Part shown: positions 1-64,000 of the stretch, one piece after another | Layout: each line of letters begins with the position of its first letter | How positions within the stretch are numbered: the first letter of the stretch is position 1 | Virus record (IMG/VR): IMGVR_UViG_3300037857_000053 | Span: 7,775 to 71,774 of that record | Strand: one strand, 5' to 3' | Length of the DNA stretch: 64,000 nt | Source of the DNA: a virus | Taxonomy: Duplodnaviria; Caudoviricetes | Made by a program: the position numbers and the translations under genes | Notes under the pieces: generated by a model | The model's database searches: none | What the model saw: only the letters and a program-made list of their open reading frames with translations | Told to the model about the DNA's origin: nothing

Positions 1-2160
1 TGTGGAGCGCAGAGACTGCGAGGTTGCAGCGCCCACCTGTTCAGACACCTCAGCCCCAATCGCCTCCGGAGTGGCGTTCGTGGTCGCATAGACCGTGATG
101 CTGTTGGTGATCACGGGTGCAGGCATCGGGTTGGTCACGTTGACATCGGAAACCCCCTCGGCCTTGGTCGAAAGCGGGGTGTTCAGAATGTCCACTTCGC
201 TCTTGCCGTCGAAGCCAGCTCCAAAGCGGGAGTTAAAGCTCGACTGGGAAAGACCCCCGCCTGTAATCCGGTTTTCCGCCGGACCCAGGACGTTGAAACC
301 CTTCATGTAATCGGCAGGAGATTCCTTGGCGTTGGTCTCAAGGTTCTTATACATTTCGGCCAGGATCTGTTTGGTCCGGCCGTTTTCTGTAAAGAAGTCC
401 CCATAGATCCGGTTCGCCAGATCATAGGTGGACATTCCGACCCCAACGGCCCCCAAGAGCCGTCCGCCTACCCGGCCAGCAATTCCCAGCCTGGAGGCTC
501 CTGCTGCGCCCGCCGACGCTGTTGTCATGCCCTGGGAAACACCCGTTGCAACGCCAGCGCCCCCGGCCCCCAAGATGCCAAGTGTCTTGCCGCCGACCCG
601 GGCAATCGCCTTGGCAATCCCTCCGACAGCCTTAAACGGATGCCGGAGACCATAAAGGGCTCCAAGTCCGATTGCTGCGCCGGCAACCGTTCCCAGGATG
701 GGGTTCAGATCATGCAAGGCCTGGATAAGCTGCTGAACATTGGCAGCAAGAGTTGCAACGGCGGATGCGCCGTTTCCAATGGCTTCTCCAAACCCTTCAG
801 CTGCTGTGCGAATACCCTGGAAGCGATCGACAAGATCCTGCCCCTGTTCAGGAAGCAGGAAGATGTCTTTCATCATCTGGTCGATCCGCTCCAGGATCGT
901 TCCGGTCTCGTAGCCAAGGCCGCCGGTCAGACCTTCCATGAAGCTGCTAAAAGATGCCCCAAGCGCGTCGAAGATATTCGCCCGCCCCTCGGGAGGGTTG
1001 AGGATATCAATCAGCGACTGGGACAGCTCAGAGAGCGCCGGGATGACTGTTTCGCCCAGCATGATCCCAAAGGCGCGGAAGTTGTTCCCCAGGATCTTCA
1101 GACGGGAGGCGGTGGTGTTGGAAAAGATCCCAAAGGTCTTGTCTACTGATCCGGCATAGCTGGCCGCATCATCCAGCTTTTCAATCCGGTCTGTGATTGT
1201 GTCGAGCTGCTGAGCAATGATGGAGGCTTCGTCCTGGTATTCCAGGCCAAAGAACTCGATCAAGAACGGAGCTCGCTGCTCGATCTTCATTTTCTTGACG
1301 ACGTTGAAGAACTCTTTCATGCCTTCAACGGGCGTATCAAAAAACTTCTGCTGAAGCTTGGCGGAATAGCCCTCGCCCCCGATCTGGTCGAGGACCCGAA
1401 CGACTTCCTTTTTCTTCCCAATTCCGGCCATCTTTGCCATGACGGCGTTCATGGTTGTGGCCGCCTTGGAGGCCCCCATGCCGACTTCCATCAAGGTCGC
1501 GCCATAGGCCGCCATGGTCTCAGCTGGAATCCTTGCCGAGTTGGCCGTGCCTGCGACCTGCTGGAGATAGGTCATCAGATCGCGCTCGGATGTACCGGCG
1601 CTGTCTGCGGTAGCGTTGATGACATCACCCAGATTGATCAGCTCTGGAATAGTGAGCTTGAACCCGTTCCGGATCTTCGACATCTGCGTGGCGACTTCGC
1701 CAGCACCCATGTCAAAGGCAACCGCCTGTTTGGCGGCCATCAGGGCGAAGGTCTCAAGATCTTTAGAGGCAATTCCGAACTGACCGGCCATGGCGACCAA
1801 TTCAGCCAGCTCAGTGGTGGCCAGCGGCATGGTGCGGCTCATGTCCGTCAGCCGCTTTTTCATGGTCAAAAGCTGCTCGGCCGACAAATCCGTTTTCTTG
1901 GCAACATCGGCCATAGCCGTTTCAAGGCTCATGGCTGCGCCAATAGTGGACTGGAACCCGACATAGGCCCCGGCAATGGCTGCAAGACGAGCGGCCATCA
2001 CACCCATGCCGGCCGCGGTCCGATTGGCCGATGCCGCCATGGCTGCTTGTGTCCCCTGGACCTTGCGCTGGGTTCCATTGAGCCCATTCATGATCCGGTT
2101 GGCTTTACCTGAAGCCTTGTCCACCAGTTCCAGGACGAGCTTTGCGTTCATGTCCGCCAT
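1..2160 (-). CDS. Tail tape measure protein (3' end runs off the window, so absent from the ORF track)
   Basis: Manual translation from ATG 2160: MADMNAKLVLELVDKASG...AAMSLETAMADVAKKTDLS...; Ala/Gly-rich, open to position 1; follows the tail chaperone gene. Confidence 0.93.
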   Translation of the reverse strand, partial: MADMNAKLVLELVDKASGKANRIMNGLNGTQRKVQGTQAAMAASANRTAAGMGVMAARLAAIAGAYVGFQSTIGAAMSLETAMADVAKKTDLSAEQLLTMKKRLTDMSRTMPLATTELAELVAMAGQFGIASKDLETFALMAAKQAVAFDMGAGEVATQMSKIRNGFKLTIPELINLGDVINATADSAGTSERDLMTYLQQVAGTANSARIPAETMAAYGATLMEVGMGASKAATTMNAVMAKMAGIGKKKEVVRVLDQIGGEGYSAKLQQKFFDTPVEGMKEFFNVVKKMKIEQRAPFLIEFFGLEYQDEASIIAQQLDTITDRIEKLDDAASYAGSVDKTFGIFSNTTASRLKILGNNFRAFGIMLGETVIPALSELSQSLIDILNPPEGRANIFDALGASFSSFMEGLTGGLGYETGTILERIDQMMKDIFLLPEQGQDLVDRFQGIRTAAEGFGEAIGNGASAVATLAANVQQLIQALHDLNPILGTVAGAAIGLGALYGLRHPFKAVGGIAKAIARVGGKTLGILGAGGAGVATGVSQGMTTASAGAAGASRLGIAGRVGGRLLGAVGVGMSTYDLANRIYGDFFTENGRTKQILAEMYKNLETNAKESPADYMKGFNVLGPAENRITGGGLSQSSFNSRFGAGFDGKSEVDILNTPLSTKAEGVSDVNVTNPMPAPVITNSITVYATTNATPEAIGAEVSEQVGAATSQSLRST

Positions 2161-2317
2161 GTGTTTCGTCCCAGACCTGCTTAGCCACAGAGATCCAGTG
2201 CGCCAGATCCTCGGGGGTCCGGCACATTTCAATCACCTGCGGGAGTGGAGTATTCAGAACGTGGGCAATGCGGCCCACGGCTTGGGAGAGGCCGGTTAAG
2301 CCTCCCCAGCGTTTCCC
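2105..2317 (-). other. Programmed -1 frameshift site G GGA AAC and extended chaperone frame (gpE+E' type)
   Basis: Slippery heptamer at 2311-2317 (plus-strand GTTTCCC) in phase near the chaperone 3' end; -1 frame open to TAA at 2105-2107 (KRWGGLTGLSQAVGRIAHVLNTPLPQVIEM...). Confidence 0.8.
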
Positions 2318-2553
2318 AGGAGAGCCCCGGCCTCATCCATGATGCGGTTGAGGTCCTTGCCCTTCATTTTCTTGATGGCCTGGACCGGCACACCGGAAAT
2401 CGAGGACAGGATCACCGACATCTGGGCGAGGTTCCCGCCCCCCATCGCCTCTGCGGCGATCATGTCACCGAGCTCGACTTCCCGGAGATCCAGGCTGTCC
2501 CAGCTTTTACCGTCGTGAGAAATGGGGGTAGAGAGTTTGATGATCTTTGACAT
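2296..2553 (-). CDS. Tail assembly chaperone (P2 gpE / Mu gp41-like)
   Basis: 85 aa between tube and tape measure genes; LREVELGDMIAAE-type motif. Confidence 0.85.
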   Translation of the reverse strand: MSKIIKLSTPISHDGKSWDSLDLREVELGDMIAAEAMGGGNLAQMSVILSSISGVPVQAIKKMKGKDLNRIMDEAGALLGNAGEA

Positions 2554-2562
2554 GGAGGGTCC

Positions 2563-3075
2563 TTAGCTCAGCAACAGAGCGTTGCGGATCGCCTCGGTCT
2601 GGTTGGTGCCACCAACGGAGACGGAGAACGGATCCATTTCGAAGATCTCCACGCCGTCCACTTCCAGCTTGTAATAGCGGATGGAAACGGCGAAGGAGGT
2701 GCTTCCCATTTCGCCGGGTGTCCAGGACCCGGCATCGGCTGATTTCAGAAACCCGCGCACATAGGCGACCGCGTTGTGAACGGTGCCGTCCTCGTCCGCC
2801 AATGCGCCTGTGACCATGAACTCGCGCTCATCGCCAATCTTCAGGCCAAACAGTTGCAGGACGCTGGGGTCAAAGGCTGTGAAGGAGAACGTGTGCTCCA
2901 TCAGCTCGTAGCCCATCTTGACTTCGATGGGCATGACCATGCCCGCGTTGCGGATTTCTTCGACCTTCTCGGTCGGAACAGGCAGGGTCATTTCTGACGC
3001 CTGCCCGGCTTTGGACTCACGATCCACGAAGATGGTGCAATTGCGGAGCGTGTAGCCCGGAAGTTCAGAAGCCAT
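2563..3075 (-). CDS. Contractile tail tube protein (P2 FII-like)
   Basis: 170 aa; EEIRNAGM and VRYYKLEVDG-type motifs; follows the sheath gene. Confidence 0.92.
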   Translation of the reverse strand: MASELPGYTLRNCTIFVDRESKAGQASEMTLPVPTEKVEEIRNAGMVMPIEVKMGYELMEHTFSFTAFDPSVLQLFGLKIGDEREFMVTGALADEDGTVHNAVAYVRGFLKSADAGSWTPGEMGSTSFAVSIRYYKLEVDGVEIFEMDPFSVSVGGTNQTEAIRNALLLS

Positions 3076-3118
3076 GCTGGTCTCCTCGTCTTAATTCAGA
3101 AACTGAAAGGGGGAAGGA

Positions 3119-4795
3119 TCAGGCCGCTGCCAGCGACCCGGATTCGATCTCGCGCACGACCTGATCGAGCAGGAGCGTGTAAGACGCGATCCAGCGGTAG
3201 GCCTCGATGTCGATCTGGACCATCGGAGCCGGTGGCTCGAACCGAACGGACAGGCGGATGATGCCCTGGGCCATTTCCGCGTCCGTGTTCTTTTCAGGAT
3301 CGATCCAGCACTTGGCACCCGGCAGGATGTAGCCCTGCTGTGCCAGGCTGCGCAGGAAGGCATTCCCGCTCTCGACCATGAACTTGAGGTTGGCTTTGGA
3401 AAACGGCTTGTCCACGAACTCGCGGTAAGCCTTTTCGATTGCCTCGTTGACCATGTCCGCGACACGGCGCACCGAAACAAATTGCCAGAGCGAGGATCCA
3501 CCCGACAGCCAGACCCCCCAGGTACGGAACCCGCCATCGTAGTTGACGATGGTGTTCACCCGGTTCTCGTTGAGGTAGTTGGACTGGATGCCCAGTGCGA
3601 TCGGCCGGTTCACCCCGCCAATGCCGTTCACGATGTGGTTGGACCCAGCGTGGTGGAAGCCAAACTCCTTATCGGTGCGGGCCTGGTCGCCCACAAACAC
3701 CGGAGAAGACGGCTGCGCCACATAGGCATCGGTGCCGGTATCCCATTTCAGAACCTTCGGATCACAGATGAAGACACGCGGGAACGAGTTGACGTTCTTG
3801 TACTGAACAGCAGCCGCGTCCGTGGTGTCCGGACCATCGGCATAGAAGATCGCACCCAGCTTCTCCGCAACACCTGCCGCTTCTGCGACGACCGGGTTGG
3901 CGGCATTGCCCAAGTAGGCCGTTGCCGCTCCGCCAGTGCCGACAGAATTGGTCAGGGTAACAGTTGGGGCGGAGGTGTAACCGGAGCCAGGCGACGTAAC
4001 GTCTATCGCGGTGATCTTGCCTTCGGTTACGGTCGCAGTCGCGGCTGCGCCCGTGCCTCCGCCCCCGGAGAAGGCCACCGAAACGGTGCCAGAGTAAAAC
4101 GCACCCTGGTTGGTCACGACCACATCCGTGATCGTGTCTCCGTCCGTGATGGCCGTTGCTGTGGCTCCAGTGCCACCGCCCTCAATGGTGAGGGTGGGAG
4201 CCGTGGAATATCCAAAGCCTGGGGTATCAATCGTGATCGAGGCAATCGTGCCGTCAGAGTTGACGACTGGGGTTGCCTTAAACCCGTCCCCGTCCCCGGA
4301 AGATGTCACGCGGACAGCGCCTTCCGTGGTCGGATAGCCGGTGCCGGCTGCGGTCAGGGCGACCGACAGAACACCGTCGTTCGGGGTGGTTGAGGTCCAG
4401 CCAGGCGCAAGCAGGAGCCGCGGCTTGTAAAGCCCCAAAGCCTCGCACTTTTCAAAGGCATGGATCCCGGTCTGGGTGGTAACATCGCCTACAATGTTCG
4501 ACCAGGTTGCTGCGGTGTCGGCACCTTCGGTCACGCGGACCACGATCACCGGGCAGTAGATCTGATCAAAAATCGTGTCGATCGCGTCTTTCAGCGATCC
4601 GGCATCCCCGAGCTTCGCGATCTCGGTTGGTTTGCCAAGGACCTGGACCGGGGTGTTGAGTGGAAATGCTGTGGCATCGGCGTCCTCGGCAGTGCCGATA
4701 ATGCCAACGACCGCAGACTGATCGACGCGGATGAGGACGGGGGTCTCGTTGTTCTCGAAAACCCGGACGCCGTGATTGAACGAAATGTCCACCAT
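3119..4795 (-). CDS. Tail sheath protein with inserted Gly/Thr-rich repeat domain
   Basis: Start taken at MVDISFNHGV; C-terminal GFRTWG and FVSVRR motifs typical of sheath proteins. Confidence 0.95.
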   Translation of the reverse strand: MVDISFNHGVRVFENNETPVLIRVDQSAVVGIIGTAEDADATAFPLNTPVQVLGKPTEIAKLGDAGSLKDAIDTIFDQIYCPVIVVRVTEGADTAATWSNIVGDVTTQTGIHAFEKCEALGLYKPRLLLAPGWTSTTPNDGVLSVALTAAGTGYPTTEGAVRVTSSGDGDGFKATPVVNSDGTIASITIDTPGFGYSTAPTLTIEGGGTGATATAITDGDTITDVVVTNQGAFYSGTVSVAFSGGGGTGAAATATVTEGKITAIDVTSPGSGYTSAPTVTLTNSVGTGGAATAYLGNAANPVVAEAAGVAEKLGAIFYADGPDTTDAAAVQYKNVNSFPRVFICDPKVLKWDTGTDAYVAQPSSPVFVGDQARTDKEFGFHHAGSNHIVNGIGGVNRPIALGIQSNYLNENRVNTIVNYDGGFRTWGVWLSGGSSLWQFVSVRRVADMVNEAIEKAYREFVDKPFSKANLKFMVESGNAFLRSLAQQGYILPGAKCWIDPEKNTDAEMAQGIIRLSVRFEPPAPMVQIDIEAYRWIASYTLLLDQVVREIESGSLAAA

Positions 4796-4871
4796 ATTTG
4801 GGCTCCATCTGAGGGACGCGGCGCTTCCAGCGCTGCTTTCAGGCCTTGCCCAAGGGCCGGATTCGGGCATG

Positions 4872-4897
4872 AAAAAACCCGCCTCGAAGGGCGGGTT
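4872..4897 (-). terminator. Intrinsic terminator
   Basis: AACCCGCC/GGCGGGTT stem next to an A6 tract (U-run on the minus strand). Confidence 0.7.
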
Positions 4898-4900
4898 GGG

Positions 4901-5152
4901 TTAGAGATCGTCCTGGAACAAGTTTCGCTCCAGGTGCCAATGGTAGGCGCTAAGACAATGACCGGGGTCTCGAAGAACGAAGTCGATCACCGACACCCAG
5001 GCACGTCCTGGGATCCCAAGTTTGGTCTTTCCCAGAAGGGATTGTTTGTAGACATAGGCGGAAGTGGTGGTATCTCCCTCCCCGCCCGTTACGGCATTAA
5101 AAAGCCGGGACAAAGCCCGGCCAATCTGCATCAGATGCCAACCGAGGGTCAT
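4901..5152 (-). CDS. Hypothetical protein
   Basis: 83 aa, coupled to the upstream gene by a 4-nt overlap. Confidence 0.65.
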   Translation of the reverse strand: MTLGWHLMQIGRALSRLFNAVTGGEGDTTTSAYVYKQSLLGKTKLGIPGRAWVSVIDFVLRDPGHCLSAYHWHLERNLFQDDL

Positions 5153-5772
5153 GGCCAGCCCGCCGTAATATCGATGGCCGCCAAGGCGGCAGGGTCGGGA
5201 GCAGACTCAATCTGGTCCTTGAGAGACCAAGACGTTGACAGGATAAACCCGGTGTAAACCCCCATAGAGAGGATCACGCTTAGGGCGTCCTGAAACGTCA
5301 GGGTGATGTTGGTGTTGTCGGCAGTCCGAAATGTAGCTCCGACAACAGCACCATTTCCCTCCGCGATCTGAGCAGAGTAAAGCTGCCCGGCACCCAACCA
5401 GTTTGTCCGGTCGATTTCCGTGCGGGTGTCCAGCGTCTTCACCCCGTGAGGCGGGCCAAAGTCGTGCGGATACCCGAGGGCCAGCTTTTCATCGCGGATC
5501 GCGTTGACCTTTTCTTTCAGCTCGGCCTTCGCCAGCCCGAGGGCCGCGTCAACCTTCGCCTGATTGAGAATCACCCAGGCGTCACTGACCCACCCATAGG
5601 CGTTGTGTGGCCTTGATGGCGGCTCCGGCACGGTGACAACTTCATGCGTTGCCGTAGATACTCCGAACGCCAGGATCGGGCTTTCCAGCTTATCAGCGGC
5701 AAGAGACACAACCGCATCATCTGGAAATAGGTGCGCGCACCGGCCATCGCTGAGAGCGATTACAGCTTTCAT
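5149..5772 (-). CDS. Tail fibre-associated protein (DUF4376-like C-terminus)
   Basis: 207 aa after the fibre gene; WSLKDQIESA...AIDITAGWP ending typical of the family. Confidence 0.7.
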   Translation of the reverse strand: MKAVIALSDGRCAHLFPDDAVVSLAADKLESPILAFGVSTATHEVVTVPEPPSRPHNAYGWVSDAWVILNQAKVDAALGLAKAELKEKVNAIRDEKLALGYPHDFGPPHGVKTLDTRTEIDRTNWLGAGQLYSAQIAEGNGAVVGATFRTADNTNITLTFQDALSVILSMGVYTGFILSTSWSLKDQIESAPDPAALAAIDITAGWP

Positions 5773-7685
5773 GCTTCACCTCCGATCAGGATTTCAGTTG
5801 CTGAAAGCGCCTTGCCGACCTTGTACGGGGTTCGGTCCGTTGTCAGTGAACCGTCATCTGCAAGGTAGTAGTCGGCGCTCGGCGTAAGGCCGGTTTGGCT
5901 CTCGTTGACGCCGCCAACAATATCAACCTTGCATTCTGCGCCATCCGCAACGGTCTCTGAGGCAATGCCAATCCACTTGCGAGCGTTGGAGTGTGTCGCT
6001 GGGGCTGTGAAGACCAACGCTTGCCCACGGTCGCCGTCTGCGTCATCCCAATAAGCAACAACAACATTGCCGCTGTCTGGATCATAAACACCGCAACAGT
6101 GTGTACTGTCTTCCGCATTCAGGATGGTGCGGGTGCCTTCCGAAACCATGCCTTTTTCAACCTTCAACTCCAATGATGTGGCGTAAAAAGTGATGTGGTC
6201 TTGATAAACGACAGATATTCGATTGGTATTGGGATTGTAGCAAGGCCAAAGGGAGTATTGAGATGTGTCAGCTCTGGCTGCAATTCCGACCGGGAAAGGG
6301 CGGGTCACATCAAAATGCTTTCCGTCTAAGCTCGGGTAAATGCAAAACGCATATACATCATTAGATCGCACCCAAACGGCCACAAAACATTGTTCATCTG
6401 GATGCCACACCATGCCGGTTTCGGTGTTGAAGTTGGTGTACCCGGTTGCCGCCCACCCCCAGGCCTCGAACGGAGAAAAGTTCTCGGCAGTTGTTGCGGT
6501 TAAGGTTGAGCCGTCGATCTTAATAAGGCGAGCAAAGCTGTCGTTACTGCCTGCCTCATAAATAATAAACACCGTGCCGTTCCCGGCTGCTGCCCAGATC
6601 CAGTTGTCTGCTGCACTTTCGTTGATCAAAAGCGGAGTGCCGAGGGTAACGGTGTCGCCTGAGATTGTAACGAGGGCCGCATATAGATCATCAGCAGTCG
6701 TTTGGTCATAGAACACAACCACTGTGTCTGTTGCGTCGTCATAAACCAATCTTGTTCTTGAAGTGATCTCCGAGAGGGTGATGTTGTTTTCAGCCCCCCA
6801 TGTGATTGATGTTCCACTCACGGTTCCAACAGCACACCGCAGGCTGTTGTTGTATCCGTAACAGACCAAAAGCTTTCCCAGTGACGGGACATAGACCAAA
6901 GCGTCATGCTGGGCTTTGTTATGGGCAATTGTTCCGACAGCGACCGGTGTTCCAAAAGAAATCGAAGTGCCGCTGACTGTGCCAACAACAGAATAGATAT
7001 TGCTTGAATTTGTGATGTCTCGATAAACAATCACAACCCTGTTGTTGACCGTATCATAGACAATCCGTGGATTATCTATGTCGCTCGTCGTAAACTGAAC
7101 CGGTGTTCCTGCATTTGCCGCGACAACCGTATTTCCAACAACGCTGATCGTGCCGTCATCGTTTAACGCGACCGGATCACCAGCAGTAATTGCGCCTGTT
7201 GCAGTGAACTCGGCCTTCCCGCCGACTGAGAGCCCAGACAACGCAGCAGGTGTCACGAACTTCGCATTATCCTCGCCTGTCGTGACCTCGGCCGCAGATG
7301 CCTTGACCGGGATATTGCCGAGCACCTCGGCAAATGCCGACTGGACATCTGTCGCAGTCAACCCAGCGATGGCGTCGAGAACAACCTGATCGGCGTCAAC
7401 ACCGCCAGCAATCAGCTGGTTGAACGCCGCCTCGAAAAGACCAAAGTCGTTTTCCAGCTGCGTCAGATTTACGCGCTGCGCGTTGATCTCGTCTGTGATC
7501 GTCGCCGTGATGACAGCAAGGGCCTGACTTTGGAGTTGAGCTACGACTGCATCATAGTCCGCCTCGGTCGCTTCCAATGCCGCCAGCCGGTTGGCAATGG
7601 ACAGCATCACACCGTCCCAGGTTGCCCTGTCGATGTTCATCGACGGCGGGGCCTGATAGTTAGTTGCTGCGCTCGGTAGCGTCAT
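5769..7685 (-). CDS. Tail fibre / receptor-binding protein
   Basis: Coiled N-terminus, then repeated GTVSGTSI(S/T)(F/W)G beta motifs; located after baseplate genes. Confidence 0.75.
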   Translation of the reverse strand: MTLPSAATNYQAPPSMNIDRATWDGVMLSIANRLAALEATEADYDAVVAQLQSQALAVITATITDEINAQRVNLTQLENDFGLFEAAFNQLIAGGVDADQVVLDAIAGLTATDVQSAFAEVLGNIPVKASAAEVTTGEDNAKFVTPAALSGLSVGGKAEFTATGAITAGDPVALNDDGTISVVGNTVVAANAGTPVQFTTSDIDNPRIVYDTVNNRVVIVYRDITNSSNIYSVVGTVSGTSISFGTPVAVGTIAHNKAQHDALVYVPSLGKLLVCYGYNNSLRCAVGTVSGTSITWGAENNITLSEITSRTRLVYDDATDTVVVFYDQTTADDLYAALVTISGDTVTLGTPLLINESAADNWIWAAAGNGTVFIIYEAGSNDSFARLIKIDGSTLTATTAENFSPFEAWGWAATGYTNFNTETGMVWHPDEQCFVAVWVRSNDVYAFCIYPSLDGKHFDVTRPFPVGIAARADTSQYSLWPCYNPNTNRISVVYQDHITFYATSLELKVEKGMVSEGTRTILNAEDSTHCCGVYDPDSGNVVVAYWDDADGDRGQALVFTAPATHSNARKWIGIASETVADGAECKVDIVGGVNESQTGLTPSADYYLADDGSLTTDRTPYKVGKALSATEILIGGEA

Positions 7686-7842
7686 GGATCGCCTCCCAGC
7701 CATATGTCTCCACGATCTCGCGGATCACAGAGCCCTTGAAGATGTGCTTGTCACGCGGGAGCAGTTTCCGGCTCCCGCGCACAACAACGGCAGCCAGCTT
7801 CACATCGTAGCTGGCCTCGTCCTGGATCTCGAACGGTGTCAT
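7660..7842 (-). CDS. Small hypothetical tail protein
   Basis: 60 aa filling the gap between two tail genes. Confidence 0.6.
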   Translation of the reverse strand: MTPFEIQDEASYDVKLAAVVVRGSRKLLPRDKHIFKGSVIREIVETYGWEAIHDATERSN

Positions 7843-7850
7843 GGTGTTCC

Positions 7851-10214
7851 TCAGTTCGCGTAGATCGCGACGTTTTCAACGAAAAAGACCTTCTCGATGT
7901 CGGTGGTCGCCATATCCATCTTGAGCCGCGCACTGGTTGTGCTCGGGACGGTAAAGTCCGCAATCACGGTGCGCCGATCTGGTTTCTCGACATCCTCGGT
8001 GATGGTCACAGCGTTCGCCGCATACTCCGTCCCGGCCACGTCAATGATCGGGACAAAGGTGTGTTCAGCGTCCGACCAACGGTCGAGCGAGATTTCCACG
8101 TCGATGGATGTGGTCGTGATGCCAAAATCAAGGATCTTGGTAACGCCCATTCCGTCATACTTGTGGCGGCGGGTTTCACCCCGAGCCTCGGTATTCAAGA
8201 TGATCGCCGGGGACAACCCATATGTGCCGATCATGGTCAGGCGAAGCTGACAAGTGGTCGGCAGGTTACGGAGAGGATTCTGGTAAGAGTCCGTCTCCGG
8301 TTGGATCATTTGCCACGGATCTGTGCCAGATGTCCGGACCTCCCAGACCATCGACGTGCCTTCCGGAGCCCAGGCTTCATAGAGCAGCTTGATTTCCGTC
8401 ATGCCGCCAGCGAGCGTCAGAGGATCAAAGACCACCTGCGCCCGAGTATGGGTATGCTGGGTCGCATTGACCTTGAAGCAAAAGTCTTCTTCCGGTGCGC
8501 CCTGGAACCATGCCTGATCGGTTGACCAGAACAAGGTGCCTTGGGTGTACTCAGAGCCTGTCACCGTGTTTAGGGAGTGGTTGCCTGTGGTAACAGTGAT
8601 CCAAGCGTAGCGTTTGCCAGGGTCGAGATACCGCGGCGTGAACGGGAATGACACCCAACCCTTTGACAGGTTCGCGTGAGTAACCGTTGTGACCGCGATT
8701 GCGTTGTCAAACAGAGGCTCACCGGTCGGCGCAACCTCTGCCAGGATCATCTGGACATCGCCGTCATTACCAACCCGGTCAAACTTGACCTCGATAGAGG
8801 ACAAGATCATCGGCTGGGTCAGAAGGAACGTCTGCGCGTAGACCGAGCCGTTCACCCCGTAGGTCTCCGTAACCATGTCCCAATAGGTTTGGGTCCATGT
8901 GTTGTGGATGACCGCACGAGCGGCATAGATCGCCCGGTGGGTTGTGTCGTTGGTCGGCATCGCATTGTGCGCGATGATCCGGTCCGTGTCATACCCACCG
9001 CCGTGAGAGGCGTTGAAATTGCTGACGTTGATGTTGTCGCCCGCATTTTGAGCGTTAATCACGCCAACCTTTTGGAAGGTTTGACCGGCTTTCTGGAAGG
9101 TCTGTCCGGTCGCGGCACTGTCAAAACCGTTGTACTCAGACGTGTTGCCGCACACCGCGACAGTCGGCCCGTATGAAGTCGAGGACCGAGAAACCGTTCG
9201 GCGCACTGGTGTTTGAACCGTGTGAACCTGCTGCGAGATGTTCTTGGTGGAACCGGAGCCGTCCACTTCAATGATGGTGTTTTCTTCCCAATCGAGAAGC
9301 ATGACGCCATCGGTGATCTTGATGCCGGTCTGGCCGGGATCAGTGACGTTCAGTTGAGCATCTTCAAAGCCATCAAGCGGAAAGCGAATACCCTCGTCAA
9401 CGCGAGCGTCCCAATCGGCATGAGTCTTGCTCCAGATAGCCTCAATCAAGCCTGGGTCATAGAGGTAAGAGCGGGCCGCGTCCGGCAGGGACAAAAGCTT
9501 GCGGACACGCGCCATATCCACTTGCAGCTGGCGGGTGATGTCTTTTCGGCTGAAGTCCTTGAGCTGCGACTGAAGGTTTGCCAGATCGGTCTGGAGCGTC
9601 TGGGTGCGGCTGAACGCCACCACCATCTGCGCTTCCAGAATGACCACGCGGTTTTCGACCTCGTAGAGAGTCTTCACCCGGTGATCGTTCGAGGACTCGA
9701 CCTGAATAATTCCGGCCGTGCCTAAGAGCACAAAACAGATCGCGCAGTCGCTTTCGGCAATCGACGGCTTGACCGCCGGCGCAGGCGAGGAAATTCCCTG
9801 CTGGACGACAAAGCTGCACTTGCGCGCTGTCGTCTTCGGGACCGGTGTCAGCGTGGTATCCCCGGTATCCGCGTCCGTTTCGATGAACCGGTTTTCCGGG
9901 TCCGTTTCCTCGACGCCCCGCACCAGGATCGCAATATATTTCTGGTCGCCCGTCACGACAGGCAGGAACTCGATCAGATTAAGGTCAAAATCCGCATCGT
10001 TGTCGAACACCTGACCGTTCTTGAACAGCCGGCCTTCGCCAATTCGGGCAACGGACGCAGATGGGGTTTGGATGGCAAACTCGGCGTGGTGGTTCGGGTA
10101 TCCGATTGCACCGCCTGCGATGTTTTCGTCCCCTTCACGGGCCGCTGCGGAAATAGCTTCCAGGTCCGGCGCTTCGATGACCTCGGCGTCGGTGAACTCA
10201 ATCAGTTTTGTCAT
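7851..10214 (-). CDS. Large baseplate/tail structural protein
   Basis: 787 aa beta-rich protein directly after the gpI-like gene. Confidence 0.7.
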   Translation of the reverse strand: MTKLIEFTDAEVIEAPDLEAISAAAREGDENIAGGAIGYPNHHAEFAIQTPSASVARIGEGRLFKNGQVFDNDADFDLNLIEFLPVVTGDQKYIAILVRGVEETDPENRFIETDADTGDTTLTPVPKTTARKCSFVVQQGISSPAPAVKPSIAESDCAICFVLLGTAGIIQVESSNDHRVKTLYEVENRVVILEAQMVVAFSRTQTLQTDLANLQSQLKDFSRKDITRQLQVDMARVRKLLSLPDAARSYLYDPGLIEAIWSKTHADWDARVDEGIRFPLDGFEDAQLNVTDPGQTGIKITDGVMLLDWEENTIIEVDGSGSTKNISQQVHTVQTPVRRTVSRSSTSYGPTVAVCGNTSEYNGFDSAATGQTFQKAGQTFQKVGVINAQNAGDNINVSNFNASHGGGYDTDRIIAHNAMPTNDTTHRAIYAARAVIHNTWTQTYWDMVTETYGVNGSVYAQTFLLTQPMILSSIEVKFDRVGNDGDVQMILAEVAPTGEPLFDNAIAVTTVTHANLSKGWVSFPFTPRYLDPGKRYAWITVTTGNHSLNTVTGSEYTQGTLFWSTDQAWFQGAPEEDFCFKVNATQHTHTRAQVVFDPLTLAGGMTEIKLLYEAWAPEGTSMVWEVRTSGTDPWQMIQPETDSYQNPLRNLPTTCQLRLTMIGTYGLSPAIILNTEARGETRRHKYDGMGVTKILDFGITTTSIDVEISLDRWSDAEHTFVPIIDVAGTEYAANAVTITEDVEKPDRRTVIADFTVPSTTSARLKMDMATTDIEKVFFVENVAIYAN

Positions 10215-10217
10215 GGA

Positions 10218-10877
10218 TCAGAGCCTTGTTCGGTCGATGTACTGGCCGAGCTTGAAACCCCCGTCGATGCTGATCTGATCGTCTATGTTGATCACCCGCT
10301 TATGGGCCCAATCCACGCGATATTCGGTGCCTGGGACCTTCGCGGTCTTCATTGCTAGACGGGTGCGCTCGATGAGGGTGCGGCTGGGTGTCTTGACAGG
10401 AGACCGGGCAATAACGCCCCGCCCGCAAACAGCCGCTCTCGGTGGTTTTGTGGTTTCCACCTTGACCAGGTGGCGGGCGGCATAGGCCGGATGACCAATG
10501 GGAGCCCGTCGAATAATGGATCGACCCAGAACGACCCGTTGCGGATAAGAAACCTTGTCGAGGATCACCGCGTCCGCAAATTCAAGATATCGGATCGTCG
10601 CCGTAGCTGTGCCCTTCAGCGATGGCAGCGACTCTCCAGGATAAGTGGTTGATTGACCGGAATACTGCGCGATGATCTCCCGCTTCCGGCTTTCCGCCCA
10701 ATCATCAAACCAGAAGTCCACAGAGTGGTGTCCGGCCAGATAGGGAAGATTCTTGGCTGATGCCGTGTAAGGACCCATTTCCGCGACCAGTGGAACGGAC
10801 AGATCGTCCGACATGGCCGTGGCCGCTGCCTCCTCGAACACATCCGAGTTGAACAGCGTCAGGTCATTGACATTCAC
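10218..10877 (-). CDS. Baseplate protein I (P2 gpI-like)
   Basis: LPYLAGHHSVDFWFDDWAESRKREII motif; follows the gpJ-like gene. Confidence 0.85.
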   Translation of the reverse strand: MNVNDLTLFNSDVFEEAAATAMSDDLSVPLVAEMGPYTASAKNLPYLAGHHSVDFWFDDWAESRKREIIAQYSGQSTTYPGESLPSLKGTATATIRYLEFADAVILDKVSYPQRVVLGRSIIRRAPIGHPAYAARHLVKVETTKPPRAAVCGRGVIARSPVKTPSRTLIERTRLAMKTAKVPGTEYRVDWAHKRVINIDDQISIDGGFKLGQYIDRTRL

Positions 10878-11818
10878 GAACGAACCTCAATCGTCATCGT
10901 CAGGCTCGTCATCACCGGAACCGAATATGGATCGGCTTCAATGGTGACAGGCGCGTTGTCCGTGACCTTCAGAACGTTCTCAGAGTAAGCCGCCCCTGGA
11001 AGATAGTCGGGTGGGATTTCACCCCCAATCAGGATCCGGCTGGTGGCCGCGGCTTGGACCCGGTCCCTGGCATTGGCAAGAACCAAATCAGGAGCCGGAC
11101 CCGATGCCGGAATTTCAAGGTGCAGGTCGATCTCGTATTCAATGCGGGTGGCCGGAACCACCTCGATAAAAACCGCCTCAGGCTTGACGCTCGGGTGCGT
11201 GACAGCCTGGCGGACAAGCTCCTGATTGCCTTCGGAGGGCGTGTCGCCATTCGGCCCGATGATCACGACATCGGTATCCCCCCGACGTCCATGGACAGCC
11301 CAGCCATTCACGCGGGCATCCCAAAGGCCCATGGACTTGTCAGCCGCCTGGGGCCAGGCCGTGTAAGCCTCATAGAGAAGCTGGTTGGCCGACCCGGCAG
11401 CTGCGCGGTCATAGGAGTACAAGAACCGCTTCAAAAGGGCTTCATCGGACTCCAGAACAGCTGGGACGTCTCCATTGGCAGGAATCGCAGTCAAACGGGT
11501 GATGTCCCGGGTCGCAGCAATGGCCTGCAAATTTGTTCCGGCTGCAAAGGGAGCCAAAAGTGCCCGGTAGGCGTCATTGACACGTTCCCGGTCCAGAAGC
11601 CTCAGAAAAGACCAGGCTTGTCCCAGGATAACCACAGGATCCGTTTCCAGGTCCGATACGTCATAGTCTGGAAGACTCGGGTCGATCGCTCGTGCGGCCG
11701 CCCATTCAGTGGCAAAGCGATCTTTGAAAGCCTGGAGGAGCGTTTCAAAGTCCAGCTCCTCGATGGCTTCAGGGGCCGGCAGGGCTGAAAGATCAATAAT
11801 GGACGGTGCATCAGCCAT
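10874..11818 (-). CDS. Baseplate J-like protein
   Basis: IDLSALPAPEAIEELDFE N-terminus; AAGS...YEA motif. Confidence 0.92.
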   Translation of the reverse strand: MADAPSIIDLSALPAPEAIEELDFETLLQAFKDRFATEWAAARAIDPSLPDYDVSDLETDPVVILGQAWSFLRLLDRERVNDAYRALLAPFAAGTNLQAIAATRDITRLTAIPANGDVPAVLESDEALLKRFLYSYDRAAAGSANQLLYEAYTAWPQAADKSMGLWDARVNGWAVHGRRGDTDVVIIGPNGDTPSEGNQELVRQAVTHPSVKPEAVFIEVVPATRIEYEIDLHLEIPASGPAPDLVLANARDRVQAAATSRILIGGEIPPDYLPGAAYSENVLKVTDNAPVTIEADPYSVPVMTSLTMTIEVRS

Positions 11819-11830
11819 GAGGGAGATCCT

Positions 11831-12217
11831 TTAGGCCGCGAGGGTCTGCGGCAGGTCGTATTTCACCAGCCGCTCCTCAGCGACCGTGTAGTCCCCGAGG
11901 TGTCCTCTGGGGTAGTATTCACCGAGCAGGGAGATCGTCACGACGCCGGAGGCTTTTGCCTGGGTCACACCGGCCTTTCTCAAACGAAAGCGGGGCTCCC
12001 AGCGCAGGATCGCGACAGCAACGGCCGCATAGATCGCAAGCACGTTCTTGTCGGTCATGGGCCGGTCGATGAGGCTCATCAGCTCAGAGCCAAACTCCCG
12101 GCGCATCACGCGGGTGCCGATCGGTGTTGTGAGGATCTTGCGGATCGACTGGACGACGTGCCCCCAATCGGACAGCACAGCGCCCCGGCCTGCATTCAGG
12201 CCAGCCGAATAGGCCAT
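11831..12217 (-). CDS. Baseplate wedge protein W (gp25-like)
   Basis: HVVQSIRKILTTPIGTRVMRREFGS and RWEPR motifs. Confidence 0.93.
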   Translation of the reverse strand: MAYSAGLNAGRGAVLSDWGHVVQSIRKILTTPIGTRVMRREFGSELMSLIDRPMTDKNVLAIYAAVAVAILRWEPRFRLRKAGVTQAKASGVVTISLLGEYYPRGHLGDYTVAEERLVKYDLPQTLAA

Positions 12218-12435
12218 CAGTCGTCAGCCTTGACCGTCTTGCGGGACCGGCGCTTCGGCTTGTCTTCCGTCTCCGGGACCGGCGCGTCCTTGATGGTCTC
12301 GACTTCCGTGACGAGCTGCACAGAGCCCTCCATCAGAAGCCATTTCGGGTTCGGGTGGTCGAAGACCTCGCCTTTCCCGTGGTACAGGCAGGCGTTCCAG
12401 ATCCCGCCCTCTTTCGTCACGATGACCTTAGGCAT
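12217..12435 (-). CDS. Small hypothetical baseplate-region protein
   Basis: Starts MPKVIVTK; stop overlaps the gpW start. Confidence 0.6.
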   Translation of the reverse strand: MPKVIVTKEGGIWNACLYHGKGEVFDHPNPKWLLMEGSVQLVTEVETIKDAPVPETEDKPKRRSRKTVKADD

Positions 12436-12463
12436 CACAAAGGTTCCTTGTGTTGGGCACACG

Positions 12464-12500
12464 AAAAAACCCGCCGGACCGGTCAAGGTCGCAGCGGGTT
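12464..12500 (-). terminator. Intrinsic terminator closing the Ro60/HD insert
   Basis: AACCCGC/GCGGGTT stem next to an A6 tract (U-run on the minus strand). Confidence 0.65.
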
Positions 12501-12523
12501 GGAAATTCGGAATGTTGTCGGTG

Positions 12524-12778
12524 TTAGGAGGCGGTGGAAGCCGGTAGCGTCATCTTGATGTTCACAGTCGAGCGTTTGGTGTCGATGTCGATCTGAATGT
12601 CTCCAGGATCACACCCTTCGACAGTCAAACCGACCGTGCCTGTCACAGGTTTGAAATCAACTTGCTCGACCGGTAGATCCAAAAACGGTTGAAGCAGATC
12701 CCACACCTGCTCTCGCAACTTCTCAGATAGAACCGCTTGTTCTGCGTAAAACTCTTTGAGCCTGTCAGAGTCCAACAT
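12524..12778 (-). CDS. Hypothetical protein (insert)
   Basis: 84 aa, overlaps the upstream gene end. Confidence 0.6.
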   Translation of the reverse strand: MLDSDRLKEFYAEQAVLSEKLREQVWDLLQPFLDLPVEQVDFKPVTGTVGLTVEGCDPGDIQIDIDTKRSTVNIKMTLPASTAS

Positions 12779-13079
12779 CCCACTCCTCCGGTTTCATACC
12801 AGGCGGTAGATCAATCCTGTATTCATTGGTGGTAAACGAAGGCGCGTGAACCCCGTCGATAAACAAGAACTCGGCCCGGCCATCATTGTTTTGAACTTGC
12901 GGAATGTGGGCAAAACCGTGAGATCGAATGATGCCAATCAACATGTCAATGATCTGGCAGTAATCAACCGGTGCCAATGGCTGCCCGACGAAGTCCTTAA
13001 GAGGCCCCTCTTTAGGCGTCTCAACAGCCACTTTCAGTTCAGCTTTGAGCGCGTCCAACTTGCTCTTGTCGTAGTCCAT
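12765..13079 (-). CDS. Hypothetical protein (insert)
   Basis: Start reassigned to MDYDKSK, after AAAGGTGG RBS. Confidence 0.6.
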   Translation of the reverse strand: MDYDKSKLDALKAELKVAVETPKEGPLKDFVGQPLAPVDYCQIIDMLIGIIRSHGFAHIPQVQNNDGRAEFLFIDGVHAPSFTTNEYRIDLPPGMKPEEWDVGL

Positions 13080-13101
13080 AAAGCCACCTTTGGGAATCGT
13101 C

Positions 13102-13278
13102 TCAGCAGGAAATGAGGTTCGGATCCTTCTTGAAAGCCTCGTAGTCCGAGTGCTCCATGAAGATCTCATCATCGGCAATGACGTAGCGACCCTTGGTGAC
13201 AATCTCGGATTTACCGCCACGCTCGATCACCGTGCCGTCATCCACCGGCTTGACTGTGATGGCGAAAATGTTCTTCAT
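13102..13278 (-). CDS. 58-aa hypothetical protein (missing from the ORF track)
   Basis: MKNIFAITVKPVDDGTVIERGGKSEIVTKGRYVIADDEIFMEHSDYEAFKKDPNLISC; GAGG RBS. Confidence 0.55.
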   Translation of the reverse strand: MKNIFAITVKPVDDGTVIERGGKSEIVTKGRYVIADDEIFMEHSDYEAFKKDPNLISC

Positions 13279-13288
13279 GCCGTCCGCC

Positions 13289-13537
13289 TCATTTTTTCCC
13301 GTCTTCGATCGCCTTGGAAACAGCTTCCTTTAAACGGGCATAAGCCTCGCCACGGTCTATGCCCTCTTTCAGGTGGAAGACTGGAACGGGATCTGGCGGC
13401 CGGATTGTGATCTTGCCTTTTTCTGTGTCTATGTGCTCGACCACGAGGCCAATCGGCTCAGCACGATCCACCATCTTTATAAGCTCGGCCTGGACGGCAG
13501 CTATGATCTGATCGACGCTCAGGGTCATGCCGTTCAC
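13289..13537 (-). CDS. Hypothetical protein (insert)
   Basis: 82 aa, 4-nt overlap with the HD gene. Confidence 0.6.
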   Translation of the reverse strand: MNGMTLSVDQIIAAVQAELIKMVDRAEPIGLVVEHIDTEKGKITIRPPDPVPVFHLKEGIDRGEAYARLKEAVSKAIEDGKK

Positions 13538-14241
13538 CTCACTTCGACTTCGCTAAACATCCAGTCCGGCAAGGTCTTCGGAATGTTGTGGCAATCCACC
13601 AGCTTGATCTGATCCGCAATCGGCTGCGGCTCCCAGCGTTGGTATTGGATACCAAGATCCGCGATGCACTCTTTGAAGTACGAAGGAGCGCGCATCATGT
13701 CGATGTGAAGATGAATGGGGTTAGTGCTGGTACGGTGAAGCCGCTCCACCCCTTGCGCTAACTGCCGCAGCTCTGGAAGGCCTTTTGTCATCACCTCAAG
13801 AAGCGCATCCCGCTCGGCCAGATAGACCTTGGCGAATTTCGGGTCATGAACCGTGATTGACTTGGTGTTGTCGATCAAATCACAATACTTGATGGTCTGG
13901 GCTTCATCCGGCGCGGCGGCCAGATGCTCCCGGTCGATTTCCTTGCGGCGCTTCCGGTTGCCGTCATGGGGCTTGGAAACGTCGGTCAGCCAGCTCACCA
14001 GGTTGAACACCTTCGGACCGAACAAGCCGATAATCTGCTCGTGAGTGACCTGGGTGTCTTCCACCACATCGTGGAGCCAGGCCGCAGCGATCATTTCAGG
14101 CGTCCCGCCGTATCGAGCGACCCTCGCCGCCACCTCAAACAGATGGTGCGAATAGCAATCGTTGGTGTACTTGCGGCGATGATTGATGGCCTGATGCGCG
14201 CCGATTGCGAAAAACCGAGCCTTGAGGATTAATTGGTTCAT
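13534..14241 (-). CDS. RelA/SpoT-type HD-domain protein (small alarmone hydrolase / Mesh1-like)
   Basis: FAIGAH..RRKY...Y..HLFEVA, AAAWLHDVVEDT and IKYCDLIDN motifs. Confidence 0.85.
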   Translation of the reverse strand: MNQLILKARFFAIGAHQAINHRRKYTNDCYSHHLFEVAARVARYGGTPEMIAAAWLHDVVEDTQVTHEQIIGLFGPKVFNLVSWLTDVSKPHDGNRKRRKEIDREHLAAAPDEAQTIKYCDLIDNTKSITVHDPKFAKVYLAERDALLEVMTKGLPELRQLAQGVERLHRTSTNPIHLHIDMMRAPSYFKECIADLGIQYQRWEPQPIADQIKLVDCHNIPKTLPDWMFSEVEVR

Positions 14242-14636
14242 GCTGTTTCCCCGATATCGATTACCGGCCGCTCGTATTGGTGGATCAGCTCTTGAGCGTG
14301 GTCTTCGTCCCGGACTTCCAACTCACGGCACCAGTAAACTCCAGTGGTCGGGCTAAGTTCATACAGGGTGTAAGTGCCCTTCCCGTCTGGTTTCAGCCGC
14401 CACTTCGGTTTTTTCTGCCAAACAAATGATGGGTTGTTTGGATCTTCCGGGTCATGGTCGCTTGTCTCCTGGCTCTCTTGCGGCGATAGGTCAAACAAGA
14501 TCGCCAAGGCCAGCAGAGTCGCTGCTAACAGCCACCAGATGGCCGTGAAATCTGTAATATTCCGATCCGTGACCACCCAAAGAAGAAAATCGATAAAGGC
14601 GCAGAACAGAACAGGCAAGGCTAATACTTTGCTCAT
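14238..14636 (-). CDS. Membrane protein, two predicted N-terminal TM segments
   Basis: Two hydrophobic stretches followed by a soluble domain; coupled at both ends. Confidence 0.65.
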   Translation of the reverse strand: MSKVLALPVLFCAFIDFLLWVVTDRNITDFTAIWWLLAATLLALAILFDLSPQESQETSDHDPEDPNNPSFVWQKKPKWRLKPDGKGTYTLYELSPTTGVYWCRELEVRDEDHAQELIHQYERPVIDIGETA

Positions 14637-14842
14637 GACGTTTCCCCAGATCCGCCAGTTTCAGGAGGACCCGAGCGCAGCCAGCAATCCACCGCGGCAG
14701 CCACAGGCCCTGGAACCTTGTTGGTGGTCACGTAGCGCCAGATTTGCGTCCTATTGACCCCAAGGTGCTTGGAAAGCGCGGACTGCCATCCGCGCTCCCC
14801 GAACAGGTCAATCCCTGCTTGTTTGAGTTCGTCACCGGTCAT
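14633..14842 (-). CDS. Small HTH (Cro-like) DNA-binding protein
   Basis: WQSALSKHLGVNRTQIWRY helix-turn-helix pattern. Confidence 0.75.
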   Translation of the reverse strand: MTGDELKQAGIDLFGERGWQSALSKHLGVNRTQIWRYVTTNKVPGPVAAAVDCWLRSGPPETGGSGETS

Positions 14843-16136
14843 TCTCGGTTTCCGTGATGAAACGGATCACAGCCTCGCTAAACCCGTTGATATGCGTCCA
14901 CTTCCCGTAGCCGACCCCGTTCTGGTAGCTGGCTACGTTGATCATGTACGCCTTCTCAGCCCGAGGATCTGGAACCCGGTCATGAGACTGCTCATCGGTG
15001 ATCACGATCAGCCGGTCACAAGGAACGCTCTCATTGATCCGCCGAACAGCGTTGCCAAGGTACGTGCCCATATGCGGCTGGGACCGGATGACAGCCTCAA
15101 CGCCAGCCATGCCCCGGCGGGCCGGAACCTCTCTGATCTCGTTGGAGAACGAGAAAACCCGAAGGTCTCCGTTGAGCACGGACGACAAAGCCGCAGCGGC
15201 ATCCAGGCGGGTCATGTCCGACTTGGCAGAAACATTGTCGTATTTCATGGATCCAGACACGTCCACCAGGACAACGGTCGTGCCCGACAGGCGCGGACCG
15301 GAGGCAATCGCCTCGCACAAGGCCTGATCAATCACCGGCTCCAGCTGCGGACAGGCCCGTGCGGCTGCCACATAGCTGAACGGGAACACCAGATCGGCCC
15401 CTTTGCGGGCAATGATCGCATCGCGAACCAGCTCCCGGTCACAGCCGGCCTCCATCATGCCGCGCAGATTGCGCAGCAAGGCCAGATAGCCCAGCTTGCC
15501 TTCCCGGATCAGCCGCTCGAAGGTTTCCTTCTTGTCGGCACCACCAGACAGCGATGTCTCCCAGGTGTCCGGCGTTGCCAGATCCTTATTGGCCAAACGC
15601 TTGAACAAGGCCGCCTGATCTTCATCCTTGGGCTTTGGGTGTGCCAGGAACAGAACATCCCGCAGCTTGATCGGACCCTCGCGGTCATACTTGGCCAGCT
15701 GGTACTCGGAGAACTTTCCAAGCGCCTTGCCAAGACCAACCTTCAGCTGTTTGGAGAGCGGCCGCTTTCCATCCTTCCAGTAAAGGGCCAGAAGCTCCGT
15801 GATCTCATCGGCGCGGCGGATGGTCTTGGTGATGGTGTCGGCCACACCCGGACCACCCCGGCGGATCTGATCGAGCAGCAGCATCAAGGGAGCATGGCGC
15901 AGCCCGTAAACGTTGCGAGCCTCGATCGCCAGCTCCTGGACATACTCGGGATCACACTTGGCAGCGGTCTCAAGGATTCGATCTGCAATGTCCTTGCCGT
16001 CCTCGTAGAAGGTTTTCTCCCAGAGCAAGCAAGACAGGACCGACCGGCGCAGGGCGGCTTCCGGGCTGATATGCCGGGCCGGACCCCCTTCATGGGTGCG
16101 CGGTCGAGAGATATTGGAGGCAGTGTTTAAACGCAT
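14832..16136 (-). CDS. rsr: Ro60/TROVE-domain RNA-binding protein with C-terminal vWA domain
   Basis: THEGG, FYEDG, AKYDR...KLRDVLFLAHPKP, TWET, YLALLRNLR and DVSGSM...VITDEQ motifs; start at MRLNT after GGGAG RBS (434 aa). Confidence 0.95.
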   Translation of the reverse strand: MRLNTASNISRPRTHEGGPARHISPEAALRRSVLSCLLWEKTFYEDGKDIADRILETAAKCDPEYVQELAIEARNVYGLRHAPLMLLLDQIRRGGPGVADTITKTIRRADEITELLALYWKDGKRPLSKQLKVGLGKALGKFSEYQLAKYDREGPIKLRDVLFLAHPKPKDEDQAALFKRLANKDLATPDTWETSLSGGADKKETFERLIREGKLGYLALLRNLRGMMEAGCDRELVRDAIIARKGADLVFPFSYVAAARACPQLEPVIDQALCEAIASGPRLSGTTVVLVDVSGSMKYDNVSAKSDMTRLDAAAALSSVLNGDLRVFSFSNEIREVPARRGMAGVEAVIRSQPHMGTYLGNAVRRINESVPCDRLIVITDEQSHDRVPDPRAEKAYMINVASYQNGVGYGKWTHINGFSEAVIRFITETENDR

Positions 16137-16155
16137 TCTCGGCTCCCTGGTTGAG

Positions 16156-16313
16156 CAAGCCATCTGGAGAATGCGGGAACAGTCGAAACCGGGTAGCCGT
16201 AACCACCACGGCGTAACCAGGGTTGATGGACCTGGGGGGCTTACAATCTGGTGACAGGAATCGAACCTGCGAAGTAACCGGATCCTAGCGCCACGCACTC
16301 GCCAGATGGCTTG
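16156..16313 (-). ncRNA. Y RNA candidate 1 (tRNA-like module with T arm)
   Basis: 12-bp terminal stem CAAGCCATCTGG/CCAGATGGCTTG; GTGGCGCTAGGATCCGGTTACTTC...CGACTGTTCCC core; GCAGG-TTCGATT-CCTGT T arm. Confidence 0.8.
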
Positions 16314-16334
16314 AGGGGTTAGCCGAACGGCGAA

Positions 16335-16474
16335 AACAGCAGAGGGGAACAATCGAACCCGGAACGTTGTGCTCTACCAACTGAGCTACCCTCCAAGTAG
16401 GAGGAGCAGGACTCGAACCTGCGACCAAACGATTACAAATCGAAGTAGCCGAACTCTACGCCACCTCTGCTGTT
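16335..16474 (-). ncRNA. yrlA: Y RNA candidate 2 (YrlA-type, circularly permuted tRNA domain)
   Basis: 11-bp terminal stem; core GTGGCGTAGAGTTCGGCTACTTC...CGATTGTTCCC; T arm GCAGG-TTCGAGT-CCTGC, loop-closed acceptor stem, then D arm GCTC-AGTTGGTA-GAGC. Confidence 0.88.
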
Positions 16475-16479
16475 ATCAA

Positions 16480-16549
16480 CCATTCGGGAACAAGCGGCAC
16501 GGTGTTTCCAGGCTTAAGAAGAAGTAACCGATGCCTTCACCACGATTGG
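16480..16549 (-). ncRNA. Y RNA candidate 3 (minimal, no tRNA domain)
   Basis: Core GTGGTGAAGGCATCGGTTACTTC...CGCTTGTTCCC matching the other two; 7-bp closing stem with one mismatch. Confidence 0.65.
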
Positions 16550-16570
16550 CAGCACTGGAGTCGCACGTTT

Positions 16571-16589
16571 ATGTTGCCATTTGCAACAT
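16571..16589. promoter_or_regulatory. Palindromic operator candidate upstream of the Y RNA-Ro60 unit
   Basis: Perfect inverted repeat ATGTTGC-CATTT-GCAACAT. Confidence 0.45.
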
Positions 16590-16625
16590 GAAATATCCGA
16601 TTTCGTCCAAACTGAAAGACCAGCT

Positions 16626-16778
16626 TCATTGTTTGGTGGTTTTAACCCCTTTGCGCGAAAAGCCGTTTCTCGGTTTCGATCGGTGGCGGATCTCCTCTCC
16701 CTCTAAGGGCAGCAAAAGCCAGGTTATGGCCATGGCACATGCAATAAATGCGACCAGAAGGGTCAGCAGCAGTCCCAT
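16626..16778 (-). CDS. 50-aa single-TM peptide
   Basis: MGLLLTLLVAFIACAMAITWLLL... after AAGGAG RBS. Confidence 0.5.
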   Translation of the reverse strand: MGLLLTLLVAFIACAMAITWLLLPLEGEEIRHRSKPRNGFSRKGVKTTKQ

Positions 16779-16788
16779 GGCTATCTCC

Positions 16789-17358
16789 TTAGACCGGCGG
16801 CCCGACAGGACCTGGAGGCGCTGTGACGTGACCGTGATCATCGCCAACGTTCTTGGCGTTGTGATGGAGTTTGGGCCCGTTGATCTGGACCGGACCATTG
16901 ATCTCAATGTCATCAGCGGTCAGTCGGAAATTCGGAGCGTCAATGGTGATGTTTCCGCTTTCATCCACCAAGAGCGAAAAGCTTTCATCATTCACCGTGA
17001 GCCGGATTTCACCGGCCTTGTCATGCGGCCGCGGATTGTCCTGATACGGCATGGAGTGATCAATTTCGGCCTCGGACAGATCCCCGTTTTCGGAGACCAC
17101 CCGCACCTGTTCGCCCACCACCGGGAAAATATGCGCCTTGACGTTGCCCATGGCGATCTCGCGAACGCGGATCCAGGGTGTCAGGTAGGGATTGCCGGAT
17201 CCGTCGTCTTGGCGCAGGAGAACCCGTGCCAGGCCCTTTGCAGGATCGACTTCCTGGATCTTGCCAATCCGGCTCTTGTTCCGGTTCCGCCGATTGATCT
17301 CGGCAACATGGAAGTACAGCTCGGCAATCTGATCTTCCAGCCGATCAGGAACCCGCAT
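16789..17358 (-). CDS. Baseplate spike protein V
   Basis: GKIQEVD...ARV, P.VGEQV OB-fold motif; C-terminal NVGDDHGH (HxH iron-binding tip). Confidence 0.92.
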   Translation of the reverse strand: MRVPDRLEDQIAELYFHVAEINRRNRNKSRIGKIQEVDPAKGLARVLLRQDDGSGNPYLTPWIRVREIAMGNVKAHIFPVVGEQVRVVSENGDLSEAEIDHSMPYQDNPRPHDKAGEIRLTVNDESFSLLVDESGNITIDAPNFRLTADDIEINGPVQINGPKLHHNAKNVGDDHGHVTAPPGPVGPPV

Positions 17359-17527
17359 TGTGCCACCCGTGACCGTTAAGCGATTGGCCCAAACCTTTCA
17401 CGAATGCGTCGGCGTTCTTCCTGGGCGCAATGCACAGTCCGATAATCACCAACCCCAAGCCAGCGATAAGAAACGGCCCGGCAGCAATCTTCTGAATGAT
17501 GCGCAATACGTTTTTAGCCGTCTCCAT
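17345..17527 (-). CDS. Small membrane protein
   Basis: One hydrophobic helix; overlaps both neighbours. Confidence 0.45.
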   Translation of the reverse strand: METAKNVLRIIQKIAAGPFLIAGLGLVIIGLCIAPRKNADAFVKGLGQSLNGHGWHNAGS

Positions 17528-18065
17528 TGCCAAGCTCCTCGTGAATGGATCCCAATGATGTGATTGTCGTCTCCGGAGAGAGGTCCGCATCTGTGACGAA
17601 CTCCAGCTCTGGGATCACAATGTCGCCAAGCTCGGACAGGAAGACGCCCTGGGTCCAGGACACCGTCCAGAGGGACACGCCCCGTTTCCGGGTCTTCTCC
17701 GAGTTGTCGTTGTTGACGCCCATGTTGGCGGGATCTGAAGCAGCAGTGCCGCCAAACCGGTTCTGATAAATGAGAACCGCGATCTTCTCGGCAATGGCCA
17801 TCGCCTGCATGTCAGAGACGCTGTTGCTGGCTTCCCGGGTCATGACGGCCACGGCCACATTGACATCGGCCCGGACCCGGCCATCGGTGCGCGACATGAC
17901 TTCCGGCATGTCCACAGCCACCAGGGCCCCCGGAAGGGACACACCGATCCGCCGGACATCGTCGCCATCGAACTCATCGCGGTAGGCGCGCACTTCCCGG
18001 AGCTCCGGGATTTCGCTTTCGAGGGTCAGAAGAACCGCCTCGTAGTAATTGGTGAGGCTGCTCAT
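17514..18065 (-). CDS. Tail terminator/completion protein (Mu gp37-like)
   Basis: 183 aa in the neck cluster; PGALVAV and WTVSWTQ patterns. Confidence 0.65.
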   Translation of the reverse strand: MSSLTNYYEAVLLTLESEIPELREVRAYRDEFDGDDVRRIGVSLPGALVAVDMPEVMSRTDGRVRADVNVAVAVMTREASNSVSDMQAMAIAEKIAVLIYQNRFGGTAASDPANMGVNNDNSEKTRKRGVSLWTVSWTQGVFLSELGDIVIPELEFVTDADLSPETTITSLGSIHEELGNGDG

Positions 18066-18736
18066 CCCAGCTCCTGTGCGATCTTCTGCGTCACTGCGTC
18101 CCTGAAATTCTCCAGGGAAGTGGCTGGAAACAGCCGTCCGCCAAAGCCGACGATGTTGTTCTTGAAATAATCCTCGATCCGCTCACGGTCAGAGGGTCGA
18201 TGGATGATCGGCAGGCCATTGATGATCACCCGCATGTGCCACGGGGTGAACTTGGATCCGTGCATGACCACCACGTCTTTAGGCGGCCCGCCCTCGCTGG
18301 CGATGCCATCAGAGGAGACATCCACGATCCGGCGCAAGCCTTCATACTCGTTGGAGTGAAGGATCTCGATTGCATAGGTCATGGCGGCCGAAATGTTCGT
18401 TGTCATCCCGGTGGGCTGCATGGGAGCCGTTTCTATGGCTCTGGCATAGCGTTCCGCGTCCCAGTAGTTGCGCAGGACAGTGAACGGGACCACGGTGTGG
18501 GGTGTTGCGCCAAACTCGACGTAAGCCACCACAATCGCCCCGCAAGCGCCCGCTTCGATCTGGTTGACCACCTGGGAGGATCGGAAAGCATGGGCGTAGC
18601 CGTCGCGCTGGATCTGGTACGGCTCGCCAAACATCGAGTAGGAGGCATCGGCCAGAAGGACAAGCTCGTCGTCAATGCAATCCTGGGCCAAGGCTGGCGA
18701 CATCATCAGGATGAAAAGGGCTGCGAGAAACTTCAT
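18062..18736 (-). CDS. DUF1194-like vWA-fold protein with signal peptide
   Basis: ELVLLADASYSM, QRDGYAHAF, TNISAA and VDVSSDG motifs; N-terminal MKFLAALFILMMSPALA. Confidence 0.8.
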   Translation of the reverse strand: MKFLAALFILMMSPALAQDCIDDELVLLADASYSMFGEPYQIQRDGYAHAFRSSQVVNQIEAGACGAIVVAYVEFGATPHTVVPFTVLRNYWDAERYARAIETAPMQPTGMTTNISAAMTYAIEILHSNEYEGLRRIVDVSSDGIASEGGPPKDVVVMHGSKFTPWHMRVIINGLPIIHRPSDRERIEDYFKNNIVGFGGRLFPATSLENFRDAVTQKIAQELG

Positions 18737-18829
18737 GGCTAATCCTCCGGTTCAGGTCCAGCTGCTGTGAGATCAGCGTTTCCAGCATCCAGAACGGTAA
18801 AAGCATCGGCACGAGGAACATGAGCTGCA

Positions 18830-19246
18830 TCACAAAATGCTCCTTAGGACTGCCAATGCCGTGTTTTCGATCCCGGCTTGATCCCGCTTGCCAATGCCAA
18901 GCATCGGACGCGCCGGCATGTGCTTGGTGCCAAACTGGTGGTAGCGGGCATAATTGACGTTGGAGCCCAAGGTCAGCCGGGGTGACGTCACCTTGAACGA
19001 GAACGAATTGCGAAGGCGTCCGGTATCGACCATCAAGGATCCGCCCTTGCGCCGACGCGCCGTGGATGCCGCCCAGGGAGCCCAGCCCTTTCCGTCTGGA
19101 CCCGTTTTGGTCACGAACCGCTTGACGGTCTGTCCGCGCATGGTCTCCCCGAGGGATTCCAGCATCTTGATCTTGAAGGATTGAGACCTCAGCCGTTCCT
19201 TGAACGCCTCGATGTCAGAGGCATCAAGTTCAATGCGAATTTCCAT
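18830..19246 (-). CDS. Virion morphogenesis protein (Mu gpG / P2 gpS-like)
   Basis: GPDG..WAP, LMVDTGRLRNS, YARYHQFG and MPARPMLG motifs. Confidence 0.9.
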   Translation of the reverse strand: MEIRIELDASDIEAFKERLRSQSFKIKMLESLGETMRGQTVKRFVTKTGPDGKGWAPWAASTARRRKGGSLMVDTGRLRNSFSFKVTSPRLTLGSNVNYARYHQFGTKHMPARPMLGIGKRDQAGIENTALAVLRSIL

Positions 19247-19349
19247 TCGTAAGCCTCTGATTTTATGTGATTTTCATTTCCCGTAAGTGACGAAAAATGA
19301 TAAGATTCGAACAGGTCGAAAGACCACAGCCACGAAGGAGAAATTCAAG

Positions 19350-19790
19350 ATGAACAGCCAAACCAATCAGTCCGAGACTGTTGAAAGCCCTGCTATAAAA
19401 GAGGCTTTTGCCAAGATGATGGAGGACAGCATCCAGTACGCCGTGGAGCGGATCAAAAAGATCGACGCGGCTCTTGAGCGGCACCGGCAATCCCGATCGC
19501 TTGCCTCTCATTCCTGGGTGGTTGTTTCCCCCGATTACTGGGTTGTCGAATACACGTTTGAGCCAGCTGGCAAAGGCAAGCGCCGGACCACCGGGTGCGA
19601 GCTGTTGCCTAAGCCAATTGAAGCTGCGGAGCGGTTTACCGAAAAAGATGCCAAGACATTGGCCGATGACACGTTCAACGGTCATGGCAAGAAAATGCTG
19701 GCCATGCACTGGGTTGATGCTTTGGCAGGTGAACGCGCAGCTAAGCTCAAACTGATTGAGGAGCTGCGCTCTACCCGCGCGCCAAATTAA
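19350..19790 (+). CDS. Hypothetical protein, antisense moron in the late region
   Basis: ATG after AGCCACGAAGGAG leader; AT-rich upstream region. Confidence 0.75.
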   Translation: MNSQTNQSETVESPAIKEAFAKMMEDSIQYAVERIKKIDAALERHRQSRSLASHSWVVVSPDYWVVEYTFEPAGKGKRRTTGCELLPKPIEAAERFTEKDAKTLADDTFNGHGKKMLAMHWVDALAGERAAKLKLIEELRSTRAPN

Positions 19791-20181
19791 CGACGCTGGA
19801 TGTGGTGGGGCTCAACGTTTCCGCCTCATCCCCCTCCCCGGACGTGACAGCTCCAAGCGAAGCCTTTCCGGCCGCGATCTTCTCAAGCAGCGACACCGCA
19901 TCCTTGTACCGGGTGCGGTGTTCTTCCGTCCAACGACCTGACTCCAGGACCATCCGGTAAAGGGCGATATCGACGCACAAGCGTTTCAGGAGCGGCGTGG
20001 AAACCGTGATCGGCAGATTGTACTGCTGGGACAGATAAGCGTCCATTTCAGCCGAAGCATCATCAAACGCCCGAGTGATGGTCTCAGCATTGGCGGATCC
20101 ATCCCCGTCCCGGTCCGCTGCCCGGTTCAGCTCGTCAAGACCATAGAGATCGGAAATGTCGCTGGATGTGGCATAGGCCAT
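19771..20181 (-). CDS. Head-tail connector (Mu gp36 / DUF1320)
   Basis: MAYAT..D, DASAEMDAYL..QY.LP and LCVDIALYR motifs. Confidence 0.9.
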   Translation of the reverse strand: MAYATSSDISDLYGLDELNRAADRDGDGSANAETITRAFDDASAEMDAYLSQQYNLPITVSTPLLKRLCVDIALYRMVLESGRWTEEHRTRYKDAVSLLEKIAAGKASLGAVTSGEGDEAETLSPTTSSVVNLARG

Positions 20182-20190
20182 GGGCGGCTC

Positions 20191-20397
20191 CTAGTTCAGC
20201 TTTGCTTCTTCAAAATCGGACAGGTCGATGCTGGCCCAGTAGCCCTCAAAGTGAGCCACGGCCACCACCGCTTCTTCCTGGTCCGACAAGCAGCCGCGAT
20301 CGCACAGCCAGGTCTTGATGTCCCAGATGTTATCTTCATCATCCAGAGCTATGGCCCGCTCGCGATTGACGGCCACAAAGTGGACCTGATCACTCAC
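20191..20397 (-). CDS. 68-aa hypothetical protein, paralog of 61932-62132
   Basis: GTG start next to the upstream stop; AVNR...WL...AVVAVA...W..I.L.DF pattern. Confidence 0.6.
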   Translation of the reverse strand: MSDQVHFVAVNRERAIALDDEDNIWDIKTWLCDRGCLSDQEEAVVAVAHFEGYWASIDLSDFEEAKLN

Positions 20398-20860
20398 CGC
20401 TGGTTTCGGTGGTGCCAGCGTCATCGCCCTTAGAGGCATCACCATCCTCGGAAGCGTTTGCGTCGGTCTGTTCACCGTCCTCAGAGGCGTCTGCGTCTTC
20501 GTTTGAAGCAGCGGCCTCCAGCAGCGCCTTCTTGGCCTCATCGGCTTTGGCTTTTGCGCCTTTGCCGGTAAACGGGCCAATCAGAACCTCGCCATTTTGC
20601 TCGACCGCCCAACGTCCGCTGCCCTTGTGAACAAGGTCAAGGTCCTGGGAGGGATCAAAGGTGACGTTCGGAACGATCTCGATATCATCCGGAAGCTCTG
20701 GAGTTTCCCCAGTTTGGATCGGCTCCAACGGCTTGGGAGCTTCCGGCTCCGGCAGACCTCGAGCATGGGCTGCGCGGATCTCACGGATTTTCTGGCGTTC
20801 TTCCTCCAGAGCCGCGTTTTTGGCAAGGCGCGCTGCGCGCCGGTTCTTCCAGCCCTTCAT
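20390..20860 (-). CDS. Acidic hypothetical protein after the capsid gene
   Basis: 156 aa with D/E-rich tail. Confidence 0.7.
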   Translation of the reverse strand: MKGWKNRRAARLAKNAALEEERQKIREIRAAHARGLPEPEAPKPLEPIQTGETPELPDDIEIVPNVTFDPSQDLDLVHKGSGRWAVEQNGEVLIGPFTGKGAKAKADEAKKALLEAAASNEDADASEDGEQTDANASEDGDASKGDDAGTTETSGE

Positions 20861-20962
20861 GATGGGTCTCCGGGTAAAAATTGAAAGGAGTGCCGGGAGG
20901 GTAACTCTGGGGGTTCCCCTCCCGGCGAACGTCCCGGCTCATTCCAGGACGTGGGGCCTCGT

Positions 20963-21937
20963 TTAGCCAAGCGTGTGAACGAACTTCACGACCTTGATGT
21001 CTTTCGGATCGTAGACACGGGTCCAGTTGCCACCATCACCCAGCTCCGCATTGGACGGGGTCGGCTTGGCCGGAACACCGGAACCCGGTGCCCACTTAAC
21101 GCCGCGGACGTGGCAGATGAAGTTCCGGCGGTGGACGATGTACTCCATACCGCCGCCTTTCAGAGGCTCGCGGCCAGCTTCCACACCGTACTCCGGATCC
21201 CACTGAGCAAAGCCCAGAGCACCAGATCCGAAAATGTAGGATGTGTAGACCGGGCCAGTCGCCTTGGTGTTGCGGTCCGACACGATCACGCGCTTGCCCA
21301 TGTAAGTCGGGATTGTCGCGTTGCCCTCTGAGTCCAGAGCAAAGTCGATCAGATCCTGCTTTTTCATGGAGGTATAGGTGTCGGAGTGGATTGCCACACC
21401 GGACAGCTCATCCTGCATGTCACCCAGCTTACCACCTGCATCAATGAAGGCCTCGGCGTCGAAATTGGACGCAGCGCCCGACAGGCCGGAAATGTCGTGG
21501 ACGTTTCCAGTCATGTTGGAGGCCGCCATCGCACCATCCAGAACAGACAATGCCAGGGTGTCGATACGCTTGGCCCAGTAGTCCGCGAACTTGTCGGCAA
21601 TGTCGGCAATCGGATCGGCACCGGACAATTCGCCGGACAGATCAGATGCACCGAAGGACTTGGCGCGGAACAGACGGGCTGCAACGTCCTTATCGGAACC
21701 GATGGCGTTCACGGTCAGGTCGTTCGTGTCATCCATGATTTCTTCCTCGCCGGACAGATCGGAGAGGAAAGGCATCTGGATGGTGATCCCGCCGCGCTGC
21801 TGCACAATGGTGGCAACATCGGACAGATCGGACATGATGCCGGACTGGACCAGGGCAAGTTTTTCAACTGTGCGCTTGGACGCATACGGCAGGAAGACCT
21901 CAGGAACAATGAGGTCTGCAAGTTTAGTCTCGGCCAT
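20963..21937 (-). CDS. Major capsid protein
   Basis: TKLADLIVPEVF N-terminus; IQMPF and TYMGKRVIVSD motifs; downstream of the scaffold gene. Confidence 0.9.
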   Translation of the reverse strand: MAETKLADLIVPEVFLPYASKRTVEKLALVQSGIMSDLSDVATIVQQRGGITIQMPFLSDLSGEEEIMDDTNDLTVNAIGSDKDVAARLFRAKSFGASDLSGELSGADPIADIADKFADYWAKRIDTLALSVLDGAMAASNMTGNVHDISGLSGAASNFDAEAFIDAGGKLGDMQDELSGVAIHSDTYTSMKKQDLIDFALDSEGNATIPTYMGKRVIVSDRNTKATGPVYTSYIFGSGALGFAQWDPEYGVEAGREPLKGGGMEYIVHRRNFICHVRGVKWAPGSGVPAKPTPSNAELGDGGNWTRVYDPKDIKVVKFVHTLG

Positions 21938-22448
21938 GGGGGTCTCCTTGTAGCCAATCAAAGTCAGGTGAGCCGAGCAGGTCCTTGGTGAACCCGCTCA
22001 TGGACCGGACAAACGGTGAGATTTCAGGCGCTGCCCAGTTCCATTTCCCCCGGAAGTGATGGCCGTGCGGCCAATCGTTCGCGCCGTCGATGTGCCCCTC
22101 ATGGGGATCGATCGGCACACCGCACAAGACGACCTTCTCGAACTGGAATAGGTCGAGCGCGACTTGAACGGCATAGAGTCCGGAGGAGCCGCCCCATTTC
22201 TCGTTGACCACTGTGGGAGTGCGTCCGATGCCATGGGTACGGCGGTGCGTAACCACGTAATGAGCCTGAGGCCCCTTACGCTGTCGTTGCCAGTCTCCCA
22301 GGTTTTCAGGGTGAAGTGTCACCCAAGCCAGGAGGGGATCGGGAACCATGACCCCGGCGAGATTCACCGCGATCAGGAAGTGGTGCCCAACAAGAGGTTT
22401 TAAGGCGGCGTAATCATCCCAGACACAGGATGCGCCGCCCAGGATCAC
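21924..22448 (-). CDS. Maf/MptE-like (glycosyltransferase-like) enzyme
   Basis: GTGA overlap with the scaffold stop; ILGGA, IAVN, GGSSGLYAVQVAL and KVVLCGVPID motifs. Confidence 0.55.
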   Translation of the reverse strand: MILGGASCVWDDYAALKPLVGHHFLIAVNLAGVMVPDPLLAWVTLHPENLGDWQRQRKGPQAHYVVTHRRTHGIGRTPTVVNEKWGGSSGLYAVQVALDLFQFEKVVLCGVPIDPHEGHIDGANDWPHGHHFRGKWNWAAPEISPFVRSMSGFTKDLLGSPDFDWLQGDPHGRD

Positions 22449-23284
22449 GCAGCGCCGGCTTCTTGCCTCAGCCGTTTGGCCTTGGCCGGATCGTTCACGG
22501 CAATGCGGGATTGTTCGGTCAGGTTCCAAGTGTCTTTCTTCCAGGGATTGTTGCCGCCTGCGGAGCCGCCTGACGGCGTTCCGGATGTGCCGGACCGTGA
22601 GCCACTGGAATCTGCTGAGAACGCGCTGGAATACGGCTCCAGGGCCTTCATTTCAGAAACAAGATCTTCGATTGACATGGGGTTGGAGATGTCCTTGAGG
22701 CGCACCTCGCCGGACTTGTCCAGAACCTCGGTGACGAACGTCCCGTCTTCTTTCTCACGCACCCGGCATTGCCGCTCCACATGGGGCGTCAAGAGCTCCA
22801 CATTCCCGCCATGCTTTTGCAGGGCAGTTGTGGCCGCGTTGGAGAGCATGAGATGTCGGATCTGGGCGGTGAGCTTGGTTTCGCGCTCGGCCGCCTTGGC
22901 CTGCGCGTCTGAAAGCTCCTGCTTCGCCTTTTCCTTGACCGAGTTGACCTTTTCATCGGCCAGCCGGTCCGCTTCCTTGGTGGGGTCGATCTTCTGGAGA
23001 TTGTCCAGTTTTTCGAGTTTGGCACGAGTGTCGATCGGCTCCAGACCTTCCCAAGTCTTCAGCTTTTTCTCCAGATCGTCCCGTTCCCCCCGCGCCTTGG
23101 ACAGGGAGGATTTCAGGCCTTCGGTGTGGTCGATCGCAACGCCTGCGACCGGCTGCACGTCCAGAATGAATTTCCCGTTGAAGGCGGCAAGCGGGTTCGT
23201 GTCATCGACCTCGACCTTGCGGTAAAGATCGCGCATTCCCTCATCAATCGTTTCCAGGTCTTCGACCAGGGCTTGAAGTGGCAT
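22445..23284 (-). CDS. Capsid scaffolding protein
   Basis: Coiled-coil, charged; C-terminal NPWKKDTWNLTEQ..I...DP..AK.L motif. Confidence 0.85.
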   Translation of the reverse strand: MPLQALVEDLETIDEGMRDLYRKVEVDDTNPLAAFNGKFILDVQPVAGVAIDHTEGLKSSLSKARGERDDLEKKLKTWEGLEPIDTRAKLEKLDNLQKIDPTKEADRLADEKVNSVKEKAKQELSDAQAKAAERETKLTAQIRHLMLSNAATTALQKHGGNVELLTPHVERQCRVREKEDGTFVTEVLDKSGEVRLKDISNPMSIEDLVSEMKALEPYSSAFSADSSGSRSGTSGTPSGGSAGGNNPWKKDTWNLTEQSRIAVNDPAKAKRLRQEAGAA

Positions 23285-23401
23285 AGTGTCCTCTTTCCAG
23301 CGCATCCCGCGCCAGCGCCCGTGCGCCCGCATCCCGCGAGCACAGGGGCATGGGTTGTCTCCGGTTTTGGAGGGTTTGGGAGCATCCCGCTCCCGGCGAA
23401 T

Positions 23402-23427
23402 AAAAAAGGCCCCGGAAAACCGAGGCC
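23402..23427 (-). terminator. Intrinsic terminator candidate
   Basis: GGCC...GGCC imperfect stem next to an A6 tract. Confidence 0.45.
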
Positions 23428-23463
23428 AGTGTCAGGCGGTGACTGAGGGGAGGAGTCCGAGCC

Positions 23464-23754
23464 TTACGAGCCCAGAGGTTTCAAAGCCTCCGGGATCTGC
23501 CCGCCTGAAAATCGAGGAGCCTGGCATCTTGCACAGACCCACAGGTATTGCCCGCCCACGATGTGACCTTTCTCCTCCATGGGAGACGTTATGGTCAGGG
23601 CGAGCTCTCCGTAGTTGAACCCAAGCTCCTCAGAGCATTTCGGACAGCGATGCAGCCGCGCACCGGAAGACGTTTCCGGCTGGGTTTGCACCCGCTCTCC
23701 GTTTTCTCCGATCAACCCGTCAATGACGGTGAAGCGCTTGGGGCTATCGGTCAT
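23464..23754 (-). CDS. Hypothetical zinc-ribbon protein
   Basis: CPKC...CARC. Confidence 0.65.
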   Translation of the reverse strand: MTDSPKRFTVIDGLIGENGERVQTQPETSSGARLHRCPKCSEELGFNYGELALTITSPMEEKGHIVGGQYLWVCARCQAPRFSGGQIPEALKPLGS

Positions 23755-24074
23755 GGGGTAAAACGGACATTCATTGGCAGCGGAGCCCCTTGCCGGGCCA
23801 TCGTGCCGTTGAGATACTTGCCCGGTTCATAAGACTGAACGATCAAGGTCCAAACGTCGCCGTCAAGGCTGAGTGTGTAGACCGGGCCATCCTTGCGCTC
23901 CAGGGTCACTGCCCCGTCTTTGATGGATGTGTTTTCGATCAGCCGATACTGGCCGGCTTCCATGTCGAGGGTCAAAGCGGTGTGACCGCTCAAAGCCGAC
24001 CAGGTGCCATCAATGTCACTGGCAGCAAAAGCGGGTGTGGCAAGAACCAAAAAAGCAGCAATGAAACGGAACAT
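23751..24074 (-). CDS. Secreted beta-rich hypothetical protein
   Basis: Signal peptide MFRFIAAFLVLATPAFA, then IDGTW; GGAGG RBS. Confidence 0.65.
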   Translation of the reverse strand: MFRFIAAFLVLATPAFAASDIDGTWSALSGHTALTLDMEAGQYRLIENTSIKDGAVTLERKDGPVYTLSLDGDVWTLIVQSYEPGKYLNGTMARQGAPLPMNVRFTP

Positions 24075-24126
24075 TCGTGGCCTCCAATTTTGAAAGCCCG
24101 AATCTACGCGCCAAAGCTGCATTAGT

Positions 24127-24300
24127 TCAAGAGCCTTTCGAGTCGTTGCGCTTGAAGCCCTTCAGTTCCCCGTTCTCCACAATGGCCCTGGTCCCAGCCT
24201 TTACGACCTGCTTGCCCTCGGTGATCGTCCCATCCGGAAATTCGACCTGGAGCTTGTCGGAGGCTTTACCGACGAACCGGTCTCTGCTCGTTTCGCTCAT
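24127..24300 (-). CDS. 57-aa protein coupled to the MuF-ART gene (missing from the ORF track)
   Basis: MSETSRDRFVGKASDKLQVEFPDGTITEGKQVVKAGTRAIVENGELKGFKRNDSKGS; start overlaps the ART gene stop. Confidence 0.55.
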   Translation of the reverse strand: MSETSRDRFVGKASDKLQVEFPDGTITEGKQVVKAGTRAIVENGELKGFKRNDSKGS

Positions 24301-25985
24301 GGTGCGTCCTTCTTGATCACGTCCGTAAATGGCAAGATGTCCGCCTCAATCTCCCAAAAATCACCGTTGAAGTGAACCTTGGTGATTTTCTGGGCCGTGC
24401 CTGGTGGAAGGATAATCTCATCCTCGCGCAAGCTGCCCGCCATCGCAGGATGCCCCTTCTTGACCCGATACCGAAACACGGCCTGACCCGGCGCTCCGGA
24501 TTTTAAAAACATATCAGCGCCGTCCCGCAAGGTGGCGGTGGACAAGAAACCCTTGTCGCGGATGATCGCGCCCTTCAGGTCCGAGATCTCCATGGTCTGA
24601 TTGGGCAAGAGGCTGTGGATGCTTTGGTGCCCGCGATAAAGGTAGGCATCCGCTGGCATTCGGGCATCGCTCCGATCGAACATCTTTTGAAGGGTTTTAA
24701 TCTTCTTGATGTTTTCCGGGTCTATCGCCTTTTCGTAGCGCTTCGGGTCGATCTCCGGATCAACGCCGCGCAAGTACCCGTTCATCGACCGGTATCCAGG
24801 GCCGATGTAACGCTGGTGCGCAGCATGTTCTGGAGTGCCCTCTACGAGCATGGTTTCCGGGTTGAAGATACGGTCCTGGTCCACCAGGTTGCCCAAGGTA
24901 TTGTCTGAGACCGGTTTGAAATTGGTGATCGTGCCATAGACCCGCTCGACCTCCGGCTGCTTGGATACATACCGTCCAAGGCCCGCTTTTTGAAACGCGG
25001 CCCGGTTGGAGGTTGCCAGCTCGGCCAGGGTGATCTTGGTTCCATCCTTGGCGATGAACTTGTCCGCCTTCACGCCTTGCTGGAACAGCTTGAACCGGCT
25101 CGGGCCCAAAACACGCTCCTGCATGTCCGGATCCTGGCGCTCCAGCCAGTCCTTGTATTCAGGGATGTCCTCGCCGTCGTCCTCTTTCAACAGGCCGATG
25201 ATCGTGGACCGGCAGCTGGGGTGTGCAGGCGGGATCGGACCCTTGCCCGTCTGGTAAACGGACGCATGACGCCCCTGGCAGATCGGCGTGGTGCGCGAAT
25301 CCAGGATCGAGATCCACTGGTACTTCGGAAAGATGTCCTTGTTCCGGTCGATCGTCTCCATGTGAACCCGGTTAGTCACATGATTGACCGAGGTTCGCAC
25401 CACCATTTCAGCCCGGCCGCGCATCAGACCCAGCGTGGAGGATCCGTTGTTCTTGCCCATCAGACGCGCAATGATCTGGTCATGGCTCTCGCCTTCCGCC
25501 ATGCCGATATTGACCTGCCGGCGGATTTCGTTCTGGTGGCCGATTTCCAGCCCCTGGAACCAGTCTTTCAGATAACGCCCGTTCAAGGGCTCCGATTCAA
25601 TGATCTGGTTCAGCATCTTGGCATCGAGCAATTCCAGGTCGATCCCGCCGTCAATCCCAAGCTGACCCGCCTGGGCAGACAGGAAGTCGAGGGAAAACCC
25701 AGACTCAAAGCTGCCGATCTCCGCCAGAGCCTCATAGAGCTGATCATTGATCGCTGCGTGGGCCTCGGTGATCCCGCCATCCACCTTCTTGAGAAGACGC
25801 TCCAGAGCCTTGCGCTTGTTCGGCGTCATCCGGCCAGATGTTGGAAGGTTCTCCAGAAGCTGTGAGCGGACATCCCCGGCGACATCCTGCAACAGGGCAT
25901 GGATTTTCTTGATCTGCCCCTTGGAGAAAAGCTCGACCCCAACACGGTGCGAGATCAGCGTGTCAACGAGCTTCTGACTGGGCAT
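24297..25985 (-). CDS. MuF (SPP1 gp7-like) minor head protein fused to a C-terminal ADP-ribosyltransferase domain
   Basis: WISILDSRTTPIC and PPAHPSCRSTI (MuF); YRSMNGYLRG, LYRG, DKGFLSTA and REDEIILP (R-S-E ART). Confidence 0.9.
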   Translation of the reverse strand: MPSQKLVDTLISHRVGVELFSKGQIKKIHALLQDVAGDVRSQLLENLPTSGRMTPNKRKALERLLKKVDGGITEAHAAINDQLYEALAEIGSFESGFSLDFLSAQAGQLGIDGGIDLELLDAKMLNQIIESEPLNGRYLKDWFQGLEIGHQNEIRRQVNIGMAEGESHDQIIARLMGKNNGSSTLGLMRGRAEMVVRTSVNHVTNRVHMETIDRNKDIFPKYQWISILDSRTTPICQGRHASVYQTGKGPIPPAHPSCRSTIIGLLKEDDGEDIPEYKDWLERQDPDMQERVLGPSRFKLFQQGVKADKFIAKDGTKITLAELATSNRAAFQKAGLGRYVSKQPEVERVYGTITNFKPVSDNTLGNLVDQDRIFNPETMLVEGTPEHAAHQRYIGPGYRSMNGYLRGVDPEIDPKRYEKAIDPENIKKIKTLQKMFDRSDARMPADAYLYRGHQSIHSLLPNQTMEISDLKGAIIRDKGFLSTATLRDGADMFLKSGAPGQAVFRYRVKKGHPAMAGSLREDEIILPPGTAQKITKVHFNGDFWEIEADILPFTDVIKKDAP

Positions 25986-25988
25986 GGT

Positions 25989-27467
25989 TTACTCCGGTGT
26001 GCCGCCGCTCTCCGATTCATTGCCGCCCGGATTGCCAGTCTGTGAGTCGGATGTTTCACGGGAAACATCGGCATTTGTGTCAAATCCAAAGCTGTCCTGT
26101 TCCTCAGATCCCAGCTCTTTTTCTTCCGCATCCGGATCGAAATTGGCACTCAGGACACCCCGGCGGCGCATCTCGAACCAATACGTCTTGCGCGATATGT
26201 CTCTGGCGTTCCGTGCCCCTTGGATTGCCGTCAGCTCCGCGTCCTTGCCGATCATGGCGGCAAAGTCGGTGTTGATGGTCAGGGTTGGAGCCTTTTCCAT
26301 GTCCTTGCCCAACCACATGCCCGTGTATTGCAGGGCAAGGTCGAGCGCGTCCTTCATCGCCAGCGACATGGCCTCCAGGACCGAATGACCGCGGGAGGAG
26401 TTGATCGAGGCAACCGTTGCCGTGATCGCATCGGTGTTGTGAACCAGAGGCGCATAGGAGAGCCGCTGCATTTCCCGCTCCAGGCGCAGGATCTGGTCTT
26501 CCGCCTTGGAGACAGAGCCGCCCGTGGCTTCCACGAAATACCACTTGCCGGAGGCATCGGAGGTCTGCAACAGCCGCATCGGACCAATGGCAATGTCCTT
26601 CGGATTGCCGTTCTCATCGGTCTCCCGCTGGATCGGACCGGACAGGCCCAGCATCGGAAAACACGTGACGCGGATGATGTTGCCAAGGTCGGAGGATTTC
26701 TGGAAATGCTCCAGGTTCTTCTCCGCCAGGGTCAGAAGCGGCGGCTTCGCATTGCCATTGGACTCCAGCTCCCCGCAGATGAACGCGACAAGCGGGACCC
26801 ACTCCAGTGGTTTGCCGCCGACCACGTAGGTGCCTTGGTCAACAACCGCCCAGCCGTTGTCTTGCCGCCAGACACGCCATTCGCCAGCTTCGATTTCTCG
26901 GATCTGGGTCTTGGTGACAACTTCAAAGCCATCGCGTTCCTCGTAGGTCTCCCGGATCCGGGCATAGACGAACCGGGTCTTGCCGCCGATCTTGGCTGTC
27001 TGCCACTCCAGGAGCGCGGACGCTGGTACACGGGTCCAGGTCACACCGGCTGCGCGCTGGTCGGCCAGGGTTGCCCCCTCCTCCAGTTTTGGCGCATCCA
27101 CCAGGATGTACTCAACCCCGTTGGCCAGGGATCCGGCGAAGAAATGGCGGGCAAAGCGGTTAACATCCTCGCCCTCCCCGTTCACGTCGGTGAGGAACCT
27201 CTCATAGTCCGGGTCCAGGCCTTCATCGGAGGCGGTCATGGACCGGTCGAAGGTGGTCGAGGTCAGCTCGCGAATGGTGTTCTCAAACGCGGGCCACAAG
27301 AACGATCGCTTCTGCCGGGCCTCGTAGTTGGCGGTCATTTCCGCCTCGTGCTTTGGCAGGAAGTCCTCGTTCAACAGGGCCTTGCGCCCACTCAAGAGCG
27401 CGTCAATCAACGCCCAGTCGTCTGCCCGAGCGTCATAGCGCGGTCCGGTAACAGTGGGATCTGCCAT
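25989..27467 (-). CDS. Portal protein (DUF4055-like)
   Basis: 492 aa between terL and MuF; WVPLVAF, PPLLTLAEKNLEHFQKSSD. Confidence 0.88.
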   Translation of the reverse strand: MADPTVTGPRYDARADDWALIDALLSGRKALLNEDFLPKHEAEMTANYEARQKRSFLWPAFENTIRELTSTTFDRSMTASDEGLDPDYERFLTDVNGEGEDVNRFARHFFAGSLANGVEYILVDAPKLEEGATLADQRAAGVTWTRVPASALLEWQTAKIGGKTRFVYARIRETYEERDGFEVVTKTQIREIEAGEWRVWRQDNGWAVVDQGTYVVGGKPLEWVPLVAFICGELESNGNAKPPLLTLAEKNLEHFQKSSDLGNIIRVTCFPMLGLSGPIQRETDENGNPKDIAIGPMRLLQTSDASGKWYFVEATGGSVSKAEDQILRLEREMQRLSYAPLVHNTDAITATVASINSSRGHSVLEAMSLAMKDALDLALQYTGMWLGKDMEKAPTLTINTDFAAMIGKDAELTAIQGARNARDISRKTYWFEMRRRGVLSANFDPDAEEKELGSEEQDSFGFDTNADVSRETSDSQTGNPGGNESESGGTPE

Positions 27468-27470
27468 GAA

Positions 27471-28970
27471 TTATCCGATCAGTTTGAACACGCCCCCCTC
27501 GCCTTGATGGAGGCAGTGAAATGCGCCCGATGCACCGTCCACCTGGTCGTCATGGGAGGCTTTCGGGAACATGGCGTGTTCCTCGATAAACTCCGCATTC
27601 CAGTCGGCGCGCTTCAAGATCACGTTCCCGGCCTTGACTTGGCCGGCGAAGGGATCGGCGCGATTGAACTTGGATCCAAGCTCGCCTTCTGGAGCCTTGC
27701 GGACCGTGTAGGGAGACAGGATTCGGGCATAGTGGTTGAAGGTAATCTTGCCGCCAGCGCCCGGATCCTGCGGGATCCACTGGGCACAGGCATAGCCGTC
27801 CATTTCAGCTGTCTGGCGTAAGCGCCGTTCCAGCTCGTGCGGCTCCTCGCGGAACCGGATCACGTTTTCGATCCAGTAAAGGCCATCTGGCGTCCGGCGC
27901 ATCTTGACCCCGACTGTCCAGTCCGGATCGTTGCCTTGACGCTCCTCGGTCCCCGCCAAATCCCAGCGGCGCAGAACTTCACCGTCTTGCGGGATCTCAT
28001 CGGCATAAAGCCACCAGGACCGATGGAACAGGCCGCCTTCGCGGGCGGTTGGGCGCTGTTGAAGCTGGCCGGAGGACCCGAACGGGCCATACTCGACCTC
28101 GCGTTCCTTCATCTTCTCGACCGAGTACCGATTGGGCCACAGGAGCTGATTGACGGTCTTGTCCCGGCGCGGATCCTTGAACCCGATCGAGGATTTGACT
28201 GGATGCGGGTGGTTCGGCTCATAAAAGGCCGGTAGGCACAGATGATCCCAGCCAGATTCCTTGGCCAGGATGTGCCCGGTCAGATCCTTCTCGTGAAGGC
28301 GCTGCATAATGACAATGAACGCGCCGTTTTCTGTGTCGTTCAAACGCCCCTTGATGGTCTCCGACCACATGGTAAGCGCATCCTCGCGGGATTTGTCGGT
28401 CATGTCCGCGGCTGGGTGCGGATCGTCCACGATGACGATGTCACCGCCCTCCCCAAGCATCCCTGAGGAGAAAGACCCGGTGTAACGCGCGCCGCCGGAC
28501 AGGTTCGAATACCGTCCACCGGCCTGCTCGTTCGGATCCAGCTGATAAACTTCGCCCCAGCGCTCCTGATACCAGGGCGACAGGATTAAGGCTTTGGTTT
28601 TCTTGGCGTCTCTCAGCGCCAAATTTCCACCGTGCGCGATAGAAAGGAACCTTGTTCCAGGCCCAAGCCAGGTGTCTGGAATAAAGGGCGTGTGCGATCC
28701 AGTCTTGTCCAATGAAGTCGTCTGACCCCACACCCAGGCGGGGAACATGATGTTGACGCCGATCGACTTCATGTGGCGCGGCGGGATGTTGATGATCAGC
28801 CTGGAGATCTGACGGCGGGCAATCGCCTCCAGATGGGCGCATATCGCCTCAATATGCCATCCGCCGACGAATTTCCCCGGCTCCACCACATGCCAGGCGC
28901 GCTGCGTGAAATCGTAAAGAGACTGCTCGCAGATCGCACGGTCAAGGAGCTGGGGAGACTGGATCTGCAT
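27471..28970 (-). CDS. terL: Terminase large subunit
   Basis: INIPPRHMKS, IVIVDDPH, VIMQRLHE, RRWDLA and HDDQVD motifs. Confidence 0.97.
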   Translation of the reverse strand: MQIQSPQLLDRAICEQSLYDFTQRAWHVVEPGKFVGGWHIEAICAHLEAIARRQISRLIINIPPRHMKSIGVNIMFPAWVWGQTTSLDKTGSHTPFIPDTWLGPGTRFLSIAHGGNLALRDAKKTKALILSPWYQERWGEVYQLDPNEQAGGRYSNLSGGARYTGSFSSGMLGEGGDIVIVDDPHPAADMTDKSREDALTMWSETIKGRLNDTENGAFIVIMQRLHEKDLTGHILAKESGWDHLCLPAFYEPNHPHPVKSSIGFKDPRRDKTVNQLLWPNRYSVEKMKEREVEYGPFGSSGQLQQRPTAREGGLFHRSWWLYADEIPQDGEVLRRWDLAGTEERQGNDPDWTVGVKMRRTPDGLYWIENVIRFREEPHELERRLRQTAEMDGYACAQWIPQDPGAGGKITFNHYARILSPYTVRKAPEGELGSKFNRADPFAGQVKAGNVILKRADWNAEFIEEHAMFPKASHDDQVDGASGAFHCLHQGEGGVFKLIG

Positions 28971-29370
28971 GGGCTTTCTTGGAAATCCGCTCCAGCTCCT
29001 TCAGATCCTCGACACTCAGGTTCTTCAGATCTGTGATGGTTTGAGTGATGTTTTCGACCTGCAACGGTTTCCCAGGTGCGGTCGAGACTTCCAGCTTGTC
29101 GTGCCAGCCCCGCGTCTTGCCCTTGCAGCGCAGGAAAAACTTGATCGCCTCCCGATCCCCGTCACGGATCAGCTCGATCAGCTTGAGTTCCGCCAAGTCC
29201 AGGATCTCGTCGGTGAAGGAATCGGCCGCAGCGCGCAGTTCCGGATCACCATTGACCCAGGTCGAAACCGTCTGCCTCGCAAAGCCGATTTTTTGCGCGG
29301 CCATAGAGATAATGCCGCCCGACGCCTTCAGCGCCTCGATGATGATCTTGTTGTCAGGCCGCTTTTTCAT
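28942..29370 (-). CDS. terS: Terminase small subunit (HTH)
   Basis: N-terminal HTH, AIKFFLRCKGK..GW; directly upstream of terL. Confidence 0.8.
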   Translation of the reverse strand: MKKRPDNKIIIEALKASGGIISMAAQKIGFARQTVSTWVNGDPELRAAADSFTDEILDLAELKLIELIRDGDREAIKFFLRCKGKTRGWHDKLEVSTAPGKPLQVENITQTITDLKNLSVEDLKELERISKKAHADPVSPAP

Positions 29371-30106
29371 CGGTCTTTCCCGCGTGAGTGTCAGCCTCGT
29401 CAGCGCCGGTCTCTTTCTCAATCTGATCGAGACGTTCGCTTGCCAGGTCGATCATGGCGCGCACTGCGAGGGCTTGGTTGACGATTTCTTTGGTGTCCTT
29501 TGTCCGGACCATTGTTTCGAAGAAGTCTTGGTAGTCCTTCATTCGAGCGAGGATGTGGGGTGTTTTTTCGATGCGTTTTTGCACCTCGTCCCACTTCTTT
29601 TGAAACTCGTCCTTGTCCTCTGGGAGGAAGGATAGGACCAGCTCCTCGTACTTCGGCATTCCGATTGAAAGCTTTTCGAAATCGGGGTCATCGAGGAGCT
29701 GCAGGTCTGTGTCTGTTATCCCTGAGTATTTCTTCTCCAGGACATCGAGGCTTTCATAGAGAGAGCGGAGGATGTTTTGGTCGTCTTCGCCTGTGATGGC
29801 GTTGTGAGCCAACTGGATGGCTGTTTGACGGGCTTGGGTCAGGTCTCCGTGGATCTGGATGACGTGGATCTTTTTCAAGCCAGCAGCAACGGCTGCTTTC
29901 ACCCGGTGATTGCCGGACAGAACCTTCAGCTTGTCCTGGACCTCATAGACCAAGGGCGCGGATGTCAGGCAGCCGTCGCGTTTGATGTTCTCGACCAACT
30001 GATGGAACTGGCGCTCGCGCATGTGACGGGCGTTGACCTCCAGAAGGTGGAGATCGCGAGGGTTGACCTCGATGGTGCTCGACTTGAGCGCTTCGTTATT
30101 TGCCAT
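29354..30106 (-). CDS. ParB/Srx-domain protein
   Basis: VNARHM, LVENIKRDG and VLSGNHRVKAA motifs. Confidence 0.85.
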   Translation of the reverse strand: MANNEALKSSTIEVNPRDLHLLEVNARHMRERQFHQLVENIKRDGCLTSAPLVYEVQDKLKVLSGNHRVKAAVAAGLKKIHVIQIHGDLTQARQTAIQLAHNAITGEDDQNILRSLYESLDVLEKKYSGITDTDLQLLDDPDFEKLSIGMPKYEELVLSFLPEDKDEFQKKWDEVQKRIEKTPHILARMKDYQDFFETMVRTKDTKEIVNQALAVRAMIDLASERLDQIEKETGADEADTHAGKTDEKAA

Positions 30107-31496
30107 AGCTGGTTTTGACCTCCCGGGCCCGATCGTCTTTGAAGTACCGCTTGAACCAATCCGCATAGATCTCTTGCGGGTGATCCTCGCGGACGGGCGC
30201 GTGGTAGTTGATGATGTAGCGGGATCCGGATCGTTCCGATTCATCGGCCTCCATCCGCTTCAGAACCTTGTAAGGTCCGCGGTATTTCATCGAGGCAGGT
30301 TGATTGGAACGCACGGTTGTGACGACACCCAGGGCCGGACGGCGCAGGAGCGTGTTCTCGCCAACGTGGATCACTTCCTTGCAGGTCGCCAGCATGGCCA
30401 GCAGCTTGGAAATCCGGCCGTAGCGGGTCGTGGCCGTATCGCTCAAAAGGTAAAGGTAATCGCCCTTGTTGTAGGGGCCGATGCCGTGCTTTGGCGGGGT
30501 GAAGGTCAAGATGCCGGCCAGCATGTCATCCAGATACACCAGGAAATTCAGCGGACCGGATGTCCATTGAATGGTCTCCTGCAGGTAGACCGACTTGATG
30601 TAATCGGCATAACCGGCCTTGCAGCGGCGGATCTCAACCTTGGTGTCTGCCGTGATCCGATCAATGTCCACCGGCTTGTAGCGGAAGGGAGTGACTGCTT
30701 CGGTGCTGGATTGATCAACCACCGACGATGCGGCTGTGTTGGAGTAGACGTAGAACCTCGGCTTCATGCCAATGCGGTGGTAGCAGGCCAGCTTGCCGGG
30801 GATGTTTTCGCGGTAAACCATCACATAGGGCACACCGGAGGCATCCACGCGCTCCATCAGCTCCGGGAAATCCCCTGGATTCCAGAGACGGTAATCGGCC
30901 TCCTCGTACTCCAGGTTCTCGGCAATGAAGCGGAACCACTTTTCATACCACCCCTCGATAAAGGGCGCGGAGACGATCACGCCGGATCCGTTGGCCATTC
31001 CGGTTTCCAGATGGTCCCGAAAATCCCCGTGATGGTAAGACGACAGGCGCAGCTCGGCGGCAAGCGCCAAAGCCCGGGAATAGGCCGTAGCGGCATAATC
31101 GAGCAGCCGTGTTTCGTAGTAGCGGAAATGACGGCGGTTGTACTCGTTGTCCGAGCCATAAAGACGGCCGGCGAACAAGGCCACCAGCATCGCGCCAACG
31201 CGAATGGAATAGGGCTGCCCCTCCAGGATTTTCTCCCAATGAGCCAGGCGGCCCTTGAAGGAAAACGGAACCTCCTGCTTCAAGGCCAAGCCTGCCAGGA
31301 CGCGGGACATCAGCGACACGTCATTGCCGTGCATGTCCAGCTGTGGCCAGCGTTTGCCGATGGCGCGTTCGAAGGTGAAGGTCCCCGAGCATCCGACATA
31401 GCAGCCGTTCCAGCTTGAGAAATCGACCGCCTTAAGGATTTGCATCATGCAAACAGGCGGGATCGCGCCGTTGAAGACTTCGTTTGACTGGAACAT
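30096..31496 (-). CDS. N6-adenine-methyltransferase-like domain fused to a Mom-like GNAT domain (DNA modification)
   Basis: Degenerate MTase motifs YVGCSG, GNDVS and VIVSAPF; C-terminal LVYLDDMLAGILTF, YLYLLSD...SKLL, VTT and SMKYRG pattern resembling Mom; start at MFQSN (466 aa). Confidence 0.65.
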   Translation of the reverse strand: MFQSNEVFNGAIPPVCMMQILKAVDFSSWNGCYVGCSGTFTFERAIGKRWPQLDMHGNDVSLMSRVLAGLALKQEVPFSFKGRLAHWEKILEGQPYSIRVGAMLVALFAGRLYGSDNEYNRRHFRYYETRLLDYAATAYSRALALAAELRLSSYHHGDFRDHLETGMANGSGVIVSAPFIEGWYEKWFRFIAENLEYEEADYRLWNPGDFPELMERVDASGVPYVMVYRENIPGKLACYHRIGMKPRFYVYSNTAASSVVDQSSTEAVTPFRYKPVDIDRITADTKVEIRRCKAGYADYIKSVYLQETIQWTSGPLNFLVYLDDMLAGILTFTPPKHGIGPYNKGDYLYLLSDTATTRYGRISKLLAMLATCKEVIHVGENTLLRRPALGVVTTVRSNQPASMKYRGPYKVLKRMEADESERSGSRYIINYHAPVREDHPQEIYADWFKRYFKDDRAREVKTSYGK

Positions 31497-31509
31497 GGGG
31501 ACCTGAATT

Positions 31510-31575
31510 TGGAGCGGGTTGAGGACTCGAACCTCCGACCTGAGTGGACCCCAGGCCGGTCCCATGACTTCCCGC
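31510..31575 (-). ncRNA. tRNA-Gly mimic 1 (66 nt, UCC at the anticodon position, encoded CCA)
   Basis: GCGGGAA GUC-AUGG-GAC CGGCCUGG-GGUCCAC-UCAGGUCG GAGG-UUCGAGU-CCUC AACCCGC U CCA. Confidence 0.85.
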
Positions 31576-31582
31576 ATGGTTG

Positions 31583-31648
31583 TGGAGCGGCTACCGGATT
31601 CGAACCAGCTCGGCAGGTGGTCCCCGCCGAGGCCCCAGGGCTCGCCGC
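31583..31648 (-). ncRNA. tRNA-Gly mimic 2 (66 nt, ACC at the anticodon position, encoded CCA)
   Basis: GCGGCGA GCC-CUGG-GGC CUCGGCGG-GGACCAC-CUGCCGAG CUGG-UUCGAAU-CCGG UAGCCGC U CCA. Confidence 0.85.
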
Positions 31649-31696
31649 AAGTTGTTGGAATTATTCGATATTTTACGGTTTTCTGTGACGCTTTTC

Positions 31697-31765
31697 CTGT
31701 ACCGCAGGGGGTTCATTTGATAGTGTAAAAAGAAAAAACACCCTCAAAATTCCTCAGCCACGGAG
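31697..31765 (+). promoter_or_regulatory. Promoter/leader cassette, copy 1
   Basis: CTGTAC-N18-TAGTGT-AAAAAGAAAAAACA...AGCCACGGAG; near copy at 33061-33128. Confidence 0.6.
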
Positions 31766-31772
31766 TTTGAAA

Positions 31773-32654
31773 ATGCTGAAACGAATCCCCCTTGATAAGA
31801 TCTTTGGCAACCCAGAGCAGCCGCGTAAGGACTTCGATCCAAAGGCGCTCCAAGAGCTTGCTCAGTCCATTGACCAAAACGGTTTGATGCAGCCCATCAC
31901 CGTTGTTCCGAAGGGCGAAGGCACCTTCATGATTGTTGCCGGTGAGCGGCGCTGGCGGGCGCATTGCCTGCTGCAGGAGCAAGGCAAGGCCCAGGACATC
32001 CTGGCTCACGTTCGCAAGATGAACGAGGATGAGGTTGCGGTGAACGCGATTGTCGAGAACCTGTCCCGCGCCGACATTTCCCCGCTGGAAGAAGCCCATG
32101 CGTTTCAAGCCATGCTCGATCGCGGTTACTCGGTTGAGGATCTGGCCAAGAAACTTGGCATCAGCCAGCCGCGCCGGATCTCCGATCGCACATCGCTCTT
32201 GAAGCTGGATGAAACGATCCTGCCGCTTGTGCGGTCCGGCGACATCTCGACCCATGAAGCAAACTGGATTGCCACCCTGCCCCACCACCAGCAGCGCGAT
32301 ATTGTCCGTTTGATCTCCTCCGGCAAAATCCGCGGCATCCAGGCGATCCGGGCGGCGGTTCAAGCCAAACAAGATGCTGAGGCTCAAAGCGCCCTGTTCG
32401 GGGATATGAGCGAGACATCCCCGGCAGATCTCCAGACCCTCAGCCGGATGGAGAAAAAAATCGAAAGCGTTGTCTCAATGGTCAGTGCCGGCTGGAAAGA
32501 CGGCGAGTGCGTGATTGCCGCCAAGGTTGACCGGAACCGGGCCGAGCAAATGGCTGACAAACTCAAGTTGGCCCAGCAGCACATTGCAAAGATGGAAAAG
32601 GCTCTGCGCGAGATCCACGCCCAGGCCGAGATCTTCTCCTCTGAAGCTGCCTGA
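31773..32654 (+). CDS. ParB/Spo0J-like protein
   Basis: NPEQPRKDFD, ELAQSI..NGLMQPITV, IVAGERRWRA and VENLSRADISPLEEA motifs. Confidence 0.92.
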   Translation: MLKRIPLDKIFGNPEQPRKDFDPKALQELAQSIDQNGLMQPITVVPKGEGTFMIVAGERRWRAHCLLQEQGKAQDILAHVRKMNEDEVAVNAIVENLSRADISPLEEAHAFQAMLDRGYSVEDLAKKLGISQPRRISDRTSLLKLDETILPLVRSGDISTHEANWIATLPHHQQRDIVRLISSGKIRGIQAIRAAVQAKQDAEAQSALFGDMSETSPADLQTLSRMEKKIESVVSMVSAGWKDGECVIAAKVDRNRAEQMADKLKLAQQHIAKMEKALREIHAQAEIFSSEAA

Positions 32655-32727
32655 TTGCAACGGAGCGGACATCTTCGGGTGCCCGCCTAGATGCAATCCT
32701 GCATCTTTCTCAGCCACGGAGAAACCC

Positions 32728-32988
32728 ATGCTTTTCATCGGACAGCGTGTTCGCTGCTTTGACTTCAAACCCACACGAGAAACCGGCGAGAGCTACGTTG
32801 AGGGCTACGTCAAGCGGATCCGGAACAATCTCGTTGAGATCACCGTTAACCGGGACATTAGAGGTGGTATCGAAGCCCGGCCGCCCACAAATCGAGTGGG
32901 ATCCAGTTTGATCACGCCCATGCCTGGCAAGATGCGCCGGGAATGGGAAGGCCGGATCACCGTCCTGGAACCGGAAGAGTTTGCCTAA
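32728..32988 (+). CDS. Hypothetical protein (SH3-like beta pattern)
   Basis: ATG 6 nt after AGCCACGGAG. Confidence 0.7.
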   Translation: MLFIGQRVRCFDFKPTRETGESYVEGYVKRIRNNLVEITVNRDIRGGIEARPPTNRVGSSLITPMPGKMRREWEGRITVLEPEEFA

Positions 32989-32993
32989 TCAAA

Positions 32994-33028
32994 GCCGCCG
33001 GGTTCCTTTGAGAGTCCGGCGTTTTTTT
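32994..33028 (+). terminator. Intrinsic terminator
   Basis: GCCGG...CCGGC stem followed by a T-run. Confidence 0.7.
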
Positions 33029-33060
33029 CGCTTTAACTAGCTGTTTTTGCTTGCTTTTTT

Positions 33061-33128
33061 CTGTACGAAAGAGGGCTTTCCCCTTAGAATAAAAAGAAAA
33101 AACAAACCCAAATTCCACAGCCACGGAG
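33061..33128 (+). promoter_or_regulatory. Promoter/leader cassette, copy 2
   Basis: CTGTAC-N18-TAGAAT-AAAAAGAAAAAACA...AGCCACGGAG. Confidence 0.6.
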
Positions 33129-33135
33129 TTTCGAT

Positions 33136-33894
33136 ATGAACAAGCAAAAAGTCATCGAGCGGATCAAAGCGCTCCAATCCAAAACCACTGAAAACGGCTG
33201 CACCGAAGGCGAGGCCCTGTCCGCCATGGAAGCGGCCAAACGCCTGATGGACAAGTATTCCATTTCCTCCGGTGACATCACGACCGGCGGTGAGGAATTT
33301 GTCGAGAGCTATGCTCCGCGCAAGAGAACCGACAGTTACGACATTCGGGACAAGATCCTCTGGAACGTCGGCCGCTATACGGACACGAAACCTTTCCTTG
33401 CCGGCAATGTCACGCCCTGCTTTTTCGGACTTGAGAGCGACGTCGAATTTGCAACCTGGCTCACGCACATGCTGAACGATCTGTGCCAGCGCGAGGCAAC
33501 CGCCCAATTCGGATATGCAGGCAAGGCCGCAAACAGCCGGAAGGCCAAGCGGTACGGATCCTTTGACGAGTTTGACCTGTTCGGCGGATCCAATTCGGAG
33601 TTCCTTCGCGCCTCTTTTGTTCAGGGATTTATCGACCGGGTCAACAAGCGGCTTGAAACCTTGATCAAAGAACGTGACCAGCTTCGGACCTCTGACGGCC
33701 GATCGCTTGTCATTTCCAAGAAATCCATGCTGGAGAATGCCCTGGCAAAAGCGGGATACAAATTCCGCAAACGCAAAGGCTCCTCCCGCAAGACAGCAGA
33801 TCCCCGCGCCTATGGCATGGGAGATGAAGCAGGCCAGCGCGCACATCTGGGGACCGGCGTTTCCGCAGGTGCAACCCAAAAAATGCTGGCCTGA
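33136..33894 (+). CDS. DUF2786-domain protein
   Basis: KVIERIKAL...NGCTEGEALSAMEAAKRLMDKY N-terminus; SFVQGF...AY..G...G. Confidence 0.85.
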   Translation: MNKQKVIERIKALQSKTTENGCTEGEALSAMEAAKRLMDKYSISSGDITTGGEEFVESYAPRKRTDSYDIRDKILWNVGRYTDTKPFLAGNVTPCFFGLESDVEFATWLTHMLNDLCQREATAQFGYAGKAANSRKAKRYGSFDEFDLFGGSNSEFLRASFVQGFIDRVNKRLETLIKERDQLRTSDGRSLVISKKSMLENALAKAGYKFRKRKGSSRKTADPRAYGMGDEAGQRAHLGTGVSAGATQKMLA

Positions 33895-33905
33895 CGTGGC
33901 TGACT

Positions 33906-33935
33906 GGGCGGGGTCTTCGGGCCCCGCCACTTTTT
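33906..33935 (+). terminator. Intrinsic terminator
   Basis: GGCGGGG-TCTTCGGG-CCCCGCC followed by T5. Confidence 0.75.
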
Positions 33936-34043
33936 CAAACAGTCTGATCTGCTGAATCGGAAATCCGCACTTCATACGGATCCGAAGCACCCCCATTATT
34001 TCAAAATCACAGTCCTTCAAACGGCCACCCAGGAGCAAATGCC

Positions 34044-34370
34044 ATGAAAGCCATTCTGATTAACCCGGAAACCCAAACCGCCACCACAGTGGACCACGAT
34101 GGCGACCTCGCCAGTGTAAAACGCCTGATCGAGTGTCACATGATCGACGCGGCCCGGCTGCCCGGCACGAACGATGTCATCTACGTGGATGACGAAGGCC
34201 TTTTCCAGGAAAACCAGCACTTTTTCAAGTACGCAGGCTATCACCAACCACTTGCCGGTAAGGGGCTTTTGGTCGGCACTGGGCCGGAAGGCGAGGACAT
34301 GGAACCGGACACCAGCTTGTTCGAGGTCATTGGCCGGGTGCTTTACCTGGGGCAGTCAGTGGAGGGGTAA
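34044..34370 (+). CDS. DUF3846-like protein
   Basis: MKAILINP, DVIYVDDEGL and LAGKGLLVG motifs. Confidence 0.75.
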   Translation: MKAILINPETQTATTVDHDGDLASVKRLIECHMIDAARLPGTNDVIYVDDEGLFQENQHFFKYAGYHQPLAGKGLLVGTGPEGEDMEPDTSLFEVIGRVLYLGQSVEG

Positions 34371-34480
34371 ATCTCCACTTTTCCACAGATCCAAAAATCC
34401 GATTTTTCCGCTCATATGGCATGGAAATAATCGGATATATTGGATAGAATGAAAATGAAATCTCAGCCACGGAGTTTCAA

Positions 34481-34834
34481 ATGTTACATGCAAGCAAGCA
34501 GACCTTCAGCGGGGACCTTGTCCTCATTCTTTCAGAATGGCCGATCTATTCCAAAGACGGCGAGCCGCTGTTTGAGCTGGATCTGACCGTTGAATTGACC
34601 GCGTCCCTTGTTGTGATCCCGGCGGATCTTGGGCCTGCTCCCTTCTCCCACCCTGTGGAGTCGGAGCTGGATTTTAAGATCGGACGGATCACGATCAGCG
34701 GCGACTGCATCCAGCAGATCACGACCGTCTTCGATGAGACGTTTCCGATCACCCAGGTCCTGGATTTGATCCTGCACAATCTCAATCACAACGCCGATCT
34801 GGAAGGCCAGATCATCAACTGTCTCTACCAGTAG
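34481..34834 (+). CDS. Hypothetical protein
   Basis: ATG after AGCCACGGAG. Confidence 0.65.
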   Translation: MLHASKQTFSGDLVLILSEWPIYSKDGEPLFELDLTVELTASLVVIPADLGPAPFSHPVESELDFKIGRITISGDCIQQITTVFDETFPITQVLDLILHNLNHNADLEGQIINCLYQ

Positions 34835-34925
34835 AGACCGGTTTTCAGTGACCAGCTTGGGGGCATCCGACCGGGTGCCTCTTGTGGTGGTCATCCTGCC
34901 ACCCTTCAGCCACGGAGATAACATC

Positions 34926-35627
34926 ATGGGCGACAGAACAAGCGCCAGCATCGAAATAAGAGGCGAGGTTCCCTCATATGAGGCATTCCTTGCCATCTGC
35001 GATGAACTTGCTGATCAACAGATAGAAAGCGATTACAATTGCCGCTCCATCCAGACAAAATACGAAGCAGCCCAGCTGCTGGTGGACGGTCACAGCGGTT
35101 TTAACGACGTTGAGATCCTTGATGGCCGTTTTTATAGCCTTGAGGAAGTCCTGACCGCGTTTGAGGTCCCTTATATTCACTCCCACAGCAGTGAGGCCGG
35201 CATAGAGCCAGGCGGAGGCTACTGGTCGCCTGATGGTTACGGATCTTACAACGGCGACGGTCCCAATGCCGATATTGCCGAGCTTGAAGCTATTCTGCAC
35301 GGCGAAGCCATCCTAGAGGATCTGGACTTTAAGATCCGTGAAATGAAAAAAGCCACCGGCTCGCACCTTCCGCCCTTCTCCATCCCGGAAACAGTCTTGG
35401 AACAAGCGCGAGCCAAAGGACTTCTGCCCAAGCCCGGCGAACCTGCCCTCCAGACCTATTCGGTCCGGATGTCCGAAACCGTGTTCTACGAGTTCGACAT
35501 CGAGGTCGAGCCCGGCCATGACCCCGAAGAAGTCGCAGAGGCTGTGTTCGTGGAAGGCCCCAAGCAAGAGTGGTTCAGCCACTGCGAAGACCGGACCGTT
35601 GTGTCAGCAGAACTGGCGGGGGTCTGA
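34926..35627 (+). CDS. Hypothetical acidic protein
   Basis: MGDRTSASIEI start after AGCCACGGAG. Confidence 0.7.
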   Translation: MGDRTSASIEIRGEVPSYEAFLAICDELADQQIESDYNCRSIQTKYEAAQLLVDGHSGFNDVEILDGRFYSLEEVLTAFEVPYIHSHSSEAGIEPGGGYWSPDGYGSYNGDGPNADIAELEAILHGEAILEDLDFKIREMKKATGSHLPPFSIPETVLEQARAKGLLPKPGEPALQTYSVRMSETVFYEFDIEVEPGHDPEEVAEAVFVEGPKQEWFSHCEDRTVVSAELAGV

Positions 35628-35628
35628 T

Positions 35629-35832
35629 ATGGCAAGAGGAACCAAACGTCACGGCGATACCTGCGGTGCCTGTCAGTCAAAGAGAGAACTGATCGTATGG
35701 CTTCGAGACAGTGCTTATCACGCAGTGTTGCCCGGCAAATGCGCGCACAAACAAAAGTGTGCGGAAAGCCTATTGCAGGCCGCTGGATTTGATCCAGTCA
35801 CTCAAATGCCTTTGACGGCTTCGGAGGTCTGA
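35629..35832 (+). CDS. Small Cys-containing hypothetical protein
   Basis: CGAC and C..K..C; tightly packed operon. Confidence 0.5.
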   Translation: MARGTKRHGDTCGACQSKRELIVWLRDSAYHAVLPGKCAHKQKCAESLLQAAGFDPVTQMPLTASEV

Positions 35833-35833
35833 C

Positions 35834-36103
35834 ATGGCGAAGCAACTCACCATAGACGAAATGCTCAGTGTCCTTAAGGAAATCGATCACCGGTCGTATG
35901 AACATCACAAGGAAGCAATCGAGGCGATCGGCTCCCTGATGGCGATCGACATTGCGCGGGCGCTCCACGTCACAACCGGTCCGGCAACGTTCCAGGGCGT
36001 GGCACTTGCCGGCACCTGCGCGCCTTTCGAGCCGTCTCACTCCGGACAGGTCTGCCCGGATCCACTCAGCAAATACGACCCATCCGAATGGGGGACATGC
36101 TAA
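35834..36103 (+). CDS. Hypothetical protein
   Basis: GGAGG RBS; operon packing. Confidence 0.65.
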   Translation: MAKQLTIDEMLSVLKEIDHRSYEHHKEAIEAIGSLMAIDIARALHVTTGPATFQGVALAGTCAPFEPSHSGQVCPDPLSKYDPSEWGTC

Positions 36104-36381
36104 TGACAAGCCGTTTCATTGTTTCCAACACTTACAAGGCCACGACTGAAGCAACAGTAGAGCTGCCGGATGGCATCGAATTTGAAAGCCTCAATGACTG
36201 GCATGTTCGTTGGGACAGCTTTTTCTACCAGACAGAAAAAGGTGGTCCCTTCCACGAAATCAAACTCGAAAGTGATTTCACAGCCGAACAGACCATCGAC
36301 TTCAAGGAACCAGCGTCGGCAAAAGTGTGCTCCATCGGTGAGTTTGAGAATGCCGAATGCGTACTGGGAGAGCGGTCATGA
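36103..36381 (+). CDS. Hypothetical protein
   Basis: TAATG coupling with the upstream gene. Confidence 0.6.
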   Translation: MTSRFIVSNTYKATTEATVELPDGIEFESLNDWHVRWDSFFYQTEKGGPFHEIKLESDFTAEQTIDFKEPASAKVCSIGEFENAECVLGERS

Positions 36382-36815
36382 CCATGTATCACTTCAACGG
36401 CAGCATTGCGATCCGCTATTCCGGCAGCCTGTCCGTGGAAGCCGACAGCCTGGAAGACGCAAAGGCCCGGTTGATCGACCCTGGCTTTGACATCCGCGCC
36501 GCCTTCCATCCTAACGGATGTGGGGACGATGACTTCAACTTCATTCTCGGTCGGTATCAGGTCTATGCCCAGGATGTGCTTTGGGAGACCAGCGGCGGTG
36601 ATGAGCATGAAGCAGATATTGACGACTGGATCCTGACGGCTTCTGAAAAGGCGATGCAGGCCGGTCCAGCGCTTCTGGATGCCCTTCAGGACCTATTGGA
36701 GGAGGCGGAAAACACGTCCGCCTTTGAAGATGCCTTGGAAGGCGAAGATGACGCCATGCTCCGGGCCGTCGAGAAAGCCCGAAAGGCGATCACAAAAGCT
36801 GGGGGTGTGGCATGA
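36378..36815 (+). CDS. Hypothetical protein
   Basis: ATGA coupling at both ends. Confidence 0.65.
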   Translation: MTMYHFNGSIAIRYSGSLSVEADSLEDAKARLIDPGFDIRAAFHPNGCGDDDFNFILGRYQVYAQDVLWETSGGDEHEADIDDWILTASEKAMQAGPALLDALQDLLEEAENTSAFEDALEGEDDAMLRAVEKARKAITKAGGVA

Positions 36816-37201
36816 CCGAGTACACCGTCAAGGTCGGGTTCTGGGTCCGTGGATATGACGAAGCAGTCATTGAAGCCACGCCCGAAACCGTAATCGACAA
36901 AGCCAAGGCCAAAGCCAAGGAAATCATGGAAAAGGTCGAGACTCCCGAGATCGACCCGGAACGGCGTGATGGCGTGATCGTCTACATCGATACCCACGAT
37001 CGTCTTGAGAATTGGGGCGAGTGTGTCGAGTTTGATGACGACAGTCTTATGACCCAGGTTCAAAGAGGCGGCCCCAGGATGCTGGAAGCGCTCAAGGCCA
37101 TAGCCGAGATCGAAGATCCAAAGTCCGGAGACCGTGGCCCGATCAAGGTGGCCCGGCACATCGCCAAAGCCGTCATTAAGGAAGTGGAGCCCAGCTCATG
37201 A
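36812..37201 (+). CDS. Hypothetical protein
   Basis: ATGA coupling at both ends. Confidence 0.65.
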   Translation: MTEYTVKVGFWVRGYDEAVIEATPETVIDKAKAKAKEIMEKVETPEIDPERRDGVIVYIDTHDRLENWGECVEFDDDSLMTQVQRGGPRMLEALKAIAEIEDPKSGDRGPIKVARHIAKAVIKEVEPSS

Positions 37202-37410
37202 GCACAGTCCGCAAAGAATGGAACATGGCCTGCCCGGACTGCAAGACCGACTACCTCCTTATCGTCACCTACACCAGCGAGGCGCTTTTGACGCCAGACG
37301 GTACTGACGACGATGAAGGATCCTGCGACCGCGAATGGGACGATCAAAGCCCGATCCGCTGCGATGAGTGCGGCTGGAGCGGCAAGGTCGAAGATGCGGA
37401 GTTGAGCTGA
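37198..37410 (+). CDS. Zinc-ribbon protein
   Basis: CPDC...CDECGW. Confidence 0.7.
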   Translation: MSTVRKEWNMACPDCKTDYLLIVTYTSEALLTPDGTDDDEGSCDREWDDQSPIRCDECGWSGKVEDAELS

Positions 37411-37649
37411 TGGACTTTGACACCCCGGAAGGCCGCCTTGATGCCCTCAACACCTTAGGACCGGAGGAATACAATCGGCGCTTGACCCTGCATCACCGGG
37501 AACAAGTGGTTGAGACCGTCAACGGCTACGACATCCGAAAGATCGGAACCCGGTTTGGCCCGGTCTTTCAGATCGAAACAACGTCCAGGGCCTTTTCCAG
37601 CCTGGAAGACTCCCGAACCCATGCAGAGGGACTTAGCCCGAAAAGGTGA
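37410..37649 (+). CDS. Hypothetical protein
   Basis: TGATG coupling; VETVNGYDIR...RFG..F. Confidence 0.6.
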   Translation: MDFDTPEGRLDALNTLGPEEYNRRLTLHHREQVVETVNGYDIRKIGTRFGPVFQIETTSRAFSSLEDSRTHAEGLSPKR

Positions 37650-37723
37650 TCATCGAAGGCCGGATCTGAAAGGGTCCGGCTCACGATGACCATCCGTCAT
37701 CACTTCAGCCACGGAGTTAAGAC

Positions 37724-39250
37724 ATGAACCAGATTATCGCACGAGCCACGGTGGAGGATATTGTCCGCCACCGGAACCAAGCCCTTGAGCTCTATTCGGA
37801 AGCTTTTGAGCAGATCCGGCTTGCCGACATCAAAATCAAAGAGGCCAAGCGTGTCGCCTCCCTCGCCTCCCCTGGCATCAACGGCTACAACTATTCCCAG
37901 GCCAAAGAGGTCGAAGCGTTTCATAAAGCCGTCGATCTCCCAGATGCCGATCAGTATATGCGGGTTGCCCGACGCTTGGTTGACATCAATGTCTGGTCCT
38001 ACGTCATCGAGCGGACCGACCTGGAACGCTTGATGGACAAAGAAGCCAAAGACAAATTGCACGAACAGTTCCGGTACGTGCCGGAGCGGACCGATCGCAA
38101 AGGCGAGATCATCAATCAAGACGAGATCGATAAGGGCATCCCGGAGGTCTCGGTTGAAAACATCCAGGCCACTGTTGAATCCTTCGCCCTTCAAGCGGAT
38201 GAAATCTTCAAACGCGGCATTGCGAATGCCTTTTCAAAACTGGACCGGCGGTTCAAGTCTCACGACGGCTTCAAGATCGGATCCCGGATCATCCTTCAGC
38301 GGGTGTTCGATGAATGGGGTCATATGTCCTATGCCTCCCGGATGCGGGACACGCTAATTGACGTCGAACGCGCCTTTACCATCGTGGACAAGGGTCTGAC
38401 CGATCACAGCTATACCGAAGCCATGCGGGCGCTTGAACATGACCGCAGAGGTTTCTCCGGAGCGCGTCAAAGCGAGATCGAAACCGAGTATTTCCTGATC
38501 CGGGGCTACAAGAACGGCAACGCTCACCTGTGGTTCAAACGCGATGACCTGGTTGAGAAGATCAACAAGATCCTGGCCGACTATTACGGCGAGGTCATTG
38601 CGGACGGCAATCAGGCCCAAGAAGATATCTTCGCCAACATCAAGACAACGCCTGCCCGGTTTTATGGATTCTATCCGACCCCGGAACCGGCCGCGGATTT
38701 TCTGTTTGACGGCCTACCTCTATACATCGGACGCGAGGACAAACCCTTGCGGATCATGGAACCCTCTGCTGGCACCGGCAACCTGGCACGGCGGCTTGTA
38801 AAGCGCCGAGAGGGCAGCGAATCCCAAGGGTGGGGCAAGGATCCGATCAAGTACACCTACCAGCACAAAGTGGACTGTGTTGAGATCCAACCGCATCTTG
38901 CCGATCAACTGGAGGCTCACGGGGCTTTCAATCGGGTCTACAAGTGCGATTTCCTCAGCCTTACGCCGGAGGATACCGGGCTTTATGACGTCATCGCCAT
39001 GAACCCACCGTTCGACCGGGAGCGCGACATTGACCACGTTGTCCACGCCTTCAAATTCCTGAAACCCGGTGGAACGCTGAAAGCCATCATGTCCGCCGGC
39101 ACCGAGTTCCGGGAAACCAAAAAGGCAAAGGCTTTCCGGGAGCTTGTCGAAGCCAATCGCGGCGAATGGCGGGATCTTCCCCCAGGGTCCTTTTCCGAAG
39201 TCGGGACCAACGTCAACACGTTGATCGTCAAAATGCGCAAGCCCGGCTAA
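37724..39250 (+). CDS. DUF4942-like domain fused to an N6-adenine DNA methyltransferase
   Basis: GFYPTP, MEPSAGTG, VDCVEI, DFL and AMNPPF motifs; N-terminal FKIGSRII...FKNGN.HL.F-type domain. Confidence 0.88.
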   Translation: MNQIIARATVEDIVRHRNQALELYSEAFEQIRLADIKIKEAKRVASLASPGINGYNYSQAKEVEAFHKAVDLPDADQYMRVARRLVDINVWSYVIERTDLERLMDKEAKDKLHEQFRYVPERTDRKGEIINQDEIDKGIPEVSVENIQATVESFALQADEIFKRGIANAFSKLDRRFKSHDGFKIGSRIILQRVFDEWGHMSYASRMRDTLIDVERAFTIVDKGLTDHSYTEAMRALEHDRRGFSGARQSEIETEYFLIRGYKNGNAHLWFKRDDLVEKINKILADYYGEVIADGNQAQEDIFANIKTTPARFYGFYPTPEPAADFLFDGLPLYIGREDKPLRIMEPSAGTGNLARRLVKRREGSESQGWGKDPIKYTYQHKVDCVEIQPHLADQLEAHGAFNRVYKCDFLSLTPEDTGLYDVIAMNPPFDRERDIDHVVHAFKFLKPGGTLKAIMSAGTEFRETKKAKAFRELVEANRGEWRDLPPGSFSEVGTNVNTLIVKMRKPG

Positions 39251-39463
39251 TCAGTTTCCAACCAGCATTCTCGCCTTACGCGGCCTGTTGGTTGGACAAC
39301 AGCGGTCTTTCACGAATGCCCGTTCGGCCAGACCGCTTCCCATGAGGAGATTCACCCCAGATGCTCCCACAAGCATTTGATTTTGTGCGTCTTTTCATTT
39401 CAACAAGAGGGCTCCCGTGATACAATGGGGGCCCTCAAATAAGCCACGAAGAAAGGAATTTAC

Positions 39464-39904
39464 ATGCGACCAATACTCACCGGATGGTGGTTTGCAAAAC
39501 CAGAAGCCGAGTACATCAAAATCGGCATTTCACGGGGTTCGCCGCGCGGCCAATCCGGTTTCCGGAAGTACATGGATCTGGCCCCAGGGGCCTGGTTCAA
39601 ATCGGTCACGCCGGATGAATACCAGCGGCGGTTCAATCAGCAGCTAGGTCAGCTCGACCCTCACAAGGTTGCTGCAAGGATTTATGATCTGGCAGGGGAT
39701 CGAATCCCTGTTCTGTGCTGCTACGAGCGGCCAGATCTCATCCACAAAGGGGAGCTTTTTTGCCACCGGCATTTTGTGGCGAAGTGGTTGGAAGATCACT
39801 TGGAAATTGAGGTTCCCGAACTGGATTTTCCGAAGCTTAACCGGTTCAAGTTGCTCGAAAAACACGGCATCGAACCGGTATCCCATCAACCGAACCTGAT
39901 CTAA
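39464..39904 (+). CDS. DUF488-like protein
   Basis: IGISRG.P, LAPG, Y..RF..QL..LDP, VLCCYE and CHRH.VA.WL motifs. Confidence 0.75.
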   Translation: MRPILTGWWFAKPEAEYIKIGISRGSPRGQSGFRKYMDLAPGAWFKSVTPDEYQRRFNQQLGQLDPHKVAARIYDLAGDRIPVLCCYERPDLIHKGELFCHRHFVAKWLEDHLEIEVPELDFPKLNRFKLLEKHGIEPVSHQPNLI

Positions 39905-39912
39905 AGAAAGAA

Positions 39913-39935
39913 GGGCGGGAGATAACTCCCGCCCT
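39913..39935. terminator. Terminator hairpin between convergent units
   Basis: GGGCGGGAG-ATAA-CTCCCGCCC stem. Confidence 0.7.
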
Positions 39936-40071
39936 CCGCTGCATACCTTCAGCCACGAAGAAGCAAAGAATGCTTTTTAGATGCAGCAGTAATCCTTATC
40001 TACGATAGAGGGGCGAAATTCAACAGGGGGAAATTGTCAACACTTCCCCGGTTTGCACATGATTTTCGCGA

Positions 40072-40566
40072 TCATACCGTTCTTGGGATTGAAACCTGTC
40101 TCACCTGTTCCAGGTTGTCAATGTCGGCCTCCTCGACCTGCACTCCATTTTCATTAAGAGAATCAGTAAGTTGCTGGAGTGCTTTTGCCATTCGTCTGTA
40201 AACGGTGGCGCGAGACCAGCCTCTTTTTCTGCAATATTTTGCCAGGCTAAGCGACGAAGTTGCGCAAAACGCCTGCGCCATGAGGCACCGCCTTGGACCT
40301 GGTTGCCCTTTTAGGTGCTGATTGATCCAGATCAGCATTTCCTCAGCCCGGCGGATCATTGGCGCGCTCGGCGGGATCCTTTGCCGGCCGATCTGTTCCT
40401 TGATCTCGTCGTCGGTCGGTTGATAGACATCTTCCAGAAGATCCAGGTTCCGCGCATAGGTCAAAGCTGAGTTCCCGGGTTGGCGAGGCTTTGGAACCGC
40501 GGGCATCCGCTTGAATGTCTCCATCATTTCCAAAGTCCTTAAATATACGGCATCGGTAGTCCACAT
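40072..40566 (-). CDS. Putative late transcription regulator (DUF6362 / Q-position protein)
   Basis: Last gene of the replication operon; C-terminal HTH-like GWSRATVYRR. Confidence 0.6.
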   Translation of the reverse strand: MWTTDAVYLRTLEMMETFKRMPAVPKPRQPGNSALTYARNLDLLEDVYQPTDDEIKEQIGRQRIPPSAPMIRRAEEMLIWINQHLKGQPGPRRCLMAQAFCATSSLSLAKYCRKRGWSRATVYRRMAKALQQLTDSLNENGVQVEEADIDNLEQVRQVSIPRTV

Positions 40567-40569
40567 GGT

Positions 40570-41904
40570 TCAGATGTCCTCAAAGTGTGTGGTGTTCTCA
40601 ACAAAGCGGCATTCCCTGACACCGCGTCCCTTGCCTCCCCGGCGCTTGGCCAGAACCAGCTCGGCCCGACCCTTCCAACGGCGCATGTTGGCGTCCCAGT
40701 CGGCGCGCATGGGGTCATCCTCGGGAGGCTCCTCCATTTCCAGGAAGTATTGCGGTCGGTGGACGAAAAGCACTGTGTCCGCGGATTTCTCGATTTCCGA
40801 TCCGCCGAACAGATCCTGAAGCCTTGGCCTTTTGTTCTGGCGATCGTTCAAAGACCGGTTCAACTGAGACAGAACCATCCAGGGGATCTTGGTAGACTTG
40901 GCAGCGGCCTTGAAATCCCGGACGTTCTGGTTGATGGCCTCAAACTCGGACCGGTGCTTTTCATCCGGATTGACGTAGTGCAGGTGATCGACCGCCACGA
41001 TCTCAATCCCCTTCACCCGGCGCAGGCGCTCGACCTCTGCCAGGATTGAAGACGGTGTAGCCCGGCTCATCGAGATAACGTCCAGCGGAGCCCCGTTCAG
41101 ATCATGTCGGGCATTCAAAACCCGCTCATACTCCTCAGCGTTCAATTCCGCGTTGGTGATCCTGGAAGCTGAGATTCCGGTCATGTGCGACAAGAACCTT
41201 GTGACGATCTCGTCAGCGCTCATTTCCAGCGTGAAAAAGGCCGCCCGGACTTGCTGATCGACCAGACGCTTGATGGCCCCTTGCGCCAGAGCCGTCTTAC
41301 CGGAGGAGGTTGCCCCGCCAATGATGAGAAGCTGTTCCGGCATGATGGCCCCAACCAGCTCATCAAAGGCTGCAAAGCCCGTCGTCATGCCTGGGCGGGT
41401 TCCTTCGGTAAAGGCCTTGCTGAGATCCTGAACAACGCGCTCAGCGATCTTGTCCACCTCGTAGTCCGGCGTATCGACCAGCCCCATGTGCTCCATCAGG
41501 TTCTTGTGAACCAGTTGCAAAGCATCGGGCAGATGCAGCTCGTCAACTTTCTTTTCCAGAGCAGCCAGCGTGGCTGTCAAAGCCCGCTTGCGGGACATTT
41601 CAACCACGATGTCCACAAACTCCACCATGTCTCCAGGGTCATCGACGTTTCCCAGGAGAGACACGTAATCAAAGGCTGCTTGGGAGTTGCCTGGATTGAC
41701 GTGCATGAAATTGGCCTGATTGACCGTCTTGCCCTCTTTCAGGAGCTTGGCAACGGACTCGAAGTAGGTCCCCATGACCGGGTTGGCAAAATCCTTCCCA
41801 GACACCCGGTTGGCGATTTCGTAATACCGGCCCGGGTCGCCCAGAAGGCGGCCAACCACCTCCTCCTCGGCCTTGAAGTTCGTATTCCTCTGGTCCGCCA
41901 TCAC
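40570..41904 (-). CDS. dnaB: Replicative DNA helicase
   Basis: GATSSGKT, FTLEMS, VDHL, LSQLNR, GSEIEKSAD and KRRGG motifs. Confidence 0.95.
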   Translation of the reverse strand: MMADQRNTNFKAEEEVVGRLLGDPGRYYEIANRVSGKDFANPVMGTYFESVAKLLKEGKTVNQANFMHVNPGNSQAAFDYVSLLGNVDDPGDMVEFVDIVVEMSRKRALTATLAALEKKVDELHLPDALQLVHKNLMEHMGLVDTPDYEVDKIAERVVQDLSKAFTEGTRPGMTTGFAAFDELVGAIMPEQLLIIGGATSSGKTALAQGAIKRLVDQQVRAAFFTLEMSADEIVTRFLSHMTGISASRITNAELNAEEYERVLNARHDLNGAPLDVISMSRATPSSILAEVERLRRVKGIEIVAVDHLHYVNPDEKHRSEFEAINQNVRDFKAAAKSTKIPWMVLSQLNRSLNDRQNKRPRLQDLFGGSEIEKSADTVLFVHRPQYFLEMEEPPEDDPMRADWDANMRRWKGRAELVLAKRRGGKGRGVRECRFVENTTHFEDI

Positions 41905-42923
41905 GCCCTCAGCTTTTGTTTGGTTATGTTGAGGACATCCAGCCAGTCACTTCCGTACTTGCGGGGCGGCATGATGACGACCTTGTGGCTGTCTTTCAGG
42001 CGATGTTGAAGTTGAAGGGCGGCATTCATCCCCGGAATGACCTTGCGGCCATTGATCACCTTCACCCGGTCATTGTCGGCAAAGACGTGGATCTCCTCCA
42101 CGCCCTCAGGTGGTTCGAATGTCTGGATTCCAGATGTTGAAAGTCCAGCCCAGACTGGCATCTGGAACATGGCGATTTCACAGCAGGCCAGAGACGTTTC
42201 GACACCTTCAGCCAAACCAATTACCCGAGCAGGCTTTCCAAGCCTCACGGCCCCTCCCTTTGCCTCTCCGAGACCCATTTTGGCCGGATCGACCGGAGCT
42301 TTGCCGGACCCGTCCTTTTTGATCCAGATCCGCCAGATGGCAGTGCCGGACCCGTTGGCTTGTTGAACCGCGCACACCAGTGCTGGCCAGGAGGATTTTG
42401 AGGGCGCGTGATAAAGCGAGGACATGAACCGCAAACAAGAAGGCCACTCGCGCATCTGGAGCCCCCTGGAAATCAGATATTGCTCGCCCAAGGTGCCTTT
42501 GATGGCGGTGGAGTTCTTCCAGACATAGGCGACAGTTTCGTGTTTCCTGGCCTTGTCGGCCTCCTCTTTCAGGCGGCGCTGCCGGCGACGTTCTTCAGCC
42601 CGTCGTTGCTGCTCTGGATCTGGAGCGGGCATGTCCTCGGAAATCCCGAGATAGCCCTTGGCCCACTTGACGGCATCGGCAAAGGATCCGCCGTTGACTT
42701 CCTGGATAAGGTTGAGAAGACCTCCCCCAGGTTTTGAACCCTGGAAGAACCCCACGACGCCGCGCTTGTTGCCGCGAAGGACCACGCCAATTGCGCCGCC
42801 GGTTGGAGATCTGGATCCGGACACATACCATTCCGCACCTTTTCTTTCTCCATCAGGCAGAAGGCGCTGGCACAGGTCCTCGACCCGATCGTTCAGCCGT
42901 TCTGTGATTTCTGAAAGTTCCAT
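41901..42923 (-). CDS. Phage primase (Toprim)
   Basis: GTLGEQYLISRG, GGAVRL, LAEGVETSL and VFADND motifs. Confidence 0.9.
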   Translation of the reverse strand: MELSEITERLNDRVEDLCQRLLPDGERKGAEWYVSGSRSPTGGAIGVVLRGNKRGVVGFFQGSKPGGGLLNLIQEVNGGSFADAVKWAKGYLGISEDMPAPDPEQQRRAEERRRQRRLKEEADKARKHETVAYVWKNSTAIKGTLGEQYLISRGLQMREWPSCLRFMSSLYHAPSKSSWPALVCAVQQANGSGTAIWRIWIKKDGSGKAPVDPAKMGLGEAKGGAVRLGKPARVIGLAEGVETSLACCEIAMFQMPVWAGLSTSGIQTFEPPEGVEEIHVFADNDRVKVINGRKVIPGMNAALQLQHRLKDSHKVVIMPPRKYGSDWLDVLNITKQKLRA

Positions 42924-43369
42924 TGTGCGTACAGTGCCCCTGAGATCATCCCTGCCATGACGGTGTTGACCCGAACCCGAGGATCCAGGCTCTTGGTCAA
43001 TTGCTTCGAGCGAAGACGCATGGCCTTCAGGTCGATGTTTTCGAACGCCTCAAGTGTGGTCTGGCCGCACTCTCGAACCCGCTCGTCATTGGCCACCACA
43101 CAAGCGATTGCGCGCATGGTGTCATTGCGCAGTTCTCCAGGGTTTCCGTCCCGCGTCTGCGTGATGATCTTCAAGGTGAGGATCAACGTCTCAATACCGT
43201 AGGATTCGGCAATGTTGAGAATGGGATCAGTGCTGTGTGTCTGCCGAGGCTCAGTGATCGCCCCAGCCTTATTCGGCGGGACAATCTTGATGCCTAGATG
43301 ATTAAGAACCTTTTGAACGTCACGCTTCGTTGACGATAGATGGCTCAATGGAACGCCCAGTCGTGGCAT
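42893..43369 (-). CDS. Hypothetical protein
   Basis: 158 aa overlapping both neighbours. Confidence 0.6.
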   Translation of the reverse strand: MPRLGVPLSHLSSTKRDVQKVLNHLGIKIVPPNKAGAITEPRQTHSTDPILNIAESYGIETLILTLKIITQTRDGNPGELRNDTMRAIACVVANDERVRECGQTTLEAFENIDLKAMRLRSKQLTKSLDPRVRVNTVMAGMISGALYAQWNFQKSQNG

Positions 43370-43943
43370 CTGGAGTCCTCCTTAAGAATTTCAGTGTTGG
43401 TGATCCGGTGTAGCCCTGCTGCCAGATAATCCAGGCGAAGTCCTTCTTGCCGCCCCCTGGATGCTCTCCAGCTTCAATGACAGGGCCCGGCGGCATGGAT
43501 GGCCGGGGACCAAGGGCATAGACCGTGTAAAGCGGTGTCGTTTCCAGCCAAGCCGACCGGGAGGCTGGGTTGAGCCAAGTGATCGGCAGGAGCAAAGCCA
43601 CCTTTTCACGGGCGACCTTCAAGGCGTGACGGACAAAGCACTCGGACTTGTCTTTCGGATCGCACAGACCAAAAGGCGGATTGGTCACAATGTTGGCCCA
43701 AGTGCCGTGAAAGTCCCGGAAATCCAAAGGGCTTGTTCGAACGTTGGGACGCTCTGCGATGTCGGTTCCAAAGGCTGTGCGGCCCAAGATCTCCTCAGCG
43801 GCACTGACTATGCGGCCGGATCCGCAAGAAGGATCCCAGATGCCGCCAATAAACGGTTCCACCTGAAACAGGCGCTTGGAACACCACTCCGGCTCGATGT
43901 AATAATCATCAGGGTGCCGCGCCCATAGGTTCACTTCAGGCAT
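43320..43943 (-). CDS. Small N6-adenine DNA methyltransferase
   Basis: DDYYIEP, IWDPSCGSG, GTDI and IVTNPPF motifs. Confidence 0.88.
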   Translation of the reverse strand: MPEVNLWARHPDDYYIEPEWCSKRLFQVEPFIGGIWDPSCGSGRIVSAAEEILGRTAFGTDIAERPNVRTSPLDFRDFHGTWANIVTNPPFGLCDPKDKSECFVRHALKVAREKVALLLPITWLNPASRSAWLETTPLYTVYALGPRPSMPPGPVIEAGEHPGGGKKDFAWIIWQQGYTGSPTLKFLRRTPDATTGRSIEPSIVNEA

Positions 43944-44179
43944 TGCAAAAGATCCTCTATGCGTGTGAGTTCGCGGCCAGCAACGATGGCGTCCGCAATG
44001 CGGTAATGGGTCTCTGCCAACTCGTTGGGAGACATGCGCTTGGTCAGGGTGTAGATCTGGGCGATCAAGATCAGTTGCACCACGTCAATCGAGGTTTCCC
44101 CGTTGTCGAGTGCATCGGAGGTCGTGGCGATCATCCGATTGACCACCATTTCAACAAATTCGGCTTCGGTGATGCTCAT
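43931..44179 (-). CDS. Hypothetical protein
   Basis: 82 aa, coupled. Confidence 0.55.
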   Translation of the reverse strand: MSITEAEFVEMVVNRMIATTSDALDNGETSIDVVQLILIAQIYTLTKRMSPNELAETHYRIADAIVAGRELTRIEDLLQCLK

Positions 44180-44790
44180 CGTTTGATGGCTCCTCTTGCA
44201 AAAGGGGCAAGGCGCGTGTTCCTGGGAGGAACCAGCAGGATCTCAGCGTGAGCCGGGCAATATGAGGTGCCTTCCTTGACCGGCTTGCCGCAGCAAAACG
44301 CCTTGTCAGGGCCTGGATACTCATCCCAAAGCGGGTAAGCGCACTGCCAGCGCTCCCTATCCACCAGGAGGAGATCCTTCGGCGCATTGTCGTTGGAGGG
44401 TTTCGGCTGTGCGATCGGTTCAGATGCGATCTCGACAACCGGCGTAATAGGGTCCTTGCAGGCAGGTTCAACCGCTTCCAGGACTGGCTTTTCAGGCTCT
44501 GGCGCGGGATCCGGCACCGCGGCTAACACGGGCTTTGGCTTCGTGGCTTTCATCGGTTTTGCTTTCTTCGTGGCTGTTGAAGGTTTTGGTTGCGAGGCCG
44601 AAGGATCGGACTTGGGTTTGGGCCCGCGCTTATGGCTGAATTGGATCCCCTGACGGGAGGCAAATCCGGCAATCGTGCTGCGCGTTGTGTTGAGCTCTAC
44701 AGCTGCCAGCCGAAACGAATATCCGTCCTCAGCCATACGTGTGAGCGCAACAAACCGCTGTTTCTTGGTCATCGACTTCCACTCAGGCAT
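44176..44790 (-). CDS. gcrA: GcrA-like cell-cycle regulator
   Basis: N-terminal HTH (GYSFRLAAVELNTTRSTIAG), Pro-rich linker, C-terminal C..P...FCCGKP...SYC..H. Confidence 0.85.
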   Translation of the reverse strand: MPEWKSMTKKQRFVALTRMAEDGYSFRLAAVELNTTRSTIAGFASRQGIQFSHKRGPKPKSDPSASQPKPSTATKKAKPMKATKPKPVLAAVPDPAPEPEKPVLEAVEPACKDPITPVVEIASEPIAQPKPSNDNAPKDLLLVDRERWQCAYPLWDEYPGPDKAFCCGKPVKEGTSYCPAHAEILLVPPRNTRLAPFARGAIKR

Positions 44791-45328
44791 GGGCCCCTCC
44801 TGCGGAAAACAGCGGACAGGTATTGACGGCAAAGTCTGGAAAGAGACGACAGCGCTCGTAATCCAAAAGGCCCAGTGCATCGGCCTCGTCATCGGTGCGG
44901 GCAGGCCAGCCGCGCGCTCGGCATTCCTTGCTCACCTCCTCTTTCAGCCACTTCCGGCGGTTTTGCGCCTTCAGGTACTTCGGAGCAGTCCGATGCTGGA
45001 TGAAATGCGCCCGCCACTGTGAGACGGGGACCTCGCTGCGAGTGATGCCATGCCGGTAGCACAGCTCCAGGAGACGGGCGCGCAAGCCATAGAGCTTTTC
45101 AATGGTCTGCGCGTTGACCTTGGCGGTGTTGACGAACGGGGCCTCGTGGACAATGTGTGTGATCTCGTTCATGACGATCTGGGCTTTCAGCCAGTCACCA
45201 AACTGAGCGAACATCATGCCCTGGTCCTTGGTCGGAAGGCCGACGTGACCAAAAGCCACGTCGGTTTTGCCCTCCCGCCAGCGGGCCCAGCCGGTCTTGC
45301 CGGCAAGGTCTAGCGAGAGCAAATTCAT
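44783..45328 (-). CDS. RuvC-like Holliday junction resolvase
   Basis: LSLDLAGKTGWA, IVHEAP and DDEADALGL motifs. Confidence 0.8.
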   Translation of the reverse strand: MNLLSLDLAGKTGWARWREGKTDVAFGHVGLPTKDQGMMFAQFGDWLKAQIVMNEITHIVHEAPFVNTAKVNAQTIEKLYGLRARLLELCYRHGITRSEVPVSQWRAHFIQHRTAPKYLKAQNRRKWLKEEVSKECRARGWPARTDDEADALGLLDYERCRLFPDFAVNTCPLFSAGGAHA

Positions 45329-45768
45329 TCCTCGCCGCCGATCTTGGATTTGCCGTCAGCAAAACCGGCAACCCACGCTGCATGAGCCGGTGTTCCCTCA
45401 TCGTGCGGGTTTTCATTTTCGTTGCGGCCGAGCTTTGCAGAACGCTCTCCGTCCTGGCGGGCTTCAGCTTCCCAGTTCACGTCCTCAGACGGGACTTCGA
45501 ACATTTCCAGCTGACCAATGACCGGAACGTCCAGGAAAGAGGCGTAGAGCACTTGGGTGTTGAAGATCGAAACGATCTCGTGCTTTTCCTTTTTGGCCAG
45601 ACGGCGGATGGCATCCAGATCCCCCAGGGACAAACCGTCATCCTTGGCGGCTTTACGCGCTTGGCGGATTGCAGCAACAGCGCGATCCTTTTTTTCCTCC
45701 AGGTCCTGAAGTGTGCGCAGGTGACGGAAAAACGTGTTTTCACTCAGATTGGAATTAACTTCTGTCAT
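45325..45768 (-). CDS. GapR/DUF2312-like nucleoid protein with RMF-like C-terminus
   Basis: LEEKKD....I....K.AK.DG...LY..FL pattern; C-terminal G..S...G.....NPH......AWVAGF. Confidence 0.6.
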   Translation of the reverse strand: MTEVNSNLSENTFFRHLRTLQDLEEKKDRAVAAIRQARKAAKDDGLSLGDLDAIRRLAKKEKHEIVSIFNTQVLYASFLDVPVIGQLEMFEVPSEDVNWEAEARQDGERSAKLGRNENENPHDEGTPAHAAWVAGFADGKSKIGGEE

Positions 45769-45838
45769 GATTTCGCTTTCACGGGTTTGCGCAGAAGATT
45801 CTCAATACCCAGGTCGGGATGGCCTCAGACTGCAAAAG

Positions 45839-46195
45839 TTAGACTGATTCTTCAGCCTTGTGATCAGGCTTTTTCAGAAAGCCTTTCAGCTCGGCAAGTT
45901 GAGTTTTCATCTGCTCAACCCGCCGCTCTGCCTCTTTGACTTCGGACGCGATGCCCTCCTCCAGGACAGGGATCAGCTCGACCAGGTCGGCTTCGATCCA
46001 ATCCGTCAATTGTTTGTATTTATTGAGGTTAAGCCGCCGCTCACCGGCCACGACCTTTTGAAGCCATTGATTGTCGCCAAGGGCCTTCTTGCACAAGATC
46101 CCTTGGGTTTTACCCCGCAATGAGCACCATAGTTCCGCATAACGCTGGAGGTTCTGGATCAGCAGGGCGTCTGCATTTCGGATAATTTCATTCAT
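45839..46195 (-). CDS. Cro-like regulator
   Basis: Divergent from cI; KKALGDNQWLQKVVAGERRLNL resembles an HTH region. Confidence 0.6.
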   Translation of the reverse strand: MNEIIRNADALLIQNLQRYAELWCSLRGKTQGILCKKALGDNQWLQKVVAGERRLNLNKYKQLTDWIEADLVELIPVLEEGIASEVKEAERRVEQMKTQLAELKGFLKKPDHKAEESV

Positions 46196-46307
46196 GGCAA
46201 ATCGGAAAATAGATGCTGATTTATCCGTGTGTAAAGTCCCAAAATGCGGAAACATCCGATTATTTGTGTGATATGTTTCGGCTTCGCAATCACTGGCGAG
46301 GACAGAA

Positions 46308-47024
46308 ATGCAACAAGAAGAAGAAGTTCGGGAGCGGCTGGCCAAACGGCTGGCGGAAACCGGCACAAAGAAAATAGAAGCTTCGGCCCGCGCCGGTTTG
46401 GATCGCAACTATGTTGCCGATTTTTTGGCAGGCCGTAAAAAATCAATAAACGCAACAGCGCTCTACCGCATTGCAAATGCCCTGCAATGCGACATGGAGT
46501 ATTTCTTCAGAACCACAAAGATCGAGACGCCACCCAGGACCGATGAAAAAATTCCGCTGCTTTATGCGGCGGCTCCTGGAATGTGGCTGGAATCGCTCGA
46601 CACGATGTCCAAAAGCCTCAAGGCGGATGAGGTCAATCACAACATCCTTTATGACCCAGCGTATGAAGGACGTCAGCAGTTTGCCGCCCGTATCGAAGAC
46701 GAAAGCCTGGACCTGTTGTTTCCACCAGGATCCTTCGCGCATTGTATCGAACGGGTATCCTCCGATCCTGATCCAGCTGATGGTGAGGTCTTCCTGATCA
46801 AGCGAATCAAGGGCCCGCTGATGGAGCTTTCAATCAAGGCTTATCGGAAAACAGGTGGCGAGATCTATCTTGCAACCCTCTCGTCAAACCCGTCTTTCGG
46901 CCGGATGTATGTCGAAACCAAAAAGACCGATGCGGAAATGGTAGGCGAATTTGAGATCGTTGCGCAGGTCATCGGCTATTATCACGCCCTCCAACGTAAG
47001 GCCCAAACACTCGATTTGGGCTGA
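46308..47024 (+). CDS. cI: CI-like repressor (HTH + S24 peptidase-like domain)
   Basis: ASARAGLDRNYVADFLAG HTH; FAARIEDESLD..FP.G and IKAY. Confidence 0.88.
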   Translation: MQQEEEVRERLAKRLAETGTKKIEASARAGLDRNYVADFLAGRKKSINATALYRIANALQCDMEYFFRTTKIETPPRTDEKIPLLYAAAPGMWLESLDTMSKSLKADEVNHNILYDPAYEGRQQFAARIEDESLDLLFPPGSFAHCIERVSSDPDPADGEVFLIKRIKGPLMELSIKAYRKTGGEIYLATLSSNPSFGRMYVETKKTDAEMVGEFEIVAQVIGYYHALQRKAQTLDLG

Positions 47025-47101
47025 TCTCGCGCGCGCGGATACTCCTATAACAGAGTCTGTTTTTAAATAGATCTTTCTTTAGGAGTGTGTCTTTCGTCCC
47101 T

Positions 47102-47373
47102 GGGGGATGGTGAGACCCTGAGCAAGGACATAGGACGAGATAGTCCCGCTAAAAAGCCGGACTATTCCCATGCCCTTGGCGATTCTGGAGGCCGGAGCCG
47201 ACCCGTCGCTTTGGACCCTCATGGTGCCGCATCCGCCCATGAAGTTGCGAGCTACTTAACGCCAGTGGAGCCTGGCGGTAATCACCCCTTCTCGCTTTCG
47301 GACTGGGGCTTGCCTTTGATTACGTCCCGTGGTAGGCAATTTCCGACTCAGGGGCCACGGTCTTGCATCCCTT
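47102..47373 (+). ncRNA. Candidate large structured RNA
   Basis: Long-range pairing of 47104-47122 with 47347-47371 and several internal hairpins; followed by a terminator. Confidence 0.5.
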
Positions 47374-47381
47374 CCTCTGAG

Positions 47382-47420
47382 AGGCCCGCTTACCTTGTCC
47401 AGGTTTGCGGGCCTTTTTTA
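47382..47420 (+). terminator. Intrinsic terminator
   Basis: AGGCCCGC...GCGGGCCT followed by a T-run. Confidence 0.8.
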
Positions 47421-47532
47421 TTGCCATTGAAAACTGATATGTCAACCTATCAGATTTGTATTTCCGATTTTTTGATTTACAACAGTTCCGTTCTTGGTTA
47501 GAGTTTGATTAATCCAAGCCACGGAGACAGCA

Positions 47533-48570
47533 ATGAAACAAACCCCCATCAAATTTGCAGATGGTGTGTATTTCGGCCTAGATGAGGACAAATACCACGC
47601 TGATCCTGCCCTCGGATCGTCCAACATCCGAGACCTTTTGATTGACCCCAGTGTCTACTGGTGGAAATCAAACATGAACCCGCTGGAGGAGGAAGAATCG
47701 GAACCTTCAGCAGCTTTGATCAAAGGTAGTGCGTTTCACAAGCTTGTTCTTGAGGGCGAAAAGGCCTTCGATGCGGAATATGTCCGCGGGATCAATCTGA
47801 AGGAACACCCCGGCGCGCTCAACACCAATGACGACCTCAAAAAATGGCTCAAGGATAAGAAGCGAGAGGTCTCTGGTAAGAAGGCGGACTTGATCCAGCG
47901 GGTTCATTCCATCAACCCTAAAGTCCAGATCATCGACGTGATGCAAAAGGCTCTGGAGGAAACTGGCAAAACCATCCTGCCCTGGAAGTCTTACGATGAA
48001 GTCGTTGTCTCCTCGGCCATGATCACCAAAAACCCCAATCTGTCGAAATCCTTTGTTGGTGGGCAGCCGGAAGTTTCTGTTTTCTGGACGGAAGGCGGTG
48101 TTCGGTACAAATGCCGGTTTGACTATCTCAAGGTTCGCGCTGTTGGCGACCTGAAGTCTTTCACGAACATCATGGACAAGCCAATCCAGGTCGCCGTCAA
48201 TCAGGCGATCTGGGGCAAGCGATACGACATTCAGGCCTCCCATTATCTGAACGGCCGGGCGCGCTTGCCGGAGTTGGTAGCCGATGGCGCAGTGTTTGGG
48301 GACCATGATCCGGACTGGATCAAGAAAGTCGCCGCTGCAAAGGCTTACACCTTTGTGTGGGTCTTTTATCAGTCCACAGGCGCTCCATTGACGCACTCGG
48401 TTCAATTCGACCGGGGCACCATGATGGATCAGGTCGCTCAAGCTGAAATCCAGCGGGCAACCAATCTCTATCGCGAGAACCTGGACAAGTTCGGCACTGA
48501 CATGTGGATCCGGCAGGAAGACATCCACGTCATGACCGACAGCGACGTTCCGGCCTGGGTCGGCATCTGA
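47533..48570 (+). CDS. RecE/ExoVIII-like PD-(D/E)XK exonuclease
   Basis: YHADPALGSS, GSAFHKLVLE, KCRFDYL, GDLKS and YDIQASHY motifs. Confidence 0.9.
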   Translation: MKQTPIKFADGVYFGLDEDKYHADPALGSSNIRDLLIDPSVYWWKSNMNPLEEEESEPSAALIKGSAFHKLVLEGEKAFDAEYVRGINLKEHPGALNTNDDLKKWLKDKKREVSGKKADLIQRVHSINPKVQIIDVMQKALEETGKTILPWKSYDEVVVSSAMITKNPNLSKSFVGGQPEVSVFWTEGGVRYKCRFDYLKVRAVGDLKSFTNIMDKPIQVAVNQAIWGKRYDIQASHYLNGRARLPELVADGAVFGDHDPDWIKKVAAAKAYTFVWVFYQSTGAPLTHSVQFDRGTMMDQVAQAEIQRATNLYRENLDKFGTDMWIRQEDIHVMTDSDVPAWVGI

Positions 48571-48580
48571 GGAAAGTTCC

Positions 48581-49537
48581 ATGAACAAGGCACTTATCGA
48601 CGTGTCCGGCGCTGTGCCGGCAATCAAACGCATGAACCCGGCCGAGCTGGCCATCATGCCCAAATCCATGAACGAGATCCGCGAATATGCGCAGGAAATC
48701 GCATCCTCCGGACTTGCCCCGAAATCCTATCGGACGCCCTCTCAGATCGCGATTGCGATTGCTTCCGGGCTCGAGGTCGGCCTGAAGCCGCTCCAGTCGC
48801 TCCAGTACATCGCGGTGATCAATGGTCGGCCGACGATTTGGGGGGACGGTATGGTTGGTATTGTCCAGGCATCCGGGCTTTTGGAGGAATACTCGCTCAC
48901 CTGGAACGAGGAGCGCAGTGAAGCTGTCTGCACCGTCAAACGTCGAGGTTCCAAATCCTCGCATACGGTTCGGTTCGGATTTGCTGAAGCCCGCGACGGC
49001 AACCTTATGGGGAAGCAAGGACCCTGGCAGCAATTCCCAAAGCGGATGTGCCAATGGCGGGCGCGCTCCTGGGCATTTCGGGATGTCTTTGCAGATGTGC
49101 TGATGGGCCTGACCATTGCTGATGAAATGGCCGATCACCCTGGCATGACCATGGTGGAGTCGTCCCCGGGTCACTACGAGATCAAGGAAACCCGCGAGCA
49201 GGTGTCGAACCCGTTTGACGATGACGAACCGGAAGTCGAGGACATCGAGCCGGAAGGTCAGTTTGCCGAAACCGGGCAGCTGGAAGGCGCGGAAAGCCTG
49301 GATGGATTGGATGATCTGAACGAGGTCGAGGACGATCAGAAAATCCCGGAAGATTTCGTAGCAGATCCTGTCGTGACAAGGCTTGCCGGCGAACTCCTGG
49401 AATGCAATTCGCTGGAAGTCTTCCGGGACATCATGGCTGAGTACGGCCCGCAAATTATAGAGCTGGACGAAGCCAATAAGGTTTACGCCCGGCAAGTGTC
49501 TGAGACCGCGTCGGAACGATTGAGGGATGGGCAATGA
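48581..49537 (+). CDS. recT: RecT-family single-strand annealing protein
   Basis: GLEVGLKPLQSLQYIAVINGRPTIWGDG and GPWQQFPKRM motifs. Confidence 0.9.
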   Translation: MNKALIDVSGAVPAIKRMNPAELAIMPKSMNEIREYAQEIASSGLAPKSYRTPSQIAIAIASGLEVGLKPLQSLQYIAVINGRPTIWGDGMVGIVQASGLLEEYSLTWNEERSEAVCTVKRRGSKSSHTVRFGFAEARDGNLMGKQGPWQQFPKRMCQWRARSWAFRDVFADVLMGLTIADEMADHPGMTMVESSPGHYEIKETREQVSNPFDDDEPEVEDIEPEGQFAETGQLEGAESLDGLDDLNEVEDDQKIPEDFVADPVVTRLAGELLECNSLEVFRDIMAEYGPQIIELDEANKVYARQVSETASERLRDGQ

Positions 49538-50127
49538 TCCTGGCAATCGACACCGAAACCACTGGCTTTTTTGATCAAGACGCTCCTGTGGATGCGCGGC
49601 ATCAGCCAAAGCTCGTGCGGGTGGCTGCGATCCTGTTCAATGGCGAGGGGGAAAAGCGCAAAGAACACGCGCTTATAGATGTAAAGATCAAGCCGGATGG
49701 CTGGATCATCCCGCCTGAGGCAACAAAAGTTCACGGGATCACCGATCACCAAGCCAATGCGACCGGGATTCCGCTGGTCCTGGCGGTCAAGACGATCACG
49801 AACCTCGCTAAGTGCGCTTTGAAGGTAATTGCCTACAATCTGGAATACGACATCCAGATCATGCAGGCGGCGATTGCTCAATGCGGAGGGGATCCGAAAG
49901 AATTTCCCCGCCCAAGCATGGAGCGGTTCTGCGTCATGAAACCCATGACGCCGATCTGCAAGCTCCTGCACCGGGATCCGAAACACGAGGAAGACTACCG
50001 GTGGCCAAAGCTGGGCGAGGCTCATGCTCATGTCTTCGGTGTGTCTCACCTGGCCCATGACGCCCTTTCTGATGTCCGGGCGACGATCAAACTGCACGAC
50101 TATCTGAAAGAGGAAGGTTTGGCATGA
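49534..50127 (+). CDS. DEDDh 3'-5' exonuclease
   Basis: DTETTG, AYNLEYD and HDALSDV motifs. Confidence 0.92.
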   Translation: MILAIDTETTGFFDQDAPVDARHQPKLVRVAAILFNGEGEKRKEHALIDVKIKPDGWIIPPEATKVHGITDHQANATGIPLVLAVKTITNLAKCALKVIAYNLEYDIQIMQAAIAQCGGDPKEFPRPSMERFCVMKPMTPICKLLHRDPKHEEDYRWPKLGEAHAHVFGVSHLAHDALSDVRATIKLHDYLKEEGLA

Positions 50128-50471
50128 ACACCGAACGTCAAGCGTCCATAAACGATTTGTGGAACCAGGTGGAGGAAGCAATTGTTCCCCTTGCTATGTC
50201 TGAAGACAGCCGGACAGCAGCATATGCCCGCTGCGTGGCTTCTGGCATCCCTCGCAAGATCGAAGAATGGCTCTCCAATGAGGACGGCACATCTTTTGAA
50301 GACGCCGCGTCCGCGTTGTCGATGGTGTATTGCCGGATGATACATCAGATGTGTCAAAGCGCTGAGATCGACAAGTATGGCACCGGCATCAATAGAGGCC
50401 ATGCTATCCGCATCGGGCACAATGTTTCGAACACGCTGTTTTACATGCTGGAAAAAGGGAAGGCTGAGTGA
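50124..50471 (+). CDS. Hypothetical protein
   Basis: Coupled at both ends. Confidence 0.55.
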   Translation: MNTERQASINDLWNQVEEAIVPLAMSEDSRTAAYARCVASGIPRKIEEWLSNEDGTSFEDAASALSMVYCRMIHQMCQSAEIDKYGTGINRGHAIRIGHNVSNTLFYMLEKGKAE

Positions 50472-50872
50472 TGGCCTTTCGGATCGCAGCTATGGCGCGG
50501 GTGGAGCAGAAGAAGCCTGCCCGCAAGAAACGCTCCCAGAGCCACCTCAGCTTCATCAGAAAGCTGCCGTGTGTGTCATGTGGGCGAACCCCTTCGGAAG
50601 CGGCTCATATCCGCAAGAACGATGCAGAGTCCGATCGGTTCCAGGCCATGGGTTTGAAGCCTTCCGACAAGTGGACAGCCCCGCTTTGCGCGAGCTGCCA
50701 CCGGGAGGCTCCAGGAGCTCAGCATGTCATTGGCGAGGAGGCGTTCTGGACCGGCCTTGGCATTGATGAAAACCGGCTTGCTTCCGCGTTGTGGGAGGCA
50801 TCTGGAAACACCAGCGTTGGCCTTCAGATCGTGAACGAAGCCCGCCGGCTTTTTCCCAGGAGGGACACATGA
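50468..50872 (+). CDS. DUF968/HNH-like zinc protein
   Basis: HLSFIRKLPCVSCG, AAH and APLC..CH motifs. Confidence 0.8.
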   Translation: MMAFRIAAMARVEQKKPARKKRSQSHLSFIRKLPCVSCGRTPSEAAHIRKNDAESDRFQAMGLKPSDKWTAPLCASCHREAPGAQHVIGEEAFWTGLGIDENRLASALWEASGNTSVGLQIVNEARRLFPRRDT

Positions 50873-51102
50873 ACAAGATCAACATGGTCACGCGCACGAT
50901 TGATCAGTCCCAGCAGGGTTTGGGGCAGCACCGGCAGCAGTTTGAACGGCATCTGGGCAGCCTTTTGGATCTTTATGAGAACCGGATCGCCGGGCTCACG
51001 CGGATCTGCGAACGACAGGAGGCGGAAATTGAAAGCCTCAGGAAGCAAATCGAAGAACGCGGGGCCGTATCCCCGGTTTCTGAAGGATCGGGATCTGGAT
51101 GA
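50869..51102 (+). CDS. Coiled-coil hypothetical protein
   Basis: GAGGG RBS; ATGA coupling. Confidence 0.5.
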   Translation: MNKINMVTRTIDQSQQGLGQHRQQFERHLGSLLDLYENRIAGLTRICERQEAEIESLRKQIEERGAVSPVSEGSGSG

Positions 51103-51247
51103 GTTGATTGCTTGGCGGAGCCGGCTTGTCCAGCTCTACATCCAGGCCCGAGATCGAGGAGCCTACTGGGCAGACTGCTACCGCCACGAAATTACGATGA
51201 TCGACAAGGCGCTTGAGACCCGACGATTGTAGCCACGGAGTTTTTTA

Positions 51248-51745
51248 ATGGAACACGTCCCCATCAAAAAGAACCACCCGCTTGGAACCGTTATAGACCG
51301 GGAAACGGCAGAACGGCTCAAGCTCCCCTGCATCGTCGTACCGCGGCCGCCTTTGGATCAGGAACCGGAAATCCGTCAAGATGAGAGGGAACGCCCCTCA
51401 GACCGAGATGCGGCGATCTTGAAAATGGAACAGGAGCTGAAGCGGGATCCAAAAGCCCGCACAGCCCGCCGGATCATGATCGAAGTCGCCCTGGAGCATC
51501 ATCTGACCCTGACAGAGCTGCTGGGCACAAAGAGATCCTGGGGAATCGTGGACGCCAGGTATGAGGCCTACGCCCGCTGCCATGACGAGCTCGGAATGAG
51601 CACCGTTGCCATCGGCAAACGGTTTGGCCGTGATCACTCGTCCATTGTCCACGGCATCAAGCGGCACCGATCGAAAACGCCGCGAACAGTCACAACGGAA
51701 AATCTCAACATGAGAAACAAAGCAAGAAGGGATGCGAAGTCATGA
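51248..51745 (+). CDS. Protein with DnaA C-terminal-like HTH domain
   Basis: LLGTKR...V.AR......LGMST..IG..FGRDHSSIVHG. Confidence 0.8.
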   Translation: MEHVPIKKNHPLGTVIDRETAERLKLPCIVVPRPPLDQEPEIRQDERERPSDRDAAILKMEQELKRDPKARTARRIMIEVALEHHLTLTELLGTKRSWGIVDARYEAYARCHDELGMSTVAIGKRFGRDHSSIVHGIKRHRSKTPRTVTTENLNMRNKARRDAKS

Positions 51746-52215
51746 ATTATTCAACAGCCATTTTCCTGATCAACGACAGCACTCGGTTGATGAAGTGCGA
51801 GTACGATCCGGATAAGCCGCACAACACCCAGTATTTCAAGACGCTCGATCAGACCATCGAGGAGGGTGATTTCGTGATCGTCCAATCCTCGACCCGGCAC
51901 GAAATGACCGTGGTGAAGGTGGTTGGCGAGGACGAAGATGTGGACTTCGACTCCAACACCAGAATTGATTGGATCATCGGCCGTATCGATCTCCAGGACT
52001 TCAAGGATCTGAAACGGCAGGAGCAAGAAGCAATCGACGCCATCAAGAAGGCGGAGAAGCGCCGGAAACGCGACGAGCTGCGCGCTGCCCTGTTCAAGGA
52101 TCATGAGGAGTCCATCAAGGAGCTGGACCTGGCAAAGGCTGGCAGCACCCTGCCCGCGCCGGACGCACCCCCTCCTCCGCCCCCTCCGCAGCCAGATTAC
52201 GGGGATGATTTCTAA
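51742..52215 (+). CDS. Hypothetical protein
   Basis: 157 aa; ATGA coupling. Confidence 0.7.
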   Translation: MNYSTAIFLINDSTRLMKCEYDPDKPHNTQYFKTLDQTIEEGDFVIVQSSTRHEMTVVKVVGEDEDVDFDSNTRIDWIIGRIDLQDFKDLKRQEQEAIDAIKKAEKRRKRDELRAALFKDHEESIKELDLAKAGSTLPAPDAPPPPPPPQPDYGDDF

Positions 52216-52400
52216 GGGCGACTAAGAACACCCAGTTTGGCTGTGACCTCGTGTCTGACCCCAGAGGAGCGGCCTAGTCTGAGTCCATGCGGACTCAGAG
52301 GTTTCGCAAATCTAACGCTTTGCGAAAACTGCTAACGGAGATCCGGCGTGGGGTTGCGACGACGAAGCTGGATCTCCCGTTATGCAGAAAAGGATACGAA

Positions 52401-52664
52401 ATGGCCCGAGACGAGATTTACGACGCTCTCAAGGCTTACAGCAAAGAGAAGTTCGACAGTGACCGGAAGCGGTTCTTGGCTGAAGCTAATGCGCGAGACG
52501 ATGGAGGCTGGACGAAACACAGCAAATTCCATTGGTCGCGCGAAGTGAACGGCCGCCGTCTCGATTACTGGCCATCCAGGAAGAAATACCAGTACCGCGG
52601 AAAGGTCCGGCGAGGAGACGTTTATAAGCTCATCCGCCGATACCAACCTGACGGTGTTGTCTGA
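52401..52664 (+). CDS. Hypothetical protein
   Basis: AAAGGA RBS; LDYWPSRKK. Confidence 0.65.
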   Translation: MARDEIYDALKAYSKEKFDSDRKRFLAEANARDDGGWTKHSKFHWSREVNGRRLDYWPSRKKYQYRGKVRRGDVYKLIRRYQPDGVV

Positions 52665-52990
52665 TGGCAAGCTGTCCGAAATGCGGAAAGACCCGATTGC
52701 GCAAGGACCGTCAGAAACGACGGTATTGCCCGCACTGCGGTCTTCTGCCGGGCGCAGTCAATATGAACCGATCCGGGGACATCCCGGAACCAATCCATTT
52801 CCCAGGCCACGAGGGAACCGATGACCAAAGACACGAAAGAGCCGGCGGATCCATACGCTTCAGCGATCCGCGAATTGAATGTCGCCGCTTACAACGCCGT
52901 AAGCGCCTGCCGGGACACGACCCGATATCCGATGGTGAACCGGGCGGCTCTGCGCCAGCTCTGCACGATCACGGACAAGCTCTGGGATGA
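52664..52990 (+). CDS. Zinc-ribbon hypothetical protein
   Basis: CPKCG...CPHCG; 3' part overlaps the next ORF. Confidence 0.45.
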   Translation: MASCPKCGKTRLRKDRQKRRYCPHCGLLPGAVNMNRSGDIPEPIHFPGHEGTDDQRHERAGGSIRFSDPRIECRRLQRRKRLPGHDPISDGEPGGSAPALHDHGQALG

Positions 52991-53042
52991 GCACCGTGAC
53001 GGTGAGTGCAAGCTGCATATCGAGTTCGGAGAAAACGCATGA
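52821..53042 (+). CDS. Hypothetical protein
   Basis: GAGGG RBS. Confidence 0.55.
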   Translation: MTKDTKEPADPYASAIRELNVAAYNAVSACRDTTRYPMVNRAALRQLCTITDKLWDEHRDGECKLHIEFGENA

Positions 53043-53326
53043 CAGACGCCAAACCAAGGGTTGTCATCTACTCTGATTTTGACGGCAACACCTGTGTCTT
53101 TGCGGATCCTGGAGTGGATGTCTTTTGGGTCGATGAAGTGACCCCGGAAGATCGCACTTACCAGATGTCGCCAGGTCCTATCCCGGAAAGCCTGGTCGAT
53201 GAAACCGTTGGCCACAAAGACGACGGATCGCCTGCTTCTCGCAAAGCTCGGACGATTGAGCGGAGGATCGAAGGCAAACCGATGTTTGACGTTGTCGGTC
53301 AGCAAACTCCCGAGGATCAGCCGTGA
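53039..53326 (+). CDS. Hypothetical protein
   Basis: ATGA coupling. Confidence 0.6.
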   Translation: MTDAKPRVVIYSDFDGNTCVFADPGVDVFWVDEVTPEDRTYQMSPGPIPESLVDETVGHKDDGSPASRKARTIERRIEGKPMFDVVGQQTPEDQP

Positions 53327-53523
53327 GAATCCCGAACATCAGCGTGTTCCTGGATGGTCGCTGGAAGACAACGGCCCTCTTGCCAAGCACAGCCCGGAAT
53401 CTCGTCCGGCGCTATGGGAGCACGTTGGATGCGGCCGAGGCAATGAATGTGCCCGAATGGTTCATCTACAACGCCCTGCCCAAGGAAACGGGCGCAGCAA
53501 TGAAAGGACACTCCGATGAGTGA
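53323..53523 (+). CDS. Small HTH-like protein
   Basis: STLDAAEAMNVPEWFIY. Confidence 0.55.
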   Translation: MRIPNISVFLDGRWKTTALLPSTARNLVRRYGSTLDAAEAMNVPEWFIYNALPKETGAAMKGHSDE

Positions 53524-53818
53524 AGCAGCAATGAAGCAGGAGCCTGACAACCAAGAGGGCTATGCAGCGGAAATGGTCCAGAAGCTGGCTGAAAACATCA
53601 AGTCTGAAATCCCATTCCCGAAGACCACTCCGCAACCCGTGGATTCCGTGCTTGTGGATTTTCTGCGGGCCCAGGTCACTGACTTCGACAGCTCCATTGC
53701 TCAGTTGGACGAGTCCATTTCCGTGATGCAGCAGCGCCGGGCGGAGTACCACCGGGCCAGATCCCGGTGCATGGCTGCTTTGGATTTGAGTGTCGATACC
53801 AAAGTCATCGAAGCCTGA
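53516..53818 (+). CDS. Hypothetical coiled-coil protein
   Basis: AAAGGA RBS. Confidence 0.6.
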   Translation: MSEAAMKQEPDNQEGYAAEMVQKLAENIKSEIPFPKTTPQPVDSVLVDFLRAQVTDFDSSIAQLDESISVMQQRRAEYHRARSRCMAALDLSVDTKVIEA

Positions 53819-54134
53819 TCACAAGGCCGGGTTTTTAAAAATGCAGATCCATTTTCTGAACCCGGTCAACTCCAACAATTCTAAAGGCTTTTAACGAAGC
53901 TCGCTGGATACAGGAAACCAATTACGGAAGGCCCTGATGCGCTCAAAACGTTCACAGATTTGGCTTGCGCGTTCATGGCGGCAATGGAAGTCGCGCAAGG
54001 TCCGCGTTGGAGAAGCTTACCTTTGCGTCCCGAAGAGTTCGGGGCTGTTGAAGCGTGGAAAATTCACCGACTACCAGGGCAACGTTTGGCCGAACAGCGG
54101 CGCCCTTCCCTCTAGATACGAGTAGGTCCCAGGC

Positions 54135-54356
54135 ATGAAACACGATAAGTTTTGGATGGTATGGAACCCGCAAGGACGCACTCCGACACGCAGGCATTGG
54201 TCGCGAGAAGAAGCGGACCGCGAAGCAACCCGGCTCGCCAAACAGAACCCGAGGCAAAACTTCTTCGTTCTGAAAACTGTTGGCGGGTTTGCCACGGAAG
54301 AAACACCGGTCATTCCGATCAAAATGACCAAGTCTGAAGACAACATCCCATTTTGA
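54135..54356 (+). CDS. Hypothetical protein
   Basis: FWMVWNP...PT..H....A..EA.RLA...P...FFVL. Confidence 0.7.
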   Translation: MKHDKFWMVWNPQGRTPTRRHWSREEADREATRLAKQNPRQNFFVLKTVGGFATEETPVIPIKMTKSEDNIPF

Positions 54357-54375
54357 GAACAAGGGCCCCAAGGCT

Positions 54376-54891
54376 ATGAACGACTTGCCAGAACTCGCTT
54401 TATCCGTTCGCCAGCCGTGGGCATGGGCGATCATCTACGGCGGCAAAGACATCGAGAACCGCAGTTGGCAAGCCGTCAATCATGGCCTGAAGCGGCGCGG
54501 CCGCATTGCCATCCATGCAGCCAAGGGCATGACCCGCGACGAATATGAAGACGCTGCTGATTGGATCAAGCGCTGCGGTGCAATCTGCCCGGAGCCTGCT
54601 GATCTTTTCCGAGGGGGCATCATCGGTTCTGTCGAAGTCATAGACGTTGTCTCTGAGAGCAACAGCCTATGGTTCTTCGGCCCGCGCGGACTCGTGCTGC
54701 AGGATCCACATCCCTGCGACTTCGTTCCGGCTGTCGGTCAGCTTGGCTATTTCAAATGGGAAACGGCGGACCTGTCGATTTGCCCGGAACCAGCGCGTTG
54801 GATGCTGCCAAGGGAACCAGGCGCAAAAGTGGAACGGAAGGTTGAAAAATCACCTTCGCAACCTGCACCGCTCCCCCTCTTTCAATCGTAA
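54376..54891 (+). CDS. ASCH-domain protein
   Basis: ALSVRQPWAW...GKDIENRSW, RIAIHA and GQLG motifs. Confidence 0.9.
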   Translation: MNDLPELALSVRQPWAWAIIYGGKDIENRSWQAVNHGLKRRGRIAIHAAKGMTRDEYEDAADWIKRCGAICPEPADLFRGGIIGSVEVIDVVSESNSLWFFGPRGLVLQDPHPCDFVPAVGQLGYFKWETADLSICPEPARWMLPREPGAKVERKVEKSPSQPAPLPLFQS

Positions 54892-54907
54892 TCAGAAAGG
54901 CCCGGAT

Positions 54908-55141
54908 ATGACCCTTGCGAACCCAGATCTACCGGCGCACCACCCGCAAAATGTACCCCTCTCTGAGTGGTCTGACGGATGGCTGAAGCTGAGTGTTGCC
55001 AGTCACGCGGGAGCGTCTTTCATCATGCTTCGGGATGATGAGAAGCAGGTTCAAAAGCTCCCGGTGTCTCGTGACGAAATGATCGACTTTCTTGTCAGCA
55101 AAGGCGATATCCCCGCCGCTGGCGTAACCTGTGACTCTTGA
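54908..55141 (+). CDS. Hypothetical protein
   Basis: After GAAAGGCCCGGAT leader. Confidence 0.5.
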   Translation: MTLANPDLPAHHPQNVPLSEWSDGWLKLSVASHAGASFIMLRDDEKQVQKLPVSRDEMIDFLVSKGDIPAAGVTCDS

Positions 55142-55418
55142 GGCCCCCAAGGTGATGACCAAATGCACGTTTAACGAAGCCTGGGTTGGCGAATGCGGCG
55201 AAGAGGATTGCCATAAGCACAGTAATCTTAAATGCGACTGCTGTGGCGCTCCGGCAACCAGATCTTGCCCAGAAACATTTGGCTTCGTTTGTGGTGCTTC
55301 GCTTTGCGACAACTGCGAGCATGAACTGACTGCGGAGGGCGTCAATTATTCAGGCTGCCGACACGTCAAAAAGGGCGAGCAAAAATACACGCCTTGGCAC
55401 GCCCGCGAAACAACATAA
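55131..55418 (+). CDS. Cys-rich hypothetical protein
   Basis: Multiple CxxC-like pairs. Confidence 0.55.
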   Translation: MTLEAPKVMTKCTFNEAWVGECGEEDCHKHSNLKCDCCGAPATRSCPETFGFVCGASLCDNCEHELTAEGVNYSGCRHVKKGEQKYTPWHARETT

Positions 55419-55431
55419 GGAAGGCCCGAGC

Positions 55432-55689
55432 GTGACCGATGCTGCCCCAATTTACATGACAGTTGAGACAATGGCCTCAAGCACACCACCGGAACATGCT
55501 GTTCGGCATCTCTGCCGCTTAGCTGACCGTGTTGGGATTTGGGTCAAGTCCGAAGTGAACGGAATAGAGGTGTTTGTCGCACCAGGGACGAACGAAAACT
55601 CGATGGCGCGACACTACCAGACTGCGGCTGATCGGAAAGCAAAGTTTGTTTCAACAAACGTTATTCCCGCAGCTCCCGAAACCCTGTGA
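55432..55689 (+). CDS. Hypothetical protein
   Basis: After GGAAGGCCC leader. Confidence 0.55.
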   Translation: MTDAAPIYMTVETMASSTPPEHAVRHLCRLADRVGIWVKSEVNGIEVFVAPGTNENSMARHYQTAADRKAKFVSTNVIPAAPETL

Positions 55690-55707
55690 CTCGAAAGGCC
55701 CCTGCCC

Positions 55708-56058
55708 GTGAAAGAGACTGTCTACATAGACGTTGCCTGCAACGATCCGGACAATGGCCTTTTCGCCAATCGGGCTGAATACATTCAGCTTATGGGCGGC
55801 GAAGTGGAGCTTGAGCGATACCCAGGCGTTCGCTTCTCGGAACTGCCAGACGGCATCAGAATTCACCGGCAGGTGTTTCCAACGGAAGGCTCAAAGGATT
55901 GGGTCGGTAACTGGTGTTGGAACCGCTACGCGCTATCGCGCGACAACGCGAAGAAGCTCTTTGAAAAGCTCCGCAGCAACGGCTGGCGCTGCACCACTGG
56001 ACCAACTCATTTTTATCGATGGTGGAACCGCGAAGGCCGGTTCGCCAAAACTGTGTGA
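55708..56058 (+). CDS. Hypothetical protein
   Basis: After GAAAGGCCC leader; WVGNWCW. Confidence 0.6.
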   Translation: MKETVYIDVACNDPDNGLFANRAEYIQLMGGEVELERYPGVRFSELPDGIRIHRQVFPTEGSKDWVGNWCWNRYALSRDNAKKLFEKLRSNGWRCTTGPTHFYRWWNREGRFAKTV

Positions 56059-56127
56059 AAGAAGGCACGGCAGATCATTGCACGGGTAAACAGAAGCCGC
56101 GGATACGATTGTAAAAAAGGAAACAAA

Positions 56128-56439
56128 ATGAACTCTGAAAAGAAAACATTTGCTGGCTGGTGGTTCTTTGTTGCCGGTTTGCTTCTCCTAACCATTCCCT
56201 TGTTTTGGGCTTTGAATACAGCAGGAATTTTCGGCAAGACCGTCGCGGAACGCGCAATCTTCGAGCAAAGCTATCAGAAGAAGGCGGGCGACAAATCCAA
56301 GGCGTCCATCTTCCGCGCTCAGCTTGCGGAGATTGAGAGCCGGCTGCGCAGCCCCAGCCTCACAGACGCTTTGCGCGCCGATCTTGAAGCGCAGCGCTCA
56401 TCCATCCGCATTCAGCTTTCAGCCATCGAAGGGAATTGA
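56128..56439 (+). CDS. Single-TM protein with coiled coil
   Basis: N-terminal hydrophobic helix; AAAGGA RBS. Confidence 0.65.
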   Translation: MNSEKKTFAGWWFFVAGLLLLTIPLFWALNTAGIFGKTVAERAIFEQSYQKKAGDKSKASIFRAQLAEIESRLRSPSLTDALRADLEAQRSSIRIQLSAIEGN

Positions 56440-56441
56440 TC

Positions 56442-57005
56442 ATGAAGCGTATCTCACTTGCAGTAATCGGCCTCGTTGCCGCGTCTACTTTGGCGGCCTG
56501 TCAAGAGCCTAGTGTATCGGCTCAGAAGCAAGACTCAGAAGCCGTAGACAGACAGCAGCAGCAGTATGCTAAGGCCCAGCCGATCCCGGCATATGACTAC
56601 AGTCTTGAGCGCGATCTGCTCATTCAGCTTTATGACGTGCGCAATACCAAGGTTTCCACGCACTCGGTCTGGCGCTCGGATCTTGGAACTATCGAAGGCG
56701 ACTGCCCGTCGATGGGGTATGGTCTGCCCTATGACACAAGCCTTACAAACCCACTGGTAGGCATGGAGATCCGAACAGCGGGCCAAGGTGCTAATCCTGC
56801 CGTCTCTATCGGTCAACCAGAGCCCAACGGCGTTTTTGCCAGCACGAACACGGCAGCAACATGGGTGTTCTGCGTCAGCGCTGGCGGGGTGATTGAGCCT
56901 CACTACGTCGAAACAAAAGTCACTGTTTATCCCGGACCGGTTTCCATCGACTACGACAAAAACCGCGTCCTTCGCAGCGGTGAAGCCACCGTAACCCTTA
57001 AGTGA
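56442..57005 (+). CDS. Lipoprotein
   Basis: Lipobox LAAC after a hydrophobic leader. Confidence 0.75.
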   Translation: MKRISLAVIGLVAASTLAACQEPSVSAQKQDSEAVDRQQQQYAKAQPIPAYDYSLERDLLIQLYDVRNTKVSTHSVWRSDLGTIEGDCPSMGYGLPYDTSLTNPLVGMEIRTAGQGANPAVSIGQPEPNGVFASTNTAATWVFCVSAGGVIEPHYVETKVTVYPGPVSIDYDKNRVLRSGEATVTLK

Positions 57006-57021
57006 TCAGGAAGCCCAGCAG

Positions 57022-57222
57022 ATGACTGATGAATGGGTTGTGCCCGCAGTATTGTTTCTGATTTTGGGGTCCGCCTCAGTTGGTGCAGGTCGGGCTTCTG
57101 GCTGGTACGCGCATATCCAAGGCAACCCACACGGCGCTCTTTCTGGATATTTCCTTGGGGTTTGCCTTTGGTTCGGATCAGTAATCAGCGCCGCTTATCT
57201 CGGCGCGTTCGTTTTTCAGTAA
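57022..57222 (+). CDS. Small two-TM protein
   Basis: Two hydrophobic stretches. Confidence 0.5.
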   Translation: MTDEWVVPAVLFLILGSASVGAGRASGWYAHIQGNPHGALSGYFLGVCLWFGSVISAAYLGAFVFQ

Positions 57223-57236
57223 AGAAAGGCCCGGAT

Positions 57237-57470
57237 ATGTCGTTCGAATGGCAGCCGATCCACACAGCGCCAAAAGACGGAACAAAGGTGGATCTATGGT
57301 GCATAAACCACCTCGACTACGCCAAACGCGGAGTCAGAAGAATGAACTGCTTTTGGGGGCCAGTGACAGATTGGTTTGGCAACGAACGCAATGACTGGAA
57401 CGGCGCGGCCAGTGACGATCTAGAACCGACACACTGGATCTGCATTACACCTCCTGAAACCAAACAATAG
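57237..57470 (+). CDS. DUF551-like protein
   Basis: WQPI.TAPKDGT...PTHW. Confidence 0.75.
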   Translation: MSFEWQPIHTAPKDGTKVDLWCINHLDYAKRGVRRMNCFWGPVTDWFGNERNDWNGAASDDLEPTHWICITPPETKQ

Positions 57471-57478
57471 AGGCCGCC

Positions 57479-57796
57479 ATGAGCGACATCGCAGCAAGAT
57501 CCGTTCGGTTTGAATACACCAATTGGCGCGGCGAAACGGCTGAACGTTGGGCTACGCCGTCAAAGATCTGGTGGGGTCGAACCGATTATCACCCGGAGCC
57601 GCAATGGCTCATGACAGCCTTTGATCACGACAAAGGCGCAGATCGTGATTTTGCGTTGAACGATTGCCGGTTTCTGGGGAGCGGCGCAGCTGGCTATGAG
57701 CCAGAGACCGAAACCCAGGACATGGGGGACACCGAGCTCCCATCATCACCCGAAGCTGCCGCTGTGGGCGGCGGCTTCGATCCCCGCAACCCCTAA
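57479..57796 (+). CDS. Stand-alone WYL-like domain protein
   Basis: F.YTNWRGE...R...P......W...A.D.......R.F.L. Confidence 0.7.
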   Translation: MSDIAARSVRFEYTNWRGETAERWATPSKIWWGRTDYHPEPQWLMTAFDHDKGADRDFALNDCRFLGSGAAGYEPETETQDMGDTELPSSPEAAAVGGGFDPRNP

Positions 57797-57947
57797 CCCA
57801 GTACCCAGGACGGCAGGCAAAGAACCCGCGAATGGGCAGCCTGATTTCCTGAACAGCCACGAAGGGAAAATCCCTTTTCTATCAGGTCAAAGGCAACTTT
57901 GACCGCAACGCAAGCTGGATTATCCAGCACATTTTTAAGGACATGAA

Positions 57948-59528
57948 ATGACTATTCATCAAGACGTCAAACCGGACTGGACGACCATTGACACCCAGGT
58001 CAAGCACCAGGGTAAGGAAATCGTCCTGCCATCGGATCCGGACGAAATGGAGTATGATGCAGCCATTGAAACGCTCCAGCGGATCAAGGAACAAGAAAGC
58101 CAGGAGTTCGACGTTCTGGAACACGTCCCAGGCGCACCTTGGGATGCTTTGCAGGCGCTTTACCATGCCATGCAAAAAATCTACGGCGTTGTTCTTTCCG
58201 AGAGCATCAAGACCATTTTCGGTGAGATCAAACCGGACTTCATGACGATCCAAACCGGCCCAAATGACCGGGACAAGATCCAGGTCCCATATGGCACGAT
58301 GAGTCTTCCGGGAGTAGCAAACTCAGTTCTGATTGGCACCACGGACGAGGGCGCGTTTATTCGAGGAACCGTCAAAAAGAAGGATCGGGCTCGGCTCATC
58401 GAAATTGCCAACCTGGCCCGCGAGATCCTAAAAACAAGCTCGGTCTACCGGGGCAAAGCGATCCGGCTCTCAGTTGACGAGTACGGAGATCTGAACCTGG
58501 ACAATCAGCCTCAGTTTCTCAACCTGGACGGCATTTCAGTCTCAGACATGATCCACACCAGGGAAACCGAAGCGCTCATTCGGACGAACATCTTTTCGCC
58601 GCTTGAGAACACCGAGGCCTGCCGCAATCACCAGATCCCGCTCAAACGTGGGATCCTGCTGGAAGGACGCTATGGAACCGGCAAGTCGCTGACGGCCCGG
58701 GTCACAGCTAAAGTTGCCGCGGATAACGGCTGGACCTTCCTTATGCTCGATCGCTCCCAGGGCTTGAAAAGCGCAATTGAGTTTGCGCAGCACTATCAGC
58801 CGTGTGTGATCTTTGCCGAGGACATCGACCGGTGTGCAGACCGGGACGATGAGGATGTCAACGATCTCGTGAACATGCTCGATGGGCTGATCTCCAAAGA
58901 TATGGAAATGATGGTCGTCTTGACCACGAACTTCATCGAGAAGATTGACCGGGCCCTGCTGCGCCCTGGACGCTTTGATGCGGTGATTTCGATCCAACCG
59001 CCGGATGCGGAAACGGCTGAACGCCTGGTCCATGCCTATGCTCGGGATCTCCTGGATGAAACGGCTGATCTGTCAGAAGTCGGAGAGGTTATTGCCGGAC
59101 AGATCCCGGCGACCATTCGGGAGGTCGTGGAACGGGCAAAGCTCGCCATGCTGACGGAGGGTCGCAAGTTCCTGACAGAGGAAGACTTGGAAGTCAGCGC
59201 CATCGGCATGAAACGTCACATGGCGTTGCTGGAGCCGACAGAAAGCGAGGCAACACCAGCTGAGAAGCTGTTTGATGCCATCAAGCTGGTGATGTCGGCA
59301 AGCGTGTCAGAGTCCGGAATTGAAGATCTGGCGACTGAGCGGGATCTGGAGACCAGCACGGGCATGATCCAGCAGCACATTGGACGGGTCGAGGACAGAC
59401 AGCGAGATACCCATCACGCAGCCATGGGGGCGGCTAGAGCTGCAAAAAAGGCAGCTGACAACACCGAAAAGCTTGTCGGCATGGAAAGAGGGAACGCGAT
59501 CGCGAACCTTCTCCGCCCGGCAAGCTAA
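57948..59528 (+). CDS. AAA+ ATPase
   Basis: GILLEGRYGTGKS, IFAEDID and LLRPGRFD motifs. Confidence 0.92.
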   Translation: MTIHQDVKPDWTTIDTQVKHQGKEIVLPSDPDEMEYDAAIETLQRIKEQESQEFDVLEHVPGAPWDALQALYHAMQKIYGVVLSESIKTIFGEIKPDFMTIQTGPNDRDKIQVPYGTMSLPGVANSVLIGTTDEGAFIRGTVKKKDRARLIEIANLAREILKTSSVYRGKAIRLSVDEYGDLNLDNQPQFLNLDGISVSDMIHTRETEALIRTNIFSPLENTEACRNHQIPLKRGILLEGRYGTGKSLTARVTAKVAADNGWTFLMLDRSQGLKSAIEFAQHYQPCVIFAEDIDRCADRDDEDVNDLVNMLDGLISKDMEMMVVLTTNFIEKIDRALLRPGRFDAVISIQPPDAETAERLVHAYARDLLDETADLSEVGEVIAGQIPATIREVVERAKLAMLTEGRKFLTEEDLEVSAIGMKRHMALLEPTESEATPAEKLFDAIKLVMSASVSESGIEDLATERDLETSTGMIQQHIGRVEDRQRDTHHAAMGAARAAKKAADNTEKLVGMERGNAIANLLRPAS

Positions 59529-59556
59529 ACCCAAACATTAACAAGGATTTTTTAAA

Positions 59557-59943
59557 ATGAACGATCTTAGCCAACTCCTTAGAGGGATCCGGGTGGAAGG
59601 GGTCCCGCAAAAACCTAACGAAAAGCCCGCGCCGGCTCCTGAGGCAGCAATCGAGACCTTGAGGGAAATCTGCGGGGTTTATCGGAGCGGAAACCCGTTC
59701 AGACCCGGAAACCTGGTAACGCCAAGGCCTTACTCGCATATCGGATACTCCGGACGGCCGCACATTGTCCTGGAGACAAGGGATGCAGAGCCGTTCTTTG
59801 AACTCGCGGATGACCAGTCTGATGTCTTTTCCCCCGCGTTCGGGATGAAGTTTGACATTCGGATAGCGTATTTCGACGGCGAACAGGTCCTGACCTATTG
59901 GGTCGAGTCCTGGCAGCTGGAAGCCTACAAGCCACAATCATAA
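59557..59943 (+). CDS. Hypothetical protein
   Basis: AAGGA RBS; FRPG.LV. Confidence 0.65.
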   Translation: MNDLSQLLRGIRVEGVPQKPNEKPAPAPEAAIETLREICGVYRSGNPFRPGNLVTPRPYSHIGYSGRPHIVLETRDAEPFFELADDQSDVFSPAFGMKFDIRIAYFDGEQVLTYWVESWQLEAYKPQS

Positions 59944-60032
59944 GAACCCTCCCCAACTTGGCCGGATTTGCTGACGTCTGTCCGGCCCCTTTTTCAAGCC
60001 ACCTGCGGGTGGTTTCAGAAAGGGAGAAATTC

Positions 60033-60269
60033 ATGACTGATCCAATCAAAGACGGCGGGCCCGCGTTTCCTGTCCCAGACCGTGAAGCTTCCGATCAAGG
60101 TGTGAGAGGCATGTCTCTGCGCGACTGGTTTGCCGGGCAAGCAGTTGCCGGTCTCATCGCGTCTGACGCCCCAGTCCCAGGAGTCGCAAAAGGGAGAATG
60201 GCAGAGTTGCTCGCGGTCACAGCCTACCGCATTGCAGATGAAATGATCGAGGCTCGAAAAGATGCGTGA
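60033..60269 (+). CDS. Conserved phage hypothetical protein
   Basis: DGGPAFP...GMSLRDWFAGQA...AY.IAD.M. Confidence 0.8.
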   Translation: MTDPIKDGGPAFPVPDREASDQGVRGMSLRDWFAGQAVAGLIASDAPVPGVAKGRMAELLAVTAYRIADEMIEARKDA

Positions 60270-60459
60270 CATCACAGCCGAGCTAAAGCCGTTCGTGGAT
60301 GACATTGTGGAAGACGCCAGAAAAGGCCAGTCAGACGCGCTTAATGTCATCAGGTCTCACAAGATGCACTGCGCTGCCCCCAATGATCCTGGCGCATATG
60401 GCATCTGCTGTGCAGCTTTTGATGACTGGAAAAAACGCACCGGAAAATCCGAGGAATAG
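60262..60459 (+). CDS. Hypothetical protein
   Basis: Overlap coupling. Confidence 0.55.
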   Translation: MRDITAELKPFVDDIVEDARKGQSDALNVIRSHKMHCAAPNDPGAYGICCAAFDDWKKRTGKSEE

Positions 60460-60468
60460 GTCATAGCT

Positions 60469-60720
60469 ATGTCAGACGAGATCACGTTCGAAGATAACGT
60501 TGCCATTTCCAGGGAGTTGGAGACGATCGCTCGCATGATCGACAAAAGACTCCGGCGGGCAACTGGCGGCAAAGCCGTTCCGTTCTCCCTTTACACCTGG
60601 GGCGGACACCGGAGCCAGTACATTTCCAACACCGATCGGCCCCAGATCAAAGCAGCGATGGAGGAAACTCTATCCCGCTGGAATGACGATGACGGTCCGA
60701 TCCATAAAACCGCGAACTGA
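60469..60720 (+). CDS. Hypothetical protein
   Basis: YISN..R pattern. Confidence 0.6.
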   Translation: MSDEITFEDNVAISRELETIARMIDKRLRRATGGKAVPFSLYTWGGHRSQYISNTDRPQIKAAMEETLSRWNDDDGPIHKTAN

Positions 60721-60736
60721 ATGCAGGGGTGAGAGA

Positions 60737-61216
60737 ATGGGACGATACGCATCTCATACTGAGGTCAGCAGTTCGTCATCACGGACTGAGATTGAAGAAA
60801 CGCTCTCTCGCTATGGAGCTGATCGGTTCATTTACGGTTGGGAAGAAGGCGGGGCGATTGTCGGTTTCACGATGCACAATCGACAGATCCGGTTCTATCT
60901 CCCAATGCCAGACAAGTCGGACCGCGTCTTTACCCATACTCCGAAGCAGGGAAAACTGCGGAGCCCGGAAGCGCAAGCAAAAGAATACGATCAGGCTGTT
61001 CGACAAAAGTGGCGCGCTCTTGCGCTCGTAATCAAGGCGAAGCTGGAGGCTGTTGAAAGCGGCATCACCGATTTCGAAGACGAGTTCCTGGCACACATCA
61101 CGCTTCCGGATGGTCGCAGTGTGGGTGATTTCATGAAGCCTCAGATCGAGCAGGCTTATTTGTCTGGAGATATGCCACGACTTTTGCCGTCACCAAGCGG
61201 ATCCGGAAAACGATGA
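60737..61216 (+). CDS. Conserved phage hypothetical protein
   Basis: YA..T.V....SR.EI...L..YGA; WRAL.L.IKAKLEAVE.GI..FE.EFL. Confidence 0.8.
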   Translation: MGRYASHTEVSSSSSRTEIEETLSRYGADRFIYGWEEGGAIVGFTMHNRQIRFYLPMPDKSDRVFTHTPKQGKLRSPEAQAKEYDQAVRQKWRALALVIKAKLEAVESGITDFEDEFLAHITLPDGRSVGDFMKPQIEQAYLSGDMPRLLPSPSGSGKR

Positions 61217-61503
61217 AAACCGGTGCAGAAATCTTGCAAGATCTCTCGGCAAAACACCTGATCGTGTTGGGGACACTGCATTTTCAGTCTGGCCGGCCGT
61301 TCAGCACAAAGACCCTGTGCCGACAGGTTCTTAAGCTTCACGGGAAAGATGGGATGCAGAAGACTAGGACCATCCTCGCAAGGTTGGAAAAGCTCGGACT
61401 GATTATGTCGGAAACCACCCGTGGACCTGGCATTCAGGTCCGTGATTGGAAGATAACAAGCACTGGGAAAATGCTGGTGCGCGGTTCAGAAATAGACACA
61501 TGA
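61213..61503 (+). CDS. Winged-helix-like protein
   Basis: L.RLEKLGLI.......WKIT..GK. Confidence 0.55.
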   Translation: MKTGAEILQDLSAKHLIVLGTLHFQSGRPFSTKTLCRQVLKLHGKDGMQKTRTILARLEKLGLIMSETTRGPGIQVRDWKITSTGKMLVRGSEIDT

Positions 61504-61679
61504 ACAAGGGAGCCGGGACGATGCGCTGGACGCTGGAAAGAGCGGAGGAAGCCGAATCCGAATTACAGGCCCGCGTAGATGCAGATCCAAATGATCAGGC
61601 GGCGAAATTGAACTTGAAGGCCGTCCAGAAAATTGTTCGAAAAATTCGCAATAACGAAGGATTTTAAGGGAGCCGGGAT

Positions 61680-61931
61680 ATGCCGAAGAAATCCGAGATA
61701 GACCGCATGTTGGTTCTGCTTTACCGGTCCAACAACGCGCACGGCTACACGAACTTTACTCGACCAGTTGACTGGATGGATAAGCTGCCGATGGTTGGAC
61801 TTGAGGAACTGGCGCAGTCTCTTTCGAACATGCGGGAAGAGGTCGAGGCCGAGATTGACAAACGTCTAGCCGAGGGCATGCCGAGGTTTTCTCGCGAAGA
61901 TCACAAACTCGGAAAAGAGTGGACAAGATAG
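61680..61931 (+). CDS. Hypothetical protein
   Basis: After AAGGGAGCC leader. Confidence 0.55.
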   Translation: MPKKSEIDRMLVLLYRSNNAHGYTNFTRPVDWMDKLPMVGLEELAQSLSNMREEVEAEIDKRLAEGMPRFSREDHKLGKEWTR

Positions 61932-62132
61932 ATGGCCGTTGAAGCTATTAACCGCAGTCTTTCAATCGTTCTGATGGTCGGAGGGTCAACAGTCCCTATA
62001 ACGAACTGGCTCGATGAGGACGGAGAAAATTGCGCTGCGGAAGATGCTGTAATGGCCGTTGCCGGCCCGGACTGCGAAGGTCTTTGGCACACGATCAGTC
62101 TGGATGAGTTCGAAAATATAACGACGCAATAA
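61932..62132 (+). CDS. 66-aa hypothetical protein, paralog of 20191-20397
   Basis: AINR...WL...AVMAVA...W..I.L.EF. Confidence 0.65.
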   Translation: MAVEAINRSLSIVLMVGGSTVPITNWLDEDGENCAAEDAVMAVAGPDCEGLWHTISLDEFENITTQ

Positions 62133-62145
62133 CGGAGCCGAGACA

Positions 62146-62364
62146 ATGGAATATGAAATTTGGTCCGAAGGCTATCTTGCAACCGGCGTGACTCATAGGG
62201 AGTCGAGACCGTTGACATGGATGGAACGCAATATGCCTATCACGGTTCACGCGTGGCGTCGTTTGCAGAAAAACCGCATTGAGCTTCGATATCACCGGGC
62301 AGTCGAGAAGGCCGCTGCGCTGTTGCAGAAACTTCAGGCTGCGGAAAAGAAGTTGGATTCATAA
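62146..62364 (+). CDS. Hypothetical protein
   Basis: GGAG RBS. Confidence 0.45.
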   Translation: MEYEIWSEGYLATGVTHRESRPLTWMERNMPITVHAWRRLQKNRIELRYHRAVEKAAALLQKLQAAEKKLDS

Positions 62365-62594
62365 GGGAGCCTTTAATGACCGGAAAAGAAGCTTACGAGG
62401 AAGACGTTCAAAGGTGCCCTGTTTATCCGTACTCAGGACATATAAGGCCACGTTGGGACGACCTGTCAGATCTCGTCAAATCCACCTGGAACAACAACCC
62501 AACCCCGCGTGAGTTTCAACGAATAGACGACAAACGAACCTGACAGCCGGGAAAGAACGGCAGCAAGATTCTTCAGCCACGAAGGAGCAAACCT

Positions 62595-62978
62595 ATGAAA
62601 CACGAAGATCCAAAGCGCATAGCGCTGGAGGCAATGATCGAAACCGTCCAGAAGCAGATGGACGGCGCACTGACGGTCAATCACAAAAGGGCCGCGGAAA
62701 TCCTTGGCATGAGACCTGCAACCCTGTTTGAGCTTGGCGATGACGGCCAGATCGACTACTTGCAGCGCGGAAAACGGCGGCACTATACTCTGCCGGCACT
62801 GATCGCCTATCTCACAGCCACGGAAAAATCCTCATGTCAGTCTACCGCCCCAAGGCAAGCGGCAGCTCGGAAGGCCGCAAAGCATATCGCTATGACTTCC
62901 AATTCAAAGGTCGTCGGTTTTCGGGCAGCACGGGAAAAACGTCTAAACGAGAAGCGGAACAGTTCGTCAAAGACCTGA
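62595..62978 (+). CDS. xis: Excisionase-like HTH protein
   Basis: KRAAEILGM...TL..L...G.I......RRHY; overlaps the 5' end of int. Confidence 0.75.
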   Translation: MKHEDPKRIALEAMIETVQKQMDGALTVNHKRAAEILGMRPATLFELGDDGQIDYLQRGKRRHYTLPALIAYLTATEKSSCQSTAPRQAAARKAAKHIAMTSNSKVVGFRAAREKRLNEKRNSSSKT

Positions 62979-64000
62979 AGGCCGAGCTTTCACAGGTCCG
63001 CGATGACACCACCATCGACGGAGCGTTTCAAAGGTTCTGGGAGGAAAAGGGACAGCACTACGCCAAGAGCGACACGGTGTTCTGGCGGCTGGAAACCCTG
63101 CAAGACATCCTGGAGCGGTTCTTGAAGGAAGACGGCAAGGCCCCTCTCCTGTCAAACGTAAGCACCGACATGATCGCCCGATATACAGCTCTGCGCCGGA
63201 CCCAGGTCAATCGCCGCAAAAAGCTCCCGGCACCGGCAACAATCAATCGGGAAATCCAGCTGCTGCGCACCGTCATGCGCTATGCCGTCAATGTCTGGCA
63301 AAAAGACATCACCCTGCCCGGCTTCGGCCTGGTCCTGGACGATGAGCCGGAGGAGCGGATTGTGGAGATCACCCGCGAGGAGCAAGAGGCTCTGAAAAAA
63401 AACCTGCGGGAGGACTACCACGACGTTCTGGATTTCCTGGCCCTGGCTGCAAACCGCGCCGGCAATGTGCTCCAGCACGAATCCAGAATGCTCCGGCCGG
63501 AAGATGTCGATCTGGAAAACCGGGTTGTCACGTTTCACGTCAAGTCGAAAAAACCAGGTGGCCGCCGCGTCCACATTCCGATCACCGAGCCCATGCTGGT
63601 GATCCTGGCAAACAATCTCGGCAAGCATCCGGACAGCGTCTTTACCTACCTGTGCAAGCGCACCGACAAGAAGCGGGGCAAGATCCGCGGCGAACGTTAC
63701 CCGCTCGCCCTGGGGTCCTTCTACACGTATTTCAAAAAGGCTGCGGCAGCGATCGGCAGACCCGAACTTCGGGTCCATGATCTGCGCCACACGGCCCTAA
63801 CACGAACCATGCGCGCAACCGGAGGTAATCTTCGGGCAGCCCAAAATCAGGCCGGTCACACCCGTGTTACGACCACCGAAAAATACGCCCACATCATGAT
63901 GGACGACCTGCGCAAGGCGCTGGAGACCGCTCACGAGTCCCACACAAACTCCCACACCGAAAACGAAAAAATCGGTCAAGTGCTTGAGAAGAAGGGGTGA
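62834..64000 (+). CDS. int: Tyrosine integrase
   Basis: Arm-binding YRYDFQFKGRR; catalytic R (ANRAG), K (VKSK), HDLRH, GH and Y (EKYAH). Confidence 0.97.
   Translation: MSVYRPKASGSSEGRKAYRYDFQFKGRRFSGSTGKTSKREAEQFVKDLKAELSQVRDDTTIDGAFQRFWEEKGQHYAKSDTVFWRLETLQDILERFLKEDGKAPLLSNVSTDMIARYTALRRTQVNRRKKLPAPATINREIQLLRTVMRYAVNVWQKDITLPGFGLVLDDEPEERIVEITREEQEALKKNLREDYHDVLDFLALAANRAGNVLQHESRMLRPEDVDLENRVVTFHVKSKKPGGRRVHIPITEPMLVILANNLGKHPDSVFTYLCKRTDKKRGKIRGERYPLALGSFYTYFKKAAAAIGRPELRVHDLRHTALTRTMRATGGNLRAAQNQAGHTRVTTTEKYAHIMMDDLRKALETAHESHTNSHTENEKIGQVLEKKG

Follow-up and report, generated by a model that had tools for sequence, protein, structure and literature searches.

Two small RNA genes derived from tRNA-Gly, a gene for a Dam-like/GNAT fusion enzyme and a gene for a ParB-like protein form a prophage module located at the early/late boundary, at the head of the packaging operon. 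Because this trio of RNA, enzyme and ParB-like protein recurs in many phages, it most likely puts tRNA-carried glycine onto the phage's own DNA, by analogy with Mom of phage Mu. Judged from sequence, the module is probably a tRNA-dependent system for adenine hypermodification, whose glycyl donors would be private to it and excluded from the ribosome. A search of the literature found no paper describing such an RNA/fusion/ParB-like module.

The window, that is, the whole stretch of 64,000 nucleotides of viral DNA that was analysed, comes from a pond metagenome. The features of the module are listed in Table 1. The final A of the CCA end of tl1, the proximal RNA, lies at 31510 and the ATG of the enzyme at 31496, which agrees with the 13-nt gap given in the original prediction. 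The overlapping ParB-like, terS-like and terL genes described there behind the 466-aa enzyme gene are likewise recovered by profile matches. The start codon of the enzyme is backed by the homolog alignment A1, and the terS-like gene by synteny in relatives and in phage FP_Brigit. The putative promoter is the only promoter-like site within 31300–32000, where shuffling gives an expectation of 0.2, and 11 nt separate the end of its -10 hexamer from the first base of tl2, the distal RNA. A canonical ParB is transcribed divergently from the intergenic region shared with the RNA/enzyme operon. In the RNA run with a small word share, the contigs of relatives lie over conserved coding parts only, and 31274–31715 is left uncovered.

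Table 1. Coordinates of the RNA/enzyme/ParB-like module and neighbouring features in the window
Feature	Coordinates	Strand	Basis or remark
Putative sigma-70-like promoter	31660..31689	-	GTCACA, 18-nt spacer, AATAAT; consensus match only
tl2, distal 66-nt tRNA-Gly-derived RNA	31583..31648	-	Model R2, 76.3 bits
tl1, proximal 66-nt tRNA-Gly-derived RNA	31510..31575	-	Model R2, 69.6 bits
Two-domain enzyme gene, 466 aa	30096..31496	-	Stop codon included; identical protein P0001 on record
Dam-like domain, residues 17–263	30708..31448	-	PF22555 DAM-like-phage1, E 1.4e-33
GNAT-fold domain, residues 284–451	30144..30647	-	PF22559 GNAT-phage-like, E 1.2e-32
ParB/Srx-like partner gene	29354..30106	-	phrog_7405, E 4e-67; ParB-like PHROGs
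terS-like gene, overlapping ParB-like gene	28942..29421	-	phrog_4044 terminase small subunit, E 3.7e-4
terL, overlapping terS	27471..28970	-	PF17289 Terminase_6C, E 5e-11
Canonical ParB (ParB_N + HTH_ParB), context only	31767..32654	+	PF02195, E 2e-24; PF17762, E 2e-11

The two RNAs share an identical minimum-free-energy fold, a reduced cloverleaf with a 5-bp acceptor stem, a 3-bp mini D arm, no variable region, a 9-bp stem closed by a predicted 5-nt loop G(U/A)CCA, and a 4-bp T stem with the loop UUCGA(G/A)U. Both end in UCCA, the discriminator U followed by an encoded CCA. Positions 34–36 are occupied by UCC in tl1 (loop GUCCA) and by ACC in tl2 (loop GACCA), and compensatory differences between the two are present in 4/4 stems. 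The features of a canonical elongator tRNA-Gly, a 7-nt anticodon loop with U33 and a normal D arm, are absent. ARAGORN reports 0 tRNA genes in the window, and the sole Rfam match to the RNAs there is a sub-threshold hit to tRNA-Sec. The identical folds and compensatory changes, together with recurrence next to homologs with strong covariation, go well beyond chance and bear out the proposal of two tRNA-like elements beside the enzyme gene. Remnants of attP or of an integration site were also considered and ruled out, as the RNAs are full-length, covary and are placed at the early/late boundary inside the prophage.

In 20 members of the RNA family 93% of the stem cells are paired, against 63% in shuffled controls, and double-sided changes number 113 against 34, a value matched by 0 of 500 shuffles; slid registers, used as a further control, give only 42–50% pairing. 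The stems covary freely among 62 distinct RNAs, in which the stem positions that are not determinants are all variable. The identity set recognized by bacterial glycyl-tRNA synthetase (GlyRS) comprises G1:C72, C2:G71, (G3:C70), U73, C35 and C36, with a preference for R4:Y69 (PMC10464925), and both window copies carry the full set. Among the 62 RNAs the acceptor positions C2, G3, C70, G71 and C72 and the discriminator U73 are each conserved in 62/62, G1 in 61/62, C35 in 61/62 and C36 in 62/62, with U or A at position 34, a purine at position 4 in 58/62 and C69 in 57/62. GlyRS also requires an overall L-shape (PMC10464925), which an RNA with a 3-bp D arm may or may not attain.

The decoding features behave differently from the identity elements. 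U33 is not conserved among the 62 RNAs, and the NCC loop is predicted to have 5 nt in 35 of 61, on stems of 7–9 bp. The family members are mostly 64–70 nt long and ARAGORN sees only ~12 of them, several of these visible relatives having 6-nt loops and two-base ‘anticodons’, and some relatives possess near-canonical tRNA-Gly(UCC) genes at the same place. The alignments support the view that the RNAs are real, conserved and derived from tRNA-Gly, with GlyRS identity elements retained and decoding features lost.

A covariance model (R2) built from the family RNAs was applied to the loci that hold a homolog of the fusion enzyme. It matched in 47 of the 81 IMG/VR records with a homolog, a count made up of 35/81 within 3 kb of the homolog and 12/37 further records searched whole, and in 27 of the 64 GTDB bacterial loci, and a rule-based scan independent of the model returned the same set of RNAs. 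The expected recurrence upstream of homologs is thus found at many loci and not at all of them; about 40% are without a detected RNA, though many of these are fragments or may hold RNAs that have diverged beyond the reach of the model. Nearly all matches are on the strand of the gene, and the 59 upstream ones lie at a median distance of 867 nt (range 9 to 9640 nt). In the window and about 8 other loci the RNA precedes the start codon by 9–32 nt with no intervening terminator, and would therefore be part of the primary transcript of the operon. At the majority of loci the distance is 0.5–10 kb, with genes between; a Pfam search of the ORFs between RNA and gene in loci L028 and L061 gave no family. 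The linkage crosses phyla, actinophages included, and persists as protein identity falls from 64% to about 23%; the ParB-like gene adjoins the fusion gene in 144/146 loci. A genomic link of the RNAs to the Dam-like/GNAT fusion and to the adjoining ParB-like gene is supported in phages that are only distantly related. The fusion family itself counts 1,427 representatives at 50% identity, with members in prophages of Alphaproteobacteria, Actinobacteria and Firmicutes.

In the 6.5-Mb genome of a Devosia the single strong match (65.9 bits) is situated 1 kb upstream of the fusion gene, and the weaker matches (32–38 bits) are 74–75 nt long, the length of ordinary tRNA genes. An unbiased survey covered 151 genomes from the Devosia order, among them the starting genome. 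It found the RNA in 2 and the gene in 2, coinciding only in the starting genome, and a 2x2 test would need more positives. In a Mesorhizobium genome that has the gene, the only matches are 74 nt long, the size of ordinary tRNAs, and far from the gene. An orphan RNA lies next to copB in one bacterial genome that lacks the fusion gene. Among cultured phages, the annotated tRNA-Gly(tcc) of Mycobacterium phage Jeon abuts the homolog gp68. In Gordonia phage Clawz the RNA is not annotated; it is located 115 nt upstream of gp29 and combines the acceptor stem GCGCGAC/GUCGCGC with U73, CCA and UCC in its loop. A tRNA-Met gene stands beside the RNA in several relatives. In phage FP_Brigit a tRNA-Lys(ctt) takes the place of the Gly-type RNA, and glycine is therefore the rule in the clade and not a law of the family. 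A strict scan for tRNA-like elements of any identity yielded only ordinary tRNAs (Arg, Glu) and few of the reduced RNAs.

The N-terminal half of the enzyme has a Dam fold, as indicated by PF22555 and by Foldseek matches to E. coli Dam (4rts, 2g1p) and to 2ore. The 466-aa protein contains the degenerate adenine-methyltransferase motifs YVGCSG, NDVS and SAPF that were read from it originally. The motif I-like GCSG is conserved, and S37, G38 and the N58-D59-V60 triplet are invariant in the homolog alignment, therefore a nucleotide or AdoMet pocket may still be in use. Motif IV is SAPF instead of DPPY and does not match the catalytic signature (D/N/S)PP(Y/F/W), its catalytic D/N being absent; 28 homologs begin the motif with S, F, Y or A and all agree only in P178, and relatives show FPPF, SPPT, YPPT or ASPP. 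The replacement of DPPY makes canonical methyl transfer by this domain unlikely. One relative bears a C-terminal REase-like domain. Searches of the 466-aa protein with phmmer against PDB sequences and of the fusion protein against NCBIfam returned nothing, and PADLOC found no defence-related family among the module proteins, giving only a chance-level match to DrmA. One source labels a homolog a ‘putative antirestriction adenine methyltransferase’.

The C-terminal half was predicted to be a Mom-like GNAT, and a structural comparison with Mom and other GNATs confirms the fold. The domain is modelled with a pLDDT of 91, and Foldseek finds 118 PDB GNAT chains at E<=1e-3, the top ones being acetyl-CoA enzymes such as RimI. 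A comparison with 48,161 PDB representatives gives 92 at Z>=8, where Mom (8bv8_B) holds rank 2, tied for the top (VIA Z 11.0, rmsd 3.3); at 146 residues its alignment is among the longest that the leading structural matches give, and its Foldseek E-value is 1.6e-4. The likeness to Mom does not extend to sequence or profile membership of the Mom family: in Pfam the domain belongs to PF22559 and not to PF25680, which is the only family matched by Mom itself, and hhalign of A1 gives E 0.3 against a 26-sequence Mom alignment and 0.71 against the single Mom sequence, a test of low power that E. coli Dam also fails. K364, T393, S402 and the SMKYR motif are invariant in the fusion family. Since the likeness to Mom is tied with that to ordinary acetyl-CoA GNATs, an acyl-CoA donor is possible. 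The activity of Mom given in the original prediction is correct, in that Mom moves glycine from Gly-tRNAGly to N6 of dA in dsDNA (Silva et al., Nat Commun 2026, PMC13219725).

The ParB-like partner is a protein of about 250 aa that starts at the ATG at 30106, in an ORF open from 30244. Its conserved motifs are NAR, LSGNHR, QLSHNA, YSGLTD and FLPED (alignment A8), with GNHR where GERR would be expected. In addition to phrog_7405 it matches ParB-like PHROGs with E-values of 1e-16 to 1e-7, and PF02195 at 8e-4, which is below the gathering score; by profile match it is assigned to the ParB/Srx N-terminal domain superfamily. Complex prediction for the fusion enzyme and this protein gives a score of 0.23 (mark 0.32), which speaks neither for nor against binding.

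The most likely course of events is as follows. Transcription at the head of the packaging operon would yield one or two (here two) small tRNA-Gly-derived RNAs, which would mature in the manner of tRNAs, the CCA being encoded. The host GlyRS would charge them, because they keep the full identity set, and they would be kept out of translation, because they have lost the tRNA character of anticodon loop, D arm and variable region. The Dam-like domain, lacking the catalytic D/N of motif IV, may bind DNA and flip out an adenine, and the GNAT domain would move the glycyl group carried at the 3' end of the charged RNA onto adenine N6, as Mom does, the likely product being N6-carbamoylmethyl-dA or a related glycine adduct. 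The obligate ParB/Srx-like partner might help the enzyme to load on or move along DNA. With the module located beside terS and terL, modification would precede or accompany the packaging of the DNA and in this way shield it from host restriction.

More tentatively, the RNAs could be minimal phage ‘donor RNAs’ that feed a widespread family (>1000 clusters) of tRNA-dependent DNA aminoacylation, distinct from Mom. Each would then be a tRNA-Gly trimmed to the needs of GlyRS, RNase P and the transferase. It would escape tRNA finders, be shut out of the ribosome and serve solely to provide activated glycine to a Dam-derived/GNAT enzyme that marks DNA adenine. Sister clades may use other tRNAs and amino acids, such as Lys in FP_Brigit, and the aminoacyl-adenosine end of the RNA may sit in what was once the AdoMet pocket of the Dam-like domain.

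Other roles for the RNAs have to be weighed against that of a glycyl donor. It is fairly unlikely that they are instead a substrate, scaffold or regulator of the enzyme, which might modify the charged RNA or its adenosines, or elaborate glycine on the RNA for use elsewhere; as a tRNA-like leader of the packaging operon, the RNA might be a signal for RNase P processing or for stability, or act as a sensor. The close spacing without a terminator in the window and about 8 other loci would suit a substrate or regulator, GNATs acting on aminoacyl-tRNA exist, such as TacT (PMC13219725), and the invariant cofactor-pocket residues of the Dam-like domain could bind an RNA adenosine. However, a cis-acting leader fits poorly with the mostly large distances and the genes between, a processing signal would have no need of conservation centred on GlyRS determinants, and the Dam fold, the REase-like domain of the relative and the ParB and terminase neighbours point to DNA. 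An ordinary AdoMet and/or acyl-CoA enzyme that methylates or acetylates DNA or protein, accompanied by tRNA-Gly-like genes as unrelated passengers, for example because both use one hot spot for insertion at the early/late boundary, is an unlikely alternative in spite of the RimI-like top matches, the methyltransferase label given to one homolog, the conserved motif I/II-like residues and the loci without RNA. It is opposed by the missing D/N/S-PP-aromatic signature and variable first position of motif IV, and by an RNA linkage that crosses phyla and persists at low protein identity. A generic tRNA hot spot is a poor explanation, because the linked RNA is of Gly type in 62/62 model matches, a uniformity that is partly circular as both searches were built on Gly-type features, and 9/29 of the ARAGORN tRNA genes in homolog loci are Gly.

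It is very improbable that the phage uses the RNAs as functional though unusual tRNA-Gly genes to supplement the translation of its late genes. They do retain the acceptor stem, T arm, CCA and NCC triplet, near-canonical tRNA-Gly(UCC) is found at the same place in some relatives, and tRNA-Met adjoins the RNA in several; yet the predicted 5-nt loop on an 8–9-bp stem, the lack of a conserved U33, the frequent A at position 34, the 3-bp D arm without a variable region, the 6-nt loops and two-base ‘anticodons’ of several visible relatives and the rejection by both ARAGORN and the Rfam tRNA model all speak against decoding. Phage tRNAs are known counter-defence tools, and decoys for a host defence that targets tRNA-Gly (for instance a Gly-tRNA-acetylating toxin of the GNAT type or an anticodon nuclease) would be compatible with identity elements kept and decoding lost. 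This is the most improbable of the explanations, as it does not account for RNAs so closely linked, in a strand-specific manner, to the Dam-like/GNAT and ParB-like genes, and PADLOC detects no defence-related family in the module.

If glycine transfer from private donor RNAs is correct, tRNA-dependent DNA modification would be a general phage strategy. The use of charged tRNA for DNA modification was shown only in 2023–2026, for Mom, and was presented as the property of a single enzyme that uses host tRNA. A different and much larger enzyme family shows what appears, from its gene neighbourhoods, to be the genomic signature of the same chemistry, with the addition of its own donor RNA reduced to synthetase identity elements. 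The RNAs would then be a natural minimal GlyRS substrate orthogonal to the ribosome and a class of small RNA genes overlooked by standard annotation, and a function would be provided for two Pfam domains and for phrog_7858 and phrog_7405, all without functional annotation. As cultured carriers exist (Jeon, Clawz, FP_Brigit), the hypothesis is directly testable.

Mom (phage Mu, PF25680, PDB 8bv8) is, like the fusion enzyme, a phage protein of GNAT fold, and it is expressed late. Its use of Gly-tRNAGly as acyl donor, its target, N6 of adenine in dsDNA, and its role in restriction evasion (PMC13219725) are proposed for the fusion enzyme as well. Mom is, however, a stand-alone dimer with an HTH-like insertion and the catalytic residues R111, S124, D149 and R151, and it relies on host tRNA-Gly, with no dedicated RNA described. 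In the fusion enzyme the GNAT domain is joined to a Dam-like one, with a ParB-like protein as obligate partner and its own reduced RNAs as companions; the two GNATs share no sequence or profile homology, and Mom is a tied best structural neighbour.

The non-proteogenic tRNAGly isoacceptors of S. aureus that feed FemXAB (PMC7826273) are similarly dedicated RNAs, charged by the normal GlyRS; instead of serving the ribosome they supply a transferase that spends the glycyl group on a reaction other than translation. They are full-size and cellular, have modest sequence idiosyncrasies and serve peptidoglycan synthesis, whereas the RNAs described here are phage-encoded and mostly 64–70 nt long, combine a mini D arm with a small NCC loop on a long stem, and have DNA as their presumed acceptor. 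E. coli and T4 Dam (2g1p, 4rts) resemble the N-terminal domain in fold, in the motif I-like GxSG, the motif II-like ND and the P-aromatic pair at motif IV, but contain DPPY in place of SAPF, and the Dam-like domain is here fused to a GNAT. The DpdA-DpdB 7-deazaguanine system (PMC10164549) also combines a DNA base-modifying enzyme with an adjacent ParB-like NTPase partner; it works by base exchange on a TGT fold, and the ParB-like protein of the present module represents a distinct family, phrog_7405.

The record from which the window is drawn is a 71.8-kb provirus of a pond metagenome. The fusion, a 466-aa protein with a Dam-like and a GNAT half, is encoded there behind two tRNA-Gly-derived RNAs of 66 nt, tl2 and tl1, and all genes of this module lie on the minus strand. 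Next after the large terminase come the portal gene and a MuF-type head gene. The open reading frame of the fusion has an alternative longer frame with an ATG at 31577, directly 5' of tl1; the start is placed at 31496, as 27 aligned homologs and a database protein with the identical 466 aa indicate. The 13-nt gap originally noted between the CCA end of tl1 and this ATG agrees with the coordinates, and the predicted overlapping run downstream (ParB-like, small-terminase-like and large terminase genes) is present with its overlaps.

Coordinates of the module and of other features of the window
Feature	Coordinates	Strand	Remark
Sigma-70-like promoter match	31689-31660	-	consensus match, 5' of tl2
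tl2 RNA	31648-31583	-	separated from tl1 by a 7-nt spacer
tl1 RNA	31575-31510	-	13 nt before ATG at 31496
Fusion gene, 466-aa ORF	31496 to 30096	-	from the ORF list
ParB-like gene	probable start 30106	-	overlapping, downstream of fusion
Small-terminase-like gene	28942-29421	-	overlapping neighbour
Large terminase	27471-28970	-	overlapping neighbour
Canonical ParB gene	31767-32654	+	divergent, shares intergenic region with module
MuF-type minor head protein fusion	24297-25982	-	PF04233 + PF03496
Ro60-like protein	14832-16349	-	TROVE domain and VWA-like region
DUF4942 protein	37724-39247	+	508 aa, early region

The minimum-free-energy structures of tl1 and tl2 are identical. The acceptor stem has 5 bp, or 7 positions if mismatches are counted, the position of the D-arm is taken by a hairpin of 3 bp and a 4-nt loop, and a 9-bp stem is capped by a 5-nt loop, GUCCA or GACCA. 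The variable region is absent from the predicted fold, the 4-bp T stem carries the loop UUCGAGU or UUCGAAU, and the 3' tail is UCCA. The two RNAs share the same letter at 41 of 66 positions, and compensatory pairs separate them in all four helices. ARAGORN finds no tRNA in the 64-kb window, and the only Rfam match, to tRNA-Sec, scores 19 bits where 47 are required.

A covariance model made from tl1 and tl2 (R1) finds matches upstream of fusion homologs in IMG/VR loci, on the same strand. In 35 of 81 viral loci a second model, R2, made from 20 of the RNAs found by R1, places an RNA at most 3 kb from the gene. It also detects one in 12 of 37 additional records, searched over the whole contig, and in 27 of 64 loci of GTDB species genomes (10-kb flanks); nearly all matches share the strand of the gene. 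The 59 upstream RNAs lie at a median of 867 nt from the gene (range 9 to 9640 nt). A rule-based scan independent of the model, over ~3.8 Mb on both strands, recovers these elements and hardly any others. Over the 20 members, pairing occurs in 93% of cells versus 63% in shuffled alignments, and double-sided changes number 113 versus 34, the observed value being reached in none of 500 shuffles; in every slid register of the alignment pairing drops to 42-50%. The complete 6.5-Mb genome of a Devosia contains one strong R2 match (65.9 bits), 1 kb upstream of the fusion gene, its other matches being 74-75 nt long, the length of ordinary tRNA genes, and scoring 32-38 bits; among 151 genomes of the order, this one included, one additional genome has an R2 match. 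The family has at least 50 members and is largely unseen by standard tools: ARAGORN recognizes about a dozen, several of them with 6-nt loops and two-base “anticodons”. The window contains its most reduced form, as a tandem pair at the 5' end of the operon. The expected co-occurrence with homologous genes is found in part; about four in ten homolog loci, many of them fragments, have no detected RNA. In the relatives L083, L086, L087, L089 and L095 a tRNA-Met(cat) lies ~70-230 nt from the tRNA-Gly-like RNA.

Among 62 distinct RNA sequences, C2, G3, C36, C70, G71, C72, U73 and C74 are each found in all 62, G1 and C35 in 61, C75 in 58 and A76 in 53; position 4 is a purine in 58, C69 occurs in 57, and the remaining stem positions covary. 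The determinants of bacterial glycyl-tRNA synthetase (GlyRS) are G1:C72, C2:G71, U73, C35 and C36, with purine4:pyrimidine69 preferred (PMC10464925). The constant positions of the family are this determinant set; the uniform glycine identity of the matches is in part a product of the method, since both searches rest on Gly-type features. Most of the RNAs are 64-70 nt long. U precedes the triplet in just 28 of 62, and the predicted loop has 5 nt in 35 of 61, on stems mostly of 7-9 bp.

Distant homologs with 21-25% identity were detected by tblastn against 50,697 phage records in Gordonia, Mycobacterium and Faecalibacterium phages. In Mycobacterium phage Jeon the homolog gp68 is abutted by an annotated tRNA-Gly(tcc), and the next protein, gp69, matches the ParB-like protein by tblastn. 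In Gordonia phage Clawz (NC_071004.1) a tRNA is neither annotated nor found by ARAGORN or R2. A tRNA-Gly-like element at L159:7835-7907 (+), 115 nt upstream of gp29 and inside a 218-nt gap, combines a perfect 7-bp acceptor stem (GCGCGAC/GUCGCGC) with U73, CCA and a hairpin that bears UCC; as it escapes R2, the model misses divergent RNAs. Faecalibacterium phage FP_Brigit (MG711465.1) shows the synteny of the window (homolog, ParB-like nuclease, terS, terL) and possesses an unannotated tRNA-Lys(ctt) at L169:5237-5313 (+), 160 nt upstream of the homolog and preceded by a small gene. This tRNA occupies the slot of the Gly-type RNAs elsewhere, which suggests that clades may use different amino acids as the donated group. 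Ordinary tRNA-Arg or tRNA-Leu genes (L066:356-431, L119:599-674, L151:4532-4608, L155:4523-4609 and L157:4160-4236) lie 2.5-5.8 kb upstream of divergent homologs of Rodentibacter type and Desulfovibrionaceae type, on the strand of the gene; they could be alternative donors or merely integration-site tRNAs.

In the fusion, Pfam assigns residues 17-263 to DAM-like-phage1 (PF22555) and 284-451 to GNAT-phage-like (PF22559); its PHROGs family, phrog_7858, has no annotated function. Foldseek with the full AlphaFold model (pLDDT 86) relates the C-terminal half to many GNATs and the N-terminal half to E. coli Dam. Five residues of this Dam-like half, S37, G38, N58, D59 and V60, show little or no variation and fall at positions resembling motifs I and II. 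Motif IV reads SAPF in the window and FPPF, SPPT, YPPT or ASPP in relatives, with P178 as its one fixed residue; the residue activating N6 for methyl transfer is therefore missing. The degenerate adenine-methyltransferase motifs of the original prediction are borne out by SAPF and by the Dam fold. An aromatic platform for a flipped base remains.

The GNAT half modelled alone (pLDDT 91) yields 118 GNAT matches in Foldseek at E≤1e-3, among which Mom, the GNAT enzyme of phage Mu (PDB code 8bv8), is 14th. In an exhaustive alignment with 48,161 PDB representatives Mom ranks second (Z 11.0, rmsd 3.3, 146 aligned residues), which ties it with the top match (Z 11.1 over 134 residues); rows 3 and 4 also differ from it by less than 1 Z unit. 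Against an alignment of 26 Mom sequences, profile-profile comparison yields no significant match (E 0.3), and Mom has its own Pfam family, PF25680. Given this structural tie, the null profile result and the separate family, the domain resembles Mom about as well as anything solved, yet lies outside the Mom family; the Mom-like character originally noted applies to the fold and does not extend to the family. The fusion family comprises 1,427 representatives at 50% identity (E≤1e-3, from 1.84 billion proteins), most of 430-470 aa. P0152, P0172 and P0197 (~700 aa) contain a ~250-aa insertion within the Dam-like domain, and P0241 (609 aa) has instead a C-terminal REase-like/DUF559 domain.

Of the 146 fetched loci surveyed by tblastn, 144 have the ParB-like protein beside the fusion; in 133 it is immediately downstream, frequently overlapping. 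It is more conserved in sequence than the fusion and carries the motifs NAR, LSGNHR, QLSHNA, YSGLTD and FLPED. An ATPase role is reportedly played by DpdB, another ParB-like protein. DpdA with its partner DpdB is the nearest analogue of the pairing of the fusion with a ParB-like protein (PMC10164549).

As the original prediction states, Mom transfers glycine from Gly-tRNAGly to adenine N6 in dsDNA; the glycyl group then rearranges to carbamoylmethyl, and recognition mainly of the 3' acceptor end is suggested by the authors (PMC13219725). The module of the window unites a presumed adenine-flipping domain, an acyltransferase fold and an RNA pared to the needs of GlyRS. From the linkage of RNA and gene and the glycine identity, both observed, we infer that host GlyRS would charge the RNAs, that their shape would keep them out of translation, and that the GNAT domain would receive glycine from them and acylate an adenine held out to it by the Dam-like domain, with the ParB-like protein assisting on DNA just before packaging. 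This is the simplest reading and is considered somewhat probable. The nearest analogue of a dedicated donor is the staphylococcal non-proteogenic tRNAGly feeding Fem transferases (PMC7826273). By predicted function, the module is classed with tRNA-dependent DNA modification by GNAT enzymes. Full-text literature searches turned up no publication about either Pfam family, PF22555 or PF22559, or about tRNA-like donors of phages in DNA modification, and tRNA-like genes, fusions and methyltransferase domains are not mentioned in the Mom paper (PMC13219725).

Several observations count against a donor role of the RNAs: the homolog loci in which none is detected, a divergent fusion gene in one genome with no detected RNA, and an orphan RNA beside copB in a genome lacking the fusion gene. 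The enzyme might be an ordinary methyl- or acetyltransferase with an incidental RNA linkage; the modelled GNAT fold would leave room for an acyl-CoA donor, and AdoMet or another adenosine ligand may still be bound, as the conserved cofactor-pocket residues suggest. With the methyl-activating residue missing and the RNA recurring on the strand of the gene, the reading as an ordinary transferase is quite unlikely. That the RNA, linked as it is to the gene, serves the enzyme as substrate, scaffold or cis-acting leader is unlikely, and the constancy of the GlyRS positions speaks against it. The members of the family grade from near-canonical tRNA-Gly(UCC) into the short 66-nt form of the window, and as a family they do not retain the decoding features; working tRNAs are highly improbable, and decoys the most improbable of these alternatives.

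The orphan RNA, L167:9996-10063 (-) (G172:C7:190395-190462), scores 50.8 bits, has an ACC loop and sits between copB (copper resistance) and a DUF6692 gene on a bacterial chromosome; phage genes are absent from the 10 kb around it, and the genome yields no fusion gene at E≤1e-10. Elsewhere in the window, no R2 or ARAGORN match occurs at the Y-RNA-like elements noted beside the gene of the Ro60-like protein, whose TROVE domain is detected at E 3.6e-11. The MuF-type minor head protein is fused to an ADP-ribosyltransferase exoenzyme-type domain.

Follow-up and report, generated by a model that had tools for sequence, protein, structure and literature searches.

Tandem 66-nt elements beside a phage Dam-GNAT gene point to a family of reduced tRNA-Gly-like RNAs, possibly glycyl donors for DNA modification

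Why should a provirus carry, directly upstream of a gene that fuses two enzyme folds, a pair of elements that resemble tRNA-Gly yet look unsuited to reading codons? The question is raised by a 64-kb window (by which is meant the whole stretch of DNA analysed here, a piece of a 71.8-kb IMG/VR provirus record), in which a first-pass annotation made from the letters of the sequence had described two tandem tRNA-Gly mimics of 66 nt each, lying 7 nt apart. Direct reading of the minus strand confirms this description. Copy A runs from 31648 to 31583 and copy B from 31575 to 31510, with the 7-nt spacer CAACCAU (31576..31582) between them. Both divide exactly as had been proposed into acceptor strand (7 nt), D arm (3-4-3), anticodon arm (8-7-8), T arm (4-7-4), acceptor strand (7 nt), U and CCA; there are no linker nucleotides and no variable loop, and every stem sequence quoted in the annotation is correct.

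The two copies share GCGG at the 5' start and CCGC-U-CCA at the 3' end, so that each has U73 and an encoded CCA. Copy A has the anticodon-like loop GGACCAC (anticodon ACC), the T loop UUCGAAU, the D loop CUGG and a G6.A67 mismatch in the acceptor stem, while the corresponding loops of copy B are GGUCCAC (UCC), UUCGAGU and AUGG and its acceptor stem contains both A6.A67 and A7.A66. Column identity between the copies is 81%, and the differences that fall in stems are paired changes. For each copy folded alone the cloverleaf is the minimum-energy structure, although the predicted fold adds one further G-C pair, giving an anticodon stem of 9 bp and a loop of 5 nt (GACCA or GUCCA). The reported replacement of U33 by G therefore depends on how the loop is drawn. 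The z-scores of the single sequences are modest (-1.3 and -2.0); relatives were accordingly sought, and the case for a fold beyond chance rests on those relatives.

Neither copy is recognised by the usual detectors. ARAGORN finds no tRNA gene in the 64-kb window, and Rfam gives no match there at gathering scores; relaxing the latter to E values of up to 10 yields a sole 19-bit match to tRNA-Sec which straddles both copies, much the weak echo that had been anticipated. A BLASTN search of the region against phage and plasmid records returned only short T-arm matches to ordinary tRNAs. Rfam is equally without a match at the loci of eight relatives, in keeping with the earlier remark that no RNA family of this fold is known to have been described.

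Relatives were found by means of a covariance model, R1, built from the two window copies alone and searched over 80 viral contigs that encode a homologue of the downstream enzyme, here termed Dam-GNAT. Such a model had been suggested in the first-pass annotation, and it retrieves elements of the same shape from other phage contigs: there are 36 matches at E ≤1, 35 of them on the strand of the enzyme gene, and when folded independently they adopt the same architecture with different stem sequences. The covariance model yielded 27 distinct family members in all, and a second model, R2, was built from the family. Copy A scores 90.5 bits with R1 and 76.9 bits with R2, copy B 89.2 and 66.6 bits, respectively. 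Among the loci scanned with R2, two strong tandem copies occur only in this window. R1 also gives two weak tRNA-like matches elsewhere in the window, at 16244-16305 and 16396-16465 on the minus strand (15.5 and 16.1 bits), which sit just upstream of a 506-aa ORF (14832-16352, minus strand).

Covariation within the family was assessed quantitatively for 23 distinct sequences. In the model-fitted alignment, 90% of cells pair, compared with 39-49% when the partners are slid by 1-3 columns, and in 16 of the 22 pairs both partners change. Covariation is scored at 0.63, against no more than 0.08 for slid partners, and none of 500 shuffles reached that value. The covarying pairs comprise all three of the D stem, all eight of the anticodon stem and three of the four in the T stem, while acceptor pairs 1-4 are invariant. 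Since this alignment had been fitted to the model, the count was repeated on a structure-blind MAFFT alignment, in which 78% of cells are paired (40-52% for slid partners), the covariation score is 0.34 (no more than 0.16 for slid partners) and the D and T stems again covary. The shared fold with compensatory changes claimed from the two copies thus extends to their relatives. The pair formed between D-loop position 18 and T-loop position 55 covaries too, being G:U in nine sequences (including both window copies) and A:G in 15, that is in 24 of the 27 members; at 19:56, 21 sequences have G:C and one has U:A. These covarying tertiary pairs indicate that the RNAs keep the elbow of the L-shaped tRNA, for which the window copies supply GG from the D loop and UUCGA from the T loop.

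The identity elements by which the bacterial (α2β2) GlyRS knows its tRNA are G1-C72, C2-G71, G3-C70, U73, C35 and C36. The first-pass annotation had found this complete set in both copies, as did we, and had taken homologues without the pairing or without the end and CC anticodon elements as grounds for refuting its reading; instead, the set is kept in 26-27 of the 27 distinct relatives. The 5' GCG is present in 26 of the 27, CGC-U on the 3' side and CC at positions 35 and 36 in all 27, and the 3' CCA in 24. By contrast, position 34 may be A, U, G or C and position 33 G, C or U. Position 6:67 is a conserved mismatch. It is G.A in 19 of the 23 distinct members, although the enzymes are only around 35% identical, and this G.A may either mark the RNA for the transferase or act as an anti-determinant against EF-Tu.

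A canonical cloverleaf has linker nucleotides 8, 9 and 26 and a variable region; its T stem has 5 bp, as does its anticodon stem, which closes a 7-nt loop containing U33. The window copies fit neither the corresponding Rfam model (RF00005) nor that of ARAGORN. Nucleotides 8, 9 and 26 and the variable loop are absent, the anticodon stem has 8-9 bp, and positions 33 and 34 vary in the family, so that the decoding features are altered as the annotation had it. Judged by their sequences, the RNAs look chargeable with glycine yet not built for codon reading. The mismatches at 6:67 and 7:66, the 4-bp T stem and the non-decoding anticodon arm lend indirect support to weak binding by EF-Tu and to exclusion from translation; the mini-tRNAs may be glycylated while avoiding both EF-Tu and the ribosome, as the annotation proposed. 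The best explanation for the elements themselves is that they are genes for L-shaped, 66-nt RNAs derived from tRNA-Gly.

Are these RNAs tied to the enzyme beside which they lie? R2 matches occur in 43 of the 80 viral Dam-GNAT loci, 36 of these loci having a match of at least 30 bits; where at least 5 kb of upstream flank is available, 28 of 43 loci hold one. All but one of 45 R2 matches are on the strand of the gene, and 41 lie upstream of it. The distances between element and gene cluster at 22-33 nt (L023, L027, L050 and L051), at around 0.8-1.05 kb and at around 2.9 kb, with a maximum of 8.8 kb. As a control, R2 was run over 675 kb from 60 viral loci that have a related large terminase but no Dam-GNAT gene: none has a match of at least 30 bits, and one match scores 29.4 bits. 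Fisher's test of Dam-GNAT loci against controls gives p ~2e-11, a value to be read with the non-independence of related contigs in mind.

The association was also approached from the opposite direction, using a DNA pattern of the acceptor ends (GCGGCGA...GTAGCCGCTCCA) and ignoring the protein. This pattern matches by chance in GC-rich DNA, so that raw counts are meaningless without the covariance model. All viral contigs together gave 30 matches, of which 21 are true elements, as recognised by R2 or by identity with earlier matches. Twenty of these 21 are in contigs that hold the gene, and the exception (L105) sits at the end of a fragment whose completeness is rated at 20%; ten of the 30 matches lack the fold, and none of those has the gene. 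In bacterial genomes 117 of 120 pattern matches are not elements. Three are true elements: in L202 and L297 the gene is downstream on the same strand, while the third (L226:6929-6995, minus strand, 59 bits) belongs to an incomplete alphaproteobacterial MAG in which no Dam-GNAT gene was found. In the combined scans, therefore, 22 of 24 true elements are in contigs with the gene, and of the chance matches checked none holds the gene and none is recognised by R2. The L226 element is close to a DUF488 gene (L226:5694-6101), and the window has a weak, sub-threshold DUF488-N3a-like ORF (39464-39904) around 8 kb from the module.

The association is not universal. The contigs with the nearest homologues, L001 and L011 (54% identity) and L007 (60%), have no element in the available DNA; among Dam-GNAT loci in general, between about one third and one half are likewise without one there. 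The enzyme may consequently not need a private RNA: element-free enzymes may use host tRNA-Gly, as does the Mom protein discussed below, or the element may be located farther away. A search with ARAGORN at 85% thresholds for partners in the match-free loci produced noise, with implausible 'tRNAs' on both strands, and was discarded. We hold with high confidence that this is a real family of tRNA-Gly-derived RNAs, functionally tied to the Dam-GNAT enzyme module.

The enzyme gene of the window (30096..31496, minus strand) encodes a 466-aa protein that joins a Dam fold to a GNAT fold, with PF22555 at the N-terminus (116.8 bits) and PF22559 at the C-terminus (113.4 bits), both above their gathering scores and in that order; the protein also matches phrog_7858 at E 2e-62. 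Its ATG at 31496 is 13 nt past the CCA of copy B on the same strand and is the start given in the public record, whereas the longest ORF (30096..31577) overlaps copy B, so that an ORF caller does indeed swallow one of the copies. Next comes a ParB_N-like gene (29354..30106, minus strand), identified by Pfam and PHROG matches (phrog_7405), which probably begins at an ATG at 30106, giving an 11-nt overlap with the fusion gene at its stop; the longest ORF extends to 30244. The same strand continues with the small and large terminase genes (27471..29421, minus strand; Pfam and PHROG matches), the portal gene and a gene in which MuF is fused to an ADP-ribosyltransferase. A homologue of the ParB-like gene is directly downstream of the fusion gene in all 80 viral loci, and the order of module followed by terminase is repeated in L005, L007, L034 and Faecalibacterium phage FP_Brigit. 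Upstream of copy A, a consensus scan picked out a sigma-70-like promoter candidate (31660..31689, minus strand; -35 GTCACA, 18-nt spacer, -10 AATAAT) that ends 12 nt from the 5' end of the copy; this is a pattern match only, with one site found against 0.2 expected in shuffles. Positioned behind this candidate promoter of their own and co-oriented with the two-gene module, the elements are probably co-transcribed with it.

Two further genes of the window may be mentioned. The fusion at 24297-25985 (minus strand) combines a MuF domain with an ADP-ribosyltransferase exoenzyme domain (PF04233 and PF03496), and from its domains looks like a virion-delivered effector. On the plus strand, 37724-39250 encodes a 508-aa protein with DUF4942 and a C-terminal match to phage DNA methyltransferase PHROGs; a counterpart of this gene is near the module in L007, and the protein may be a second DNA-modification gene product of the phage.

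The Dam-like fold of the enzyme matches Dam-DNA complexes, but its motif IV is S-A-P-F in place of the (D/N)-P-P-(Y/F/W) of an active N6-adenine methyltransferase. In the 28 homologues compared, this motif always keeps its proline and never opens with D or N; also conserved are G-x-S-G and N-D-V motifs, which resemble those of a SAM site. The departure at motif IV suggests a module for flipping or holding a base rather than a standard N6-methyltransferase, although, with the SAM-site-like motifs kept, the domain could catalyse a reaction itself. The C-terminal domain folds as a GNAT. Its fold match to Mom, the GNAT enzyme of phage Mu, ties with those to ordinary acetyl-CoA GNATs, so that the donor could be an acyl-CoA. 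Nor is there similarity to Mom at the level of sequence or profile: a Pfam scan of the enzyme at E values of up to 10 gives only PF22559 and no match to the Mom profile, PF25680, which Mu Mom itself gives, and alignment of the family profile with Mu Mom by hhalign has a probability of 0.07. A search of the PDB with the sequence profile of the enzyme family found nothing.

The gene is also present in three groups of cultured phages, infecting Mycobacterium, Gordonia and Faecalibacterium. In Mycobacterium phages of the Jeon/Taptic/Megabear group, an annotated tRNA-Gly(tcc) abuts the homologue. Jeon has the same gene order as the window (tRNA-Gly, Dam-GNAT homologue, next gene), but here the tRNA is a 72-nt cloverleaf accepted by ARAGORN and annotated as ordinary, and the enzyme is only 23% identical. 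This type of tRNA-Gly is probably the full-size end of the same system. In the group of Gordonia phage Clawz, the 219-nt gap upstream of the gene holds an unannotated tRNA-Gly-like sequence with a UCC loop. In Clawz itself (NC_071004) this sequence, at L118:3836-3908, precedes gp29, which is the Dam-GNAT homologue, and has the ends GCGCGAC...GUCGCGC-U-CCA; ARAGORN misses it. With ARAGORN-accepted cloverleaf tRNA-Gly genes at the more distant homologues of L052, L056, L083 and Jeon, the family spans full cloverleaves to the 66-nt form of the window. Other tRNAs appear at distant loci: a tRNA-Lys(ctt) at L120:3237-3313 in FP_Brigit, 163 nt before the gene, and a tRNA-Arg(cct) 2.5-4.8 kb upstream of it in two others (L073:599-674 and L088:578-654). 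These may mean that other amino acids are used, or may be coincidence. In several unrelated loci a tRNA-Met(cat) is found around 10-300 nt from the glycine mini-tRNA (L005:435-510, L077:1444-1519, L084:1021-1097, L052:4235-4308 and L021:1610-1684).

What, then, might the RNAs do for the enzyme? Mu Mom transfers glycine from Gly-tRNAGly to N6 of adenine in double-stranded DNA, giving an adduct that becomes 6-NcmdA by rearrangement (Silva et al., Nat Commun 2026, PMC13219725; preprint 10.1101/2023.03.24.534169). Every host tRNA-Gly isoacceptor works with Mu Mom, whose specificity appears to be directed by the 3' end and the amino acid (PMC13219725); the host tRNA-Gly is presented as scavenged, the main text of that paper being without the term 'tRNA-like'. 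A fold that binds adenine in DNA, a GNAT fold and a linked, non-decoding RNA of glycine identity are most simply read together as Mom chemistry with a private donor. In this scheme the RNAs, with their CCA already encoded, would be released by RNase P and 3' trimming, and host GlyRS would charge them with glycine, the bacterial identity elements all being kept. Their shape (an anticodon stem of 8-9 bp, absence of the variable loop and of nucleotides 8, 9 and 26, unconstrained positions 33 and 34, and mismatched acceptor pairs) would bar them from decoding. The GNAT domain would then transfer glycyl from the charged mini-tRNA onto one of the bases of the phage DNA, with an adenine sitting in the Dam-like pocket as the likeliest acceptor, and the outcome would be a protective, Mom-like hypermodification achieved without draining the translational pool of tRNA-Gly. 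Expression, processing, charging, the role as donor, the target base and the product are all steps that we infer. Overall, we regard it as fairly probable that the mini-tRNAs are private, non-decoding glycyl donors for Mom-like DNA hypermodification.

Other explanations were weighed against the same evidence. The RNA could be a partner of the enzyme without giving up its amino acid, serving as an acylation substrate (as for TacT), a scaffold, an activator or a decoy keeping the enzyme off host tRNA-Gly. Genomic linkage shows partnership but not its direction, and an acceptor end kept, G6.A67 included, across enzymes around 35% identical would fit recognition by any protein. Moreover, TacT-type GNAT toxins, whose fold likewise recognises the 3' end of Gly-tRNAGly, take this molecule as substrate (cited in PMC13219725). 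These toxins, however, acetylate the tRNA-bound amino acid with acetyl-CoA and block translation, and they have no DNA-binding domain and no packaging context. Here a methyltransferase fold and a ParB-like gene stand ahead of the terminases in every locus, which argues for DNA as the target, and a tRNA-directed, toxin-like activity would have no obvious place in a packaging operon; a role other than donor seems to us rather unlikely. Less likely still is an action in cis, in which the elements would be tRNA-like signals for processing or stabilisation of the Dam-GNAT mRNA (entry points for RNase P or RNase E) and would influence its translation and 5' end. The closeness of copy B to the ATG, the gaps of 22-33 nt in four other loci and a promoter candidate whose position ahead of copy A makes co-transcription likely would all suit such a signal, but in many loci the gene is 0.8 to 8.8 kb away with other genes between, and C35, C36 and U73 are invariant although processing does not need them.

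Some phage tRNAs are known to stand in for host tRNAs that have been cleaved. The elements, often beside a phage tRNA-Met, might serve as decoys or replacements where host defences cleave or modify tRNA-Gly, their link to the enzyme reflecting no more than shared early or late expression. A replacement tRNA must decode, which these elements cannot plausibly do; furthermore, the link is specific to one enzyme family (22 of 24 elements, against none of the 60 control loci), and the pattern scans show no wide spread in phages without the Dam-GNAT module, so that we consider this improbable. That the elements are odd but working tRNA-Gly genes supplementing the reading of GGN codons is suggested by the ARAGORN-accepted cloverleaves at distant homologue loci (L052, L056, L083 and Jeon). 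We reject this as very improbable for the window copies, which both ARAGORN and Rfam refuse (Rfam refusing eight relatives as well), which lack the 8/9/26 linker and the variable loop, and which have an anticodon stem of 8-9 bp with a loop of probably 5 nt; in the family, moreover, G, C or U stands at 33, and among the nucleotides at 34 is A, which could not be modified. Finally, prophages often integrate into tRNA genes, and the elements could in principle be dead relics of host tRNA-Gly genes, duplicated at the att site on integration. Selection on the fold is instead shown by compensatory changes, which reach each of the four helices as well as a tertiary pair; the elements are inside the phage by the packaging genes and not at its end, and the same arrangement occurs in free phage genomes; contradicted by the covariation, this last reading has almost no credibility and was dismissed.

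The donor reading, which we continue to favour, has instructive points of contact with known systems. Mu Mom (PDB 8bv8; PF25680) is a single GNAT domain with an HTH-like insertion that scavenges host tRNA-Gly, whereas the window enzyme has its GNAT domain, unrelated to Mom in sequence or profile, fused to a Dam-fold domain, and is accompanied by a ParB-like partner and its own reduced tRNA-Gly. Staphylococcus possesses non-proteinogenic tRNA-Gly species that are charged by GlyRS, perform poorly in translation and are consumed by the GNAT-fold FemXAB peptidyltransferases. These are full-size cellular cloverleaves whose T-stem pairs are altered, and their glycine goes to a peptidoglycan precursor; the RNAs of the window, in contrast, are phage-borne, 66 nt in length and without linker or variable regions, and their presumed acceptor is DNA. 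FemX is among the tRNA-using GNATs cited in connection with Mom (PMC13219725). A parallel in genomic terms is found in the ssrA islands of Dehalococcoides, where a 76-bp tRNA-Gly-like 'pseudo-tRNA' was noted in mom homologues with no function proposed (McMurdie et al. 2011, PMC3146451). There, too, a tRNA-Gly-like element is tied to a GNAT DNA-modification gene, beside a ParB-domain gene and on a mobile element. The Dehalococcoides pseudo-tRNA, however, lies inside the coding start of a true Mom homologue and has a complete tRNA fold, while the window RNAs are free-standing, reduced, duplicated and associated with a different enzyme family. A search of the literature revealed no paper linking the PF22555/PF22559 family to a tRNA.

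A still broader reading may be put forward, though only tentatively: that phages encode private, non-decoding aminoacyl carriers as cofactors for enzymes composed of Dam fold, GNAT fold and ParB-like partner, that the amino acid placed on DNA is set by the identity of the co-encoded tRNA (mostly glycine, possibly lysine or arginine in FP_Brigit, L073 and L088), and that the 66-nt form would be a minimal RNA still accepted by aminoacyl-tRNA synthetase and transferase but not by the ribosome. These ideas are directly testable, since cultured phages carry the module (Mycobacterium phage Jeon and its relatives, Gordonia phage Clawz). For annotation, the consequence is that such RNAs are invisible to tRNA finders and Rfam, and that in the window a longest-ORF call swallows one of them. 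As to the biology, tRNA-dependent DNA modification has been shown only recently and for one enzyme, Mu Mom, acting with a host tRNA. If the donor reading is true, this chemistry would extend beyond Mom to another GNAT family, unrelated to it and found widely in phages of Proteobacteria, Actinobacteria and Firmicutes, the RNA family would be a natural minimal substrate of GlyRS, and in phages a dedicated carrier would have arisen by evolution to keep DNA modification apart from translation.
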